Assembly: GCF_018977255.1 (NCBI RefSeq) | Contig: NW_024704742.1 | Coordinates: 69,442,001 to 69,506,000, forward strand | Reading direction: 5' to 3' | Source: Callorhinchus milii | Lineage: Eukaryota | DNA length: 64,000 nt | Part shown: positions 1 through 64,000 of the stretch, piece by piece | Layout: each line of letters opens with the position of its first letter | How positions within the stretch are numbered: the first letter of the stretch is position 1 | Notes under the pieces: model-generated | What the model was told of the DNA's origin: nothing | The model's database searches: none | The model's input: the letters and a program-made list of their open reading frames with translations, nothing else | Program-made: the position numbers and the translations under genes

Positions 1-204
1 ATATCATGTGAAGTGCTTTGAGACGTCTCAACAACAGGATAAGGCGCTATATCAAATACAAGGAATATTATTATGAATCCTATGAGGTATTTTGAGACAT
101 CTTAATGACACGATACACCATTATTTCAAATGCAATGATTATGATCGTCTCCCAGGATCTGTAACGTCCCTCTACAAATTTCTTTCCCTCTCCTTCGCTC
201 CCGG

Positions 205-2280
205 CCCTGACTGCCCTCTCTCTCAGCCCCCCCACCCCCAGCCTCTCTCTCGCCCACTCTCTCTCTCTCACCCCCTCTGTCCCTCTCTCTCTCTCACCCC
301 CTCTGTCTCTCTCTCTCACCCCCTCTCTCTCTCTCTCACCCCCTCTGTCCCTCTCTCTCTCACCCCCTCTGTCCCTCTCTCTCTCACCCCTCCCCCTCTG
401 TCCCCTCTCTCTCTCTTCACCCCCTCTGTCCTCTCTCTCTCACCCCCTCTGTCTCTCTCTCTCTCACACCCTCTGTCCTCTCTCTCTCACACCCTCTGTC
501 TCTCTCTCTCTCTCACACACCCTCTGTCCTCTCTCTCTCTCACACCCTCTGTCTCTCTCTCTCTCACCCCCTCTGTCCCTCTCTCTCTCCCCCTCTTCTC
601 TCTCTCACCCCCTCTGTCTCTCTCTCTCACCCCCTCTGTCCCTTTCTCTCTCACCCCCTCTGTCCCTCTCTCTCTCACCCCCTCTGTCTCTCTCTCTCAC
701 CCCCTCTGTCTCTCTCTCTCTCACCCCCTCTGTCCTCTCTCTCTCTCACCCCCTCTGTCTCTCTCTCTCTCACCCCCTCTGTCTCTCTCTCTCTCACCCC
801 CTCTGTCTCTCTCTCTCACCCCCTCTGTCGCTCTCTCTCACCCCCTCTGTCTCTCTCTCTCACCCCCTCGCTGTCCCTCTCTCTGACCCTCTCTGTCCCT
901 CTCTCTGACCCTCTCTGTCCCTCTCTCTGACCCTCTCTGTCCCTCTCTCTGACCCTCTCTGTCCCTCTCTTTCACCCCCTGTCTCTCTCTCTCTCACCCC
1001 CTCTGTCCCTCTCTCTCTCACCCCCTCTGTCTCTCTCTCTCTCACCCCCTCAGTCCCTCTCTCTCTCTCACCCCCTCTGTCCCTCTCTCTCACCTCCTCT
1101 GTCCCTCTCACCCCCTCTGTCTCTCTCACCCCCTCTGTCTCTCGCACCCCCTCTGTCCCTCTCTCTCTCACCCCCTCTGTCCCTCTCTCTCTCACCCCCT
1201 CTGTCTCTCTCACCCCCTCTGTCTCTCTCACCCCCTCTGTCTCTCTCACCCCCTCTGTCTCTCTCACCCCCTCTGTCTCTCTCACCCCCTCTGTCCCTCT
1301 CTCTCAACCCTCTGTCTCTCTCACCCCCTCTGTCTCTCTCACCCCCTCTGTCTCTCTCACCCCCTCTGTCCCTCTCACCCCCTCTGTCCCCTCTCTCTCT
1401 CACCCCTCTGTCTCTCTCACCCCCTCTTCTCTCTCACCCCCTCTGTCTCTCTCACCCCCTCTGTCCCTCTCTCTCTCTCACCCCTCTCTGTCCCTCTCTC
1501 TCACCCCCTCTGTCCCTCTCTCTCTCACCCCCTCTCTGTCTCTCTCACCCCCTCTGTCTCTCTCTCTCTCACCCCCTCTGTTTCTCTCTCTCACCCCCTC
1601 TGTCCCTCTCTCTCACCCCCTCTGTCCCTCTCTCTCAACCCTCTGTCTCTCTCACCCCCTCTGTCTCTCTCACCCCTCTGTCCCCCTCTCTCACCCCCTC
1701 TGTCTCTCTCACCCCCTCTGTCTCTCTCACCCCCTCTGTCTCTCTCACCCCCTCTGTCTCTCTCACCCCCTCTGTCTCTCTCTCTCACCCCCTCTGTCTC
1801 TCTCTCTCTCTCACCCCCTCTGTCTCTCTCTCTCTCTCTCTCACCCCCTCTGTCTCTCTCTCTCTCTCACCCCCTCTGTCGCTCTCTCTCACACTCTCCC
1901 CCTCTGTCGCTCTCTCTCACCCCCTCTGTCTCTCTCTCACCCCCTCTGTCCCCCTCTCTCTCACCCCCTGTCCCTCTCTCTCACCCCTTCTGTCCCTCTC
2001 TCTCACCCCCTCTGTCCCTCTCTCTCTCACCCCCTCTGTCCCCCTCTCTCTCACCCCCTCTGTCTCTCTCTCTCTCACCCCCTCTGTCTCTCTCTCTCTC
2101 ACCCCCTCTGTCTCTCTCTCTCACCCCCTCTGTCTCTCTCTCTCACCCCCTCTGTCTCTCTCTCTCACCCCCTCTGTCTCTCTCTCTCACCCCCTCTGTC
2201 CCCCTTCTCCTCCTTCACCCCTCTGTCTCTCTCTCTCACCTCTGTCTGCTCGTCTCTCTCTCACCCCCTCTGTCGCTCTC
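205..2280. repeat. ~2.1-kb polypyrimidine minisatellite, unit ~(CT)n-CACCCCCTCTGT
   Basis: Tandem degenerate 18-24 bp units such as ctctctctcaccccctctgt; the ORFs over it are low-complexity artefacts. Confidence 0.95.
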
Positions 2281-2339
2281 TTTTGCCGCTACAAATTTAG
2301 GTAACAGCCCAAACCTGTTTTTTCCACTCGACGAGCAAG

Positions 2340-2730
2340 AAAAAACCCGCCCAATTGGGCGTGAAACCCGCCCAAAAAGTGGCCACGTTGGGCTCCGGCT
2401 GTCAATTCGCGCGCTCAGACGACGTCGCTTCGCTGATTGGCCGCACGTCGTAGAGGGGGTGGGGGTACGGCCTCCTGATTGGTCCAGTTAGAAGACGCGG
2501 CCCGCGGATCAGCCGGCCCGCCCCCTCCCCTCCTGCCCCCTGATTGGCTGGCGCCGGGCAGCCGCGTTTGGAGACGGCTGTTGTTTTTCGAATAAAAGTG
2601 CCGGCGCGCGGGCGCCGCCGCTTGAGTCACGGCGGAGACCGTGACCAGTGCTGAGGACGGCGGAGCGTTGCGCAGCCGGGGCCTGAGGGTGGGCCCCACA
2701 CCCGCGCTTTTAGCTTTAAAGCCCTTTTTA
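2340..2730 (+). promoter_or_regulatory. CpG-island cell-cycle promoter of CDC25B (NF-Y CCAAT boxes, E2F-like and CHR-like sites)
   Basis: CpG-rich; inverted CCAAT (ATTGG) at 2436, 2478 and 2543; CCAAT at 2351; TTCGCGCG at 2406; CHR-variant TTCGAA at 2587-2592 and TTTAAA at 2715-2720; lies 300-650 bp upstream of the ATG. Confidence 0.7.
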
Positions 2731-3010
2731 GTTTGGCTTTCTTTCCCGCCGCCCTCCCCTTCCCCTCCTCCTCGCTCGGCTGCAAATAAATGACGTCCTG
2801 AGGCGGTGAGAGTCCGGGGCCTCGAGCGGAGCCGCTTTTTTATTTTTTGCCTCTACGCCCTTCTATTTTGTTTCATTTTTGCAGAATACTTTCCCCGTCG
2901 TTTGATCGTTTCTCCCCCTTAATTTTGGTTGGATTGTAACCCCTGTGGGAGTCCCCCCCCCCCCCCCCCCACTCCCGCTCTCTCGCTGCACGTTGTTAAG
3001 GCCGCCCGCA

Positions 3011-3210
3011 ATGAGCAGCCCGGCCCCGGCCAGCCCGCCCCCCGCCGCCAGGCCCCGCCGCAACCTCGCCCTCACGTCGCTGCTGTCCGAGAAGGGCAGG
3101 TCGTGCAAGGCCCTCTTCCTCACCCCCTTCAGCGGCTGCTGTGAGCCGCCCGTGTTGTCTCCCGTCACCAACCTGGCCAACAACATGAACAAGCTGGCGG
3201 GACTGGGCAG
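3011..3210 (+). CDS. CDC25B: CDC25B exon 1 (MSSPAP...[17 protein letters not shown])
   Basis: ATG at 3011; conserved SPVT.L...M..L.GLG motif; donor AG|gtac. Confidence 0.85.
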
Positions 3211-6200
3211 GTACTCCCCGCGCTCGGCCTGTCTGTACCGTGTGTGTGTGTCTATATAGTGTGTATATATCTATAGTCTGTGTGTATATAGTGTGTGTGT
3301 GTATATATATCTATAGTCTGTGTATATATATCTATAGTCTGTGTGTGTATATATAGTGTGTGTATATATATCTATAGTCTGTCTATATATAGTGTGTGTA
3401 TATATATCTATAGTCTGTGTGTATATAGTGTGTATATATATCTATAGTCTGTGTATATATAGTGTGTGTGTATATACCTATAGTCTGTGTGTGTATATAT
3501 AGTGTGTGTATATATATCTATAGTCTGTGTATATATAGTGTGTGTATATGTATATCTATAGTCTGTGTATATATAGTGTGTGTATATATCTACAGTCTGT
3601 GTGTATGTAGTGTGTGTGTATATATATCTATAGTCTGTGTATATATGGTGTGTGTGTATATATAAGCACTATGTATACTGTGTACTGTGTATATATCCAC
3701 ATGTGTGTATGCTGTTTAGCTGTGTGACTGTACTCTGTCTCTGATATATATGCGTGTGTACATATATATATACATATATACACACATACACTCTGTGTAG
3801 TGTATCTGTGTGTATATATACTCTACTGTATATAGTATATACTCTATGTAATTGTGTATATATATGTATGTGTATATACTCTATGGCTGTATGTCTGTAC
3901 TCTGTCTCTATATGAGTGTGTACATGTATTTTCTGTGTATAGAGATGTCTCAAAGCGCATCAGAGCTTTGAAGTGACTTTTGTGGGCAAAGCGGAGCAGC
4001 CAGTTTTGTACCCAGTCAAGTCCCACAAACTGCCATATGACCAACCAATTTATTTGTCTTTTTGGCCAAGTGTCTGCCTATCCACACACTGCTGTTCAAA
4101 TCCATGCACCTCCCTACATCTCTGATCCCCTCACTCCCCAATCCACAACCTGGCACCTCTGCGCGACTGGCACCAGCCTCTTGCTTGTCCCTTGCACCGT
4201 CCGCCCCACCATTGGAGGTTGTGCTTTCAGCCACTATGCCCCAAATCTCTGGAACGCAATCCCTCCGCCTTGCCCCCTCTCTCCCCTTTTTCAAGTCCCA
4301 CCTTGGTCGCCCTCCCACCTCTCTCTGCCTTCCCTCACCCCTACACCACCCCTCCCCCATGCTCGGGCTCCGATACCTGACTGTTCAGCGATTTGGGACG
4401 TCCTCCTGACGTGAAAGGCGCTCTATAAATGTAATTTTGCTGCTGTTGCTTAATAATAATAATAAAATTTTTTAAATTTTCCTCTTCGACCGTGCTTACG
4501 GACACCTCTGCTCGGAGTCGGGCTCCGCCACTGTTAAGCGCTCTGAGATGCTACCCTGCGTGGAGGGCCCTCTGAGTACAAATTGTTGCTATTGCGTGCT
4601 GTGTGTGTATATACATTATGTGTATATACTCTAGCTGTGTGTTTGTACTCCTCTGTGTCTCTGTCTGTGTATCTCTGTCTGCACTCTTTCTACATCTGTG
4701 TCTTTGTTTCTGTCTGCGTGTCTACCTATTTCTGCCTACCAGTGTATCCGCACACTATCTGTGTTCATAATAATAATCCTTACATTTGATATAGGGCTTA
4801 TCACATTGTTGAGACGTCTCAAAGCGCTTCACAGCTTTGAAGTGACTATTTTGTGGACAAAGAAGGGTAGCCAGTTTTGCATGCAATGAAGTCCCACAAA
4901 CTCCCGTGTGATGAGCCAATTTTTTTTGTGGCCAGAGCTCCAGGAGAAACTCGCTTTTCTTTTCAAATAGTGCCATGGGATCTTTAATGTCCACCTGAAC
5001 AGGCAGACGGGAGGGATTTTGGTTTAATGTCTTACAGAATGGATGAGTCTATACTGTGACCGTGACGTTTTCTGTGTCTCTGTACTGTATTTGTGCCTGT
5101 ACACTAACTTTGCATCTCGCTATACTGTCTGGACGGTGTACACTTTCCGCCTGTCTGTGTACTGTCTTGACATTCTGTGTGTCTATCTTTCAGTACCTCT
5201 GTCTATACCTCTCCATCTTGTGTACCTGTACCACTCTGTAATTGTCTTCATCTGTTCTAACTGCAAAGCTTTCCTTTTCGGGCACTGTGGCAAGATTTGT
5301 GCTACTTGGTCAGAGCAGATCTACCTGGCTCAGGCAGTAGACAACTGATATTGCTACAGAGGATTAATTTGATTCTGATGAGCAGTTGCCAAGTGTATCA
5401 TCTTGGAGCGATCTCAGTCTGAGACCCCATTTTACCTTCCTCTTCTACAGATGAGTCGCCAGTTAATCTGATTAGTGCAAGTTTGAGCCCTTAGGTGGAT
5501 AGCAAATAAGGGTGCGCCTTGTGAACCTCCTCGATGAACATCATAACATTTGATAGAGTATTCCCCCCATTTTCCTGCCTACAGCCCAGACACACACACT
5601 GAGCTGAGCGTTGGTTCCACTAGTTGGAGTAATGTAACATGTAGGAGCAGCAGTAGGCCATTTGGCCCTTCGAGCCTGCCCCGCCATTCAACCATGGCTG
5701 ATCTTCTAATCTAACTCCAGCTAATAACCTAACTCTGCCTTATCCCCATATCCGTTAATCCCTCTTGCAATAAGAAATCTATCTATCTCAGTCTTGAATA
5801 TGTTCAAGGAGTTCAAGAGTACGGAGCTTCAGCAGCTGCTTGCCTCTGCATTCCCCTTTTTACCACAAATCCACCTTGCTTTCTGCTCCTGGATTTTGCA
5901 AAGGGGCCTTCCTCTGCACCATCCAAAAGGGCATTGTAAGCTGAAGTTGTTATCCATACAAATCAACTATTCTTGCATTTTCCAACTAATAATTTCAAGG
6001 TACCCTCAGGAGTTATGCAGAACCATAATACTGCACCCACCATCATGTTCCACTGTGTGTTTAAGATGGTGAGTTCAACACACAAGAACTGCAGCTGAAC
6101 TTGCCAACAGGATGGGACATTATTTTGTGCAATTGGCTGCTACGTTTCACCCACAAAAACAGTCAACCACTTTACAATCTATTCTGTGAAGTGCTTTGAG

Positions 6201-9200
6201 ATGTCTCAATGTCGTGATAAAAAGCTATATCAAACGCAAGGATCTGAAAGCAGGAGTGCTTGGATTCATCAAGCCCGTCTCCTTTGATTTGTCCAATGTT
6301 GTGTTCTTCTGATTGTCCTGGTTTTATATTGCTCCCTCATCCAAATTCAACCTCCACAATTCTTATGGTGGCTGATCATGCCATTGTTTGTGGGATGTTG
6401 TTGGGTGCAAATAGCTGCAGTGTTTGCCTCCATCCCTTTTTGTAACTGTTTTGAGGTTTCCTTTAAGTGAAGGTACTGTACTGTATCATGTAGTACATTT
6501 CCCCATCACCTAGTGATGCCAAATGATTAGCATCTCTTCACACAAGATGGATATGCGGTGTTCCAGGAGTAAGGGAAAGTTCTCCTAAATCGAGTGTTGT
6601 AGAAAATGCCTGGATTCTTTCAAATACAGTTCTTTTTAAAAAGGGTGGCTGTGCTTGTTTATCCTGTGGAGATGTCCCTCTGATCTAATTAAACCCATTG
6701 TGGAAATAGGTTTAATATATGTATTTCATCATAGAAGCAGTTTTTTTTCCCTTGTACCTGTGTTTTGTGTCATCCACACCATTTTATGTTAAGTTGAAAT
6801 AGATATATCAGTTGCAATATACAAATCTGTTCCCTCCCACTCTGTTAAGTTGCTTTCTGTGTCACTATTTCAGTTCTGACATTTTGCTCAAATTGTTTCC
6901 ATGTAGTAACTGTGACACACCGAAACGCAGGCCAAGTGGGACTCCGTTGCTGGTTAAGACTTTATCCTCTGACTCAGATGCAGGTCAGTATGAATTTGGA
7001 TTTTTTTTGTAGACATCCTGTTTTTCCTTTTGTTCTTGGGCCATTCGAGTTGTATATTATGTGTTCAATCGCATTAAAATATTCCACATTGGGTCAGACT
7101 AAATCTAATGCCATAAGTATGTAACTTCTTCTACAATTCAGTGTGGATGTGAGAAATGATAGGATGTCTATTTATGTGAATGAGACCTTGTTTCATCTGA
7201 AGCGAAACTATTTTGCACATTGTTCAAATTTATGGTATTATTTTGAGGCTAGGACACAGCATGCCATGTGGTCTTTGTTTCCAGATGTGGCTGGATGCCA
7301 TTTTGAATTCCTTTATTTTACAAAATATGGAACCGGGTGATTGAGAGAGAGAAATACTTCAGTTTTGCATCCATTAGAGCAGACTATAAGTGAGTCAATT
7401 TGTAGCACACTGGGGAGGAATGGAAAGAGAAGAGCGATGGGAAGTGGTGTGTTAAATCATGTGGTTTCCTGCCTGTGTTTTTTAAAAAAAATCCCATAGT
7501 TTACCCTCATGTTCTATCCTACAAACTCCCTCATGAGTCATTGGCATACACACTTGCACAGAGCAGGAAGACATGAAGGTTTGCCTGCTGACCTGGATTT
7601 CAGCACAAGTTCATCACTGTGACTGTGCTGTGCTTGTTTATCCTGCGGAGACACCTACTCTAATCTAATTTCCGCACTCTCTCTCTCCCCCCCCCACCCC
7701 CATTATCTCCAATTGCATGGCCCTGTTGGAGAGTACTATAAGTGATAACACAATTCCTCCTGGCTGAAGTATTATCTACACCGAGTCTTCAACTTCCACA
7801 TGTACGAGGATGACACCCACCTCTATCTCTCTGAATGTTAGCATGACTGAGTCCCTCCTGATTGGCTTGCACTAGCGCCTCAGGCACTGGCAGCATTAGC
7901 ATCCACGGTTGCATACCCACCAAACCAGTGAGGAACCTGGGCGTCTTGGGACGTCCTCCCGACTTGAAAGGCGCTCTATAAATGAAATCTTGTTGTTGTT
8001 GTTGTTGTCTTGTTCAACCCTTAACTGTCCCTTTCTCCCCCCATATCTGTACCATGACCCACTCTGCCTTTCCCACCTCTGCAAAATTGCCCGACTCCGC
8101 CACTGTCTCACCCCTCAGGCGCCCAAACCCTCATACACGTATTCATCACCTCAAGGCTCGACTACGGAAACTCCCTTGTCGGTCTCCCCAGCTCTTCCCT
8201 CCAGAAGCTGCAGATCATCCAGAACTCTGTAGCTCGTGTCCTCCTGCACCAGGCTTCGTGACCCCATCACCCCCATCCTTGTCGGCTCCACTGGCCCCCA
8301 ATCCCTCAGAGGATAGAATTCAAAATCCTTGTCCTCACTTCTAAGGCCCTCCATGGCCATGGCCTTGCCCCATCCTACATCTCTGACCTGCTACCCCCCT
8401 ATTAATCTGTCCACTCCCTGTGCTCAGCAGGCTCAAGCCAGCTGCATGTCTCCTGCCCAACTTGCCTTACCATTGGTGCCCGGGCTTTCAGCCTCTCTGC
8501 CCCCACTCTTTGGAACTCCATCCCACAATCCCTTTGCCTTGTTCGCTCTCTTGCCTCTTTCAAGGCACGACTCAAGACCCTCCTTTTTGACTGTGCCTTC
8601 AGCTGCCCTCCTACCCCCTCTGCCCTTCCTCGTCCCACCCCTGTCCCCATGCTTGGGTCCTGATCCCTGACTATTTAGCACCTTGTTACTCCTGACATGA
8701 AAGACGCTTTAGAAATGCAATGTTGTCATTCTCTCTGTCAGCCCTGTAATCAGCATGCATTAAAGCTGGATGAGAAAGTACTGAGCTGAAGTTGATGTCT
8801 CCAGTCTGGGAGGAGAGAAGCAATGGGAGAAGGGGGTAGAAAGATGCATTTTACATGTACAGTCACTAGTTATTCCAAGGCTTCTGTGATGGTTGTGATG
8901 GAGCCCATGAGCTGTTGTACGTCCATCCTTGTAGCTGGACAGTGGGTTATGGGCTTCAAATGGCTTCATTTGGAGAGACTTCTAAACTTCTACGCAATCT
9001 TGGTTTGAATTTTAAATCTCTCTGGGTCTATTAGGAAATAGAGGAATATCGCAGATGGGATTAGGAAGTGTGGAGGCTCGCATGGAGTATAAATACCACT
9101 GCGGTCTAATCTAGTTGAAGCTGTTTCCATCTGTAGTGTTCTGTATAATTCTAGGGGTAAAGGCCTATGTGCCTTTAACGGTGATGTCTTCTGGGATGAC

Positions 9201-12200
9201 TGGTTTTAACTAATCCTGATGCTTGTTTTATTTGCGCAGGACTTTGTATGGATTCTCCGAGCCCCCTGGATGAAAAAGAGATTGATGAAACGTGAGTTTG
9301 CACTTTGGCTTGTGGTCTTCCCAGCAATGATGGAGCCCAAGGGTTGAAATGTGGTAATATAGTATAGCAATCCTTGCATTTTTGGTGTTGTGCTTAGAAC
9401 GGTCAGAATTCGTTACATGCACTTTGCGGCAGTTTGTTAAATGTAATGACTTGTTGAAGACTTCTGTTAAAGAATATGCTGAACTGAGCATAAAACTTTA
9501 AATAGGGAGAGGACTGAAGCCACGCTTCGATGTAACATGAAACAAAACAGCTGAAGGTATGAAGTGCAGTGAGATTGAATGGACAGCTTATTCTGAAAGC
9601 AGGTGCTGACTTGATGGGCCTAAAACACTGTAAATTTCTGTTTCTGTAATGCAACTTGTGTACATTTAGAATATTTTGTTTTTTAAAAAATAGGTAGTGG
9701 AGACAGTCTTTGGCTCTGACATTGTGGTTGGATTTTGTAACAGTTGAAGTTATAGCTGTCTTTGCTTGAAATATCTTGTGGTTTCAGCATTTCATGTATT
9801 GACGTATGCTTTACTGAAACTCGTTTGGTAGAAGCAATAGCAGATGTGACTCCCGACAGTGACGGATGCTGCCTTCTACTGCCCACATTTAAACTTGGGA
9901 GAATTTAGGAGGAAGCACTGGGTTACCCTGTATGCTTACTACCACTGAGTTCATAGTAATAAGTCAAAAGCAGAAGTTATTAATGTAACAGTATATCTGT
10001 GCAGCAATTCTATTCCCATTTCTGGAGCCTTAATATCATTCTTGTTTGGTATTTTGGCTTATGTCAATATCTTAAAGCACTTCAAGATTTCACTGCCAAG
10101 TTTGGTGACTACTGTACATTGTAGATTAACGTGGCAGCCAATATACACACAGCAATGTCCCACAGACAGTGGTGAAATGAATGACCAATTTTATGGATTG
10201 TTGGCCAGGAGCCTGGGAAAAATTCCCTTCTCTTTTTGAATAGTGCTATAGGACCTTTTACATTCACCAAAATAAAATTTAGGCAAGTGGGACCTCAGTT
10301 TTTATTCCCCATTTCGTCCAAAGGATGGTACTTCTGGCAATGTAGCACTCCCTCCAGTACTGCAATGGAATGTAGCCTGGACTGAGCTGACACAGTGACT
10401 TTGAACTCATAGTCTAGTTTAGACTGATGCTCAGAGGAGCACTGCATTGTCAGAGGTGTTGTCCTACTGATGACATGTTACACCGAGATTCTGTCTCCTG
10501 CTGAGGTATTCGAAAAGAGAAGGAAAAGTGTTTTTCTTGGTGTCGTGGCTAACACTGCCCCAGATACAATTAGTCACTCACTTCATGTCTGCTTGTAGGA
10601 CATAGCTATGTACGACGTGGCTGCCATATTTGCCTACAAAATACAGTCAACTACATTTTGCAGTGGTTGGGAGACTTCTTCCAGATACTTGGTCTATTTG
10701 TTCTGCAGCGTCATAAAACCAAAAGGCCTGAGGCTGATTTTCAGGCCTAGTTGTTGGGTGATTCAACATACCATTGTACTAGATTCAGACCTTTTTGGCC
10801 AACCAGCAGACTTGAGGAGCTTTTCTGAGCTGTTCTTGAAGGCTTCCCTGCCTCCCCTCTCACTCTTCCCATTAAGTTGTGGGTAAAGGTAGCCATGTAC
10901 ATCAGAATCATGATTTTTAATCTTAAATTGTATAAGTTCAGGTAGCTGCAGTAGATTTGGTTGGCTGGAGAGGGAATTTATCCATGGTTTCCTTTTTAAA
11001 GTCCCCCAAGTAAAATTGCTTACTCTCTTCATGGCTATTTACAATACAATTTACCTTTGTGTATGTGGGTTCTGTTATTTGCTACCAGAATAGGGTTACA
11101 GGTCAAAACTCCTTTGGAGCCAATGGTATACATTTCTCCCAGTAGGTGTTTGCTTGAAATTTCCTCACTATAAATTGAAAATGCAGAGACCTGAATCTAA
11201 GATTACAAAGAATGTACGCCAGAAACAGGCCGATCGGCCCCGCCAGTCTGTGTCGGTGCTCATACTCCACGAGTCTTCACCTATTCCTTACTCCCTCCCG
11301 TATGTTTCTATTCCACTCTCCCCTGTGAAGATCTAGCATTCCTCTTGAATGCACCTATACCATGTGAATGAAGGTGTTGGCTTTAAATGTAATCGTCAAT
11401 CTCAGGCGGTGCTGAATTTTGGCAGTTATTTAAGTTTCAATTCATTTACAGTCAATTCACTTTACAGTGTGTTCTGTGAAGCGCTTTGGGACGTCCTCCT
11501 GACGTGAAAAGGCGCTATATCAAATGCAAGGATTATTATTATTATTATTATTTGTTTTTGAAGCCATTTGGTTCTGCAGTTTTTTTTTAAAAAAATGAGA
11601 TTATCAAAATTCTGTGCAATCTGGGCGTGGTCTCGAGGCTAAAACGATGGAGCCCCAGATGTCATCAGTAATAATGTGCCATATCACATCATTGATGTCT
11701 CAAGGTGCTTCATGGGATATACTGTAAAGTGGATTGACTAGTTTTTTGTGGGCGAATTTAAGGTTCTCTGCAGCAACCTAAAATGAGTGCTCTTGAAGGA
11801 AGACTGTTAAAAACTTACCATCTAAATTTAGACTGAACTTTTTGTGGTTGAATTAAATTTGGAAGTCCCTTCCTAATCAAGGTATTTCACCTAAGTCACT
11901 GCAATTTACTTTAAATCCTGTGATGTACTTTGAGATGACCTCCCAACATGAAAGGTGCTGTATCAAATATAAAGATTATTTCTATACAAGTTGCCACCGG
12001 TAGGTAGCCTTACAGAATGAATTTCTCATAGAATGACTTTCCTCTTCTCCCCTCAGTGCATCCCATCAAGCAAGGTGGAAATGGAAGAGAGTGAGGGTTT
12101 TAAGCAAAGGCATTTGCACAGAAGTTTAGGTGGGATTTAAATCCAGGGAAGGAGGAGCAAGGACTTTACTTTGGAGGAAGAGTTGGGATTTTGTTTGGAA

Positions 12201-15200
12201 AAAGTGATCGAAAAAATGTAGTTAGGACTTCACCATCCATCAGTTGCTCTCTTTACATTAGAGACTCCTTCCACCCTCCTCCTTCCCCCCCCCCCCCCAG
12301 TTCAAAGGATTCTCCAACATGCAGCTTCTGCATCTTAATAGAACAAGCTGGTCTGAAAAGACTGGCCGTAGGTTCATGTCCCATCTGTCGCTGGCTCACC
12401 CACTTAGACTACGGTATGAGGAGGCGACACATTGAATGGGGAGAGCCTGCCTCTTCTGCTCGGGCAGCCCCATTGTCCGGCCCTTTGTGTCGCCACACTT
12501 GTGCCTTCCTGATTATCGCATTGATTTTAAATGCTGTCAGCTATAGGGGGCCGCCTGGTGCTACCGAGACATACGGCATCTGGGAACTAATCTCCCACTC
12601 AGACAAAGGGACTTATTTACATACAGGTGGTTAGCAGAGAGGCTGGAAGCCATCACTATGGTGATGTAGCAATCTTAACCTGTTTTTATTAGGTGGGGTG
12701 TTAGCAACATCTATTTTTAATATTTTCTATCTTTCTTCATCTTTTCCTCCACTCACCCCCCCCCCCCCCCCACACACACACACACACACACACACACAAC
12801 CAATTGCTCTGTTCAGGGCTTGTTCTCAATAGAGGTGCTACCCTCTGGGTCAGATTTCAGGAGAATCGTCCTTTTCTTCAAGTAGTGTTGTGGGATCTTC
12901 AGAATATCCCCCGAAACAAGCATTTTGATAATTTGGATGACGGTGTTAGGGAGTTGTGATTCTCCGGTATCCTGGGCAACAATCCACCACCCTAATAAAA
13001 TTGGTTATCCACATGTCTTTCTGTGGGGACTTTGCTGTGTACAAAATGACTTGAGACATCTCAGCACCATGATTAGGTGCTATAATCAAATGCAAGGATT
13101 ATTATTTGTCAGTCAGTGAGTAGCTGAGAAACAAGAAGGGTTAAACCTCATATGTGAATTGCGGACACAGTGCTAGAGAGTGACGCGTGCTTATGGTGCC
13201 ATGACCCGGCAACATGTCTTCAGTAAAGTTGAGGAGACTGTGTGGGGCGAGGAATCCCAGCTCTGGATTTATTCACGCAGCCTGCAGCCATTCTTTGCAG
13301 GATTTCTTTCAGGTTTCAAGAGCTGTCGTTGGGGCAGATGTGTTTTTTTTCATTCCAAACAATTAATAGTGCAAAGGCTCACCATGCTTTATGTCCCTGG
13401 TTAATGTGAACGTGATCAGTCACTGAAGTGACATTGAGAGTCTTTTCACAGCCTTTTGAAGGTGTAAGTTTATAAATTTGCAATGGAGGCTTTTGTTTCC
13501 CTGATGGATTTGTGGCTGTTGTGGTGATTTTAAAATCCCTATAAACCTACATTGACATTGTCTTCGGTTATCTTCCTTCCAACTATTTTTTCCTTAACCC
13601 CTCCCTTCCCTCTCCTTGCTCTGACTCCCACTCCATCTCTAAAGTGTTTGAGGTGTTGGTGTGTGCAACTTGTTGTTTTTAAACCAGTTCTGGGTCTAAA
13701 CTTCCAAGTTGTGAAGCCACTTGTATGAGTACTGCAGTTAAAAGAGCTTTTTTCAATCCATGCCAGACTGTCCAAAAAGATACCCATTGCAGACATTTTA
13801 TTACAAGTGTTACCCTTTGTCTTTACAGGTTTGAAAAAGCAATATTGGAATCTGGAAAAGTGGTTTCCAAGTAAGTAAATTTGTTTTATGAATAATCTCC
13901 TCACTGTATGAGTTAACGGTATTCTTACTAGCATAGTTTAGTCCGTGGTTTAAAGATCAGATTGTGTATTCCAGCTTAAGAACTAACCAGACTGCACCCA
14001 AGTCTGAGCTGCAGCATTTTATCCGGTAAAGGTCACGGGTTAACCTATTCAGCAAGTGCAAAGTCTTTGTTTGACCTCTGCGGTTTGCTTAGTTATTGAC
14101 CTATTTTTGGGATGCCTTTAATCTCTTGCCTCTGAGAGTAATGAGATGCAGAATTGAGTGCTCTCCTGACCACTGAGACGCATTTAAAAAAAAAGAATAA
14201 AATTAAATAAAATACACTTTAGAAAACTTGCAGGTTATTTAAGAAGCACACATTGCTCTTAACTGGCTAATGGCAACGTATCGGAACCAAGTGAGTTTTT
14301 TTATATACAAAGCAGATGCAAATGACAAACTACTGTGCTGGAAATGCACAATGTCTTTTCGGTGATTATTTTCGAGAAAGCTTAGTCAATGACTTTAGTT
14401 TAACCCTTTACCCGAACAAATGACGTAACATTCTCTTTCAGGTGCAGTGTTTAGTGCTTCTATAAATGGAATCTTGTTGTTGTTGGTTCATTTTTAGGAG
14501 TCCAGGCTATTTATGGATAACTGCAATCTGGTTATTCCAGTGATGTTCCAGCTACAGTGCAGTCCTGTAGTTCAGTGGGTAGAGCACTCGCCTCAAGCGA
14601 GAGACCTGGGTTCAGTTCCTGGCAGGGCAAAATGTTGGGCAAGTTTCCTTACTCCACAAGCCTCTGTTTACCTTGCAGTAAGTAGGGACCTGGTTGTTAG
14701 TCGATTGGTGGATCGCGTTTCCAGGGTAATAATTTCTTCAAAAATAATAAATTGGTCACTTCTATGCACGACTGTTTGGGACACTGCTGTGCACAATTAT
14801 CTGCTGCTTTTCGCCCACAAAATATACAGTCAATTCATTTTACAGTATATTCTGTGAAGCGCTTTGAGACGTCCCAACGACAAAAGGCGCTGTATCAAAT
14901 GTAAGTATTATTATTGTAGTCTAAAGACTCCAAAAAGGTAGCAACAGCATTGGCACTGAATCTCTGCAGCAGCTACAGGTGTCTCATTCTTAACATGGAG
15001 ACCAGATCTTCAATGGTTGGCTCCTGCCTTCAGTATCTTGTCTTTTTCTTGGTTATTGTGCTAAATACAAATTGTGAATCTGATGCTGTTCACAACTTTC
15101 TTTATTATAGTGGTCTTATTGGACATTTTTTAAAATGCTTCAACCCCCAAAAATTACCTTCTTTTGTAATTGTACTTTACTCTCTTAATCTCCTCCTGTT

Positions 15201-18200
15201 TTCCTTTTTTTAGGAAGTTTCCAATCCGAAGAATAAATTCACTTCCGGTAAGCCACCACTTACAGTTGTGTGTGAGTTGGGAAAAATTGGCATTGTGGTA
15301 TATTGAAACTTGTCGAGACATTTCAGGCATATTAGTGAGTGTGAAAATGTGTTTTCTGCAATGAGACCATGTGAATTTTTTGAGGGAATGTAACACTTGC
15401 ATCCTGCCATGAGCTTGAAACCTCAGCTAGCTTAACGCTGAATTCAAAGGGGAGTTGAGACAGCAAGCCTGGTTGCACTTTATGTAGAATGGAAGTGCCT
15501 TTGTTTTTTTTTAAATCCTCCTGAAAATGGCTACTTGTATTGATTTTGCAGACCACAGCTATTTCCTTGTATCATTTCTTGAGTATATTTACTTGGAGCC
15601 TGGAGAGTTAATGGGACAGGAGGGCAGCAGCTGTTGTCTTTGCCTGATGTACACTTTCCAATGTTGGAAAGATAGTGAGTGGGAGCCAGGTAGTCAATCC
15701 GCCTTTTTCTTTCCTCCACAACTTCCCAGCGAGAGGGAACCGTGAGTCCAGTGGTGGATTGGGGAGCGGAAGGTCCAACTTGCTGACCAACTAATTCAGC
15801 AGTGATGGGAGAAAGTGTATGGGGCTTTTCAAATACACCATTGTTCACTGTGCACAGATCCACAAATATGTACTTGGCACTTAATGCAACAACTTGCATT
15901 CAGTGCCCTTCACACGCCTTAGCATCTTGGAAAGCTGAGCAACAGTTTAGTTTATAATATAATACAGTTTACCTTCTGATGTGCAGTGCCTTTCACATCA
16001 GTAGGATGTCCCAGAGCACTTACAACTTACACTCTACTCTCCAAGCTCCAGATTGTCATCTGCAGTCTGAAATTACAAGAAGCTCTTTTTTAAAAAAAAA
16101 TCGAAACTGAGATTGAAAATTCCATAATTCCTCATGTTTTTAAACTTCAAGACAATGTCCTTCTGAGCAAAGACGCAGGAATTTCAGGCCTCTGAACTTA
16201 TAAATGAGCGTTTGTCAATTTTATGTCTTAAAACATCATCTGAATTGTGTTTTCTAGCTGAGGCTCTTGGGATCGAGCCCTGCGCTGAAGATGAGCCAGT
16301 GTGATGCCTCTGATTCCGAAGTGTTCCTGCAGGACAACGGTGGTCTCACTCCTGAGGCAAATAAAGAAAATGTAAGTGTTATTTTTCCTTTCCCTTAATT
16401 TTAGCCTTAGCCCCTTGAACTAGGAGTGCCAACCTCTCATGATCTTGTGAAACTAGTCAAATGGTACACATCACTTCTTTACAGAAATCCTGCTTTCAAT
16501 CTTAATTAAGGCATGTCATCTGAATGTTGTACATCCATTACCGGAGGGTCAAGAGTGCAGGTATTAACAGAGGAAGTGTTGCTTTTCTGTTTACCCTTGG
16601 TCTCCTAATGTGTTATCCCAAAGAGTAGATTTGCTGGGTGACTGGACCAAGGAATATTTTTGGGAAGGTGTTGCTCACAGAGTTTAGGTCTGTGTCACAG
16701 CCTTCCAAACTTTTAAGAGTTCAGGCAGCAAATAACGGTGACATTTTTAAACTATTGTGGCGGGTGTGTGCGCGTATGTTGCGAGTGTGTGCATGTGGCG
16801 AGGGTTATCAATCGCAGCTCAGCCTTGTCCTAGGTCTACATGTGTAATCTTTCCCTATTACTCAGCAGGCTGTGGCCTGCTCCACCATCAGCGGTTGGGT
16901 CTTCAGCCTTTCTGCCTCCACCCTCTGGAACTCCATCCCATATCCCCCTTGCCTCACTCTCTTATCTTGCCTACTTCAAGGCATGTCTGAAGATCCTCCT
17001 CTTCGACTTGGGTCTTCGGCCACCCTCCTTACCCTCCACCCTCCCTGATCCTGTACCCCCAGCTCATCAAGCACCTCCCAATGTGAAATGGGCTATACAA
17101 ATGTAATTTTGTATTCTAAGGAGTCGTAGGGTAGTGATCAAACGGTGCAGTTAACTGAAGTGAAAAGTTTTTAAAAATTGTTCTTGTTTCAAGCTGAACA
17201 GGAAGTTCGATGATCAAGTTTCTTGAAATATTGGGACTGCCTGTTGCTTTTGTTTTGTAAACATAAACCTGTATCAGAGCTGATTTGTATCTCCTCTTTT
17301 ACAGGAAGGTTTTCAGTTCAAGAAGCCAGTTCGGCCAATCTCAAGACATCGTCTGTGTACCTTCTATGGTGTGGAGAGATCTGATCACAGATCAAATTCT
17401 GCACCAGAGTTGATGGCAAGTTGCTTAAAGTCTCTCACATCCTTTCACTGAATGAACAATTCCAAATTGAAGTGTCAGCCTGGCTCAGCTGCTAGCTAAC
17501 TCTCACCACCGATTCCAAAGATTGTGGGCATACGAAGGGACTCAACTCATTGTGCAGGCTGACAATCCAATGCAATGCTGAGGGGAGAGCTGTATTATTA
17601 GGGATGCTATTTTGTGAATCAGACATGAATCAGAGTTCCTGCATGCCTGTTCATGCAGATGTTGTGCCGTTCCTTGACTTAGGAACAAGAGGAAGCCATT
17701 CAGCTTTTCGAGCCTGCTCTGCCATTTAATTAGGTCATAGCTGATCTGTACCCAGCTAATCCTTTCAATTCCAATTTCCATCTTTCTCCCCATATCTCTT
17801 AATACTCTAACCTACCAAAAATCTATCAACCTCACTCTTGAAGGTGTGGATGGATCCAGCATCCACACCCTTTTGGGAGAGAATTCCAGATTTCTACCAC
17901 CCTTTGAGTGGAAAAAATGCTTCCCGATTTCACTCTTAAATGGCCTTCACCCTCTCCGATCCCAACCCACAGCTCGGGTGCAAACCCCTCATTATCCAGG
18001 GCCTTAGGGCGTCCAAGGAGGATGACCTGACATGAAAGGCACTATATCAATTCAATTTGTTATTTGTTGTTGTAAAGCCCATAGCACGGTTTGAAAAGAA
18101 GGGAGTTTTGCCCTGGTATACTGACCAAAAATCCCCCAGATAAAATTGGTATTAATGACTGTTTTAGAGATTGCTGCCGATTGTATTGCCCACAAATCCA

Positions 18201-21200
18201 GGCATAAACATTTAAAGGAAATCAGTAAAGTTTTGCTTTTAATTCCCAGTTTTCACCGTGTTTGGACAAAGGTCCCACTGATTCTGATAGCCCTGTCCTG
18301 CGCCGCTCCTCACTGACCTCTTCCATCAATGACGACGATGATGATGGATTCCTGGAGCTGCTTGATGAGGATATTGAGGTAAGATATTCTCCAACAGACC
18401 TTCCTTTAATGTGGTTTGGACTGTGATGGAGACGGTTTTCTCACTGGAAGAAACTAATGCTGTTTACAAACAAATCATTAGTCAGTTCTCATTGGGGTGA
18501 CTTGCACTACGCTCTTTGGATTCTTTCTCTGTGCAACTTTTTACACATCTCAAGTGCTTTACAGTAAACACTGAACAGTGACTTGCATTTGTATGCAGTC
18601 ACAAAAGCCATTTTGTTAACAGCAAAACTACAGATGAGACGTGAAACTGAGGCCCTGTTTGTTTCAGATGGACATGAAAGATCCTACAGCACAATTTGTC
18701 CAAGAGATGAATGGCAGTTAATCTGACCGACTGCCAGCTAATGTACTGGGAGAAGCTACTTTCTAAACTAAATTTATTGTCTTTGACAGAACCGTACTGA
18801 CTTGCCGTCTGGGATGGAAAGCTTGCTGACTGCTCCCCTCGTGACTAAAAAGTTCCCTGTGAAGGATGCATCAGCTGATAAGGTGAATATTGCGTTTTTA
18901 GCTATAAATTGAAACCTAATTGCACACTTTATTATCTTGTACAGAAACATTGGCTTGGAGTGAACTTTCTGGGTGTACAATCTTTGGTGGTCCATTGTAG
19001 GAAGGATGTACAAGCAATGAGGGTTGAGGATTTTGTGAGGGGCTGGAAACATTGTTTTTCTGCTGCAATTAAAAGCTATGTTTGAGTATTTTCTGATAAA
19101 GCTCTTCCCAACAATTTGTATGGCACCTTTTGTTCAAATAAACTTTCAAGAGCTGCAAGCATGAGGGGGAAATGGTTTGGTAGGAAATGATCAGTCATAG
19201 ATTTTTACAAGGCTCTTGAAAGAACAGGTTTTGGAGATTTACTTTGAGCTGAAAGTGTGAAAGCTCGGCTGCCGATGGCTGGGGGCAGTGGATCAGTTTG
19301 TTTGAAGATTATGAAGGCTTACACTAGGGTACACCAGCATCTTGTGTTTATATAGCGCCCTTCATGCAGTGCTGCACTATGGTGGGGTTGGACACTAAGC
19401 AAGGGTAGGGGGAGAGATGACCATAGGTACAATTGAAGAGGTTTTGATGTGGGATTAGGATAGAGGTTCCGAGGCGGGGAATTCGAGTAAATGGTAATGG
19501 ATTACATGCGTGGTCCATAGTGAGAGGGCACACATTTTAAAATCAGAAAATGTCTTACACAGAGGGTGGTTGGAATGTGGAATTCTCTGTTCTTGATGAA
19601 ACAGTCTGATTTTCATTAAAAGCAGAATTGGATAGATGTTTGGAAAGAGGAATATTAAAGTGATGTGTGAGGTTAGATGGGTGGTTTATGTGGAGAAGTC
19701 TGTTTTTTGTGGTGGTTAACGTTTTATGAAACCTGCATTTTAAGGGTTCTCCCAATAAACTACCGTGTGGGCTGTTCCGGTCGCCTTCCTTGCCATGCTA
19801 TGACATGAAGCCTATCCTGAAGCGGGTGGACAGGCCACAGGATGAGGAAACGCCAGTGAAGAATAAGCGGAGGAGAAGTCTGGCTGGAGCTGTGGTGGAA
19901 GAGAAGCCGGACGATGAGAAACCAGTGAGTGTACTACAGCAACAAATAATGATGATTTGGTCACTCAATCCATGACTGCTGTGCATAATTGGCTGCTGTG
20001 TTTCTCCCACAAAATATATAGTCAATTCATTTTTCTATCTATTCTGTGAAGCACTTTGAGTTTCAACAATTTGATATCAAATACAAGGATTATTCATACG
20101 TCAGGCACTGCAGTGCTACTTTGGGCTGGATCCAGTAATGGTTTAAGGCACCTAATTGACATTTAATTGCTTAAGTGGGATCAGCATACAACTGAAGCTT
20201 TTTAAATGAGAAATTAAAGCTATTCATCTCAAGCCACTTTACCAAAAAGTACAAGTTTAAAGGTCCAAAACATCAGAGTGGAGACCTAAATAGAGGTCAT
20301 AATAATGTCACTATTTGAAAAGATAATGGAGTTTCTCTCTCCCGGTGTCCTGGCCAACAATCCCCCAAAATAGAGTTGGTCACTCATTCCATGGCTGCTG
20401 TGTGCAATAGGCTGCCACGTTTTGCTCATAAAATACAGTTCATTCACTTTACAGTATATTCTGTCTACTGTGTGATAAGTTGCTATATCAAATACAAGTA
20501 TTATTATAAACTTTGTGGAGTTTAATTTATTATTTGCAAACCAGACTTGCAGTGTTGTTACTGTAGGATATTGATTGTGAGATTAGCAGCCGGCAAATTG
20601 TGAATTTCCAGACAGTGAGCGAGTCTGATCTTCCTCATCTTTGATTGTCCATTGGTCGAACTGGCGTTATATTAACAGTGGCGTGGGAAAACTCCGCTGA
20701 CCCATGTGAGATGTAATTCATTGTGACGTCCCTTTGATTTTTCTCCATGGCTATACTGTTTGTACTTTGAGGTGCCAAACCAAAGGAAAACAAACTGTTT
20801 TCAAATGTCAAAGAAGCCCTTGTATTGATTATGCACAGGTGTATTTGACAAGAAATTGGTCACTCAATCCACAACCGTTTGTGGGACACTGCTGTGCGCA
20901 ATTGGTTGCCATGTTTCGCTCATAATACAGTCAGTTCACTTTACAGTATATTCTGTGGAGTGCTTTGAGACGTCTCAACAACCTAATGAGACGCTATATC
21001 AAATACAAGGATTATTATTTCTGAAATTGTCAAAGCTCTCCATGCTAATGTTTCTCTCCGTTGACTGTGCAGAAGCAACGCTCTTTTATGAGGTCCAAGT
21101 CTTTCTGTGATACGACGATTGAGAAGGTGATGGAAATTGGTGACTGCAGGCACTTGATTGGCGATTTCACAAAGGTAAGTCCTGAATCGGAGGATAAGTC

Positions 21201-24200
21201 TGTGTTGATACAGACCTATTCTTGAGCAGCCCCAGTTTATGTATAGAATTTACTGTTTGGATTCTTCAAGCACTGTGTTTTTGATAAATTACTAACTGAA
21301 TTCCTGAGAATTAGCTCCTGATTTAGAGGATCACAAAGCAAGTTGCTACCCTATACCTTAGTCTCCTTTCTCCGCCACCCGCCCCTTTTCCAAAAAATGT
21401 CTGTACCAAAACCTTACTATCTTACTTGAAAATGCCATGACTTGTGCTGGAACCTGGTTCTGCCTCAACAACAATTTGCATTTAAAAATAAATATATTTA
21501 TGTTGCATTTAAATATATATATTTATATTGCATATATAATATTATCAGTGTTGGCTGAATGAATTGCCGTTCACAGGTGTCAATGGAACAAATGGCTGTT
21601 TACCTTTCCTACAAATGCACAGTGCCTGGAATTATCAGCCTCACTCCCACGCCACAGCTCTGCTTCACCACGTCTTGTGATTCTCCATTGTGCAAGACAC
21701 GTTGAGCATGTTTCAACCCCCAAATATACTGTCAATTCACTTTACAGTATATTCTGTGACTTACTTTGAGACATCTCAATGACGTTACAAGGCACGATAT
21801 CAAATGCAAGGATTATTATCAATCCTTAAATTGTATGAAATCTGGCTCCTTATATCAGAACCACTGTGGTAATAAAAATCTGGTATCTTGAACTTTCTTG
21901 CAGTCCTATATATTGCCCACTGTAGAAGGAAGACATCAAGACTTAAGATACATAACTCCAGAGATGGTAAGTGTTCACAAAGGGCTTTTTAAACTGGGTA
22001 TTGTAGCAATTTCTGTTTCCTACTCTAAATGTGCTGGGTCATCTGCTTGGGGACATTCAACTGAACATTAGAAGTTAGAGATTAGCTTTAGAAATTTGCC
22101 TTTTTGAGTTGGTTGCCAATTTTTATATCTCTGGAGTCCTATAGTGTATTAGTTAGAGCACTCATCTCGCAAGCAAGAGGACCCGGGTTTGATTCCCAGC
22201 AGGGTGAAATCTTGGGCAAATTTCCTTACTCCACACACCTTTGTTTACCTAGCAGTAAGTAGGAAACCGGTTGTTAGTTAATTGGTGGATTGTTTTTCTG
22301 GTGGTAATAATACCTTCTAAATAAATAATGATAATTTGGTCACTCAATCATATGTGCGACACTGCTCTCCATAGCTGGCTGCTGTGTTTCGCCTGCTTGT
22401 GATGAGCAGCACAAAGCAATGATTTCAGTGCTGACCTGAAGACCACATGAGTTATAATTGGGTGGTCTTAGATTTAACACCTGTCCAACTAACCTGTCTC
22501 ATTTCAGATGGCGCAGTTAGTGACTGGAAAATTCAGTGGATTTATTGAACGGTTCATGCTGATCGACTGCCGGTATCCATATGAATATGACGGGGGTCAC
22601 ATTAAAGTAAGCGGTTTGTTGTTAGGATCATCTTATGTGGTGACCTTTACTTTGCTAAAATAATCTAATCATTTACTAGATGAAGGTTTTGTTTCTTTTT
22701 CCTGTTCGGCAGTGGCTCTGCTGTTCAGTGTTTTTAACTGAACTGTATTAGAGAACCTGGATTGTGGGATTAAATGCTGTCTTGTACTCTGTTGTCGGTA
22801 TAAAATCTTATTGAAAACTTATAAGATTGCACACATTTATTTCTGGCATTAACTGCAGTTACCCTCCTTGATGGGGAAGAGCGGGAGATTGCGCACTCCA
22901 TACCAGACCAAATGGAAACCATACAGTTGGTTTTTCAGACCGCAGCATGGTGATGGGTTCCAGTGTCCAACATTCTGCTGACCAAACATACCAATGGTTC
23001 AGTCTAAGTTTTCTTTGTATGACCTGTGGTATATATCGAATCTGGCTTTGGGCAATAAATCATTCAAGTTATAGACATTAATACTAATAATTATTCATGT
23101 TGTAGTATTCTCTGCCAAACTATTGAAGCAGTTAATATGAAGAGAAATATTAGGACTGAATAGTGTGGTAGTAAAATTAGGTAGATGGCTTGGCAAGTTT
23201 CCTGTACCGACGGTCTGATTAACCAGTCTTGCTGAGTTGGTCATCAGGCTCTGTCACGGTTAAGTGCTCTGAGACACTGCCCTTTGAGAAGGGCGCTATA
23301 TAAATGCAAGTTGTTGTTGGTGTTTCCTGCTCAGTCTTGGTGTGGTCTGACCTGTGAATGTCTGCTTGGGATGCGCGGGATCTGACCTGTGCATTTTCCC
23401 TCAGGATGCTCTAAACTTGCACATGGAGGAGGAGCTGGAGAACTACCTGCTGAAGACCCCCATTGTGCCTTTGGACCAAAGCAAAAGAGTGATCGTTATC
23501 TTCCATTGTGAATTTTCATCTGAAAGAGGCCCAAGAATGTAAGTGATTCTTGTGCATCGAGTGCTGTGCAGTATGTCTGCTCTTAAGTCAGGATCAAGGA
23601 AACAATTTCCAGAATTCTCACATGGTCACTTGTGAATCCCCATGTTTTCGTGTTTCACCCACAAAATGAGGAGTCCTATAGCTCAGTGGTTAGAGCACTC
23701 AACTCGCAAGCGAGAGACCTGGGTTCAATTCCCGACAGGATGAAACGTTGGGCAAGCTTCCTTACTCCACACACCTAGCAGTAGGAACCTGGTTGTTAGT
23801 CAACTGGTGGATCGCTTTTCCTGGGATAATAATTCCTTCAAAGAAAATAATAAATTAGTCACTCAATCCAGGGCTGTTTGTGGGACACTGCTGTGCGCAA
23901 TTGGCTACTGCGTTTCACCCACAAAATATACAGTCAATTCATTTGATAATATATTCTGTGAAGCACTTTGAGATGTCTCGAAGATGTGACAAGGCGCTAT
24001 GTCAAATGCAAGGATTATTATTTAAAATATACACTCAGTTTGCTTTACAGCATATTTTGTGAAACACTTTGAGACGTCTCAACAATGTGATAAGGCATAT
24101 CAAACAAGTATTATCTACATGCTCCCTCTTGGCAACATCATCCACAGACACTGAGTTAACTATCACATGTGTTTGCACAAATCTACTCTACATCTACCCT

Positions 24201-25994
24201 TGATTCCAAGTCCACTGATCATCCTGACTGCCTACATCCCCAGATCTTCTGTTCAGCAAACCTAGACCTAAGTCTAGTGTGTGTTTACCTGCGCTGCCCC
24301 CCACACCCCCAACCATCCTTAGTGACCAAGCCTTCCCACAACTACACCCCAACTTCTGGTACTCCCTCTTGAAATTTCGTTAAGAACCTAGCTTTACTGC
24401 TGACTGCTGTCGCCTCTTTCCTCTATTGCTCCGTGTCCAATTCTGTGATGTTATTCTTTGTAAAGGGCAATAAGCAAACACTTTGTGGTGGTGGGTTCTT
24501 GTATAATGATAATCCTACCATTTGATGTAGCACCTTATCACGTCATTGAGACACCTCAAAGCCCTTCAGAAAATATGCTGTAAAGTGAGGGCGAAACAGG
24601 CAGCAAATTGTGCAGAGCAGTGGATTGTGGATTGAGTGACAACTATTATTATTTGTTGTTATTCTTGGTGATGGTACATAAGACTTTTGTTCATCTCAAG
24701 CTTATGCTGACTTTAAACAATGCTGGAAACTGCATCCTGCATTTAGTCAACCAACTCTTGCTGCTTCCAGGTGTCGTTTCCTAAGGGAGAAGGACCGGGA
24801 CCTCAATGGCACTAACTACCCGAAGCTACACTACCCAGAGCTGTATATATTGAAAGGCGGCTACAGGGAATTCTTTCCAAATTTTAAGGTAAAGGTTACT
24901 TGCGTTCCCTCTCCAGTAGCGTAGGGCAGGATGGTCCAACTGGCGGCCCAAGGGCCGATTTCATCTGCACACCCCATCTCAATTTCATCTGGCCCACTGG
25001 CTCCCTCCATAACCTGGAAATGTTATGTTTCTGGAAGGAAAATACCAAAATATTTCTTTTGGGGCCCGCAGATATTTCTCAAATAGGGCATCTGGCCCTC
25101 AGTAGCCAAAAGGTTAGACCACCCTGGCTGTCATAGGGTATTGATGCTAATCAATGACAGGTCTGTTTTCAACCCTACCAATCTGGACAGCTTCATCTCC
25201 CCCACCCTATCTGCTCCACTATTGGTGGGCGGGCTTTCAGCTATTCTGCCCCTACTCTTTTGATGTAGAAATGAGAGGTCTTTTCGGCAGTCATGCCTGC
25301 TGGTGCTATCTCCACCACTGAGCATTCTACTCCAATCTCATTCTGTAGTTCTTTTTTTCTCATCTCCCCTCCCCTCAATACCTTTATTCATTTGTCCAAA
25401 TTTCCATTTTAATAGCATTCAAAATTATGAGGGGTTTAAGTAAAATAAGAAGAAACTGTTTCCACTAGTGGAGGGGGGTTGGTAACCAAAGCACACTGAT
25501 TTAAGGTAATTGGCAAAAGAACCAGAGGGAAAACCAGGCAAATTTGTTTTAATCATCTAGTTGTGACCTGGAATGCACTGCCTGAAAGTGATGGAAGCAG
25601 ATTCAATAATAACTTTCAATGGGCATAGATAGGATATATACTTGAAAAGAAAAAAATTGCAGGGGCTATGGAGAAAGGGAGGCAGTGGGAATAGTTTGGT
25701 AGCTCCTTCGAAGAGGCCACACAAGCAAAATGGCCTCCTTCTGTGCTGTAAGATTCTATGATTCTATAAATGCTATTTATTAGCTTTGCATCAGCAGCTC
25801 TATCAACCTCCTGTTTATATAAAAAAAAGCCATTCTCTCTTCCTTCGACCTAGATACACTGTGAGCCCCAGAGTTATCGGCCAATGCATCACGAAGACTT
25901 CAAAGATGACCTGCGCCAATTCCGTGTGAAGAGCAGAACATGGGCGGGAGAACGGAGCAAGAGGGACATGTACAGCCGCCTCAAGAAACTATGA
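3011..25994 (+). CDS. CDC25B: M-phase inducer phosphatase 2 (Cdc25B), 16 coding exons, 1689 nt, 562 aa
   Basis: Exons join in frame: 3011-3210, 6907-6983, 9240-9291, 13829-13870, 15214-15247, 16258-16371, 17305-17415, 18250-18378, 18790-18882, 19745-19924, 21073-21174, 21904-21966, 22508-22606, 23405-23538, 24771-24888, 25854-25994. Motifs: DCRYPYEY and HCEFSSER rhodanese active site, KEN box, DDGFLE degron, LFRSPSLP 14-3-3 site. B rather than A from RSPSLP, DAG, the FEKAI exon and adjacency to AP5S1. Confidence 0.9.
3241..3945. repeat. TA/TG-rich minisatellite in CDC25B intron 1
   Basis: Tandem units like tatatatctatagtctgtgtatatatagtgtgtg. Confidence 0.9.
4075..4460 (+). mobile_element. 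L2-clade LINE 3' fragment
   Basis: Encodes ...[17 protein letters not shown]...; tail gggacgtcctcctgacgtgaaaggcgctctataaat. Confidence 0.8.
6907..6983 (+). CDS. CDC25B: CDC25B exon 2 ([26 protein letters not shown])
   Basis: tag| acceptor, G|gtcagt donor, phase matches; SDSDAG degron-like motif. Confidence 0.85.
8005..8728 (+). mobile_element. L2-clade LINE 3' fragment
   Basis: Degenerate SRLDY, LQIIQN and RIQFKIL motifs followed by an L2-type tail. Confidence 0.8.
9240..9291 (+). CDS. CDC25B: CDC25B exon 3 ([17 protein letters not shown])
   Basis: cag| acceptor, |gtgagt donor; GLCMDSPSP is the CDC25B motif. Confidence 0.9.
13829..13870 (+). CDS. CDC25B: CDC25B exon 4 ([13 protein letters not shown])
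   Basis: 42-nt exon, cag| and |gtaagt; resembles human CDC25B FEQAIQAASRII. Confidence 0.8.
14557..14915 (+). mobile_element. tRNA(Ala-like)-headed SINE, long (older) subfamily
   Basis: A/B-box head, central gcctctgtttacc..gcagtaagtagg segment, L2-like tail with (TTA)n; many copies in the window. Confidence 0.85.
15214..15247 (+). CDS. CDC25B: CDC25B exon 5 ([11 protein letters not shown])
   Basis: Long pyrimidine tract plus tag|, |gtaagc donor; RRxxSxP phospho-site. Confidence 0.85.
16258..16371 (+). CDS. CDC25B: CDC25B exon 6 ([11 protein letters not shown]...NKEN)
   Basis: tag| and |gtaagt; RLLG.SP motif and KEN box. Confidence 0.9.
17305..17415 (+). CDS. CDC25B: CDC25B exon 7 ([11 protein letters not shown]...RSNSAPELM), GC donor
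   Basis: cag| acceptor; homology ends at SAPELM followed by |gcaagt. Confidence 0.8.
18250..18378 (+). CDS. CDC25B: CDC25B exon 8 (...[16 protein letters not shown])
   Basis: cag| and |gtaaga; DDGF motif. Confidence 0.9.
18790..18882 (+). CDS. CDC25B: CDC25B exon 9 ([18 protein letters not shown]...)
   Basis: cag| and |gtgaat; P.GMESL..APLV motif. Confidence 0.9.
19745..19924 (+). CDS. CDC25B: CDC25B exon 10 (LFRSPSLP...KPILKR...KNKRRRS)
   Basis: aag| and |gtgagt; 14-3-3 site and bipartite NLS. Confidence 0.88.
21073..21174 (+). CDS. CDC25B: CDC25B exon 11 ([12 protein letters not shown]...LIGDFTK)
   Basis: cag| and |gtaagt; RSKS and LIGDF motifs. Confidence 0.9.
21904..21966 (+). CDS. 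CDC25B: CDC25B exon 12 ([21 protein letters not shown])
   Basis: cag| and |gtaagt; start of the catalytic domain. Confidence 0.92.
22508..22606 (+). CDS. CDC25B: CDC25B exon 13 (...[15 protein letters not shown])
   Basis: cag| and |gtaagc; DCR motif. Confidence 0.95.
23405..23538 (+). CDS. CDC25B: CDC25B exon 14 (...[12 protein letters not shown])
   Basis: cag| and |gtaagt; CX5R active site. Confidence 0.95.
23670..24022 (+). mobile_element. tRNA(Ala-like)-headed SINE, long subfamily
   Basis: ggagtcctatagctcagtggttagagcactc head through ...aatgcaaggattatta tail. Confidence 0.85.
24771..24888 (+). CDS. CDC25B: CDC25B exon 15 ([39 protein letters not shown])
   Basis: cag| and |gtaaag; [11 protein letters not shown] motif. 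Confidence 0.95.
24927..25126. mobile_element. hAT/Charlie-like MITE
   Basis: TIRs caggatggtccaac and gttagaccaccctg (12/14 complementary); internal ggccc motifs; no clean 8-bp TSD. Confidence 0.65.
25415..25766 (+). mobile_element. CR1 LINE 3' end
   Basis: Typical CR1 3' sequence ending in gattctatgattctat. Confidence 0.8.
25854..25994 (+). CDS. CDC25B: CDC25B exon 16 ([11 protein letters not shown]...[20 protein letters not shown])
   Basis: tag| acceptor; stop TGA at 25992-25994. Confidence 0.95.
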   Translation: MHCEPQSYRPMHHEDFKDDLRQFRVKSRTWAGERSKRDMYSRLKKL

Positions 25995-28255
25995 GGGTGG
26001 CAGTGTGTAACTGTTTGAGTGGTGGAACCTTTTCCCTGCCTTCTGGAATGCTGTACACTAAATCCCTTAGATCATTGCTTGCCGGTGGACACGGCTTTAA
26101 ATTGGGGGTAAATGTGTGTAGGCATCGGCCAGTTCCTGCAACAAGGTGGTTGTATATTGTCTGTTGTCAGACCTGGTTGTGACTCGCACTCTTGGTAAGG
26201 TGGGCAGGGACCACAGATGACACTTTTTTTATGTACATATTTTTTTAAATCCCTGAACCTCCTAAGGAACAAATTTAAAACTAGTCCATATCTGTGCAAA
26301 ACTGGGATTATCTCCTGCATAAAAAGGTTACGATACAATCAGATTTTTTTCCCCTGCCCCTCCCCCCCTCTACATGTAAACTTTCTATCAAGCTTATTGA
26401 AAGCTGTGATGCCTGTGTGAGTTGTGGCCTGTCTTGTCAGATGAGTGCTCTCTCAACAGATTGGCCCAATTGCATGAATAATGACTCAAGGAGCAAGAGG
26501 GTGAGATCAGCTTCCATCATGTGAGGCTGAGGTGTCAATAGATTTTATTTTGGGGAGTGTTGGACTTAATGTATATAAAACTTTTTAATTGACTTAATAT
26601 AAATTCCAGTATCACTGCCGGTTTATTTCCCTTTTTGGTTCTGACGTAGATTAAAGGGGAATTTGTGTTACAAGCTAACAATTTCCTTTTTTTAAAAAAA
26701 ATCTTAGATCTGAGATTAGGTAAAAGCTTCCTGGTTTGCGGCTCCGTTCTGCTCTTCCTCTGGGCTGGTTGCACTTACAAAAACCTGGTGTGCTTTTGGA
26801 TTAGTATCCTGTAACCAGCCCAATCGAAAGCTGCCCCAAACTTTTTTTTAAAAAAAGTGTGATCGTTAAAAAAAGAAATTGGGATGGCTTTTTTTCTTTA
26901 GCCCCTTTTAAGCCATTTCCTTTAGCAGAAATTTCACAGCACTTAAAATGGATTCAGTCGAGAGTCAACTGGAGATGCAAAACTCTTATCTTGTTGACTG
27001 TCATGGTTTGAGTGCATTGTGCAAAGCCCAAAACATTTTTAGTGTAAACTTTCAGTATTTAAGCATGCAATTTAACAATGTTTTTGCTATTCGCCCCTTC
27101 TGTCAACCCCCCACAATGACTTTAACCACTAGTTATTTAAAATCAGGTGAATAAGTGCAGCAATGAAAGAATGTTTTTTTTAAAAGGGTAGCAGGGGAGT
27201 TGCATTTGTGAGTTTCCAGTTTAGAGACTAATTGAATAGGGAGTGAAACGTCCCATTATAAGTGCCCACTTTCACTGCTATCAAACTTACATTTTTTTTA
27301 ACTTCACTATTCAGTGTTGAGGTTTTTGCCTTGCTCTGAAATGAGGCCCGATCATCATTTATGAATTCCATCATTTGTGCATGTGTCTTTATATACACAT
27401 TTGTGTTTTTTATATATAAAAAAAATCACTTGTGTTTTTTTCTGTGCACACCAGAGAAATTGAGATCAGCTGTAAAGAATTTCCAAGACTAGTAACCTTT
27501 CCAATAACGTGAACTATATCTAACTCTGGGATTTTTCAAACAAGCATTCAAGTTGGGTGCAGTGTTTTTTCAGGACCTGCAAATATCACTCTTTCACATT
27601 CAAACCTGTAGGTTTCAACAGGTCTGGCCTTCAAAGTGTCTGATGTCCATTTTGTTTCCTTTTTCAACCACCCTATTACACATATGTACAACTAAAGGAG
27701 CCTGAATTGTTTTAAATAGGACCTACAATGTTGTACTTGCCATCTCTCCACATGTGTATGGGGGGAAATATTTGTACAGTCCCTCACTTTGATTTCTATT
27801 TATGGACCCAACCAAGTTAACTTATTGCTCTACTCTACCACACAGAGGTATGTGCATCTTCTCTCCTTGAGAATTCTGTGACATTGATTACCTTTTCCCA
27901 ATGACTTGTGGGCAGGTCAGGTTTTTTTGAACTACTCTGGTCTCTTCACTGCCTAATTAAAAAGATCAAAGCATTTTTGTTTATACATGTACAACTTTTG
28001 GCAACCTTTGAGCTACTTGAATAGGTTTCAAATGTGAAAACTGACTTGGGTCTTCCCTGTGCCTTTTTTTGTGTGGAGGGAGGGTGACGGGTTTAACCAT
28101 TGTGGAAGTAAATGTGATGCGAATGGCTGTGTGATTGGGGAGAGGGTGGGAGTTGGCTGGATGTGTTGCTTCCTGCAAAAGCTACTGCACATATGGTTTC
28201 ATTGTATGCTGTACAGAGATTCACCTGCCAGTGGTAGCCTACCTGCCTCAAGTGC

Positions 28256-28261
28256 AATAAA
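28256..28261 (+). terminator. Probable CDC25B poly(A) signal
   Basis: AATAAA at the end of ~2.3 kb of repeat-free 3' sequence, followed by a GT-rich tract; repeats resume just after. Confidence 0.6.
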
Positions 28262-31200
28262 TGGCTACAGATAGCAAAAGTGTTGTGGACTTCTTAGTTT
28301 GTGTCTCGGCCTGGGTTAGAGTCGCCTCTGCATTCACTGCACTTCATTCCTGGTCATCTCTGCGCTCGCTACGCTGACTCAATGAAAGTTGCTGTGTGTA
28401 AATTGGCTGCTGTGTTTGCCTGCAAAATTAGTCACAGGACTTTACAGAACTTCCTTTCAAACACTGAGACTTCTTGACAACATAAGCTGCTATATCAAAT
28501 GCAAGGATTATTAATGTTGATGGGAAATAACCACCCTTGGAATGTTGCAGCACAGAATATGCTCATCGGGTCCCATTGATTCCTGTAGTGCACGTTACCA
28601 TGCTCTCCTCTCAAGCGAGAGGACCCAGATTCGATTCCCGGTTGGGACGAAACCTTAGGCAAATTTGTCACTCCATATGCCTATGTTTACTTTGCAGTAA
28701 GTGTGAACCTGATTATTAGCCAATTGGTAGATCACTTTCTGGGAGTAATCAATTCATGACTGGGACACTGGCTGCCATATTCCACCCACAGTCAATCCAC
28801 TTTAAAACCTATTCTGTGAAGTGCTTTGAAATGTCTCAATAGTCCTTGCTTGTCATGTCGTCAAGACATCTCAAAGAGCTTCATGATTATAATTTTTATC
28901 AACTCAAGTGTTTTCTCCATGAGAGCCACCTCATTGCTTCCCACTCCATCTAGCTCCCTCTTACCTTTTATGTTTATAATTCTTATTGTATTCTTTCTCT
29001 TTCTCCCCCCCCCCCCCTTTCCCATCTTAGAAATACATGGAGACATTGGGCCCAACTTGACTGCTGATGTTTATTCTCCATGTGGCCTGATCCCTCCTCC
29101 TACTTCCCTACCTATATTCCTCTGCTCCCTTCTCTCATGTATATAAGTTTCCTCTAAATATATTAATACTTTGTACTTCAACCAATTTCTGCAGTGAGTT
29201 CCACATCCTTCACGCCCTCGGTAAAGAGTTTCCTCCTAAGCTCTTAGAATCTGCTACAGTAGTGTTTATTTGTCCTTTGTTTTGGACTGGGTGGGTACAG
29301 CTCACTTGGTGCCTTCCTGTTGGCTTTTTAGCAAAGTTTGCACTGTGAAATGAACTGAGTCATCACCGCCTTCAGTACTTTATTCACTTCACTAAAGAAT
29401 GTTTTACTAACTACACTGGCACGAGGCCAGGTCATGAAAGTCTGAAGATGCTATAGAAATGTAGTTTGTGGTTGTCTGTTCAGGTGGACATCCCATCAGA
29501 TAGAGGCAGTTTCTCCTGGGAGAAAGGAAAGTTGGTTGTTCACTTTGTGGCTGGTTGTGGGACATTGCTGTGTGCAAACCGGCTGTTGCGTTCACCAAAA
29601 AATACGCAGGTCACTATTTACAGTAAATGCTGGGAAGCTCTTTGAGATGTTCTAACAAGAAATATCACTGCTATAATCACTCTAAATGCAAGGGTTATTA
29701 TTCTATAATGTTTGCCTTGTATGTCTACAAAAATACATCCTTGAACTCACGTAGTCTTAACTGATGCTCTAATGCAGTGCGGGGGTGGGGGTGTTGAATT
29801 GTTGGATGTACTGTCTTGGATGAGATGTTTAACTGAGGTCCATCTGCTTGTTCAGGTGGACGTTAAAGATCCCATAACACTATTCGTAAAGGGGAGTTTG
29901 TTTCTCCCAATGTACTGGCCAACAATCCCCCAAATAAAATTCTTCATTGGTTTCATGGTTGTTTATGGGACATTGATTGTGCGCAATTGTGCTAACGAGT
30001 TTGCCTACAAATACAAGTACCTCCATTTCACAGCATTTATATTTTTGTATATTTTATTTATGTTTAACTCACATGCCCACTGCATCCATGTCTGCAGTCT
30101 CTCTTCCCAACCATGTCTGCAGTCTGTCTATGATTACAGTGGTGAGACATCACCTTGTTGACGAGTATCAACAAGATAATAATAATCCCTCCAAAAAAAA
30201 CCAAAAAACAATAATAAAAAAAAAATTGGGTCATTTTCAATCTACGACTGTTTGTGGGACATTGCTGTGCGCAATTGGCTGCCGCGTTCGCCCACAAATA
30301 TACAGTCAATTCACTTTACAGTGTGTTCTGTGAAGCGCTTTGGGACGTCCTCCCGACGTGAAAAGCGCTATATCAAATGCAAGGATTATTATTATTATTA
30401 TTATTATTATTTATATGTGGCGCCCCTCACGCAAGGTAACATCCCAGAGCGCTAGGATTTGGCAAGGATTATTATTATTACTTGACAGCAATTGCCTGGG
30501 AAACACTTTGAGATACTGTGACATTGAAACGTGCTTTCAGATGTTTTGATGTTGTGAAGCGCTGCATCAAACACGAGGATGGAGTGGAGTCCTGTAGGAT
30601 AATAGAGCACTCGCCTCTCAAGCAAGAGGACCCGGATTCAATTCCTGGGTGAGAAATGTTAGGCAAGTTTCCTTACTCCACATGCCTGGTTACCTAGCAG
30701 TAAGGAGGAACCTGGCTGTTAGGCTATTAGCGGATCACTTGCCAAAGTTAATAATACCTTCAAAATAATAATGTGGTCACTCAATCCACAACTTTGTGGG
30801 ACACTGCTATGCGGAATTGGCTGCCGTGGTTCGCCCACAAAATATAAGGAAAATTTACAGTAAATTTTGTGAAACGCTTTGAGATGGATTAGTTTATTAT
30901 GATTACAGGACTTCCCCAAGCAAGCTGCATGCTGGTGGCAGTGAAATGTTACACGGTTAAAAATGTAGTGCGCACCTCTATTAATTTGTACCTGAAAATA
31001 ACCGAGCCAAACTGCCACGCCTTGTTGACACAGTTTGCTGCCTTCATTCAAATTTGTGATAGCGCTGGGGTTCAGGAAGGTAGCAATGGGCGTGGTTACA
31101 CCCACGCTAACGGCTAAATTCTCTAATCTGCTGTGTAACTAGGTGTCACCTAACCATATGATGTTACAAGCCATCCTACACCCTTCCGACCACAGGCACA

Positions 31201-33896
31201 CCAAACATGCTGTCAGGCTCTTAATATAAGCTTTCAATGTTTCTTTAAACATCTGCCACATCCATTGGACACAAGCTGGTTAGACTCCAGCAGTTACCCC
31301 AGTGCACACTCGGGTCCCCAAACCTTGGCTCTTGCCAACCTGCAACCTAATGCTCTCTGGAATTAAGTAAACAGAATAGCTGCACAGTCCTTCAGATGAA
31401 AAAATAGATCTGTTCGGCTTGTTCATTGGGGATGTTAAAATTTGCCATGATACATTTTGAAAAAAAGGGAAAGGATTTTCTCCTGGTATCCTGACTGAAA
31501 ATCATAATAATAATAATAATAATACTTGCATTTGATCCCTTCACTCCCTGGCACCTCCCTAGCTCTCTGACCTTCTCACTCCCCAATTCACCACTCTGCT
31601 AAACTGGCACTGGCCTCCTGCTTGTACCTCGCACGCTCCACCGTCGGAGGTCGGGCTTTCAGCCACCACGCCCCAAAACTTTGGAATACTCTCCTTCAAT
31701 CCCTCTTCCTTGCCCTCTCTCCCCTTTTTCAAGTCCTGTCTGAAAACCTTCCTTTTCAACCGTGCTTACGGCCACCTTCCCACACCCCTGGCTCGGAATC
31801 AACATTAATCTTGGTTTAAAATCTTATCTGACGGCACCTCCAACCATACAATGTTCCCCAGTTTGGAGCATCAGCCTAGACTAATGTGGCCAGCAGACGG
31901 TCCGCACCCAGCCCGGCGGGTGATTCTATTCGGCCCGAGACCATTTCAATAATCTACACTGCGCACGCGTAACTCAATGCAGCCGGTAAGTGCGAATGTG
32001 GTACTGAATCGTGGGAAATATAGTCTTGACCCATCACCGCATGCGCACTTACCGGCAAGCGTTGGAATAACATTGAATCGCGGGAAATTAAGTCCTTCTG
32101 CACATGGGTCAACAGATTCGGACGTCATTTGCCGCGATTCAATGCAGCCTGTAAGCGTAGGAGTAATGGAGGATAGGGGAGCGGCGTTACGAGTTAGAGG
32201 TTGATAAATAAGGAGTGCAAAAAAAACAAAGTAGTTTTATAGCAGACTGAAAGTGCCTCAAGTGCACGTACGACTTGGGCGATTATACAATTTATAAAGA
32301 TAAGACTCATATGAGTTTTCCTGTAATAAAAAAAATCCATAATTTGATATAATGCCTTTCAGTCAGGCTGACTCAGAGGAGAAAAGAGGTCGAATCAATC
32401 CCCCGTAGTCCGGTTCCTGAGCCAGGAATGTCTGCAAGACCCACCCAGCCACGTCTACTCCACCTCTCCAACCTCCAACAATCATACTGATCCCTCCGCT
32501 CCTTTCACTCCACTATCCTGGCCAACAATCTCCCCCTCCAATAAAATCATTGTAATTGAAGGTGGGAGAGGATACTGAGGAGGATATGTCAATCAGGTTC
32601 AATGGTAGCACACTTGAGTCAGAAGGTTGTGGGTTCAAGCCCCAATTCGGGCTCCAGTGCTGGGACTTTGCTGTGCGCAATTGTGCTGCTGCGTTTCCTC
32701 ACAAAATAGTCACTCCATTTCACAGTAAATCCTGTGCAGCACTTTGAGATGTCTTTTTGACTTGATAAGGTGCGAGATTAAATGCAAGGATTATTATTAT
32801 AGTGCCGCGGGTCTTTAACATTCACCTGAACAGGCGAACAGGACCTCGGTTTAACATCTCATCTGAAAGACTACACTTTCAACAACGGTGCACACCCCCA
32901 GCACTGCTTTAGAATGGCAGGTGAACACGGCGGCCAATTTTGCACACAGCAATGGCCCACAAACGGCCTTTAAACGAACAATCAGTTTTATCTGGGGAAT
33001 TGTTGGCCAGGACACCAAGAGAAAGAAACTCCCTTCTCTTTTGTATCTTTAAATCTCACCTTAAGAATGACCTCTTTGAGGCGCTTATGGTTACCTTCCC
33101 TCCCCCCTCTCTCTCTCCCTCAGCATCCAAACCCACTACAGTACAGAGCTCCGAGACGCTATCCTGCACGAAGGGTTTTTGTATAAATGCAAGTTGTTAG
33201 TATCATTCACTATATGGCCGTTTTTAACAGCTGCTGTGTGCAAATAGACTGCACATGTTCACCTGCAAATACACAGTCACTATACTTGACTAATTGCTTT
33301 GACATGTTTGCTTAAGGTGATACAAAAATGCAAGTTTCCTTCCTCACTGCAGTGACATTGGAGGATGTTAATTTGATTCCATCTAGTGGAGGCTGAACAA
33401 AGTGCAACTCTTTAACCCAGATGTCTTTACAGCTCGAGTTTAAAAACCGCCGACAGTAGAGCAGACCGGACGGGGGACGTGAAGTAGACAAGTGCCTGCA
33501 GAGTGGAGAGGTTGGTAAATTTGTATTAGATCGTAGAGGTACGGAGGAGCAAGACCTCAGAGGGCTTTAAAGGTGAGGACAAGGATCTTGAACTTGGTTC
33601 TCTGGAGGATGGGAATGCAGAAGACCTTTAACCCATTTTTCTTAAATCTCATCCTCCCGGAACACCCATACTACAAGCCTCCAATCACAGCTTTACTTGG
33701 GCGATTATACAATCCACATAGCTTGCCATTGAGAACACTGCCGGGCGAGCTTTCCCGCTGGTTGTCCATCCAGGACCTTACTACTCTAACCATTAGGACT
33801 TTAGTTTGCAGGGTTAACAGGAGCTGAGTGGAATGACTTACTGTCCCCAGTGACTGTTCTGCCCTTCCAAGTCCTGCCGATGAGCCAGGCTGGGCT

Positions 33897-34210
33897 GTGG
33901 AGTCCTGTAGCTCAGTGGTTAGAGCACTCACTTTGCAAGTGAGAGACCTGAGTTCAATTCCAGGCAGAGGGCGAAACCGTGGGCAAGTTTCCTTACTCCA
34001 CACAGAGCCTAATAATAAACCCTCCAAAACCAAAAACAATAATAAATTGGTCATTTTCAATCTATGACTGTTTGTGGGACATTGCTGTGCGCAATTGGCT
34101 GCCGCGTTCGCCCACAAATATACAGTCAATTCACTTTACAGTGTGTTCTGTGAAGCGCTTTGGGACGTCCTCCCGACGTGAAAAGCGCTATATCAAATGC
34201 AAGGATAATG
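33897..34210 (+). mobile_element. tRNA(Ala-like)-headed SINE, young short subfamily
   Basis: Near-identical to 60417-60730(-), 61114-61438(+) and the partial copy at 30180-30411. Confidence 0.9.
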
Positions 34211-34284
34211 CAAGGATAATGTGGTGTCATCAGCAGTGCCTTGGAATACTGCGGAGCCACCTGGCTCAGGAACTGGACTAGAGT

Positions 34285-35420
34285 GCCTTCATGGTACTTC
34301 CTTGAATGGTTCAGATCCTACCTCTTACATCGTCTCCACTTCATCTCCACAAATGGTTTCGTTTTCAGCCCCCACACCATCTCGTGCAGTGTTCCTCGGG
34401 GCTCTGTCCTTGGTCCCCTCCTCTTCAATATCTACATACTCCCTCTTGGTAACATCATCCGCAGACATGGGGTCAACTTCCACATATATGCAGATGACAC
34501 CCAACTCTATCTCTCTGCCTCCCCCCTTGACTCCAGGACCACTGCTGTCCTGACAGAATGTCTGTCAGACATCAAGTCCTGGATGAGAGCGAACTTTCTT
34601 CAGTTGAACGTCAACAAGACTGAGGCTCTCCTAATTGGCTCCCGTCAGCGCCTCCTCACCTCGGGCGCTGACAGCATCACCATCCATGGTTGCACACTCC
34701 ACCTCACTGAGCCAGTCCAGAATCTTGGTGTCTTGTTTGTCCCTCAACTATCCTTTCTACCCCACATCCATGCCATGACTCCCTCTGCCTTCCCCCACCA
34801 TTGCAACATCGACTGCCTCTGGCACTGTCTCACACCGCAGGCCACCGAAACCCTCATACATACATTCATAACATCCAGGCTCGACTATGTAAACTCACTG
34901 CTTGTCGGCCTCCCCAACTTCTCCCTCCATAAGCTGCAGATCATCCAGAACTCTGCAGCCCGTGTCCTCTCCCGCACTAGGCTCCGTGACCCTATCAACC
35001 CCATCCTCGCCCAACTCCACTGGCTTCCCATCAAGATCCTGGTCCTCATCTTCAAAGCCCTCCATGGTCTTGCTCCCCCCTACCTCTCCGACCTCCTATC
35101 ATCCTGTTCGCTCCCTCCGCTCAGCGGGCTCCGCCTGCGTCACGTCCCCCGCCTCGCCCACCCAACTATCGGCCGGGGGGCCTTCCGCCACTGTGCCCCC
35201 ACCCTCTGGAACTGCACCCCGCAGTCCCTCCCCCTCGCCCCCTCCCTCGCCACCTTCAAGACCCATCTCAAGACCCTCCTCTTCGACCGCGCTTTCGATC
35301 TCCCTGCTCCCCCCCGCCCTCCCCCACCCCAACCGCAACCCCCAGCTCGGGTCAGTGATGTCTGTCCAGCGCCTCGGGACGTCCTCCTGACGTGAGAGGC
35401 GCTTTACAAATGCAATGTTC
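34285..35420 (+). mobile_element. 5'-truncated L2 LINE with RT domain
   Basis: Open frame with VPRGSVLGPLLF, YADDTQLY, SRLDY and IQNSAARV, followed by an L2 tail. Confidence 0.92.
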
Positions 35421-35432
35421 TCTTTACAAATG

Positions 35433-35713
35433 CTCCCTTCTCTTTGACCGAGCCTTCAGCTCCCCTCTCGACTCTCTACCCCCTCCTCGCTCCCTCCCTT
35501 CCCTCCCCTCACCCTGACCATTTCCCCCCTCCTCGCTCCCTCCCTTCCCTCCCCTCACCCTGACCATTTCCCCCCTCCTCGCCCCCTCCCTTCCCCCCCT
35601 CACCCTGACCATTTCCCCCCTCCTCGGGTCATGACCCAACTGTGCAGCGCCTTGGGACGTCCTCCTGACGTGAAAAGCGCTTTATAAATGGAATCTTGTT
35701 GTTGTTGTTGTTG
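35433..35713 (+). mobile_element. L2 3' end with internal tandem expansion
   Basis: Three copies of ccctcaccctgaccatttccccc; tail ...ggaatcttgttgttgttg. Confidence 0.85.
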
Positions 35714-35894
35714 ATACTCCATTGGCAAACACGTCACCTTTTGGAGTCTGTTGAGCTCCAAGAAGACTCTGCTCTGCTCTCCCCCACACAGACACCACGT
35801 CACCACACCACAGGCAGCAGTCAGAGGCCTCACAGGTTGAAAGAGCCATTGCTTTGGGTTTGATGTGGTGCCAACCAGAGGATTCTGGGCCTTG

Positions 35895-36024
35895 TCGTTA
35901 CTACATCTCCCAGGGTGCACCCCGGCGGCGCTCAGATCTCTGGGTAATAGACGGGAAGCGGAGGGACTACATCACCCAGCATGCAGCGCGGGCTGGCGGC
36001 AGTTGGCGGAGAGAGGCCGCCGCC
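35895..36024 (+). promoter_or_regulatory. AP5S1 promoter with two ZNF143/THAP11-type (ACTACA..CCCA..TGCA) motifs
   Basis: actacatctcccagggtgca at 35900 and gactacatcacccagcatgca at 35965; ETS-like GGAAG at ~35954; CpG-rich; perfect Kozak gccgccgccATGG. Confidence 0.7.
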
Positions 36025-37191
36025 ATGGTTCACGGGTTCCTGGTGCTCGCGCTGAGCTCAGCGGAGGAGAGCAACTGCCGCCTCCTCTACTCCCGGCAGT
36101 TCGGCTCCGATGAGGTGGGCAGAGGTGAGGACCCGGCGGCGGGGGAGGAGGAGGGAGACCTGCGGGCGCGGAGGCTGGTGAGGAAGGAGCGTCTGGCGGC
36201 GGTGAGCAGGTGAGACCCCCCCGGGTACCCCCTCCCCCCCCGTGTACCCCCCTCCCCCCCGTGTACCCCCCTCCCCCCGTGTACCCCCCTCCCCCCCGTG
36301 TACCCCCTCCCCCCCCCCCGTGTACCCCCCTCCCCCCCCCCGTGTACCCCCCTCCCCCCCCCCGTGTACCCCCCTCCCCCCGTGTACCCCCCTCCCCCCC
36401 CGTGTACCCCCCTCCCCCCCGTGTACCCCCTCCCCCCGTGTACCCCCTCCCCCCCCGTGTACCCCCCTCCCTACCGTGTGCCCCCCTCCCCCCGTGTACC
36501 CCCTCCCTACCGTGTGCCCCCCTCCCCCACCGTGTGCCCCCCTCCCCCCCGTGTACCCCACTCCCCTACCGTGTACCCCCTCCCCCCCGTGTACCCCCCT
36601 CCCCTACCGTGTACCCCCTCCCCCCGATGTACCCCCCTCCTCTCCCCGTGTACCCCCTTCCCCCCTCCCTGCCCCCCCACCGCCCCCGTAACAAAATTGT
36701 CATACTTGACAGAATATAATTCTCATCGAGTGAGACGGCTAATCTGCAGGGTTTTGATCTCCAGGCAAGTGAAGTCACTGTGCGCGATGGCACGTCAGGC
36801 TTCAGAGAAACCGATCCCTGACTTTGGGTCTGTGATCGGAGAGGAGTCCATTGCTGTGCAGGAAGCGGAGTTCGGAGTGTTCCGCCTTCCCGCTGGAGAC
36901 CCCTTTGTGGAGGAGAAGACAGTGCTGTGGATGGGAGTGCTTTCTCTCGGCTTTGCACTGATCTGCGAAGCTCACGAGAACTTAATGCTGGCGGAGAATA
37001 CGCTCAAATTGATAGTGAAGAACTTAATGGAGTGTTTAAAGCTGTTGATTCATGGCAATGACATTTTACTAAAGACGGACAAGATTGAGATGGTTCTGAA
37101 TACATTCCTGCCACACGGACAACTGATGTTTATCAACTGTTGTTTCATTCAAAGCCTGGACAAGGAGCTGAGTACTTGTATGTCAAAGTGA
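36025..37191 (+). CDS. AP5S1: AP-5 complex subunit sigma-1; exons 36025-36209 and 36765-37191, 203 aa
   Basis: MVHGFL...CRLLYS..FG, RKERLAAVSR|QV, VLWMGVLSLGFALICEAHENLMLAE and FLPHGQLMF match AP5S1; AG|gtgaga donor and cag| acceptor are in phase; adjacent to CDC25B. Confidence 0.95.
36215..36690. repeat. C-rich minisatellite (ccccccgtgtaccccctcc)n filling the AP5S1 intron
   Basis: Tandem ~19-22 bp units. Confidence 0.95.
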
Positions 37192-37611
37192 GTCGCTCTC
37201 TGGAATATTCTTCACTTTTCTGGGGCATTTCATAAGCTAATTGCTGGAAACCAGAGGAATTAAAATAACATGCATTCTGGCTACAAGGATTTTAGCATTA
37301 ATATAGTGGTGCTGCAGCATTGGGAATGCAGGTTTAATTGCCTGCATATCACTCAGTTCTTTTCAGTGATTCATCACTGAATGGCCACATACATCCCCAC
37401 AGGGTGAGGGGAGGAAAGACGAGGAAGGATGAGGGGGAGGGGGGGCAATTGAAAGTGGAGCTATCTATGATTTACTTTTGCACTGTGATATAAAGCCATC
37501 TACGAGCAGTCATTGCATTGGTTCCTAGATGAATGGTATCTGGGGAGGTGAAAGAAAATGCATTGTTGCTGTTTACATTTTTCAGATCCTAAAAGATCCT
37601 TTCAAATGTTG

Positions 37612-37617
37612 AATAAA
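37612..37617 (+). terminator. Probable AP5S1 poly(A) signal
   Basis: AATAAA ~420 nt after the stop codon. Confidence 0.6.
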
Positions 37618-37863
37618 AATAGTAAAATGTTTCTATCTTATGAAGTCCTTAACCCGTGGAATCATTTTGGGTCCTCAATATTATACATTTCCTTTTAATT
37701 TAAATTCACATTCTTCTTGTCAAAATCCATCTTGTGACACCTTGGGTAATTGAACTTCTCAGAGCTCCATGTGCAGGTTGCTTAATCCTGTTTTAACACC
37801 CACTATCTATACACACACACTCGCAAATGCACATACAGAGCTCTCAACAGCAGCGACTTTATA

Positions 37864-37975
37864 CGGGGTGACCAAAAAGTCTTATTTTTCAGCTACCCTA
37901 TTAGCGAAACAAAAACATCTTTTCTTTAAGACTTATTAGACACTGTAATGGTATCACGACTTTTTGGTCCCCCTA
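37864..37975. mobile_element. Tc1/mariner-like MITE
   Basis: TIRs cggggtgaccaaaaagtc and gactttttggtccccta, flanked by TA. Confidence 0.7.
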
Positions 37976-38866
37976 TAGTATTCAAAGGTGGAAACTCTGG
38001 CTGATTAATTGCCACCCAGACACAGAGCCCAACTAACTGTTAGCATTCCCACTGCTGTCCCAAATAAGATTATCTAACTCCTCGCAGTTGGAACCCAAAA
38101 TTGGGGTTTTAGTCACTGGAGTTGAAGAGATTAAGAAGCGACCTCTTTGGTTTGAGTGTTCAAGAGATGAACGGTTATGATGAAGGTAGAATCATAGAAT
38201 TATACAGCACTCCTTCTGTGCTCTATAATTGTTTGTTTCTACCTTCAATCATAACCCTTCATCTCTTGAACACTCAATTATCAAGGTGTCACAAGATTCA
38301 GCCCATCGTGTATGTGCCGGCTCTTTGAAAAGAGCTATCCAAATCAATCCCACTCCCCCGCTCTCTCCCCGTACCTGCAAACTTGTCCTCCCCAAATAAT
38401 TATCTACTCTCTCAAAAGTTGTTATCAAATCCGCTTCCACCACCCTTTCAGGCAATGCATTCCAGATCCGAACAACTCATGTGAAAAAATGTCTCCTCCA
38501 CTCTGTTTCTTTTAAAAACGACAAAATTACATTTGTAAAGCGTGCCTCGCTTCACTAGCTCCCTATCCCTCCAGAGAATTGACTACAGGATCCTCGTCTT
38601 CACTTTCAAAGCTCGCCACAGTCTTGCTCTTCCCTACCTCTCATCTGCTAGAACTTTACCAACATGTCTGCTCCCTCTGCTCGGTGGGCACTAGCCTGCT
38701 CCATGTCCCCTGCCTGCTCCACTGTCAGTTGTTGGGCTTTCTGCCCTCACCCTCTGGAATGGGCAGGGAAATGGATTGCTTGTATGAGCCGGCCCAGCAC
38801 GATGGGCTGAATGGCCTTCTGTCCTGTGAATTTCTGTGGTTCTGTGGAGGGTTGCTGACATGAAAG

Positions 38867-41047
38867 TGTGAAATTGGGAGCAAGCGTTTGGCAGAAACCA
38901 CACCAAGGATACTATTAAGATATTTTATTAGCAATTCTAAAACCGCACAAGCATAAGCATCACATTACACCCGATGTAATATTATTACTCGTCGCGCTTA
39001 AATGACTACTAAAGCACTATCTTAACAAGATACACTCAATACTAAAATTCTAAACATATAAAAAAATGATGTGATATATGAAATGTGCCTAAATAATCTC
39101 TAACTGTTTTGTATGTATGTTGGGTGCGTGTTTTAGTAACTAGGAGAGATACTACCAAGCAGGCAGGAAATCGTGACGAAGTTCTAAAGGCTGGCACAAA
39201 AGTTAAACACTGTCTGGCTTGCTGCTGGCTGCAAATGTCTCTGGCTTACTTCTAACTGCAAAGGTCTTTTGGTGGTCCACTCCGGCAAGGGCTGAACTCG
39301 TCCTCTTTGCGGTCCACTCCGGCGAGAGCTGGACTTGTCCTCTTTCCCTCAAAGGCGCTCTTCTTCCTCTCCATAGAGGTTCTTCCTCTTCCTCTCCTCA
39401 GAGGCTCGAATAACGTCTGAGTTTTGGCTACCGATTTTATACTCTTGTTCATCAGCCATCTGTGTTCTAACATTTTTCCCCATGACTTCTTTCCTACTCT
39501 CTGCACTTTTCCCAGGCATTCTTTCCCTATCTTCAAGTTGTTCCTCCTTGTACCAGCTAATGGTATCTTCTGCAAAGGAACGATACTCCTCCTATTCCAT
39601 CTTATCTAGCCTGACCTGACTCCATGTCCCTGAAGTTTCAGTCCTTCTTTCTAACTCTGTCCATGTGACCTGCTCACTTTAAGCTTTTTCTGAGTTTTAA
39701 TCTGCTAGTTGGCCTCCCATCCATTCTCCTGGTCCAGTTATCCCAAGTTCCTATCTCTCCTGCCCGTAGGCCACATGCCCTCCCTTGATGCATCGCAGCT
39801 ATCAAGCTACCGGCCCATCTCTCCTTCCTGTCCAAGGTCCTTGAAAGAGTTGTCACCTCCCAGCTGCGCTCGTTCCTCTCCACCCATGCATTATTCGAAC
39901 CCCTTCAGTCGGGTTTCCGTGCTGCCCATGGCACAGAAAACGCCCTGGTCAAGGTCACCAATGACATCTTGATCATCTGCGACCAGGGCTCCCTCTGTCT
40001 CCTCGTTTTCCTCGACCTATCGGCAGCATTCGATACGGTCGACCACGCTATCCTACTCCACCGCTTGTCCTCCCACCTCAACCTTCAAGGCCCTGTCCTT
40101 GAGTGGTTTAGGCCGTACCTCTCCCACCGTCTTCATTTTGTTTCCACAAACGGCTTTTCCTCCGGCCCCCGCACTGTCTCGTGCAGTGTCCCTCAGGGCT
40201 CTGTCCTCGGTCCCCTCCTCTTCACCCTCTATATGCTCCCCCTGTGGTGACATCATCCGCAGACATGGAGTTAACTTCCACACGTATGCGGATGATACCC
40301 AACTCTACCTTTCCTCCTCTACCCTCAACTCCACGACCACCGATGTCCTGACAGTCTGCCTGTCCGACATCGAGTCCTGGACGAGAGACAACTTTCTTCA
40401 GCTCAACGTGCGAAAAACCGAGGCCCTCCTGATTGGCTCACGTCAGCGCCTCCGCACCTCAGGCGCTGACAGCATCAGCATCCAAGGCTGCACTCTCCAC
40501 CTCTCAAAGCCGGTCAGGAACCTCGGGGTTCTTTTTGACCCTGAGCTGTCCTTTCTCCCTCATATCCGCGCCACAACTGGCACCGCCTTTCATCACCTCC
40601 ATCCCCCAGTGCCTTCGCCTTGCTTCCTCCCTTTCCTCCTTCAAGACCTTTCTCTTCGACTGTGCCTTCAGCTCCCCTCTCGACTCTCTACCCCCTCCTC
40701 GCTCCTTCCCTCCCCTCACCCTGACCATTTCCCCCCTGTTCGGGTCCTGACCTAACTGTCCAGCGCCTTGGGACGTCCTCCCGACGTGAAAGGCGCTCTA
40801 TGAATGGAATCTTGTTGTTGTAAGCGCAGATGGCCTACCATCCATCCCCCTGATCCAGCTATCCTTATCTTCCCTGGCCATGGGTCGCATTCCAGTGTAC
40901 TCCTCCTAGCTTGGTGCCTCTTCACTAGGACTGTGTGTGTGTGTGTGTGTATGCCACATGGCAGTTTTTATTTCTTTAATTCATTCTACTTAATTCATCT
41001 ATTCACTACATGATCAACACTGATGATTCTTATACTATAATCCCACA
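38867..41047 (-). repeat. 3' LTR (38867-39781 plus 40821-41047), interrupted by an L2
   Basis: Aligns to 45362-47085; TATAAAA at 39435-39441(-); AATAAA at 38924-38929(-); PPT-like aaggtggggac at 41048-41058(-). Confidence 0.92.
39782..40820 (+). mobile_element. L2 fragment inserted in the 3' LTR
   Basis: YRPIS, LDLSAAFDTVDH, VPQGSVLGPLLF and YADDTQLY motifs; (TTG)n tail; absent from the other LTR. Confidence 0.92.
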
Positions 41048-41186
41048 GTCCCCACCTTGAAAGTGAAGGAACAGTAAGTTTTCTGATCTCTCAAAAAAAA
41101 ACTTTGGTTACTAACACACATAAAAAAAATTGGATAGTAATATATACAAAAATTGGTTAGTAACACACATCCTGCTTTATCATGGA

Positions 41187-41384
41187 TCATCCTCTTCTAA
41201 TAAGCGAGACCATGTGGGATTGCTATTGTAGACCATGAACAAGAGAGCGAGCCCATCTTATTGCAATTATCAATGCAACGAGTATTACGATTTGAACAAT
41301 AATGAACTATTGTGATAAAAGCCACAATACAGGGTGCTGTCCAACATTATAAACTGCCACCATCTGGCTGTTCCGTGATGGTTC
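41187..41384 (-). pseudogene. Env-like/transmembrane ORF remnant downstream of integrase
   Basis: Acceptor ttgttctttcag| at 41385, then EPSRNSQMVAVYNVGQHPVLWLLSQ*FIIVQIVILVALIIAIRWARSLVHGLQ*QSHMVSLIRRG*. Confidence 0.5.
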
Positions 41385-41411
41385 CTGAAAGAACAAGTAT
41401 AATATGTTATT

Positions 41412-43890
41412 ACACAGTTTTCAACTGATTGATGTGATGTCAACGGGCATATTTCTTGGTTTTGTTATGGTATTGTAGTAGGTAAACTGAGGGGCTGGCT
41501 TTATCAATGATGGGAAAAGGGCCTTTGTGCTTGGAACTGAATGGGTGATCCCTTTTCCCATAATCAAGTACCACTACTGAATCACCAACCTGGTACTCTA
41601 CTGGTTTAATTTTTTTGTCAAAGCATCGTTTCAGGTCTGATTTCCCCCTCCACCACTCCTGAAGACTGGGGGTGGTGTGAGATGTGCAATTTTGTGTGAT
41701 TCCCAACATGATTTGCATTTCCGAGAAAATTTTACCTGTAAAGTGCGACCCTTGGTCTGCGTCCACTTGTACAGGTATTCCCCACCTGCAGATCGCTTCG
41801 CGCAAGAGGAGTTGTGCTGCTGTTATCACAGTATTAATCCTAGTGGTAAAAGCCTCGATCCATTTTGTAAATTTGTCTAGTATTACAAGACAGTGCTTAA
41901 AACCCCCTTTTGCCGCTGATAATGGCCCAATTAAATCAATCTGCACATGGGTCCATGGACCAAGGGGTGGGGGTGCCGATTTAAGGAGCGCTCGCTGTCC
42001 TTGAGGAGGGGGATTATGCTGCAAACATACCAAACACCGGTGGGTGCCCAGTCAGCCACCCAGAGGAGGAGAGGGCTTGCCTTCTTTGTGCCATTGTAAC
42101 ACATCAACATACGGTTGGTATGTTGTCTGTAAAGTTTGAATGTCCAAAGCAGAAGGAGCTGAGCAATAATTTCTACGGCATATGCAGTGAATGTAGCATC
42201 ACCTTCTGGAGACCGGTCACAAGGGTAAAATGTGTGATGGCCCAGGATGTGGCCAGCAGGTGTCGATCGCACATGTCAAAGTTTTTCTCAACCCCTGTCA
42301 GGATGTGGGAGGCAAATGCAATCGGATTCATTTTGCCGTGGTAGTCATGGCATAGTACTGCCGTTAAGCTCTGGTCGGTCGCAGCTACCTTCAGGTGAAA
42401 AGGCTCCTGCGGAACCAGAGAAATCAAAGCTGTGGCTTGTATGACTCCTTGTTTTAAAGCAGTCGCAGTGTGAGCATCAGTCCAAAGTTCTACCACGGAG
42501 TCCTCTTGTCCTTCCAACAATTCGTACAGCGGTTTGGTGAGCTCGGCAAAGGAGGGAATGAGCGACCTTTGATATCCCACCAGACCCAAGAATGATGGCA
42601 GGGCTGTTTTTGTTTTAGGGAGCGGCAGCCGGGATAATATCTTTTTATCATTCGGCGTACGACCACTTGGGGACAGTCGTACTCCGAGAAAAGTTAGTCT
42701 TTTGCATCAGCTGGGCCTTCTTGGGGTTAATTTTCAGTCCTGCTTCAGCCAGTCGGTTCAGTATGTTAGTCAGTGTCTGAATGTGAGTATCGTAGTCAGC
42801 AGTTGCAATTAAAATGTTATCCACATACTGAAGCACACACTCAGAATTCACGCACCCTTTAAAAGACGTGAAAAGCGCTATATCAAATGCCAGGATTATT
42901 ATTATAATAGCAGCCATTCGTTTGTGAAAGGTAGTCGGGGCGTTGTGGAACCCTTGGGGCATGCACGTTCAGGTGTATTGCTGGTTATCAAATGTGAATG
43001 CGAATTTAAACTGATCCTCATCTCTGATGGGAACACTCCAGAAACCATTAGAAATATCTAACATGGAGAAAAGACAGGCATATCTTGGTAGACTAGTCAA
43101 TAGGGTCAGGGAATCACTGACCACTAGGGAACAGGACGGTGTAACTTTATTGAGTTGTCAGTAATCAATTGTTAACCTCCAACTCCATCCAGCTTTCGTA
43201 CCAACCATATGGACCAGTTGGTGGTGAATGAACCTTCTCGAATGACACCCGGTTGTTTTAATGAGTTAATAGCATCCTCTATGTATGGGTGGCTATCCCG
43301 TGGTATAGGATTGCTTGCAGGGTTTGTGCAGTTGTCTGTTAATGGTCTCAATAGCAGTTACCTTTCCACAATCATACTTGTGGAGAGCCACCACTGAGGG
43401 TTGGGGCACCAAAGATTTTTGCCACCGTATTATCTGGGAACTGTATGGGGGGGTAAATTTCACCCTTTTTAATTGCAAACACCGCTTGACAGTCATCAAC
43501 CCGAGCTGGATTTGCGATCTCCCCACCTCCAGTGGGATCCCCTATCCACCGGCATTGATTTGAAAAATCAACTGTCGCCGCACATTTTAAAAGAGCATCT
43601 GTCCCCAATATCCCTCTCTTCTGGATCGTGTTGGTGGCTGTCGCGTTCGGTACGTCTAAAGTACACCACCCGCTTTCTGCCGGGAGGGTTATTTTAACAT
43701 GTGTCATTTGGACCTGATAAAACAGCGTTCCCGTCAAACCCGCACGATTCCATACATTCATTCGGAGCGTTGCAAATTTTCAGTCGGAGTGTCAGAGTGT
43801 GTTATAGTAGCCTCAGACCCGGTGTCAACTCACATAAGTTGTGATGGGCCTCCATTCACCACAGGTTTAACATAAGGTCTGGCTCCTAAT
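41412..43890 (-). pseudogene. pol: pol (protease, RT, RNase H-like tether, integrase), disrupted
   Basis: VDTGS; WRLTIDY*QLNKVTP; LDISNGFWS; FAFTF; MPQGFHNAP; YVDN; FLGLVGY; PIAFAS; GPWTHVQIDLIGPL; DADQGSHFT; HPQSSG.VE. Confidence 0.92.
42865..42905 (+). mobile_element. 5'-truncated SINE tail inserted into the RT
   Basis: gacgtgaaaagcgctatatcaaatgccaggattattattat sits between the MPQG and YVDN motifs. Confidence 0.85.
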
Positions 43891-44028
43891 ACAGGTTCAA
43901 ATGGCATACATAGGTTGGGGGAAGTTAGTGGAGAGGCCGGGACCTGGCAGGTGGCTGTGGGGGGGGGTTCTGAATTTTGGAATGTAAATCCTTGCGGTGG
44001 GACACAAGGCTGAGACAGACTCTCACAT

Positions 44029-45210
44029 CTACCTGTCTTTGCTGTGGCTGCTCAGGGCAGGACCATTGCTGTTATCAGCATTGTTAGTCCATTGGTCAAT
44101 ACTCAGTCCCTGTTGAAATCGTTTCGACCAGTTCACAAAGTCCTCACAGGTGGGGACCAGCCGCTGACACTTTAGTTCCCTCCCTTTGGAGTGGAGCATT
44201 ACTGCTGTTGAGTTTCTATGCCCAATGCCCAAACTCACAGCAACCATGACAGGGTGAGTTGCTTTGATTTCTGCGGGTACTGTAAGGGACACTAGCTCTG
44301 TTTCCCCTGGCTTTCTACCCTGCTTTCGTCTCGGGTCATTGTGCAGCAAGGTCCACGTATTATAGCCAGGTTTTAGCCCTTCTACATAGAAAACCTCCTT
44401 TCTCCCCTCTGCCCAGGATGCCTGGTCTGAGGGCTTCTGACAGCCTACCCATGCTTTAACTACCATTGGGAAAAGCTGGCTCCAATAATCCTGGGCTGTC
44501 ACAACCATCCCTAGTTTAGCCTGAACTTTTGGGTGGAGTTTTGCCCAAAACTTTTGTTTACACATAACCTGCCCGTGGGGATCGGCATGGATACCGTTCA
44601 TTTGGGATAACTCGAGAAGCGCGGAGAGTAGCTGAATGAAAGCGGTCAGGTGTTCTCTGAAAGCTCCCCGCGCATCTTCTAACTGGCACTGACTTGTCTT
44701 AAACCTGGCCTCGAGTCCAGTCAATCATTTCACACTTGAAACTGCATTCTGACCCTGCTGTGCTGACATGGCCACTAGATGTTGCTGTGTGCTAATGGTG
44801 CCAGTTAAATGGGAAATTTGCTTTGCCTGATCACATATCGTAGTTTGATGGTCATTAATCTGGTTCAAGAAATACTCCTCTTGATTCTCTAACTGCTTGA
44901 AGGACTCCCTAATTACCTTTCCTAAGTCCATATTCCTACGATCTGCTCTGTTTTTATTAATGAGCATGGCACAGTAAATCGCATATCTCAATGCTCGCTC
45001 GGCTCGCATTTGTGAGTGAATTGTTGACACCCAACCCTGAATTTCATCAAGCCAATCAATGGCTCCCTGTAGTGGATCTGCATGATTCTCCATGTTCTCA
45101 TACAACTTTTCTAGCCCCGTATGCAGTACCTGTTTCACTATTTTATCAATATAGGTGTCTAACATAGTAGGCCCTTCCTTTCCTAACATCTTGTTAGTCT
45201 TATTCCCCAT
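44029..45210 (-). pseudogene. gag: gag-like ORF (MGNK start, coiled coil, degenerate CCHC knuckle)
   Basis: Lies between PBS and pro; one in-frame TGA at 44725-44727; PCHGCCEFGHW in a shifted frame at ~44210-44254. Confidence 0.7.
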
Positions 45211-45339
45211 CGTCTTCACTTTATTTTGGGTGTATAAATGTGTCTTGAGAATGATTCGGTCAAACACTTGGGGTCCCTTTTGTTCGGGCAGACAGTATTG
45301 CCGTATTGGTTCTTAGTCTCGTGACCAAGACACTTGTCT

Positions 45340-45357
45340 GTCCCGTTGTGGTCACCA
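45340..45357 (-). promoter_or_regulatory. Primer binding site, probably tRNA-Arg
   Basis: TGGTGACCACAACGGGAC, 4 nt after the 5' LTR; 15/18 to the recalled tRNA-Arg PBS TGGCGACCACGAAGGGAC (two mismatches are CpG transitions) versus 14/18 to the tRNA-Trp PBS. Confidence 0.7.
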
Positions 45358-45361
45358 AATT

Positions 45362-46962
45362 TGTGAAATTGGGTTCAAGCGTTTGGCAGAAACACCACCA
45401 ACGACAACAACAACAAGATTCCATTTATAGAGCGCCTTTCACGTCGGGAGGACGTCCCAAGGCGCTGTACAGTTGGGTCAGGACCCGAGCAGGGGGGAAA
45501 TGGTCAGGGTGAGGGGAGGGAAGGGAGGGGGCGAGGAGGGGGTAGAGAGACGAGAGGGGAGCTGAAGGCACGGTCAAAGAGAAAGGTCTTGAGACCGGCC
45601 TTGAAGGAGGAAAGGGAGGAAGCGGCGAAGGCACTGGGGGATAGAGTTCTAGAGCCTCGGGGCTGAGAGGCTGAAGGCCCGACCACCGATGGTAGGGCGG
45701 TTGGGGCGGGGGATGTGGAGCAGACCGGAGCCAGAGGAACGGAGGGTACGGGCAGGTAGGTAGGGGGATAGTAGGTTGGAGAGGTAGGAGGGAGCAAGGC
45801 CGTGAATGGCCTTGTAGGTGAGGATGAGGATCTTGAATTCGATCCTCTGGGGAATGGGGAGCCAGTGGAGGCGAGCGAGGGTGGGAGTGATGTGGTCGCG
45901 AAGCCTGGTGCAGGACAGTACACGAGCTGCAGAGTTCTGAATGAACTTCCCGGCACCTCTCTCCACACCAAGGATATTATTAAGACGTTTTATCAGCAAT
46001 TATAAAACCATACAAGCATAAGCATCACATTACACCCATCGTAATATTATTACTCGTCGCGCTTAAATGACTACTAAAGCACTATCTTAACAAGATACAC
46101 TCAATACTAAAATTCTAAACATATATAAAAAAAGTGATATATGAAATGTGCCTAAATAATCTCTAACTGTTTTGTATGTATGTTGAGTGCGTGTTTTAGT
46201 AAGTAGGAGAGATACTACCAAGCAGGCAGGAAATCGTGACGAAGTTCTAAAGGCTGGCACAAAAGTTAAACACTGTCTGGCTTGCTGCTGGCTGCAAATG
46301 TCTCTGGCTTACTTCTAACTGCAAAGGTCTTTTGGTGGTCCACTCCGGCAAGGGCTGAACTCGTCCTCTTTGCGGTCCACTCCGGCGAGAGCTGGACTTG
46401 TCCTCTTTCCCTCAAAGGCGCTCTTCTTCCTCTCCATAGAGGTTCTTCCTCTTCCTCTCCTCAGAGGCTTGAATAACGTCTGAATTTTGGCTACCGATTT
46501 TATACTCTTGTTCACCAGCCATCTGTGTTCTAACATTTTTCCCCATGACTTCTTTCCTACTCTCTGCACTTTTCCCAGGCATTCTTTCCCTATCTTCAAG
46601 TTGTTCCTCCTTGTACCAGCTAATGGTATCTTCTGCAAAGGAACAATACTCCTCCTATTCCATCTTATCTAGCCTGACCTGACTCCATGTCCCTGAAGTT
46701 TCAGTCCTTCTTTCTAACTCTGTCCATGTGACCTGCTCACTTTAAGCTTTTTCTGAGTTTTAATCTGCTAGTTGGCCTCCCATCCATTCTCCTGGTCCAG
46801 TTATCCCAAGTTCCTATCTCTCCTGCCCGTAGGCCACATGCCCTTATAAGCGCAGATGGCCTACCATCTATCCTCCTGATCCAGCTATCCTTATCTTCCC
46901 TGGCCATGAGTCGCATTCCAGTGTATTCCTCCTAGCTTGGTGCCTCTTTACTAGGACTGTGG

Positions 46963-46993
<31 letters not shown>

Positions 46994-47085
46994 CCACATG
47001 GCAGATTTTATTTCTTTAATTCATTCTACTTAATTCATCTATTCACTACATGATCAATATTAATGATTCTTAAACTATAATCCCA
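45362..47085 (-). repeat. 5' LTR (45362-45393 plus 45963-47085), interrupted by an L2
   Basis: Direct repeat of the 3' LTR; TATAAAA at 46498-46504(-). Confidence 0.92.
45394..45962 (-). mobile_element. L2 3' fragment inserted in the 5' LTR
   Basis: [30 protein letters not shown] motifs; (TTG)n tail on the - strand. Confidence 0.92.
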
Positions 47086-48172
47086 ACTATTTGCAAAAGG
47101 TTTTACATCAAATGAAAGGATTATCATTTCTATTGACATATTTGGTCAGCCGGGTGTCTGCCAGATGTGGAAACCCATCCCATGATAAAGAGTATCCAAA
47201 CCAAACTGAGAATCCCATGCATCCCACCTACACATGGAAATCCCAGAGATAGATTGTTGGAATGTGCACTCTCTCCCTAGAGGGACGCATTGCTGACTTA
47301 ATTCTGGAGTGTATTAGGCGAAGACTGGCAAGAGCCAAGGTTTGGAGACCCCAGAGTGTGCGTTGAGGTAACTGCTGGAGTTCAGTGTTAATGCTAAGAT
47401 GTTGTTGCTTCACTGTAGTGTTCTGTGTGAAATATACAATCTCAATGACCTTTTCTGTGTTATTTTTTGCCACAGGGCTATTGTGACATGACCTTTTGCG
47501 ATCAAATGCTAGACCTCGACAAATTGAACGTTTGCTTTATTGACTGACACAGGAAAAATATCACAGCTTCCATATGTTGTAATTAAAAATAAATCTTAAG
47601 AATCATTGCACTGTCAGAATGAATGTTTTATGCTGTAACATTTTTTTGAAAGGTCTCTGGGGCTTACCAAGCCAGTGATGTTAATGTAAGCCCTGGTTCT
47701 GATCAGTATCTGATGGTTAATTATCTCTCGCCACTTGCCTCCATCTATTTTTCTTTCTTGAGTGTGGCAGCTTGATAGCTACAATGTAGTCCTGTCACTA
47801 AATCATTGCTTGACATGGAACCTTTGCTTAGCAAATGTACTTGGGACCCGAACAGAATCACAGAATGGAAAAATGCCTTTAAAATAATAATAGTAATCCT
47901 TGCATTTGATATAGCGCCTTATCTCGTCATTGGGATGTCATTGAGCGCTTCGTAGAATATACTGTAAATTGGATTGACTGTATTTTGTAGGCGAAATGCG
48001 GCAGCCAATTGCACACAGCAGTGTCCCACAAACAGTTGTGGATTGAATGACCAAATTATTATTACTATTTTTTTAATGGATTATTACCCTCGGAAAGCGA
48101 TCTGCCAATCGACTAACAACCGGTTTCCTACTAACTGCTAGGTAAACAGAGATATGTGGAGAAAGGAAACTT

Positions 48173-48685
48173 CATAGAATCATAGAAATATACAGCACAG
48201 AAGGAGGCCATTTGGCCCATCGTGTCTGTACCAGCTCTTTTAAAAGAACTATTCAAATCAAACCCACTCCTCCGCTCTCTCCTAAGGTGTGATGCCCAGA
48301 ACTGAACACATACTCTCGCTGAGGCCTAACCAGTGTTTTATAAAGGTTCATCATAACTTCCTGACTTTTGTATTCTATGCCCCTATTTATAAAGCCAAGT
48401 ATCCCATATGCTTTTCTAACAGCTTTATCTCCCTGTCCTGCCACCTTCAAAGATTTACTGATTTGAACCCCCAGGTCTCTCCGTTCCTTCACCCCCTTTA
48501 AGATTGTACCATCAGCTTATATTGCCTCTCCTCATTCTTCCTCCCAAAATGCATCATTTCGCATTTCTCCACATTAAACGTCATCTGCCACGTGTCTGCC
48601 CATTTTACCAGTCTGTCTATGTCCATTTGCAGTCTGCTACTATCCTCCTCACTGCTTACTACTTTTCCTAACTTAGTATCAACTT
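48173..48685 (-). mobile_element. CR1 LINE fragment
   Basis: RDLGVQI, AYGILGFINRGIEYKS and LYKTLVRP motifs; (ATTCTATG)n tail. Confidence 0.88.
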
Positions 48686-51424
48686 GTGCAAGATTTTACC
48701 CTGTCCGGCTTCTCTATAAATAAGTTTATAAATAATATAATTATAAATAATGATCTGGGAAATAAGTCTTTTTTTCCCCCCCCTCCGCCCCCTCCACTCC
48801 CCAATTGTCTCGTTTTTTTTTCCTGTGAAAAAGCATCTCTAGGTGATAGTACAGTTAAAGAGCTAAAGCTACTAATCTACCTCCACCCTCCAGGACCAAT
48901 GCTGTTCTGATAGACTGTGGGTGAGCCAAAACTTCCTTTAATTGAATGTCGACAAATCCTCTGTCTGTGACCGTATCATCCTTCCCAGCTGTTAACTTTG
49001 CGTGCAACCTCAGAACTTTGTTCAGCCCTTGGCTCTCCTTTAAGTCTTTCATCCAATCCTTGAGTGATTCTGCTTTACAATACAGGACAATTTATATTTA
49101 TATCGCGCCTTTCATGTTTGAAGGATGTCCCAGAGTATTTTATTCAGCTGGCTGGGCACCCAAGCTGGGTGGAACTGGAGAGGGCAAGGAGGGGAAAGAT
49201 AATCAAAAACCCGAAAGTCTTGAAGTGAAATGAGTGGTTGGATGAGTAAGTCAGTGGAATTTTGGAATAGTTTCATAAATATCACTTGCATTTGATATAG
49301 GGCCTTATCGCGTCATTGAGACGTCTCAAAGTGCTTCACAGAATATACTGTAAAGTATTCATGACTATATTTTTGTGTTATTCCAGAGAGTGGGTGCAGA
49401 ATGCTGAAAGCTCTCCAACTCGCTTTCCTCCATTTCTGCAATATCGCCAGCCTTGTCCTTACCTCACCCCAATGCAATAAAAATCCTCATAAGGCATCTC
49501 CATGCATCCTCCGTTCCCGTCTTTTGCTTGGTCTCCGACTCCATCTCCGTAAGGTGTTTTGAGACATGAGAAGAGCATTGTGAGTGCAAGTTGTTGTTGA
49601 GTCGGCGTGAAGTACATTGGCTTCCCAGAAGAGAACATAGAGTGCTTTTTCTGGCCCTTTTTATGGTTACCAAACAATAAAAATGATGGACAGCAGAGGG
49701 ACAGGAAGAGAGGCTCCAACTGCAATTCCACCAGTGAGCCTGTGAGCAGGTCCTGTCCCTCCAAGGAGGTACACTGTGCCTTTCAGACATAACAATAATA
49801 ATCCTTGCATTTGATATAGTTCTTTATCACGTCATTGACATAGCGTCTCTCACATCAGGAAGATGTCATAAAAGGGGTTCACACGCTTTCCTGCAGCTAA
49901 TTTGCACACAGCAGTATCCCACAAGTAGCCATAAAGTGAGTGACTAATTTTATTTGGGGAATTGTTGGACAAGACATCGAGATTAAAAAAAACCCTCTTT
50001 TCAAATAGTGCTGTGGGATCTTTAGCATCCTACTGCACAGGTTAGACGGGACCTTGGTTTAATGTCTCATCTGAAGGACGGCACATATGATAACACAGCA
50101 CCCCCAGCAATGCAGTGACGTCGCAGCCTAGACTATGTGCTTCCAAGTCCCGATGTGGAGCTTGAACCCACAATCCGTGGAAACAGAAAAGATGTACATG
50201 GTAAGAGGAAAAGGTGGGGGAGGAAAGAGTTAATGTCAGCAATTCTGAGGCAGTGTGACAGTCAATGCTTTGAGTCTGTTAAAAGTTTTCAGTGGCAGAC
50301 AGCTCTGCTGTCTGTGTGGTTGAGTCACGTTAAGTGGCAATCAGTCAGTATTTTATTCTGCTCTGGGTTTGTAAAGCACTGGAAAGCTCCTGCTTCTTGA
50401 GTTGCAGACGTCAGTCACGGAGGGAAAGAGTGCAGGCTTGCGCTGAGGATGTCATCTCTTAAGGATGGGTTATGAATTCATAATGTGGATTGGCTGCCCA
50501 CTCATCTAATGCCTGCATCACATGTCTGCCCCAACAACAGATTTCCCGCTGCCTGACAGATGAATTAGATCCTTAGTGACACATAGCAACCTTTAAATGT
50601 AGGGATGTTTTAATAAATAATAACAATGATCCTTGTATTTGATATAGAGCACTTCACATTGTGAGTATGTCTCAAAGCGCGTCACAGGATTTGCTGCAAA
50701 GTCTAGTGTGCCAAAGCATAGAGTCTCACAGGATATTGGTCAGAATCCTCACCTTGCAAGTGAGAGGACCCAGATTTGATTCCCAAGCAGGGCAAAACCT
50801 TAGGCAAGTTTCCTTACTCCACACACTCTGTTTACCTAGCAGTAGGTAGGAACCCGGTTGTTAGTCGATTGGCAGATCACTTTCTGGGGACCTTGCCCTT
50901 GAAAAAAAAAGATTTTTTGTACAATAACAATAAATTACATTTGTATAGCACCCTTCACATTGGAAAAACGTCCTATTATTTTTTAAAAACTAATGTGGTC
51001 ACTCAATCCATGTTTGAGGGACACTGCTGTGTGCAATTGGCTGCTGCATTTCACCCACAAAATATAGTTAATTCACTTTGAGATGTCTTGAAGACATGAT
51101 AAGGCGCAATATCAAATGCAAGGATTATTATTATTATTATTTGAATACAATGACAAGGATCTCAAATTCCCAAATTTTGTGTTCATCATCGCAAATAAGA
51201 TCGGAGGAATTAATAGACTATCATTTTTTGGATTTTACGCTCTCTGTAGAGATAATCTCGTCGGTCAGTTATTTCATTTACACTCCCGGATCCCTCTGTG
51301 CAGCCTCACCGCGTTGTCCCAGCTTGAGGACGAACCAGAACATACAGAAACACACAGTATTTCAGTAAAATTTCTTGCAGTTACAGGATATGCCACTCGG
51401 GGCCACTGTCTGCCAATAATATAA

Positions 51425-51790
51425 AATAATAATAAACTTACATTTTGATACAGTGTCTTCTCACGTTGTTGAGACGTCTCAAAGCACTTCACAGAATATA
51501 CTGTAAAATAAATTGACAGTATATTTTGTGGGCAAAATGTGGCAGCCAATTGTGCACAGCAGTGGCCAACACGTCATGGATTAAAGTGACCAATTTATTA
51601 TTATTATTTTTGAAGGAATTATTATCCCCGGAAAAGCGATCTGCCAATCGACTAACTCCTGGGTTCCTACTTACTGCTAGGTAAACAGAGGCGTGTGAAG
51701 TAAGGAACCTTGCCCAATGTTTTCGCCCTGGCCAGGAATACGAACCCAGGTCTCTCGCTTGTGAGGCGAGTGCACTAACCACTGAGCTGT
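51425..51790 (-). mobile_element. tRNA(Ala-like)-headed SINE, long subfamily
   Basis: Reverse complement of the 14557/23670 family. Confidence 0.85.
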
Positions 51791-52264
51791 GCTTGCCCAA
51801 TACTGGGACCATGGATTCGTAGAGCCATAGAAAGTTACCCACTCAGTGGAAGGCCATTGAAACTATTTTTTCTGGTGGGCGAGGTTAGGCCCACTCATCA
51901 CCCATTAAGATGAATTAGACTGAGTCCCTTATGGTATTGGTTAGAGCACTCACCTGCAAGCAAGAGGACCCGGGTTTGATTCTCGGGCAGAGCGAAACCT
52001 TAGGCAAGTTTCCTTACTCCATATGCCCCTGTTTACCTAGCAGTAAGTAGGAACCCAGTTGTTTGTTGATTAGCAGATCACTTGACAGTGGCAGAGCATG
52101 ACGCTGAGTTGGGGGAAGGGGCTAAGTGACAGTCGAAGAGGAAGGTCTTCAAGCGTGACCTGAACATGGGGAAAGAGGGGGCAAGGCAGAGGGATTGAGG
52201 GAGAGTGTTCCGAGTTTCAGGGCATAGTGACTGAAAGCGCGGCCATCGATGGAACGGAGTTCAC

Positions 52265-52888
52265 TACAGAGACAGAGAGAAAAAGGGAGAGACATACAGA
52301 CAGAGAGACAGAGACAACAAAGTAGACAGAACCAGAGAAACCGAGAAGCGGAGAGAGATAGGCAGAGAACGAGAGAGACAGAGAGAGAGATTAGGGACAG
52401 AGAGAGAGAGATAAATCGGGGAGATATATAAGAGAAAGACAGGCAGAGAGAGACAAGGAGAGTGATAAGAGTCAGAAGATAGAACATGGATAGAGAGGTA
52501 GAAAGTGACAGACAGAAACCGAGAGATAGAGAGAGCAATACATACAGATAACAATAGACAGAAACAGAGAGAGATGTACAGAGACAGAGACAGAGAGAGG
52601 AGAGAGAGAATAATAATAATAATCCTTGTATTTGATATACAATTTCATGTCCTCTAGATGTCTCAAAACTCTTCACAGAATATACTGCAAAGTGAATTGA
52701 CTACGTTTGTGGGCGAAACGTGGCAGCCAATTGCGCACAGCAGTGTCCCACAAACAGTCATGGATTGAGAAACAGAGACAGATAGAGAGACAGAGAGAAA
52801 GAGGTAGAAAGAGAGGCAGAGACAAAGAGAAGGGAGAGAGAGAGACCTAGTGATAGAAAGAGAGACAGAGAGAAAGAGAAGAAAAAAA
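52265..52888. repeat. GA-rich low-complexity tracts flanking a SINE fragment
   Basis: (gagaca/gagaga)n at 52265-52610 and 52768-52888. Confidence 0.85.
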
Positions 52889-53469
52889 GTATTTCCACCA
52901 TTCAGCAACATCTGACATATCTGTGAGGAATCCCATTTGTTGGGTTAAGTGCAAGGTCAGTAAAACAGCTCAGGAGATTGGATCAGACAATCCCTGCAGC
53001 GGCAATGTACATCCTTGTATCATTACTCCCCCTTCCCAACCTCCTTACAATATTCCCCCACCCTCGGCCCCCACAATAGATAACTGCACCTGTCCCTTTA
53101 GTCAAACACGCTCAACAACATCCGCCTGGAGATAATTGCCAGTGATCTCCCGCTGTTTCCGATTGCAACGCTGGTTAAATTTAGCAGCTCAAATTGCGCA
53201 GAAAGAAAAGGCAGAAAGTGCTGGGGATACAAAGTGCCTCGATCAGCATCCGAGAGGGAAAACAACAGGTTACCACTTTCCAGCTTGACCCTTCCTGCGT
53301 TTTAATGTGGGCTGAATTCCACAGGCGCACGAGTGAATGAATAAGAATGAGCGAGCGCGGCTGTCTGATCACTGTTATTACAGCAGTATGTCCAGGAGAT
53401 TGTAATAATAATAATAATCCTTGCAGTTCACATCAGCTGGATGTCTCAAAGCGCTTCACAAGGAGTTTA

Positions 53470-53812
53470 ATTATAATCCTTGCATTTCGATACAGCGTCT
53501 TCTCATGTTGTTGAGACGCCTCAAAGCGCTTCACAGAATATACTGTAAAGCGAATTGACTGTGCATTTTGTGGGTGAAGTGCAGCAGCCAATTGCACACA
53601 GCAGTGTCCTAAAAAAAAGTCGTGGATTGAGTGACCAGATTTATTACTCCCAAAAAGCAATCCGTCAATCAACCAACAGCCGGGTTCCTACTTACTGCTG
53701 AGTAAACAGAGGTGGGTGGAGTAACTAAACTCGTCTAAGCTTTTGCCCTGCCCAGGAATCAAATCCAGGTCATCTCACTTGTGAGGCAAGGGCTCTAACC
53801 ATTACAGTAGAG
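53470..53812 (-). mobile_element. tRNA(Ala-like)-headed SINE, long subfamily
   Basis: Reverse complement of the same family. Confidence 0.8.
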
Positions 53813-56542
53813 GATTTTGCTGTAAAGCAAAATGACTGTGTGCTTTATTATGATATTCAGTGGCTAATTTGCACACAATGATGTTCTCCATCCAAAAAGA
53901 GAGACGGGGAGAGAAAAAGAGACAGAGATAAAGTGCGAGAGAGAGAGAGAGAGAGAAAGAGTGAGGGAAGCATAGAGAGAGACATAGAATGACTATATGC
54001 AAATAAATAATAGCAATCCTTGCATTTGACATCCTGGTGTGATGCACTGTGCTAACCAAATTCCATAGAATATTAGGCACGGGTTGGAATGGCTCAGGGA
54101 CCCCAGTGTGGTAACTGCTGGACTCTAACCAGCTAAAAACACGAAGCTTGCCATTGATATCACTGTCTGGTAAGCTTTCCTGCTGCTTGTCCAGCTAGGA
54201 CCACCTACCCATTAGGGGTTTGGTTTGCAGGGTTAACAGGAGCTGAGTGGAAGGATACCAATAGAATTAATATGGGAAGAACATCTGACAATGGAGTGCT
54301 GCCCCCCTCCCCACCTCCACGCACCACACTGCAATGTCAGCCAAGACTGTGTGAGCTCACGCCTGTATAATACGCCCAGTGTTGCTTTTACCCCTAGGCC
54401 ATCGGGCCTTTAACTTTACACCCTGTGTTAATCTACTTTGAGCATTCAGTTGCCATTCCACTCCACATCCCCGCCGTGAGAGTATTATTTTTGTATCAGG
54501 CGATGAAAGCTGAAATTGACTGCATTGTTTGACCAAAGCATTTAGTGCAATTGGTTTTTCTGCAGTTTATTTTGTTTTTGATGCAATTTTCTGCCATTTA
54601 CTGGCTGTTTGGAATTAAGAAAAGCCATTTATGGGCATTTAGTGATCATTAACGTGCTATGTGCGAAGCAGAAATGAAGTTCGAAAATCCTTGCAGTCTC
54701 AGCCTTCGGACCGTTGTCTCTAGAGACCGTGCAGAAAGCTTCACAAAATGCAGTCTTAATTTGGGAGATGGCTTTTCGTAGAGTCACCCCACCTCCAAAC
54801 AAAATCCCTGTGGAAAATTGGCTTCCTAATTGAAATCGAAAACAATAATAATATAATAAGCCTTAACTTTGATAAAGCACCTTTGATGACTATAGGCTGT
54901 CTCAAAGCATGTCACAGGAATTACAGTAAAGTGCAGTTACTATGTGTTTTGTAGGCGAACTCAGCAGTCGATTTGCACATAGCAAGGTCCAACATATAGC
55001 CAGGACATGAATGATTAATTTTATTTGGGGGTTTGTTGGCCAGGATACTAGGAGAAACTCCTTTCTGTTTTCAAATTCCATGGGAACTTTAATGTCCACC
55101 TGAATAGGCACAGACGGGGAGCTCAATTTAACGTCTTATCTGAAGGATGGCACTTCTGATTATGCAATGCCCATCCCCCATTGGAGCATCAGTCTAGACT
55201 GAACACTAAGTCCTGAAGTGGTGCTTGAATCCACAAGACTGGAATCCACTTGAATCTGGTTATTTAACACCTTGTTGAAAGCAGTGACTAGTTGGCGTGT
55301 AAACTATTGACTGGCCTTGGGTAGGGGAAGGTGGGAGTGGGTTCTTCCCCTTCTCTCCTCATAATATTCCCAATAGTTGTGCCAATAAAAACCATCAACG
55401 AGTTGCACTTTTCAAACATCTGCAAATTGACAAATCACACACAGAAATTTTCAGTGTAACTTAATCCCAAAGTCTGGGTCTTTGCTGTTATAGTTGCCTC
55501 GCCTTGTCTGCCGCTACTTTTCATCCCTTAAGGAGGAAAGATTGAGGGAGAGAGTTCAAAGTTTTGGGGCTTAGTGGCTGAGGGTCAAGTGTATTGCGTA
55601 AGACATCAGGCTGAGAAATGAGCAACAAATCCTCCCTCCCTCGCTCCCTCCCTTACACCCATCGAAGATGCTGGGTTCAGATATGAGGCTTGAAAATTCC
55701 AGGTGGACTTAGACTCAGTAATCACTGCCATGGGACGTACTCCTGATGTGGAAGGCACTAAACAAAAGTAATTTTTTTTGTTGTTGTTGCCTGAAATCCC
55801 TGCCTGGTCAAGGGCAAAAGGGCATCATTTCAGGATCAACAATAACAACAACTTTTATTAGCTGACACTCCAATGTAATCCCATACTACCCGGCACTGCA
55901 TTAGACTGTGAGCTCAAAGTCCTTATGTGGGGCTTGAACTCAAAGCCTTCTGACTCACAGGTAAAAGTGCTACCAGTCGAAACAGGCTGCACCTAATAGA
56001 TATTAAAGATCCCTATTCAAAAAGCGAAGGGAGTTTCAAAGCATTTCACAGAAATTACTGTAAAGTGTAGTGACTATGTGTTTTGTAGAATGCAGCGGCC
56101 AATTTGCGCAAAGAGCCATGGAGTGAATGAGTGGATTGTCGGCCAGGACCAGGAAGAAAAAACTCCCTTCTCTGTTTGCACGGTGCCGTGGGATCTTTAA
56201 CATCTTTATGTATAATGATCTTTATACAAACACTAGTGAAAGTTACACATCATCGAGCACCAAGGTAAAATTGGTCACTCACCTCGTGGTGGGTTGCAGG
56301 ACATTTCTGTAAGCAGATTGGCTGCTGCGTTTATCTACAAATACACCGATGGCATGTTTCACAGCAATCCTCCGTAAAGTGCTTTGAAATGTTAAAGGCG
56401 CTATATCGAATGCAAAGATTATTATTACAATACCATATAATTTTACATTTATTTATACAGTACCTTTCATGTAGGGAGATGTCCCAGTCTTGACTAAGCA
56501 CTCGAACTGGGAATGGGTGGAGGAAAGATGGCCAAAGTGTGT

Positions 56543-56905
56543 CAGGCTGACTCAGTTGGTAGCACTCTTTCCTCTAAGTCAGAAGCTCCTCGTCGGGTCT
56601 TGGAATCACAAGCTGACACTCCAATGCAGTGCTGGGGGTGTGTTGAATTGTCAGAGGTGTCATCCTTTGGATGAGATGTTAAACCCAGGACCATCTGCCT
56701 ATTCAGGTGGACGTTAAAATCTCACAGCACTATTCGAAAAGAGAAGTTTCTCCCTGTATCCTGGCCAGCAATCCCACAAAAATAATTGGTCACTCACTCC
56801 ATGGCTGTTTGTGGAATATTGCAATGCCAACTGGCTGCCTCATTTCGCCAACAAAATATACAGTTAATACACTTTACAGTATATCCTGTGAAGCGCTTTG
56901 AGATG
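56543..56905 (+). mobile_element. Deu-domain SINE (SacSINE1/AmnSINE1-like)
   Basis: tRNA-like head plus ggatgagatgttaaacc..tctgcctattcaggtggacgttaaa core; related copies at 57600-57870(-), 49800-50180(-), 54860-55240(-), 29760-30040(+). Confidence 0.7.
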
Positions 56906-59900
56906 AGCTCCAGCCTGCTTCACGTCCCCCGCCTCACCCGCCCCACCATAGCCGGGTGGACCTTCTGCCACTCTGCCCCCACACGCTGGAACTCCATCCC
57001 ATAGTCCCTCCGCCTTGTCCCCTCCGTTGCCTCCTTCAAGACCCGTCTCAAGACCCTCCTCTTTGACTGTGCCTTCGGTCACCTTCCTTCCCCCTGTCCT
57101 CCACCCTCCCCAATCCCAACCCACAGCTTGGATCCGAAACATTGAACGTCCAGCACATTGGGATGACCTCCTGACGTGAAAGGCGCTATACAAATGTAAT
57201 TTTGTTGTTGTTGTTGTCTTAACAATCTGGTAAGGCGCTATATCAAACGCAAGAATTATTATTAAAGGTGATTAATGCTGCATTGCTCAATAAAAATCCA
57301 TCATAAAGGTTATAGAAGATTACTATGATTCTCTCCCAATACACACACACCCACACATACACAGTTAAATCACCCTATCCCTACCTTTCCCAGTCATTCA
57401 TCAGTCTTCTATAATGCTGATCTTAAAGATGCCACAGCACCGTGCGAAAAGGGAAGGGAGTTTCGTACTCTCGGTATCCTGGCCAACAGTAATAATCCTT
57501 GCATTTGATATCGTCCTTATCATTTTGTTGAGACGTCTGAAAGCGTTTCACAGTAAAGTGTATATACTGTAAAGTGTAGTGACTGTGTACTTATTTATCT
57601 ATTTTTGGGGGATGTCGGTTAGGATACCGGGAGAGAAAAACTCACTTCTCTTTTTGAATAGTGCCGTGGGTCTTTAACATCCACCTGAACAGGCAGATGG
57701 GATCTGTTAGTTTAATGTCTCATCCAAAGGATGGCACCTTCGCAATGCAACACACCCCAGCATTGCATTGCAGTGTCAGCTTAGACTATGTGGTTCCAAA
57801 TCCCGATGTGAGACTTGAACCCACAGCCTTCTGGCTCAGGGACGAGAGTGCTACCACTGAGCCAAGTTGACACACAGTCACTGCACTTTAAATCCTGTGA
57901 AGCACTTTGAGATGTTTCACCTACGTGCTAAGTGCTTTACCAAATGCAAGTATTATATACCATATATTATATCATTATTATGATTTGTATACCTTTTCCC
58001 CGCTCGCTCTCTCATTCCAAGCTCACCATTGCTTACAATCCAATTGTAAATGAGGTAGAAACACAGCACTAAACACACAATAATATTCAATAATTTTCCT
58101 TCAAGGCTTTAACCTGTGCTGGAGCTTACTGAAGAATGATTACAGTAATTATAAAACTTACATTATAATTTTTGTTTGGGTACAGGCAAGTAGATTTCCT
58201 TTCATTTTCATTCTTTATGCCCCATCTGGTTTATTAATTGCTTTTAAATCTCAGAGGAACTGGTTTTCCAGTCCTCTCTGGCAAGTGCATCATTTTGTAT
58301 CATTTTACAGCATCTCTCAGCATAAACAGTGAGCCCCAGAACCTCTCCAGCGTAGACACAGGCCATTTGGTTGTCAGGTGCTAGACATGATGGGCTGAAT
58401 GCCATATAATAATAATCATCATCCTTGCATTTGATATAGCACCTTGTCAATGTCGAGTCTTGTATCTCAGTGGTTAAAGCATGTGCCACGCAAGCGAGAG
58501 ACCTGGGTTCATAAGGCGAAATGTTTCCTTACTCCACATGCCTCTGCTTACCTAGCAGTAAGTAGGAACCCGGTTGTTAGTCGATTGGAGCATCGCTTTT
58601 CTGGGGGTAATAATTCTTTTTAAAAAATGGTAATTTCAACCCACGACTGTTTGTGGGCCACAATTGGCTGCCACATTTCGCCCACAAAATATAGGGTCAA
58701 TTTGCTTTACAGTATAATCTGTGAAGCGCTTTGAGGCGTCTCGAAGACATGATACACACCTCCACACCTCCTAATTCCCTCTCCTGTATGTCTTTTTTCC
58801 CTCTCCCTCATGTATGCATCCAGTTTCCTCTTGGTTGATGCTTTCAGCTTCAACCACAGATCTGGTCAGTGAGGTCTACATTCTCACCACCTTCCGTGTG
58901 AAGAAGTTCCTCCTAAACTCCCTATGAGATGTGTTACTGATGAACTTATATTTACAGCCTCTAGTTATAGACTCACCAACAAGTGCAAACGCCCATCAAC
59001 GTCCACCTTATCAAATCCTTTCATAACCTTAAAGCCTTCGATCAGGTCCCCTGTCAATCCTCTCAACTCCAGAGGGAAAATCTCTGACTTGTCCACTCTC
59101 TCCTGATAGCTGTGTCCTCTCCTCCCTGCGAACATATTTTTACCTCCAGACTGAACTAAGGCCTGAAATTCCAGGTCTTTGGCTGTTTTAGATGATCTTC
59201 GGGGAGAAATTTCACTGGGGTCAAGATTTACGCGACATTTCAAAGCATCCAGAATTTGGAATAATTTGATATTTGGACCCTTGGTGCACTCCATATGTTC
59301 AGAATTTTACCTCATAGTCTAGGCTGACTCTCCATTGCAGTGCTGGGGGGAGGGCTGCATTGTTTGAAGTGATGTCCTTCAGATGAGACATGAAACCGAG
59401 CGGCCTGTCTGTGTCTGTTCAGGTGGAAGTTAAAGATTCCGCGATGCTTCTTGACAAGAGAATGGAGTTTCTCTCCCCCAGTATCCCGGCCAGCTGGCTC
59501 TGGCCTCCTGCTTATCCCTCTTTGCCTCCGCTCCACCAATGGAGGCCGTGTTTTCAGCCACTATACCCCAAAACTTTGGAACTCTCCCCCCAATCCCTCC
59601 ACCTTGCCCCCTCCTTCCCCTCTTGTAGATCATGACTGAAGACTTTCCTCTTTGACTGTGTTTACGGTCACCTCCTCCCGGCTCGGCATCAGGCTCCGCC
59701 ACTGTTAGGCACTCTACGAGCTTGCCCCGCATGAAGGGCGCTGTGCAAATGTAAGTTATTGTGTTGTTGTTATGGCACTGAATATGCTTAGTAAAAAATA
59801 ACTGTGTAATCAGAAGCATAGAATAATAGAATCTGAATAATACGGCACAGAAGGAGGCCATTCAGCCGATTGTGTCTGTGCCGTCACTTTGAAAAGAGTT

Positions 59901-60416
59901 ATCCAATTCAATCCCACTCCCCCGCTCTCTCCCCATAACCCTGCAAACTTGTCCTCCCCAAATAATTATCTACTTCTCTCTCAAAAGTTGTTATCAAATT
60001 GGCTTCCACCACCCTTTCAGCCGATGCATTTCCAAATCCGAATAACTCGCTGGGTGAAAAAAATTCTCCTCGCCTCCCCTCTGCTTCTTTTAATAATAAC
60101 AACAAAATTACATTTGTAAAGCACCTTTCACATCGGGAGGATATCCCAAGGCGCTGAACAGACGGGGATCAGGACCCGAGCATGGGGGTGGCAGGATTGG
60201 GGTGAGAGAGGGCATCTGAAGGCATGGTCGTAAAGGAGGGTCTTGAGTCATGCCTTGAAGGAGGCGAGGGAGGGAACAAGGTGAAGGGATTGTGGGATGG
60301 AGTTCCATGAGGGACAACTATTTTAAATCAGTGTCCTCAGGTTACTGACCCTCCCGCCAGTGGAAATAGTTTCTCCTTGTTCACCCTATCGAATCCTCTC
60401 ATAATTTTGAAACCTA

Positions 60417-60730
60417 TTAATAATCCTTGCATTTGATATAGCGCTTTTCACGTCGGGAGGACGTCCCAAAGCGCTTCACAGAATATACTGTGAAGTGAAT
60501 TGACTGTATATTTCTGGGCGAACGCGGCAGCCAATTGCGCACAGCAGTGTCCCACAAACAGTCATAGATTGAAAATGACCAATTTATTATTGTTTTATGT
60601 TTTGGAGGGATTATTATTAGGCGTGTGGAGTAAGGAAACTTGCTCAAGGTTTCGCCCTCTGCCTGGAATTGAACTCAGGTCTCTCGCTTGCAAAGCGAGT
60701 GCTCTAACCACTGAGCTACAGGACTCCACA
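60417..60730 (-). mobile_element. Young short-subfamily SINE nested in CR1
   Basis: Near-identical reverse complement of 33897-34210. Confidence 0.9.
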
Positions 60731-61113
60731 AAGTCTCCTCTTAACCTTCTCTGCTTCAAGGAGAATAATCCCAGCTTCTCTAGCCTCTCCTGATAACTGA
60801 GTCCCTCATTCCTGGTACCATCCTAGTAAATCTCCTTTGCACCTTCTCCAATGCCTTGACATCCTAAAGTGTGGTACCCAGAACTGAACACGTACTCTAG
60901 CTGACACCAGTGTTTCATAACTTCCTGACTTTTGTATTCTATGCCCTATTTATAAAGCCTAGTATCCCACATGCTTTTTTAGCAGCTTTATCTACCTGTC
61001 CTGTCACCTTCAAAGATTTACTTATATGAACTCCCAGGTCTCTCTGTTCTTTCACCCCCTTTAAGATTTTACCATCAGCTTATATTTCCTCTCCTCATTC
61101 TTCCTGAGCAGTT

Positions 61114-61438
61114 TGTGGAGTCCTGTAGCTCAGTGGTTAGAGCACTCGCTTTGCAAGTGAAAGACCCGGGTTCAATTCCAGGCAGAGCGAAACCTTGGGC
61201 AAGTTTCCTTACTCCACACAGAGCCTAATAATAATCCCTCCAAAACAAAACAATAATAAATTGGTCATTTTCAATCCATGACTGTCTGTGGGACGCTGCT
61301 GTGCGCAATTGGCTGCCGTGTTCGCCCACAAATATACAGTCAATTCACTTTACAGTATATTCTGTGAAGCGCTTTGGGACGTCCAGAAAACGTGAAAAGC
61401 GCTATATCAAATGCAAGGATTATTATTATTATTATTAT
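61114..61438 (+). mobile_element. Young short-subfamily SINE nested in CR1
   Basis: Interrupts ctcattcttcct|cccaa (uninterrupted at 48531-48547); ttcct appears on both sides. Confidence 0.9.
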
Positions 61439-63734
61439 ATTCCTCCCAAGATACATCACTTCGCATTTCTCCACATTAAATTTCATCTGCCACGTGTTTG
61501 CCCATTTTACCAGTCTGTCTATGTCCTCTTGCAGTCTGCTACTATCCTCCTCTAGCTTAGTATCATCTGCAAAATTGGAAATTATACTCCCTATATCCAA
61601 GTCCAGGTCATTTATGTAGATCAAAAACAGCAGTGGCCCCCATACCGACCCCTGGGGGACATCACTGCACACTTGCCTCCAGTTAGAAAAACAACCATTC
61701 ACCACCACTCCCTGCTTTCTGTGTCCCAGCCAGTTCTGTATCCGCTGCCACTGCCCTTTAATACCATGGGCTTCTATTTTGCTTACAAGTCTCTTATGTG
61801 GCATTTATCAAACGTCTTTTGAAACTCCATATAAACTACACCAACTGCACTACCTTCATCCACCCTCTCTGTTAGTTCAACAAAAAACTCTATCAGGTTT
61901 GTTAGATATGATTTGCCTTTAACAAATCCGTGTCTTTTATCAACCCATATTTTCTTAGTGAAAATGTACCAGATTATAGTCTCTAGAAGTTTCCCCATTA
62001 CTGATATTAGGCTGACTGGCCTGTAGTTCCCGGGTTTATCCTTCTGTCCCTTCTGTACAGGGGAGTAACATTTGCAACCCTCCAGTCCTCTGGCAACACC
62101 ACGGTGTCCAAGGAAGATTGAAAGATTGTGGCCAGAGCCTCCGCTATTTCCACCCTTCCCTCAGTAACCGAGGATGCATCCTGTCTGGACCGGGTGACTT
62201 ATCTACCTTGAGCACCGTCAACCTTTTTAGTACCTCTCTATTTATTCTTATCTTATCCAATTGCTCTATCCTCTCCTATACTGTGGCATTGGCTGCATCC
62301 TCTTTTTTTGTGAAGACAGATGCAAAGTACCCATTCAGTACGTCAACCATGCCCTCTGCCTCCACAAGAAGATTTCCTCTTTGGTCCTTAATTGGCCCCA
62401 CCCTACCTTTGACTAACCTTTTATTCTTTATATGCTTATAAAATACCTTAGCCTTTTGTGTTACCAGCTAATCTTTTCTCAAACAATCTCTTTGCCCCTC
62501 TTATTTTCTTTTTCACTTCTCTGTACTTTCTATTTCTATTTGATTATCTTCTGTATATAGGACCTGAAATTTATCATAAACCTTCTTATTCTGTTTTATT
62601 TTAATCCCAATTTCCTTATTCATCCAGGGATGTTTGGATGCCCTATTTTTCCCCTTTGAGGGAATGTATTTGTTCTGTCCCCGAACTATCTCCTTCTTGA
62701 AGGCTTCCCATCGCTCGTTAGCTGTTTTACCTGCCAATCTTTCTTTCCAGTCCACCATGGCTCGGTCCCTTTTTTAACTCACTGAAATTTGCCCACTTCC
62801 AGTTGAGTATCTTCACCTTTGATTGTTACTTGTCCCTTTCCATAAGTACTCTAAACCTAATGATGTTGTGATCACTGTTGTCCAGATGCTCTCCTCCTGA
62901 AACCTGCTCCACTTGCCCCACTTCATTCCTCCAAACTAGATCTAGCACTGCTTCCTTTGTCATTGGGCTGGAAACATACTGATCCAGAAAGTTATCCTGC
63001 ACAGATTTCAGGAATCCTCCCCCCACCTTTTCCTTCCTTATCCCTCCTGAATGCATTGGATATGTGTTTGCATCATGGAGAAGGTTGATCGGAGACTGAA
63101 CCAAGAACACAGTGTTCTTAGGCTTGGTACAATGACTGTATCACACCATTGTTTATGTAGCACAACTCAGGGCTGATCTCCACCTCTCTGTGAACTAGTC
63201 ATAGCTGTTCTGTGCTTTGTGCAGTTAACCCTTCAATCCAAAGCCTTAACGGGTAGCTGGACAAGCAGTGAGAAAGCTTCCCAGACAACGATATCAATGA
63301 CAAGCTATGTGGTTTTAGCTGGTTAGATTCCAGCACACTCTGGGGTCTCCAAGCCTTGGCTCTTGCTAAACTGTGCCTAATACTTTTCGGAATTGGGTAA
63401 TCAGGATGTGTCCCTCCAGGGAGAGAGTGCACATTCCATTCCAACAAATCTATCTCTGGGATTTCCGTGTGTAGGTCGGATGCATGGAATTCTCAGTTTG
63501 GCTTGGATACTCTTAAGCACGGTGATGGCTTTCCACATGTGTCAGACACCCAGCTGACCCCAAAAGAATCTTTGCTCTGTGTAGAACCGACCAGTTTCAC
63601 GTGATTGGGCAAGTAAATCTTCATCATGTTGAAATGTCTCAAAGCACAGGTAATTGCCATCGAGTGTAGTGACTGTTGGTTTTAGCAGGCACATGCAGTA
63701 GTCAATGTGATGCAACTAGGTCCCATTGTGTGTT

Positions 63735-64000
63735 AGCCTGGCTCAGTGGTATCACTCATGCCTCAGAGTCAAAAGGTTGTGGGTTCAAGCCTCACATTTC
63801 AATTTGGAATCACATTTTAAGCAGAACTCCAATGCAGTGCTGGGCCATGTTACATTGTCGGAGATGCCGTCCTTTGATGAGTCGTTAAACTGAGGTTGTG
63901 TCTGCTTGTTCAGGTGAATGTTAAAGATCCCATGGCACTATTCAAAAAGAGAAGGGAGTTTCTCCCGGTGTCCTGGTTAACAATCCCTCAAATTTGGTCA
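63735..64000 (+). mobile_element. Deu-domain SINE (runs off the window)
   Basis: agcctggctcagtggtatcact head; gttcaggtgaatgttaaagatcccatggcactatt core. Confidence 0.75.

Follow-up and report, generated by a model that had tools for sequence, protein, structure and literature searches.

The window, a 64,000-nucleotide stretch of the Callorhinchus milii genome, carries on its minus strand a provirus at 38867..47095 with paired LTRs, a tRNA-Arg primer site, a polypurine tract and a gag-pro-pol region (Table 1). The LTRs run from TG to CA, and a tRNA primer-binding site, a polypurine tract and a target-site duplication are all present. A sequence-only reading of the same DNA had recognized the paired LTRs, the primer-binding site and the polypurine tract and had guessed a cartilaginous fish as the host; all of this stands, the animal being a chimaera.

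Table 1. Features of the provirus and its flanks, in window coordinates.
Feature	Position	Strand	Remarks
Target-site duplication AAAG, left copy	38863..38866		
3' LTR (TG...CA)	38867..41047	-	~1.15 kb without insertion; 8 nt missing at U3 start relative to other copies
5'-truncated host LINE in 3' LTR	39781..40820	+	approximate boundaries; RVT_1 E 1.8e-19
Polypurine tract	41048..41058	-	junction of GTGGGGAC with TG also in L031 and L039
3' region, integrase end to LTR	41059..41415	-	short; colinear in 4 other copies; no env hit
Integrase, broken	41416..42050	-	rve E 5.7e-12
Junction of ~660-nt deletion	42155..42159	-	second, catalytic-type RNase H lost; by comparison with other copies
Tether (degenerate first RNase H)	42160..42485	-	RT_RNaseH_2 E 3.9e-16; RT_RNaseH E 2.4e-13
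Reverse transcriptase and connection	42486..43310	-	stops, frameshifts; degenerate catalytic motif YVDN
42-44-nt tail of abundant host repeat, inserted in RT	42865..42908		
Aspartic protease, broken	43500..43870	-	VDTG near 43829; approximate boundaries
gag	43950..45210	-	MGNK start; ~910 nt missing at ~44654-44662; degenerate CCHC knuckle near 44270
Primer-binding site, tRNA-Arg(TCG)	45340..45357	-	preceded by 4-nt spacer
5' LTR	45362..47095	-	
LINE 3' fragment in 5' LTR (U5)	45395..45962	-	same family as LINE in 3' LTR; approximate boundaries
Target-site duplication AAAG, right copy	47096..47099		

The element had originally been drawn as 38867..47085. Its start was correct, and its end was moved to 47095 because the LTR begins with TGTAAATAGT in other family copies and with TGCAAATAGT here; this shift revealed a perfect 4-bp duplication. 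Among six other LTR loci, an exact 4-bp duplication was found at L045 and three of four positions agreed at L047 and L050, while the duplication was ambiguous at L046, had no match at L049 and at L048 the LTR start was not located. The two LTRs share a core of 884 nt at 97.7% identity and differ by a K2P distance of 0.024. These values come from BLAST and pairwise pieces, since a global MAFFT alignment of both LTR regions was misaligned because of the LINE insertions. The LINE in the 3' LTR was inserted after integration, given that the 5' LTR has the empty site. The LINE piece that splits each LTR, the repeat tail in the reverse transcriptase (RT) and the deletions in gag and the integrase core had all gone unmentioned in the sequence-only reading.

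The primer-binding site matches a host tRNA gene (L084), recognized by ARAGORN as a full tRNA-Arg(TCG), at 15 of 18 positions in the window copy and at 16-18 of 18 in four other copies. This gene was located with a pattern taken from the primer-binding site of one copy (4 matches, and 4 in the control), so the search was not blind. Against 30 tRNA-like loci of 12 isotypes, many of them SINE-derived, the best score for the window site was 14/18.

Within the coding region, Pfam returned RVT_1 (E 2.6e-14 and 2.6e-5), RT_RNaseH_2 and rve in that order, which bears out the RT-tether-integrase order read earlier from motifs. All of those motifs were found on the minus strand: IWLVRKLDG and SWRLTIDY*QLNKVTP spanning a frameshift, LDISNGFWSVPI, FAFTF, MPQGFHNAP, YVDN (~42827), PFHLKVAAT and GPWTHVQIDLIGPL. 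The gag assignment was made by position, as its pieces gave no Pfam family at threshold and no match among the fetched proteins. The integrase lacks its HH N-terminal region (227-273 nt, at ~42045-42065) and ~280 nt of its core at ~41635. This provirus is a genuine but dead fossil retrovirus: it has undergone four internal deletions and two LINE insertions, carries stops and frameshifts, and has a repeat tail lodged in its RT. The tail matches 23 sites across the window, its own site included, and was missing in 5/5 copies tested.

Comparison with other copies showed what the deletions had removed and confirmed the earlier suspicion that the window copy had lost both an active RNase H and the HH part of its integrase. 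At the position of the ~660-nt gap, same-family copies (L014/L023, L022, L024 and L026) contain a second RNase H of catalytic type (PF00075, E 2.9e-18 in L014). Its presence, which the sequence-only reading had proposed to look for in fuller copies, shows that the first domain had been rightly read as a dead RNase H tether, and that the family is retroviral and not Gypsy. The same proposal had extended to an env. No env-sized region separates the integrase from the LTR in any of the five informative family copies, a sample drawn from family searches in which 40/965 and 40/111 candidates were scored; two further copies on small contigs end within the integrase and are uninformative on this point. 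A CCHC zinc knuckle was seen in family copy L036.

We then placed the family in RT trees with hand-picked rows, a large one with 78 of 221 protein RTs and a careful one of 48 rows. L010 and L017 (<150 residues) and any foamy-virus or Odin rows stood outside both; loki rows were labelled by motif, two of them lying near published lamprey lokiretroviruses, and the SnRV and loki labels were assigned by eye against the supplement text. In the 48-row tree the family (100/98) groups with that of CmiERV lineage I (100/99), this chimaera clade joins a Xenopus tropicalis Pol (P0046; 100/98), and these clades are nested in the canonical retroviruses (100/99), apart from the lokiretroviruses (99/97). The Gypsy rows form a separate group (100/100). 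The quick tree of 98 rows gave the same placement. The class III affinity suggested by the sequence-only reading holds. Some Gypsy RTs also carry MPQG (P0071/P0072) and the family is env-free, which would suit a Ty3/Gypsy retrotransposon with one RNase H. Joining the family to Gypsy was, however, rejected by the AU test (p=0.0002), and with the Gypsy rows apart and a catalytic-type second RNase H in same-family copies we consider this identity practically excluded; the retroviral reading is upheld.

A lokiretrovirus, or an Odin-like sister, would extend that lineage to chondrichthyans. The family has a dual RNase H, as both do, and shares WRLTIDY/NGFW/YVDD-type motifs, its env-less, dual-RNase H layout is that of Odin, and the published loki screen stood at 0/3 Chondrichthyes. 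A tether plus a second RNase H is nevertheless not diagnostic of loki because it is common to all retroviruses. The QG in place of FG, earlier taken as a loki sign, in fact argues against loki: published lokiretroviruses read PFGY(S/A)NSPA(E/D)F where the window has MPQGFHNAP, and QGFHN has no match in the loki supplement, the motif PFG(Y)xNSPAxF being our reading of the published consensus set rather than a formal definition. The AU test rejected a union of the family with loki (p=0.0009), RT identity to loki is 34-39%, and the nesting within canonical retroviruses speaks against Odin as well. The integrase of lokiretroviruses is one that groups with CGIN1; in pairwise comparison the integrase piece of the window copy is 65% identical to the CmiERV-I family, 54% to Xenopus, 38-39% to loki and 33% to Gypsy. 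Lokiretroviruses have a paramyxovirus-F-like env, related to Mononegavirales fusion proteins, whereas the env of the sister family is gamma-type (TLV_coat, E 5.4e-11); Odin retrotransposons are reported solely from sea anemones (Wang & Han, 2021, PMC7947760; 2022, PMC9040795). Membership of either lineage is therefore very improbable.

We also weighed a foamy-like ERV of clade Tu, similar to CmiFLERV. Foamy Pol is the best solved-structure relative of the sister Pol (E 6.7e-59), ahead of MuLV and Ty3, and the RT tree contains no foamy row. Han (2015, PMC4422223), however, used a tree that includes foamy viruses and placed lineage I with SnRV. According to PMC5210030, foamy Gag lacks a Cys-His box and the foamy primer is mostly tRNA-Lys; L036 and the sister family have a CCHC knuckle, the window family has an Arg primer, and the sister env is gamma-type. 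A search for the foamy env family gave no match, and its control was equally silent. We judge a foamy-like origin highly unlikely.

What remains, and what we hold with high confidence, is a decayed class III retrovirus whose family is sister to CmiERV lineage I, a snakehead-virus-like class III ERV of the elephant shark (Han, 2015, PMC4422223). The suggestion of a lineage undescribed in this host group thus falls, as its sister had already been reported from the same species. Snakehead-related, or clade III, ERVs are reported to be widespread in cartilaginous fish and to account for most ERV RTs there (Xu, 2018, PMC6001957; Blanco-Melo, 2024). One locus, L009, matches the published CmiERV_Scaffold 2, with ~3 mismatches in 1,501 nt and shared frameshifts when compared by eye. 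The two families have in common their host, the PR-RT-tether-RNase H-IN order, an RT clade, one observed CCHC knuckle, a short LTR-PBS spacer and a similar LTR divergence (0.024 for the window element, 0.033 published for lineage I). They differ in that Pol amino-acid identity is only about 53-65%, LTR and gag seem unrelated by eye, and lineage I has a gamma-type env. The published primer-binding site of lineage I, which we take to be Ser-type, also differs from the tRNA-Arg site. Because the inclusion rule of Han (2015) was an env downstream of pol, the window family counts as sister to lineage I rather than as the published element.

With SnRV and the class III ERVs of clade Huo (Xu, 2018, PMC6001957) the family shares LDISNGFWS and PQGFH RT motifs, a tether plus RNase H and, according to Jern (2005), a single zinc finger. 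Identity between SnRV and the window is ~40% in the RT palm and ~30% in thumb/tether and integrase, and SnRV is an enveloped infectious virus, unlike the env-free family. In the 48-row tree SnRV (P0143) lies in an unresolved fork and is not joined to the window family, so that "SnRV-like" could apply only by way of the sister family and the tree of Han (2015, PMC4422223). The closest relatives outside chimaeras are Xenopus tropicalis, frog and coelacanth Pols (P0046, P0042, P0044 and P0039; 52-54% identity) with a full tether, RNase H, H2C2 and rve, which databases name NYNRIN-like or Gypsy integrase-like. An equation of P0046 with XtERV-S was dropped; XtERV-S has YIDD and a dUTPase. More speculatively, the chimaera families and these relatives may belong together on a deep, unnamed branch within the canonical retroviruses, one that is no true sister of SnRV and radiated in chimaeras into several families with different primers, the window family turning Odin-like by independent env loss. 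We regard this as rather unlikely. Odin being env-free too, the window family resembles it in life cycle, and on this scenario a vertebrate dual-RNase H, env-less element would have arisen through loss, not ancestry.

True lokiretroviruses do occur in the Callorhinchus milii assembly, in many copies with loki motifs and domains, on small contigs only; C466, C771, C909, C556, C1182, C548 and C364 are among these contigs. These copies, together with the frequent host jumps reported for lokiretroviruses, would fit germ-line insertions recently acquired from lamprey. Against this, they are near-identical by eye to lamprey Loki-Lca/Loki-Pma, and the scored candidates (40 of 75 by LTR and 40 of 2099 by flank repeat) all lie on small contigs, with none on C1-C100. 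None of 32,502 fetched bases matched the window repeats. Nineteen public runs (5 organism codes) contain 74-96% of the words of the assembly loki, and in the four loki-holding runs compared no piece of the window LINE and ERV longer than 65 nt was found. True chimaera insertions are accordingly highly unlikely, and the assembly lokiretroviruses are probably contamination. A literature search covering few subscription journals returned no paper naming the window family, no chondrichthyan loki and no report of lamprey DNA in this assembly. The practical warning is that, because of the lamprey-like lokiretroviruses on small contigs, a routine loki search here turns up a persuasive "first lokiretrovirus of chondrichthyans" that is probably spurious. 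The window element is ordinary, is not the first lokiretrovirus of the shark group, and leaves the host range of lokiretroviruses unchanged.

By analogy with retroviral biology, LTR-driven RNA would have been reverse-transcribed from tRNA-Arg(TCG), with the second strand primed at the polypurine tract and integration with a 4-bp stagger. The family may descend from an enveloped ancestor, as the gamma-type env kept by its sister suggests; after losing env it would have multiplied inside germ cells and left many solo LTRs. Deletions between short homologies, point changes and LINE insertions would then have degraded the window copy, which presumably has no function of its own now. A screen that requires env (Han, 2015, PMC4422223) would miss such a family. 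The class III group comprises several families in the Callorhinchus milii genome. The finding is of modest importance: the class III radiation, known before from this species, gains one more family, Arg-primed and env-less.

The observation of the element is confirmed. The motifs quoted in the sequence-only reading were all present in the three minus frames, placing the element on the minus strand, and Pfam returned the same domain order, with RT followed by an RT-type RNase H-like domain and the integrase core. The paired LTRs are 97.7% identical across an 884-nt core (K2P of 0.024 over 1,109 aligned sites). Because the LTR starts with TGTAAATAGT in other copies, the 5′ LTR ends at window position 47095, and a perfect 4-bp duplication (AAAG) is present on both flanks. 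Each LTR is interrupted by a different LINE piece that is missing from the opposite LTR, and therefore both LINE insertions postdate integration. The RT is interrupted by a 42–44-nt tail of a common host repeat, missing in five of five copies tested. LTR divergence gives an age of about 54 My with the shark rate that Han (2015) adopted versus 5 My with the mammalian rate; both ages are soft since the mismatches are unevenly spread, with 7 of 15 within the first 50 nt and four within the last ~640 nt, possibly through gene conversion. Elsewhere in the window, GC-rich frames were seen near 3,000 and 36,000, and several ARAGORN calls were rejected (see table).

Features of the window and of other loci in the Callorhinchus milii assembly
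Feature	Position	Strand	Remark
Provirus	window 38867-47095	minus	
LTR segments compared for mismatches	window 38898-39781, 45963-46844		
GC-rich frame	window 2866-3310	minus	reads like first coding exon of a host gene
GC-rich frame	window 35755-36210	plus	reads like first coding exon; about 2.7 kb from provirus
ARAGORN 'tRNA genes'	window 14561, 23672, 33902, 60654, 61119		heads of abundant SINE-like repeat, not tRNA genes
L009, lineage I locus	G000:C15:6258837-6262301		
Loki locus L041	G000:C771:14500-24499		RT motif, domain order, env C-terminus
Loki locus L042	C466:1000-9500		as L041
Other loki contigs	C909, C556, C1182, C548, C364		as L041
Deleted loki copy	L041:4708-8781	minus	RNase H in frame into C-terminal part of env; integrase absent
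Long gamma-type env frames (examples)	C1:65272303 (677 aa), C2:91877429, C3:88860109, C1:12445263		

The internal region has relatives at 75–95% nucleotide identity (138 matches; best 40 of 965 candidates scored), and LTR matches mark about 40 loci, of which almost all are on large scaffolds (C1-C26; best 40 of 111 candidates scored). Compared with same-family copies (L014/L023, L022 and L031), the window gag is short by about 910 nt, about 660 nt are missing after the first RNase H-like domain, and the integrase is missing 227–273 nt at its start and 280 nt in its core. Overlaps of 5–9 nt at each of the three clean deletion junctions fit short-homology deletion, which may have occurred while the element was reverse transcribed or when DNA was repaired. 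In L014/L023, L022, L024 and L026 the 660-nt stretch codes for a second RNase H (PF00075, E = 2.9e-18 in L014). The first domain is therefore a tether, a degenerate first RNase H, as had been proposed, and the active RNase H is indeed deleted from the window copy. The CCHC knuckle is kept in one copy and degenerate in the window, whose copy is unable to encode functional Gag, RT, RNase H or integrase. A truncated copy of the family, with common breakpoints and surrounded by host repeats, is repeated many times on C179, C187, C97, C78, C497, C1190, C1424 and other small contigs (L024-L030, L051, L052), and looks like a single locus amplified segmentally or in tandem.

Five copies have a common primer site, identical at 15–18 of 18 positions to the 3′ end of a tRNA-Arg(TCG) gene of the host. 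The stretch from integrase to 3′ LTR is short and colinear in the window, L031, L038, L039 and L040, and none of these five copies, all with that junction, has an env there. None of 41 env-TM matches in the genome fell at a window-family locus in a by-eye comparison with the best 40 of 965 family candidates. The large scaffolds also hold gamma-type env frames of 580–680 aa, which may belong to young proviruses or be candidate co-opted env genes.

Trees were built from RT domains of database proteins and of genome loci, the latter translated across breaks with an X at each; rows were assigned to lokiretroviruses (loki) by the PFGY motif that characterises the published sequences. The careful tree (48 rows, 245 columns; foamy and Odin rows absent) recovered the window family at 100/98, its group with CmiERV lineage I, a class III ERV published from this species, at 100/99, and that group plus Xenopus tropicalis Pol at 100/98. 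The family nests within the canonical retroviruses (100/99); loki forms its own clade (99/97), and Gypsy rows fall outside (100/100). A 98-row quick tree gave the same placement. AU tests on 32 rows rejected grouping of the family with loki (p=0.0009) or with Gypsy (p=0.0002). The snakehead retrovirus (SnRV) row, P0143, agrees by eye with the published SnRV RT at all but one compared residue. SnRV sits in an open fork of the careful tree, and the label 'SnRV-like' is thus borrowed from Han's tree.

An RT/tether search of the genome returned relatives at 45–56% identity to the window. One of these relatives, L009, differs from the published CmiERV_Scaffold 2 at about 3 of 1,501 nt, with matching frameshifts (by eye), and an 87% env TM match lies just downstream. 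Lineage I, the sister family, has tether and RNase H and also a gamma-type env; it was grouped with snakehead retrovirus by Han (2015; PMC4422223), where a downstream env was needed for inclusion and further ERVs were said to have probably been missed. At least five more related class III families (L002, L005/L007/L012, L006, L008, L013, L020) are present at the same RT/tether identity, and for each of them the loci checked carry a second RNase H. Xu (2018; PMC6001957) assigns snakehead-related ERVs to Huo, the most widespread clade, and describes retroviruses of cartilaginous fish as not basal, and Blanco-Melo (2024; PMC11089739) places the majority of cartilaginous fish ERV RTs in clade III.

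The QG motif had been taken as typical of retroviruses, both spuma/class III and loki. Published loki RTs among the supplement rows examined (PMC7947760) all read PFG, and term searches of the first 300 of its 318 pages gave no match to QGFHN (line breaks could hide some), so the motif argument points away from loki. Wang and Han (2021; PMC7947760) base their definition of loki on its RT clade, a dual RNase H and an env of paramyxovirus-F-like type, and give 0 of 3 for Chondrichthyes. Odin shares the env-less dual-RNase H plan with the window family but forms the sister group of loki, and its reported hosts are sea anemones (PMC9040795).

A loki Pol search gave 52–56% matches on seven small contigs of the assembly. 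The two loci fetched, L041 and L042, have loki motifs and domains and are by eye nearly identical to lamprey Loki-Lca and Loki-Pma. Small contigs hold all 40 scored candidates for the loki LTR (best 40 of 75) and all 40 for its flank repeat (best 40 of 2,099). Window repeats matched none of 32,502 fetched bases of loki contigs but did match 7 of 7 loci that the window family has on small contigs. This control is imperfect, since the loki element itself makes up more than half of the fetched bases and several ERV-only host loci also scored 0. Between 74% and 96% of loki words are present in nineteen public runs (five organism codes, nine studies); when four such runs were compared with the window LINE and ERV at 80% likeness, none of the matches listed exceeded 65 nt or reached 95%. 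Judged from these comparisons, the loki contigs probably represent lamprey DNA that is present in the assembly; a genuine recent transfer has a low probability. Many near-identical LTR-element pol frames of 400–1,800 aa without stops are also found on small contigs (e.g. C860, C988, C160, C192, C1030, C319). Since some of these frames occur on contigs that also carry the loki LTR or the repeat flanking it (C122, C687, C114), the foreign fraction may be sizeable.

The sequence-only interpretation is partly supported. The window family is probably new and unnamed, of a kind known earlier from the same species (Han, 2015), and published supplements may list it. The analysis shows the anatomy, primer, duplication, dual RNase H and tree position, and that informative copies have no env. 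By standard retroviral replication, an LTR-driven transcript would be reverse transcribed from tRNA-Arg, with second priming at the PPT and integration with a 4-bp stagger. The enveloped sister family suggests that env was lost from the window family's line, which may then have multiplied within germ cells and left solo LTRs behind.
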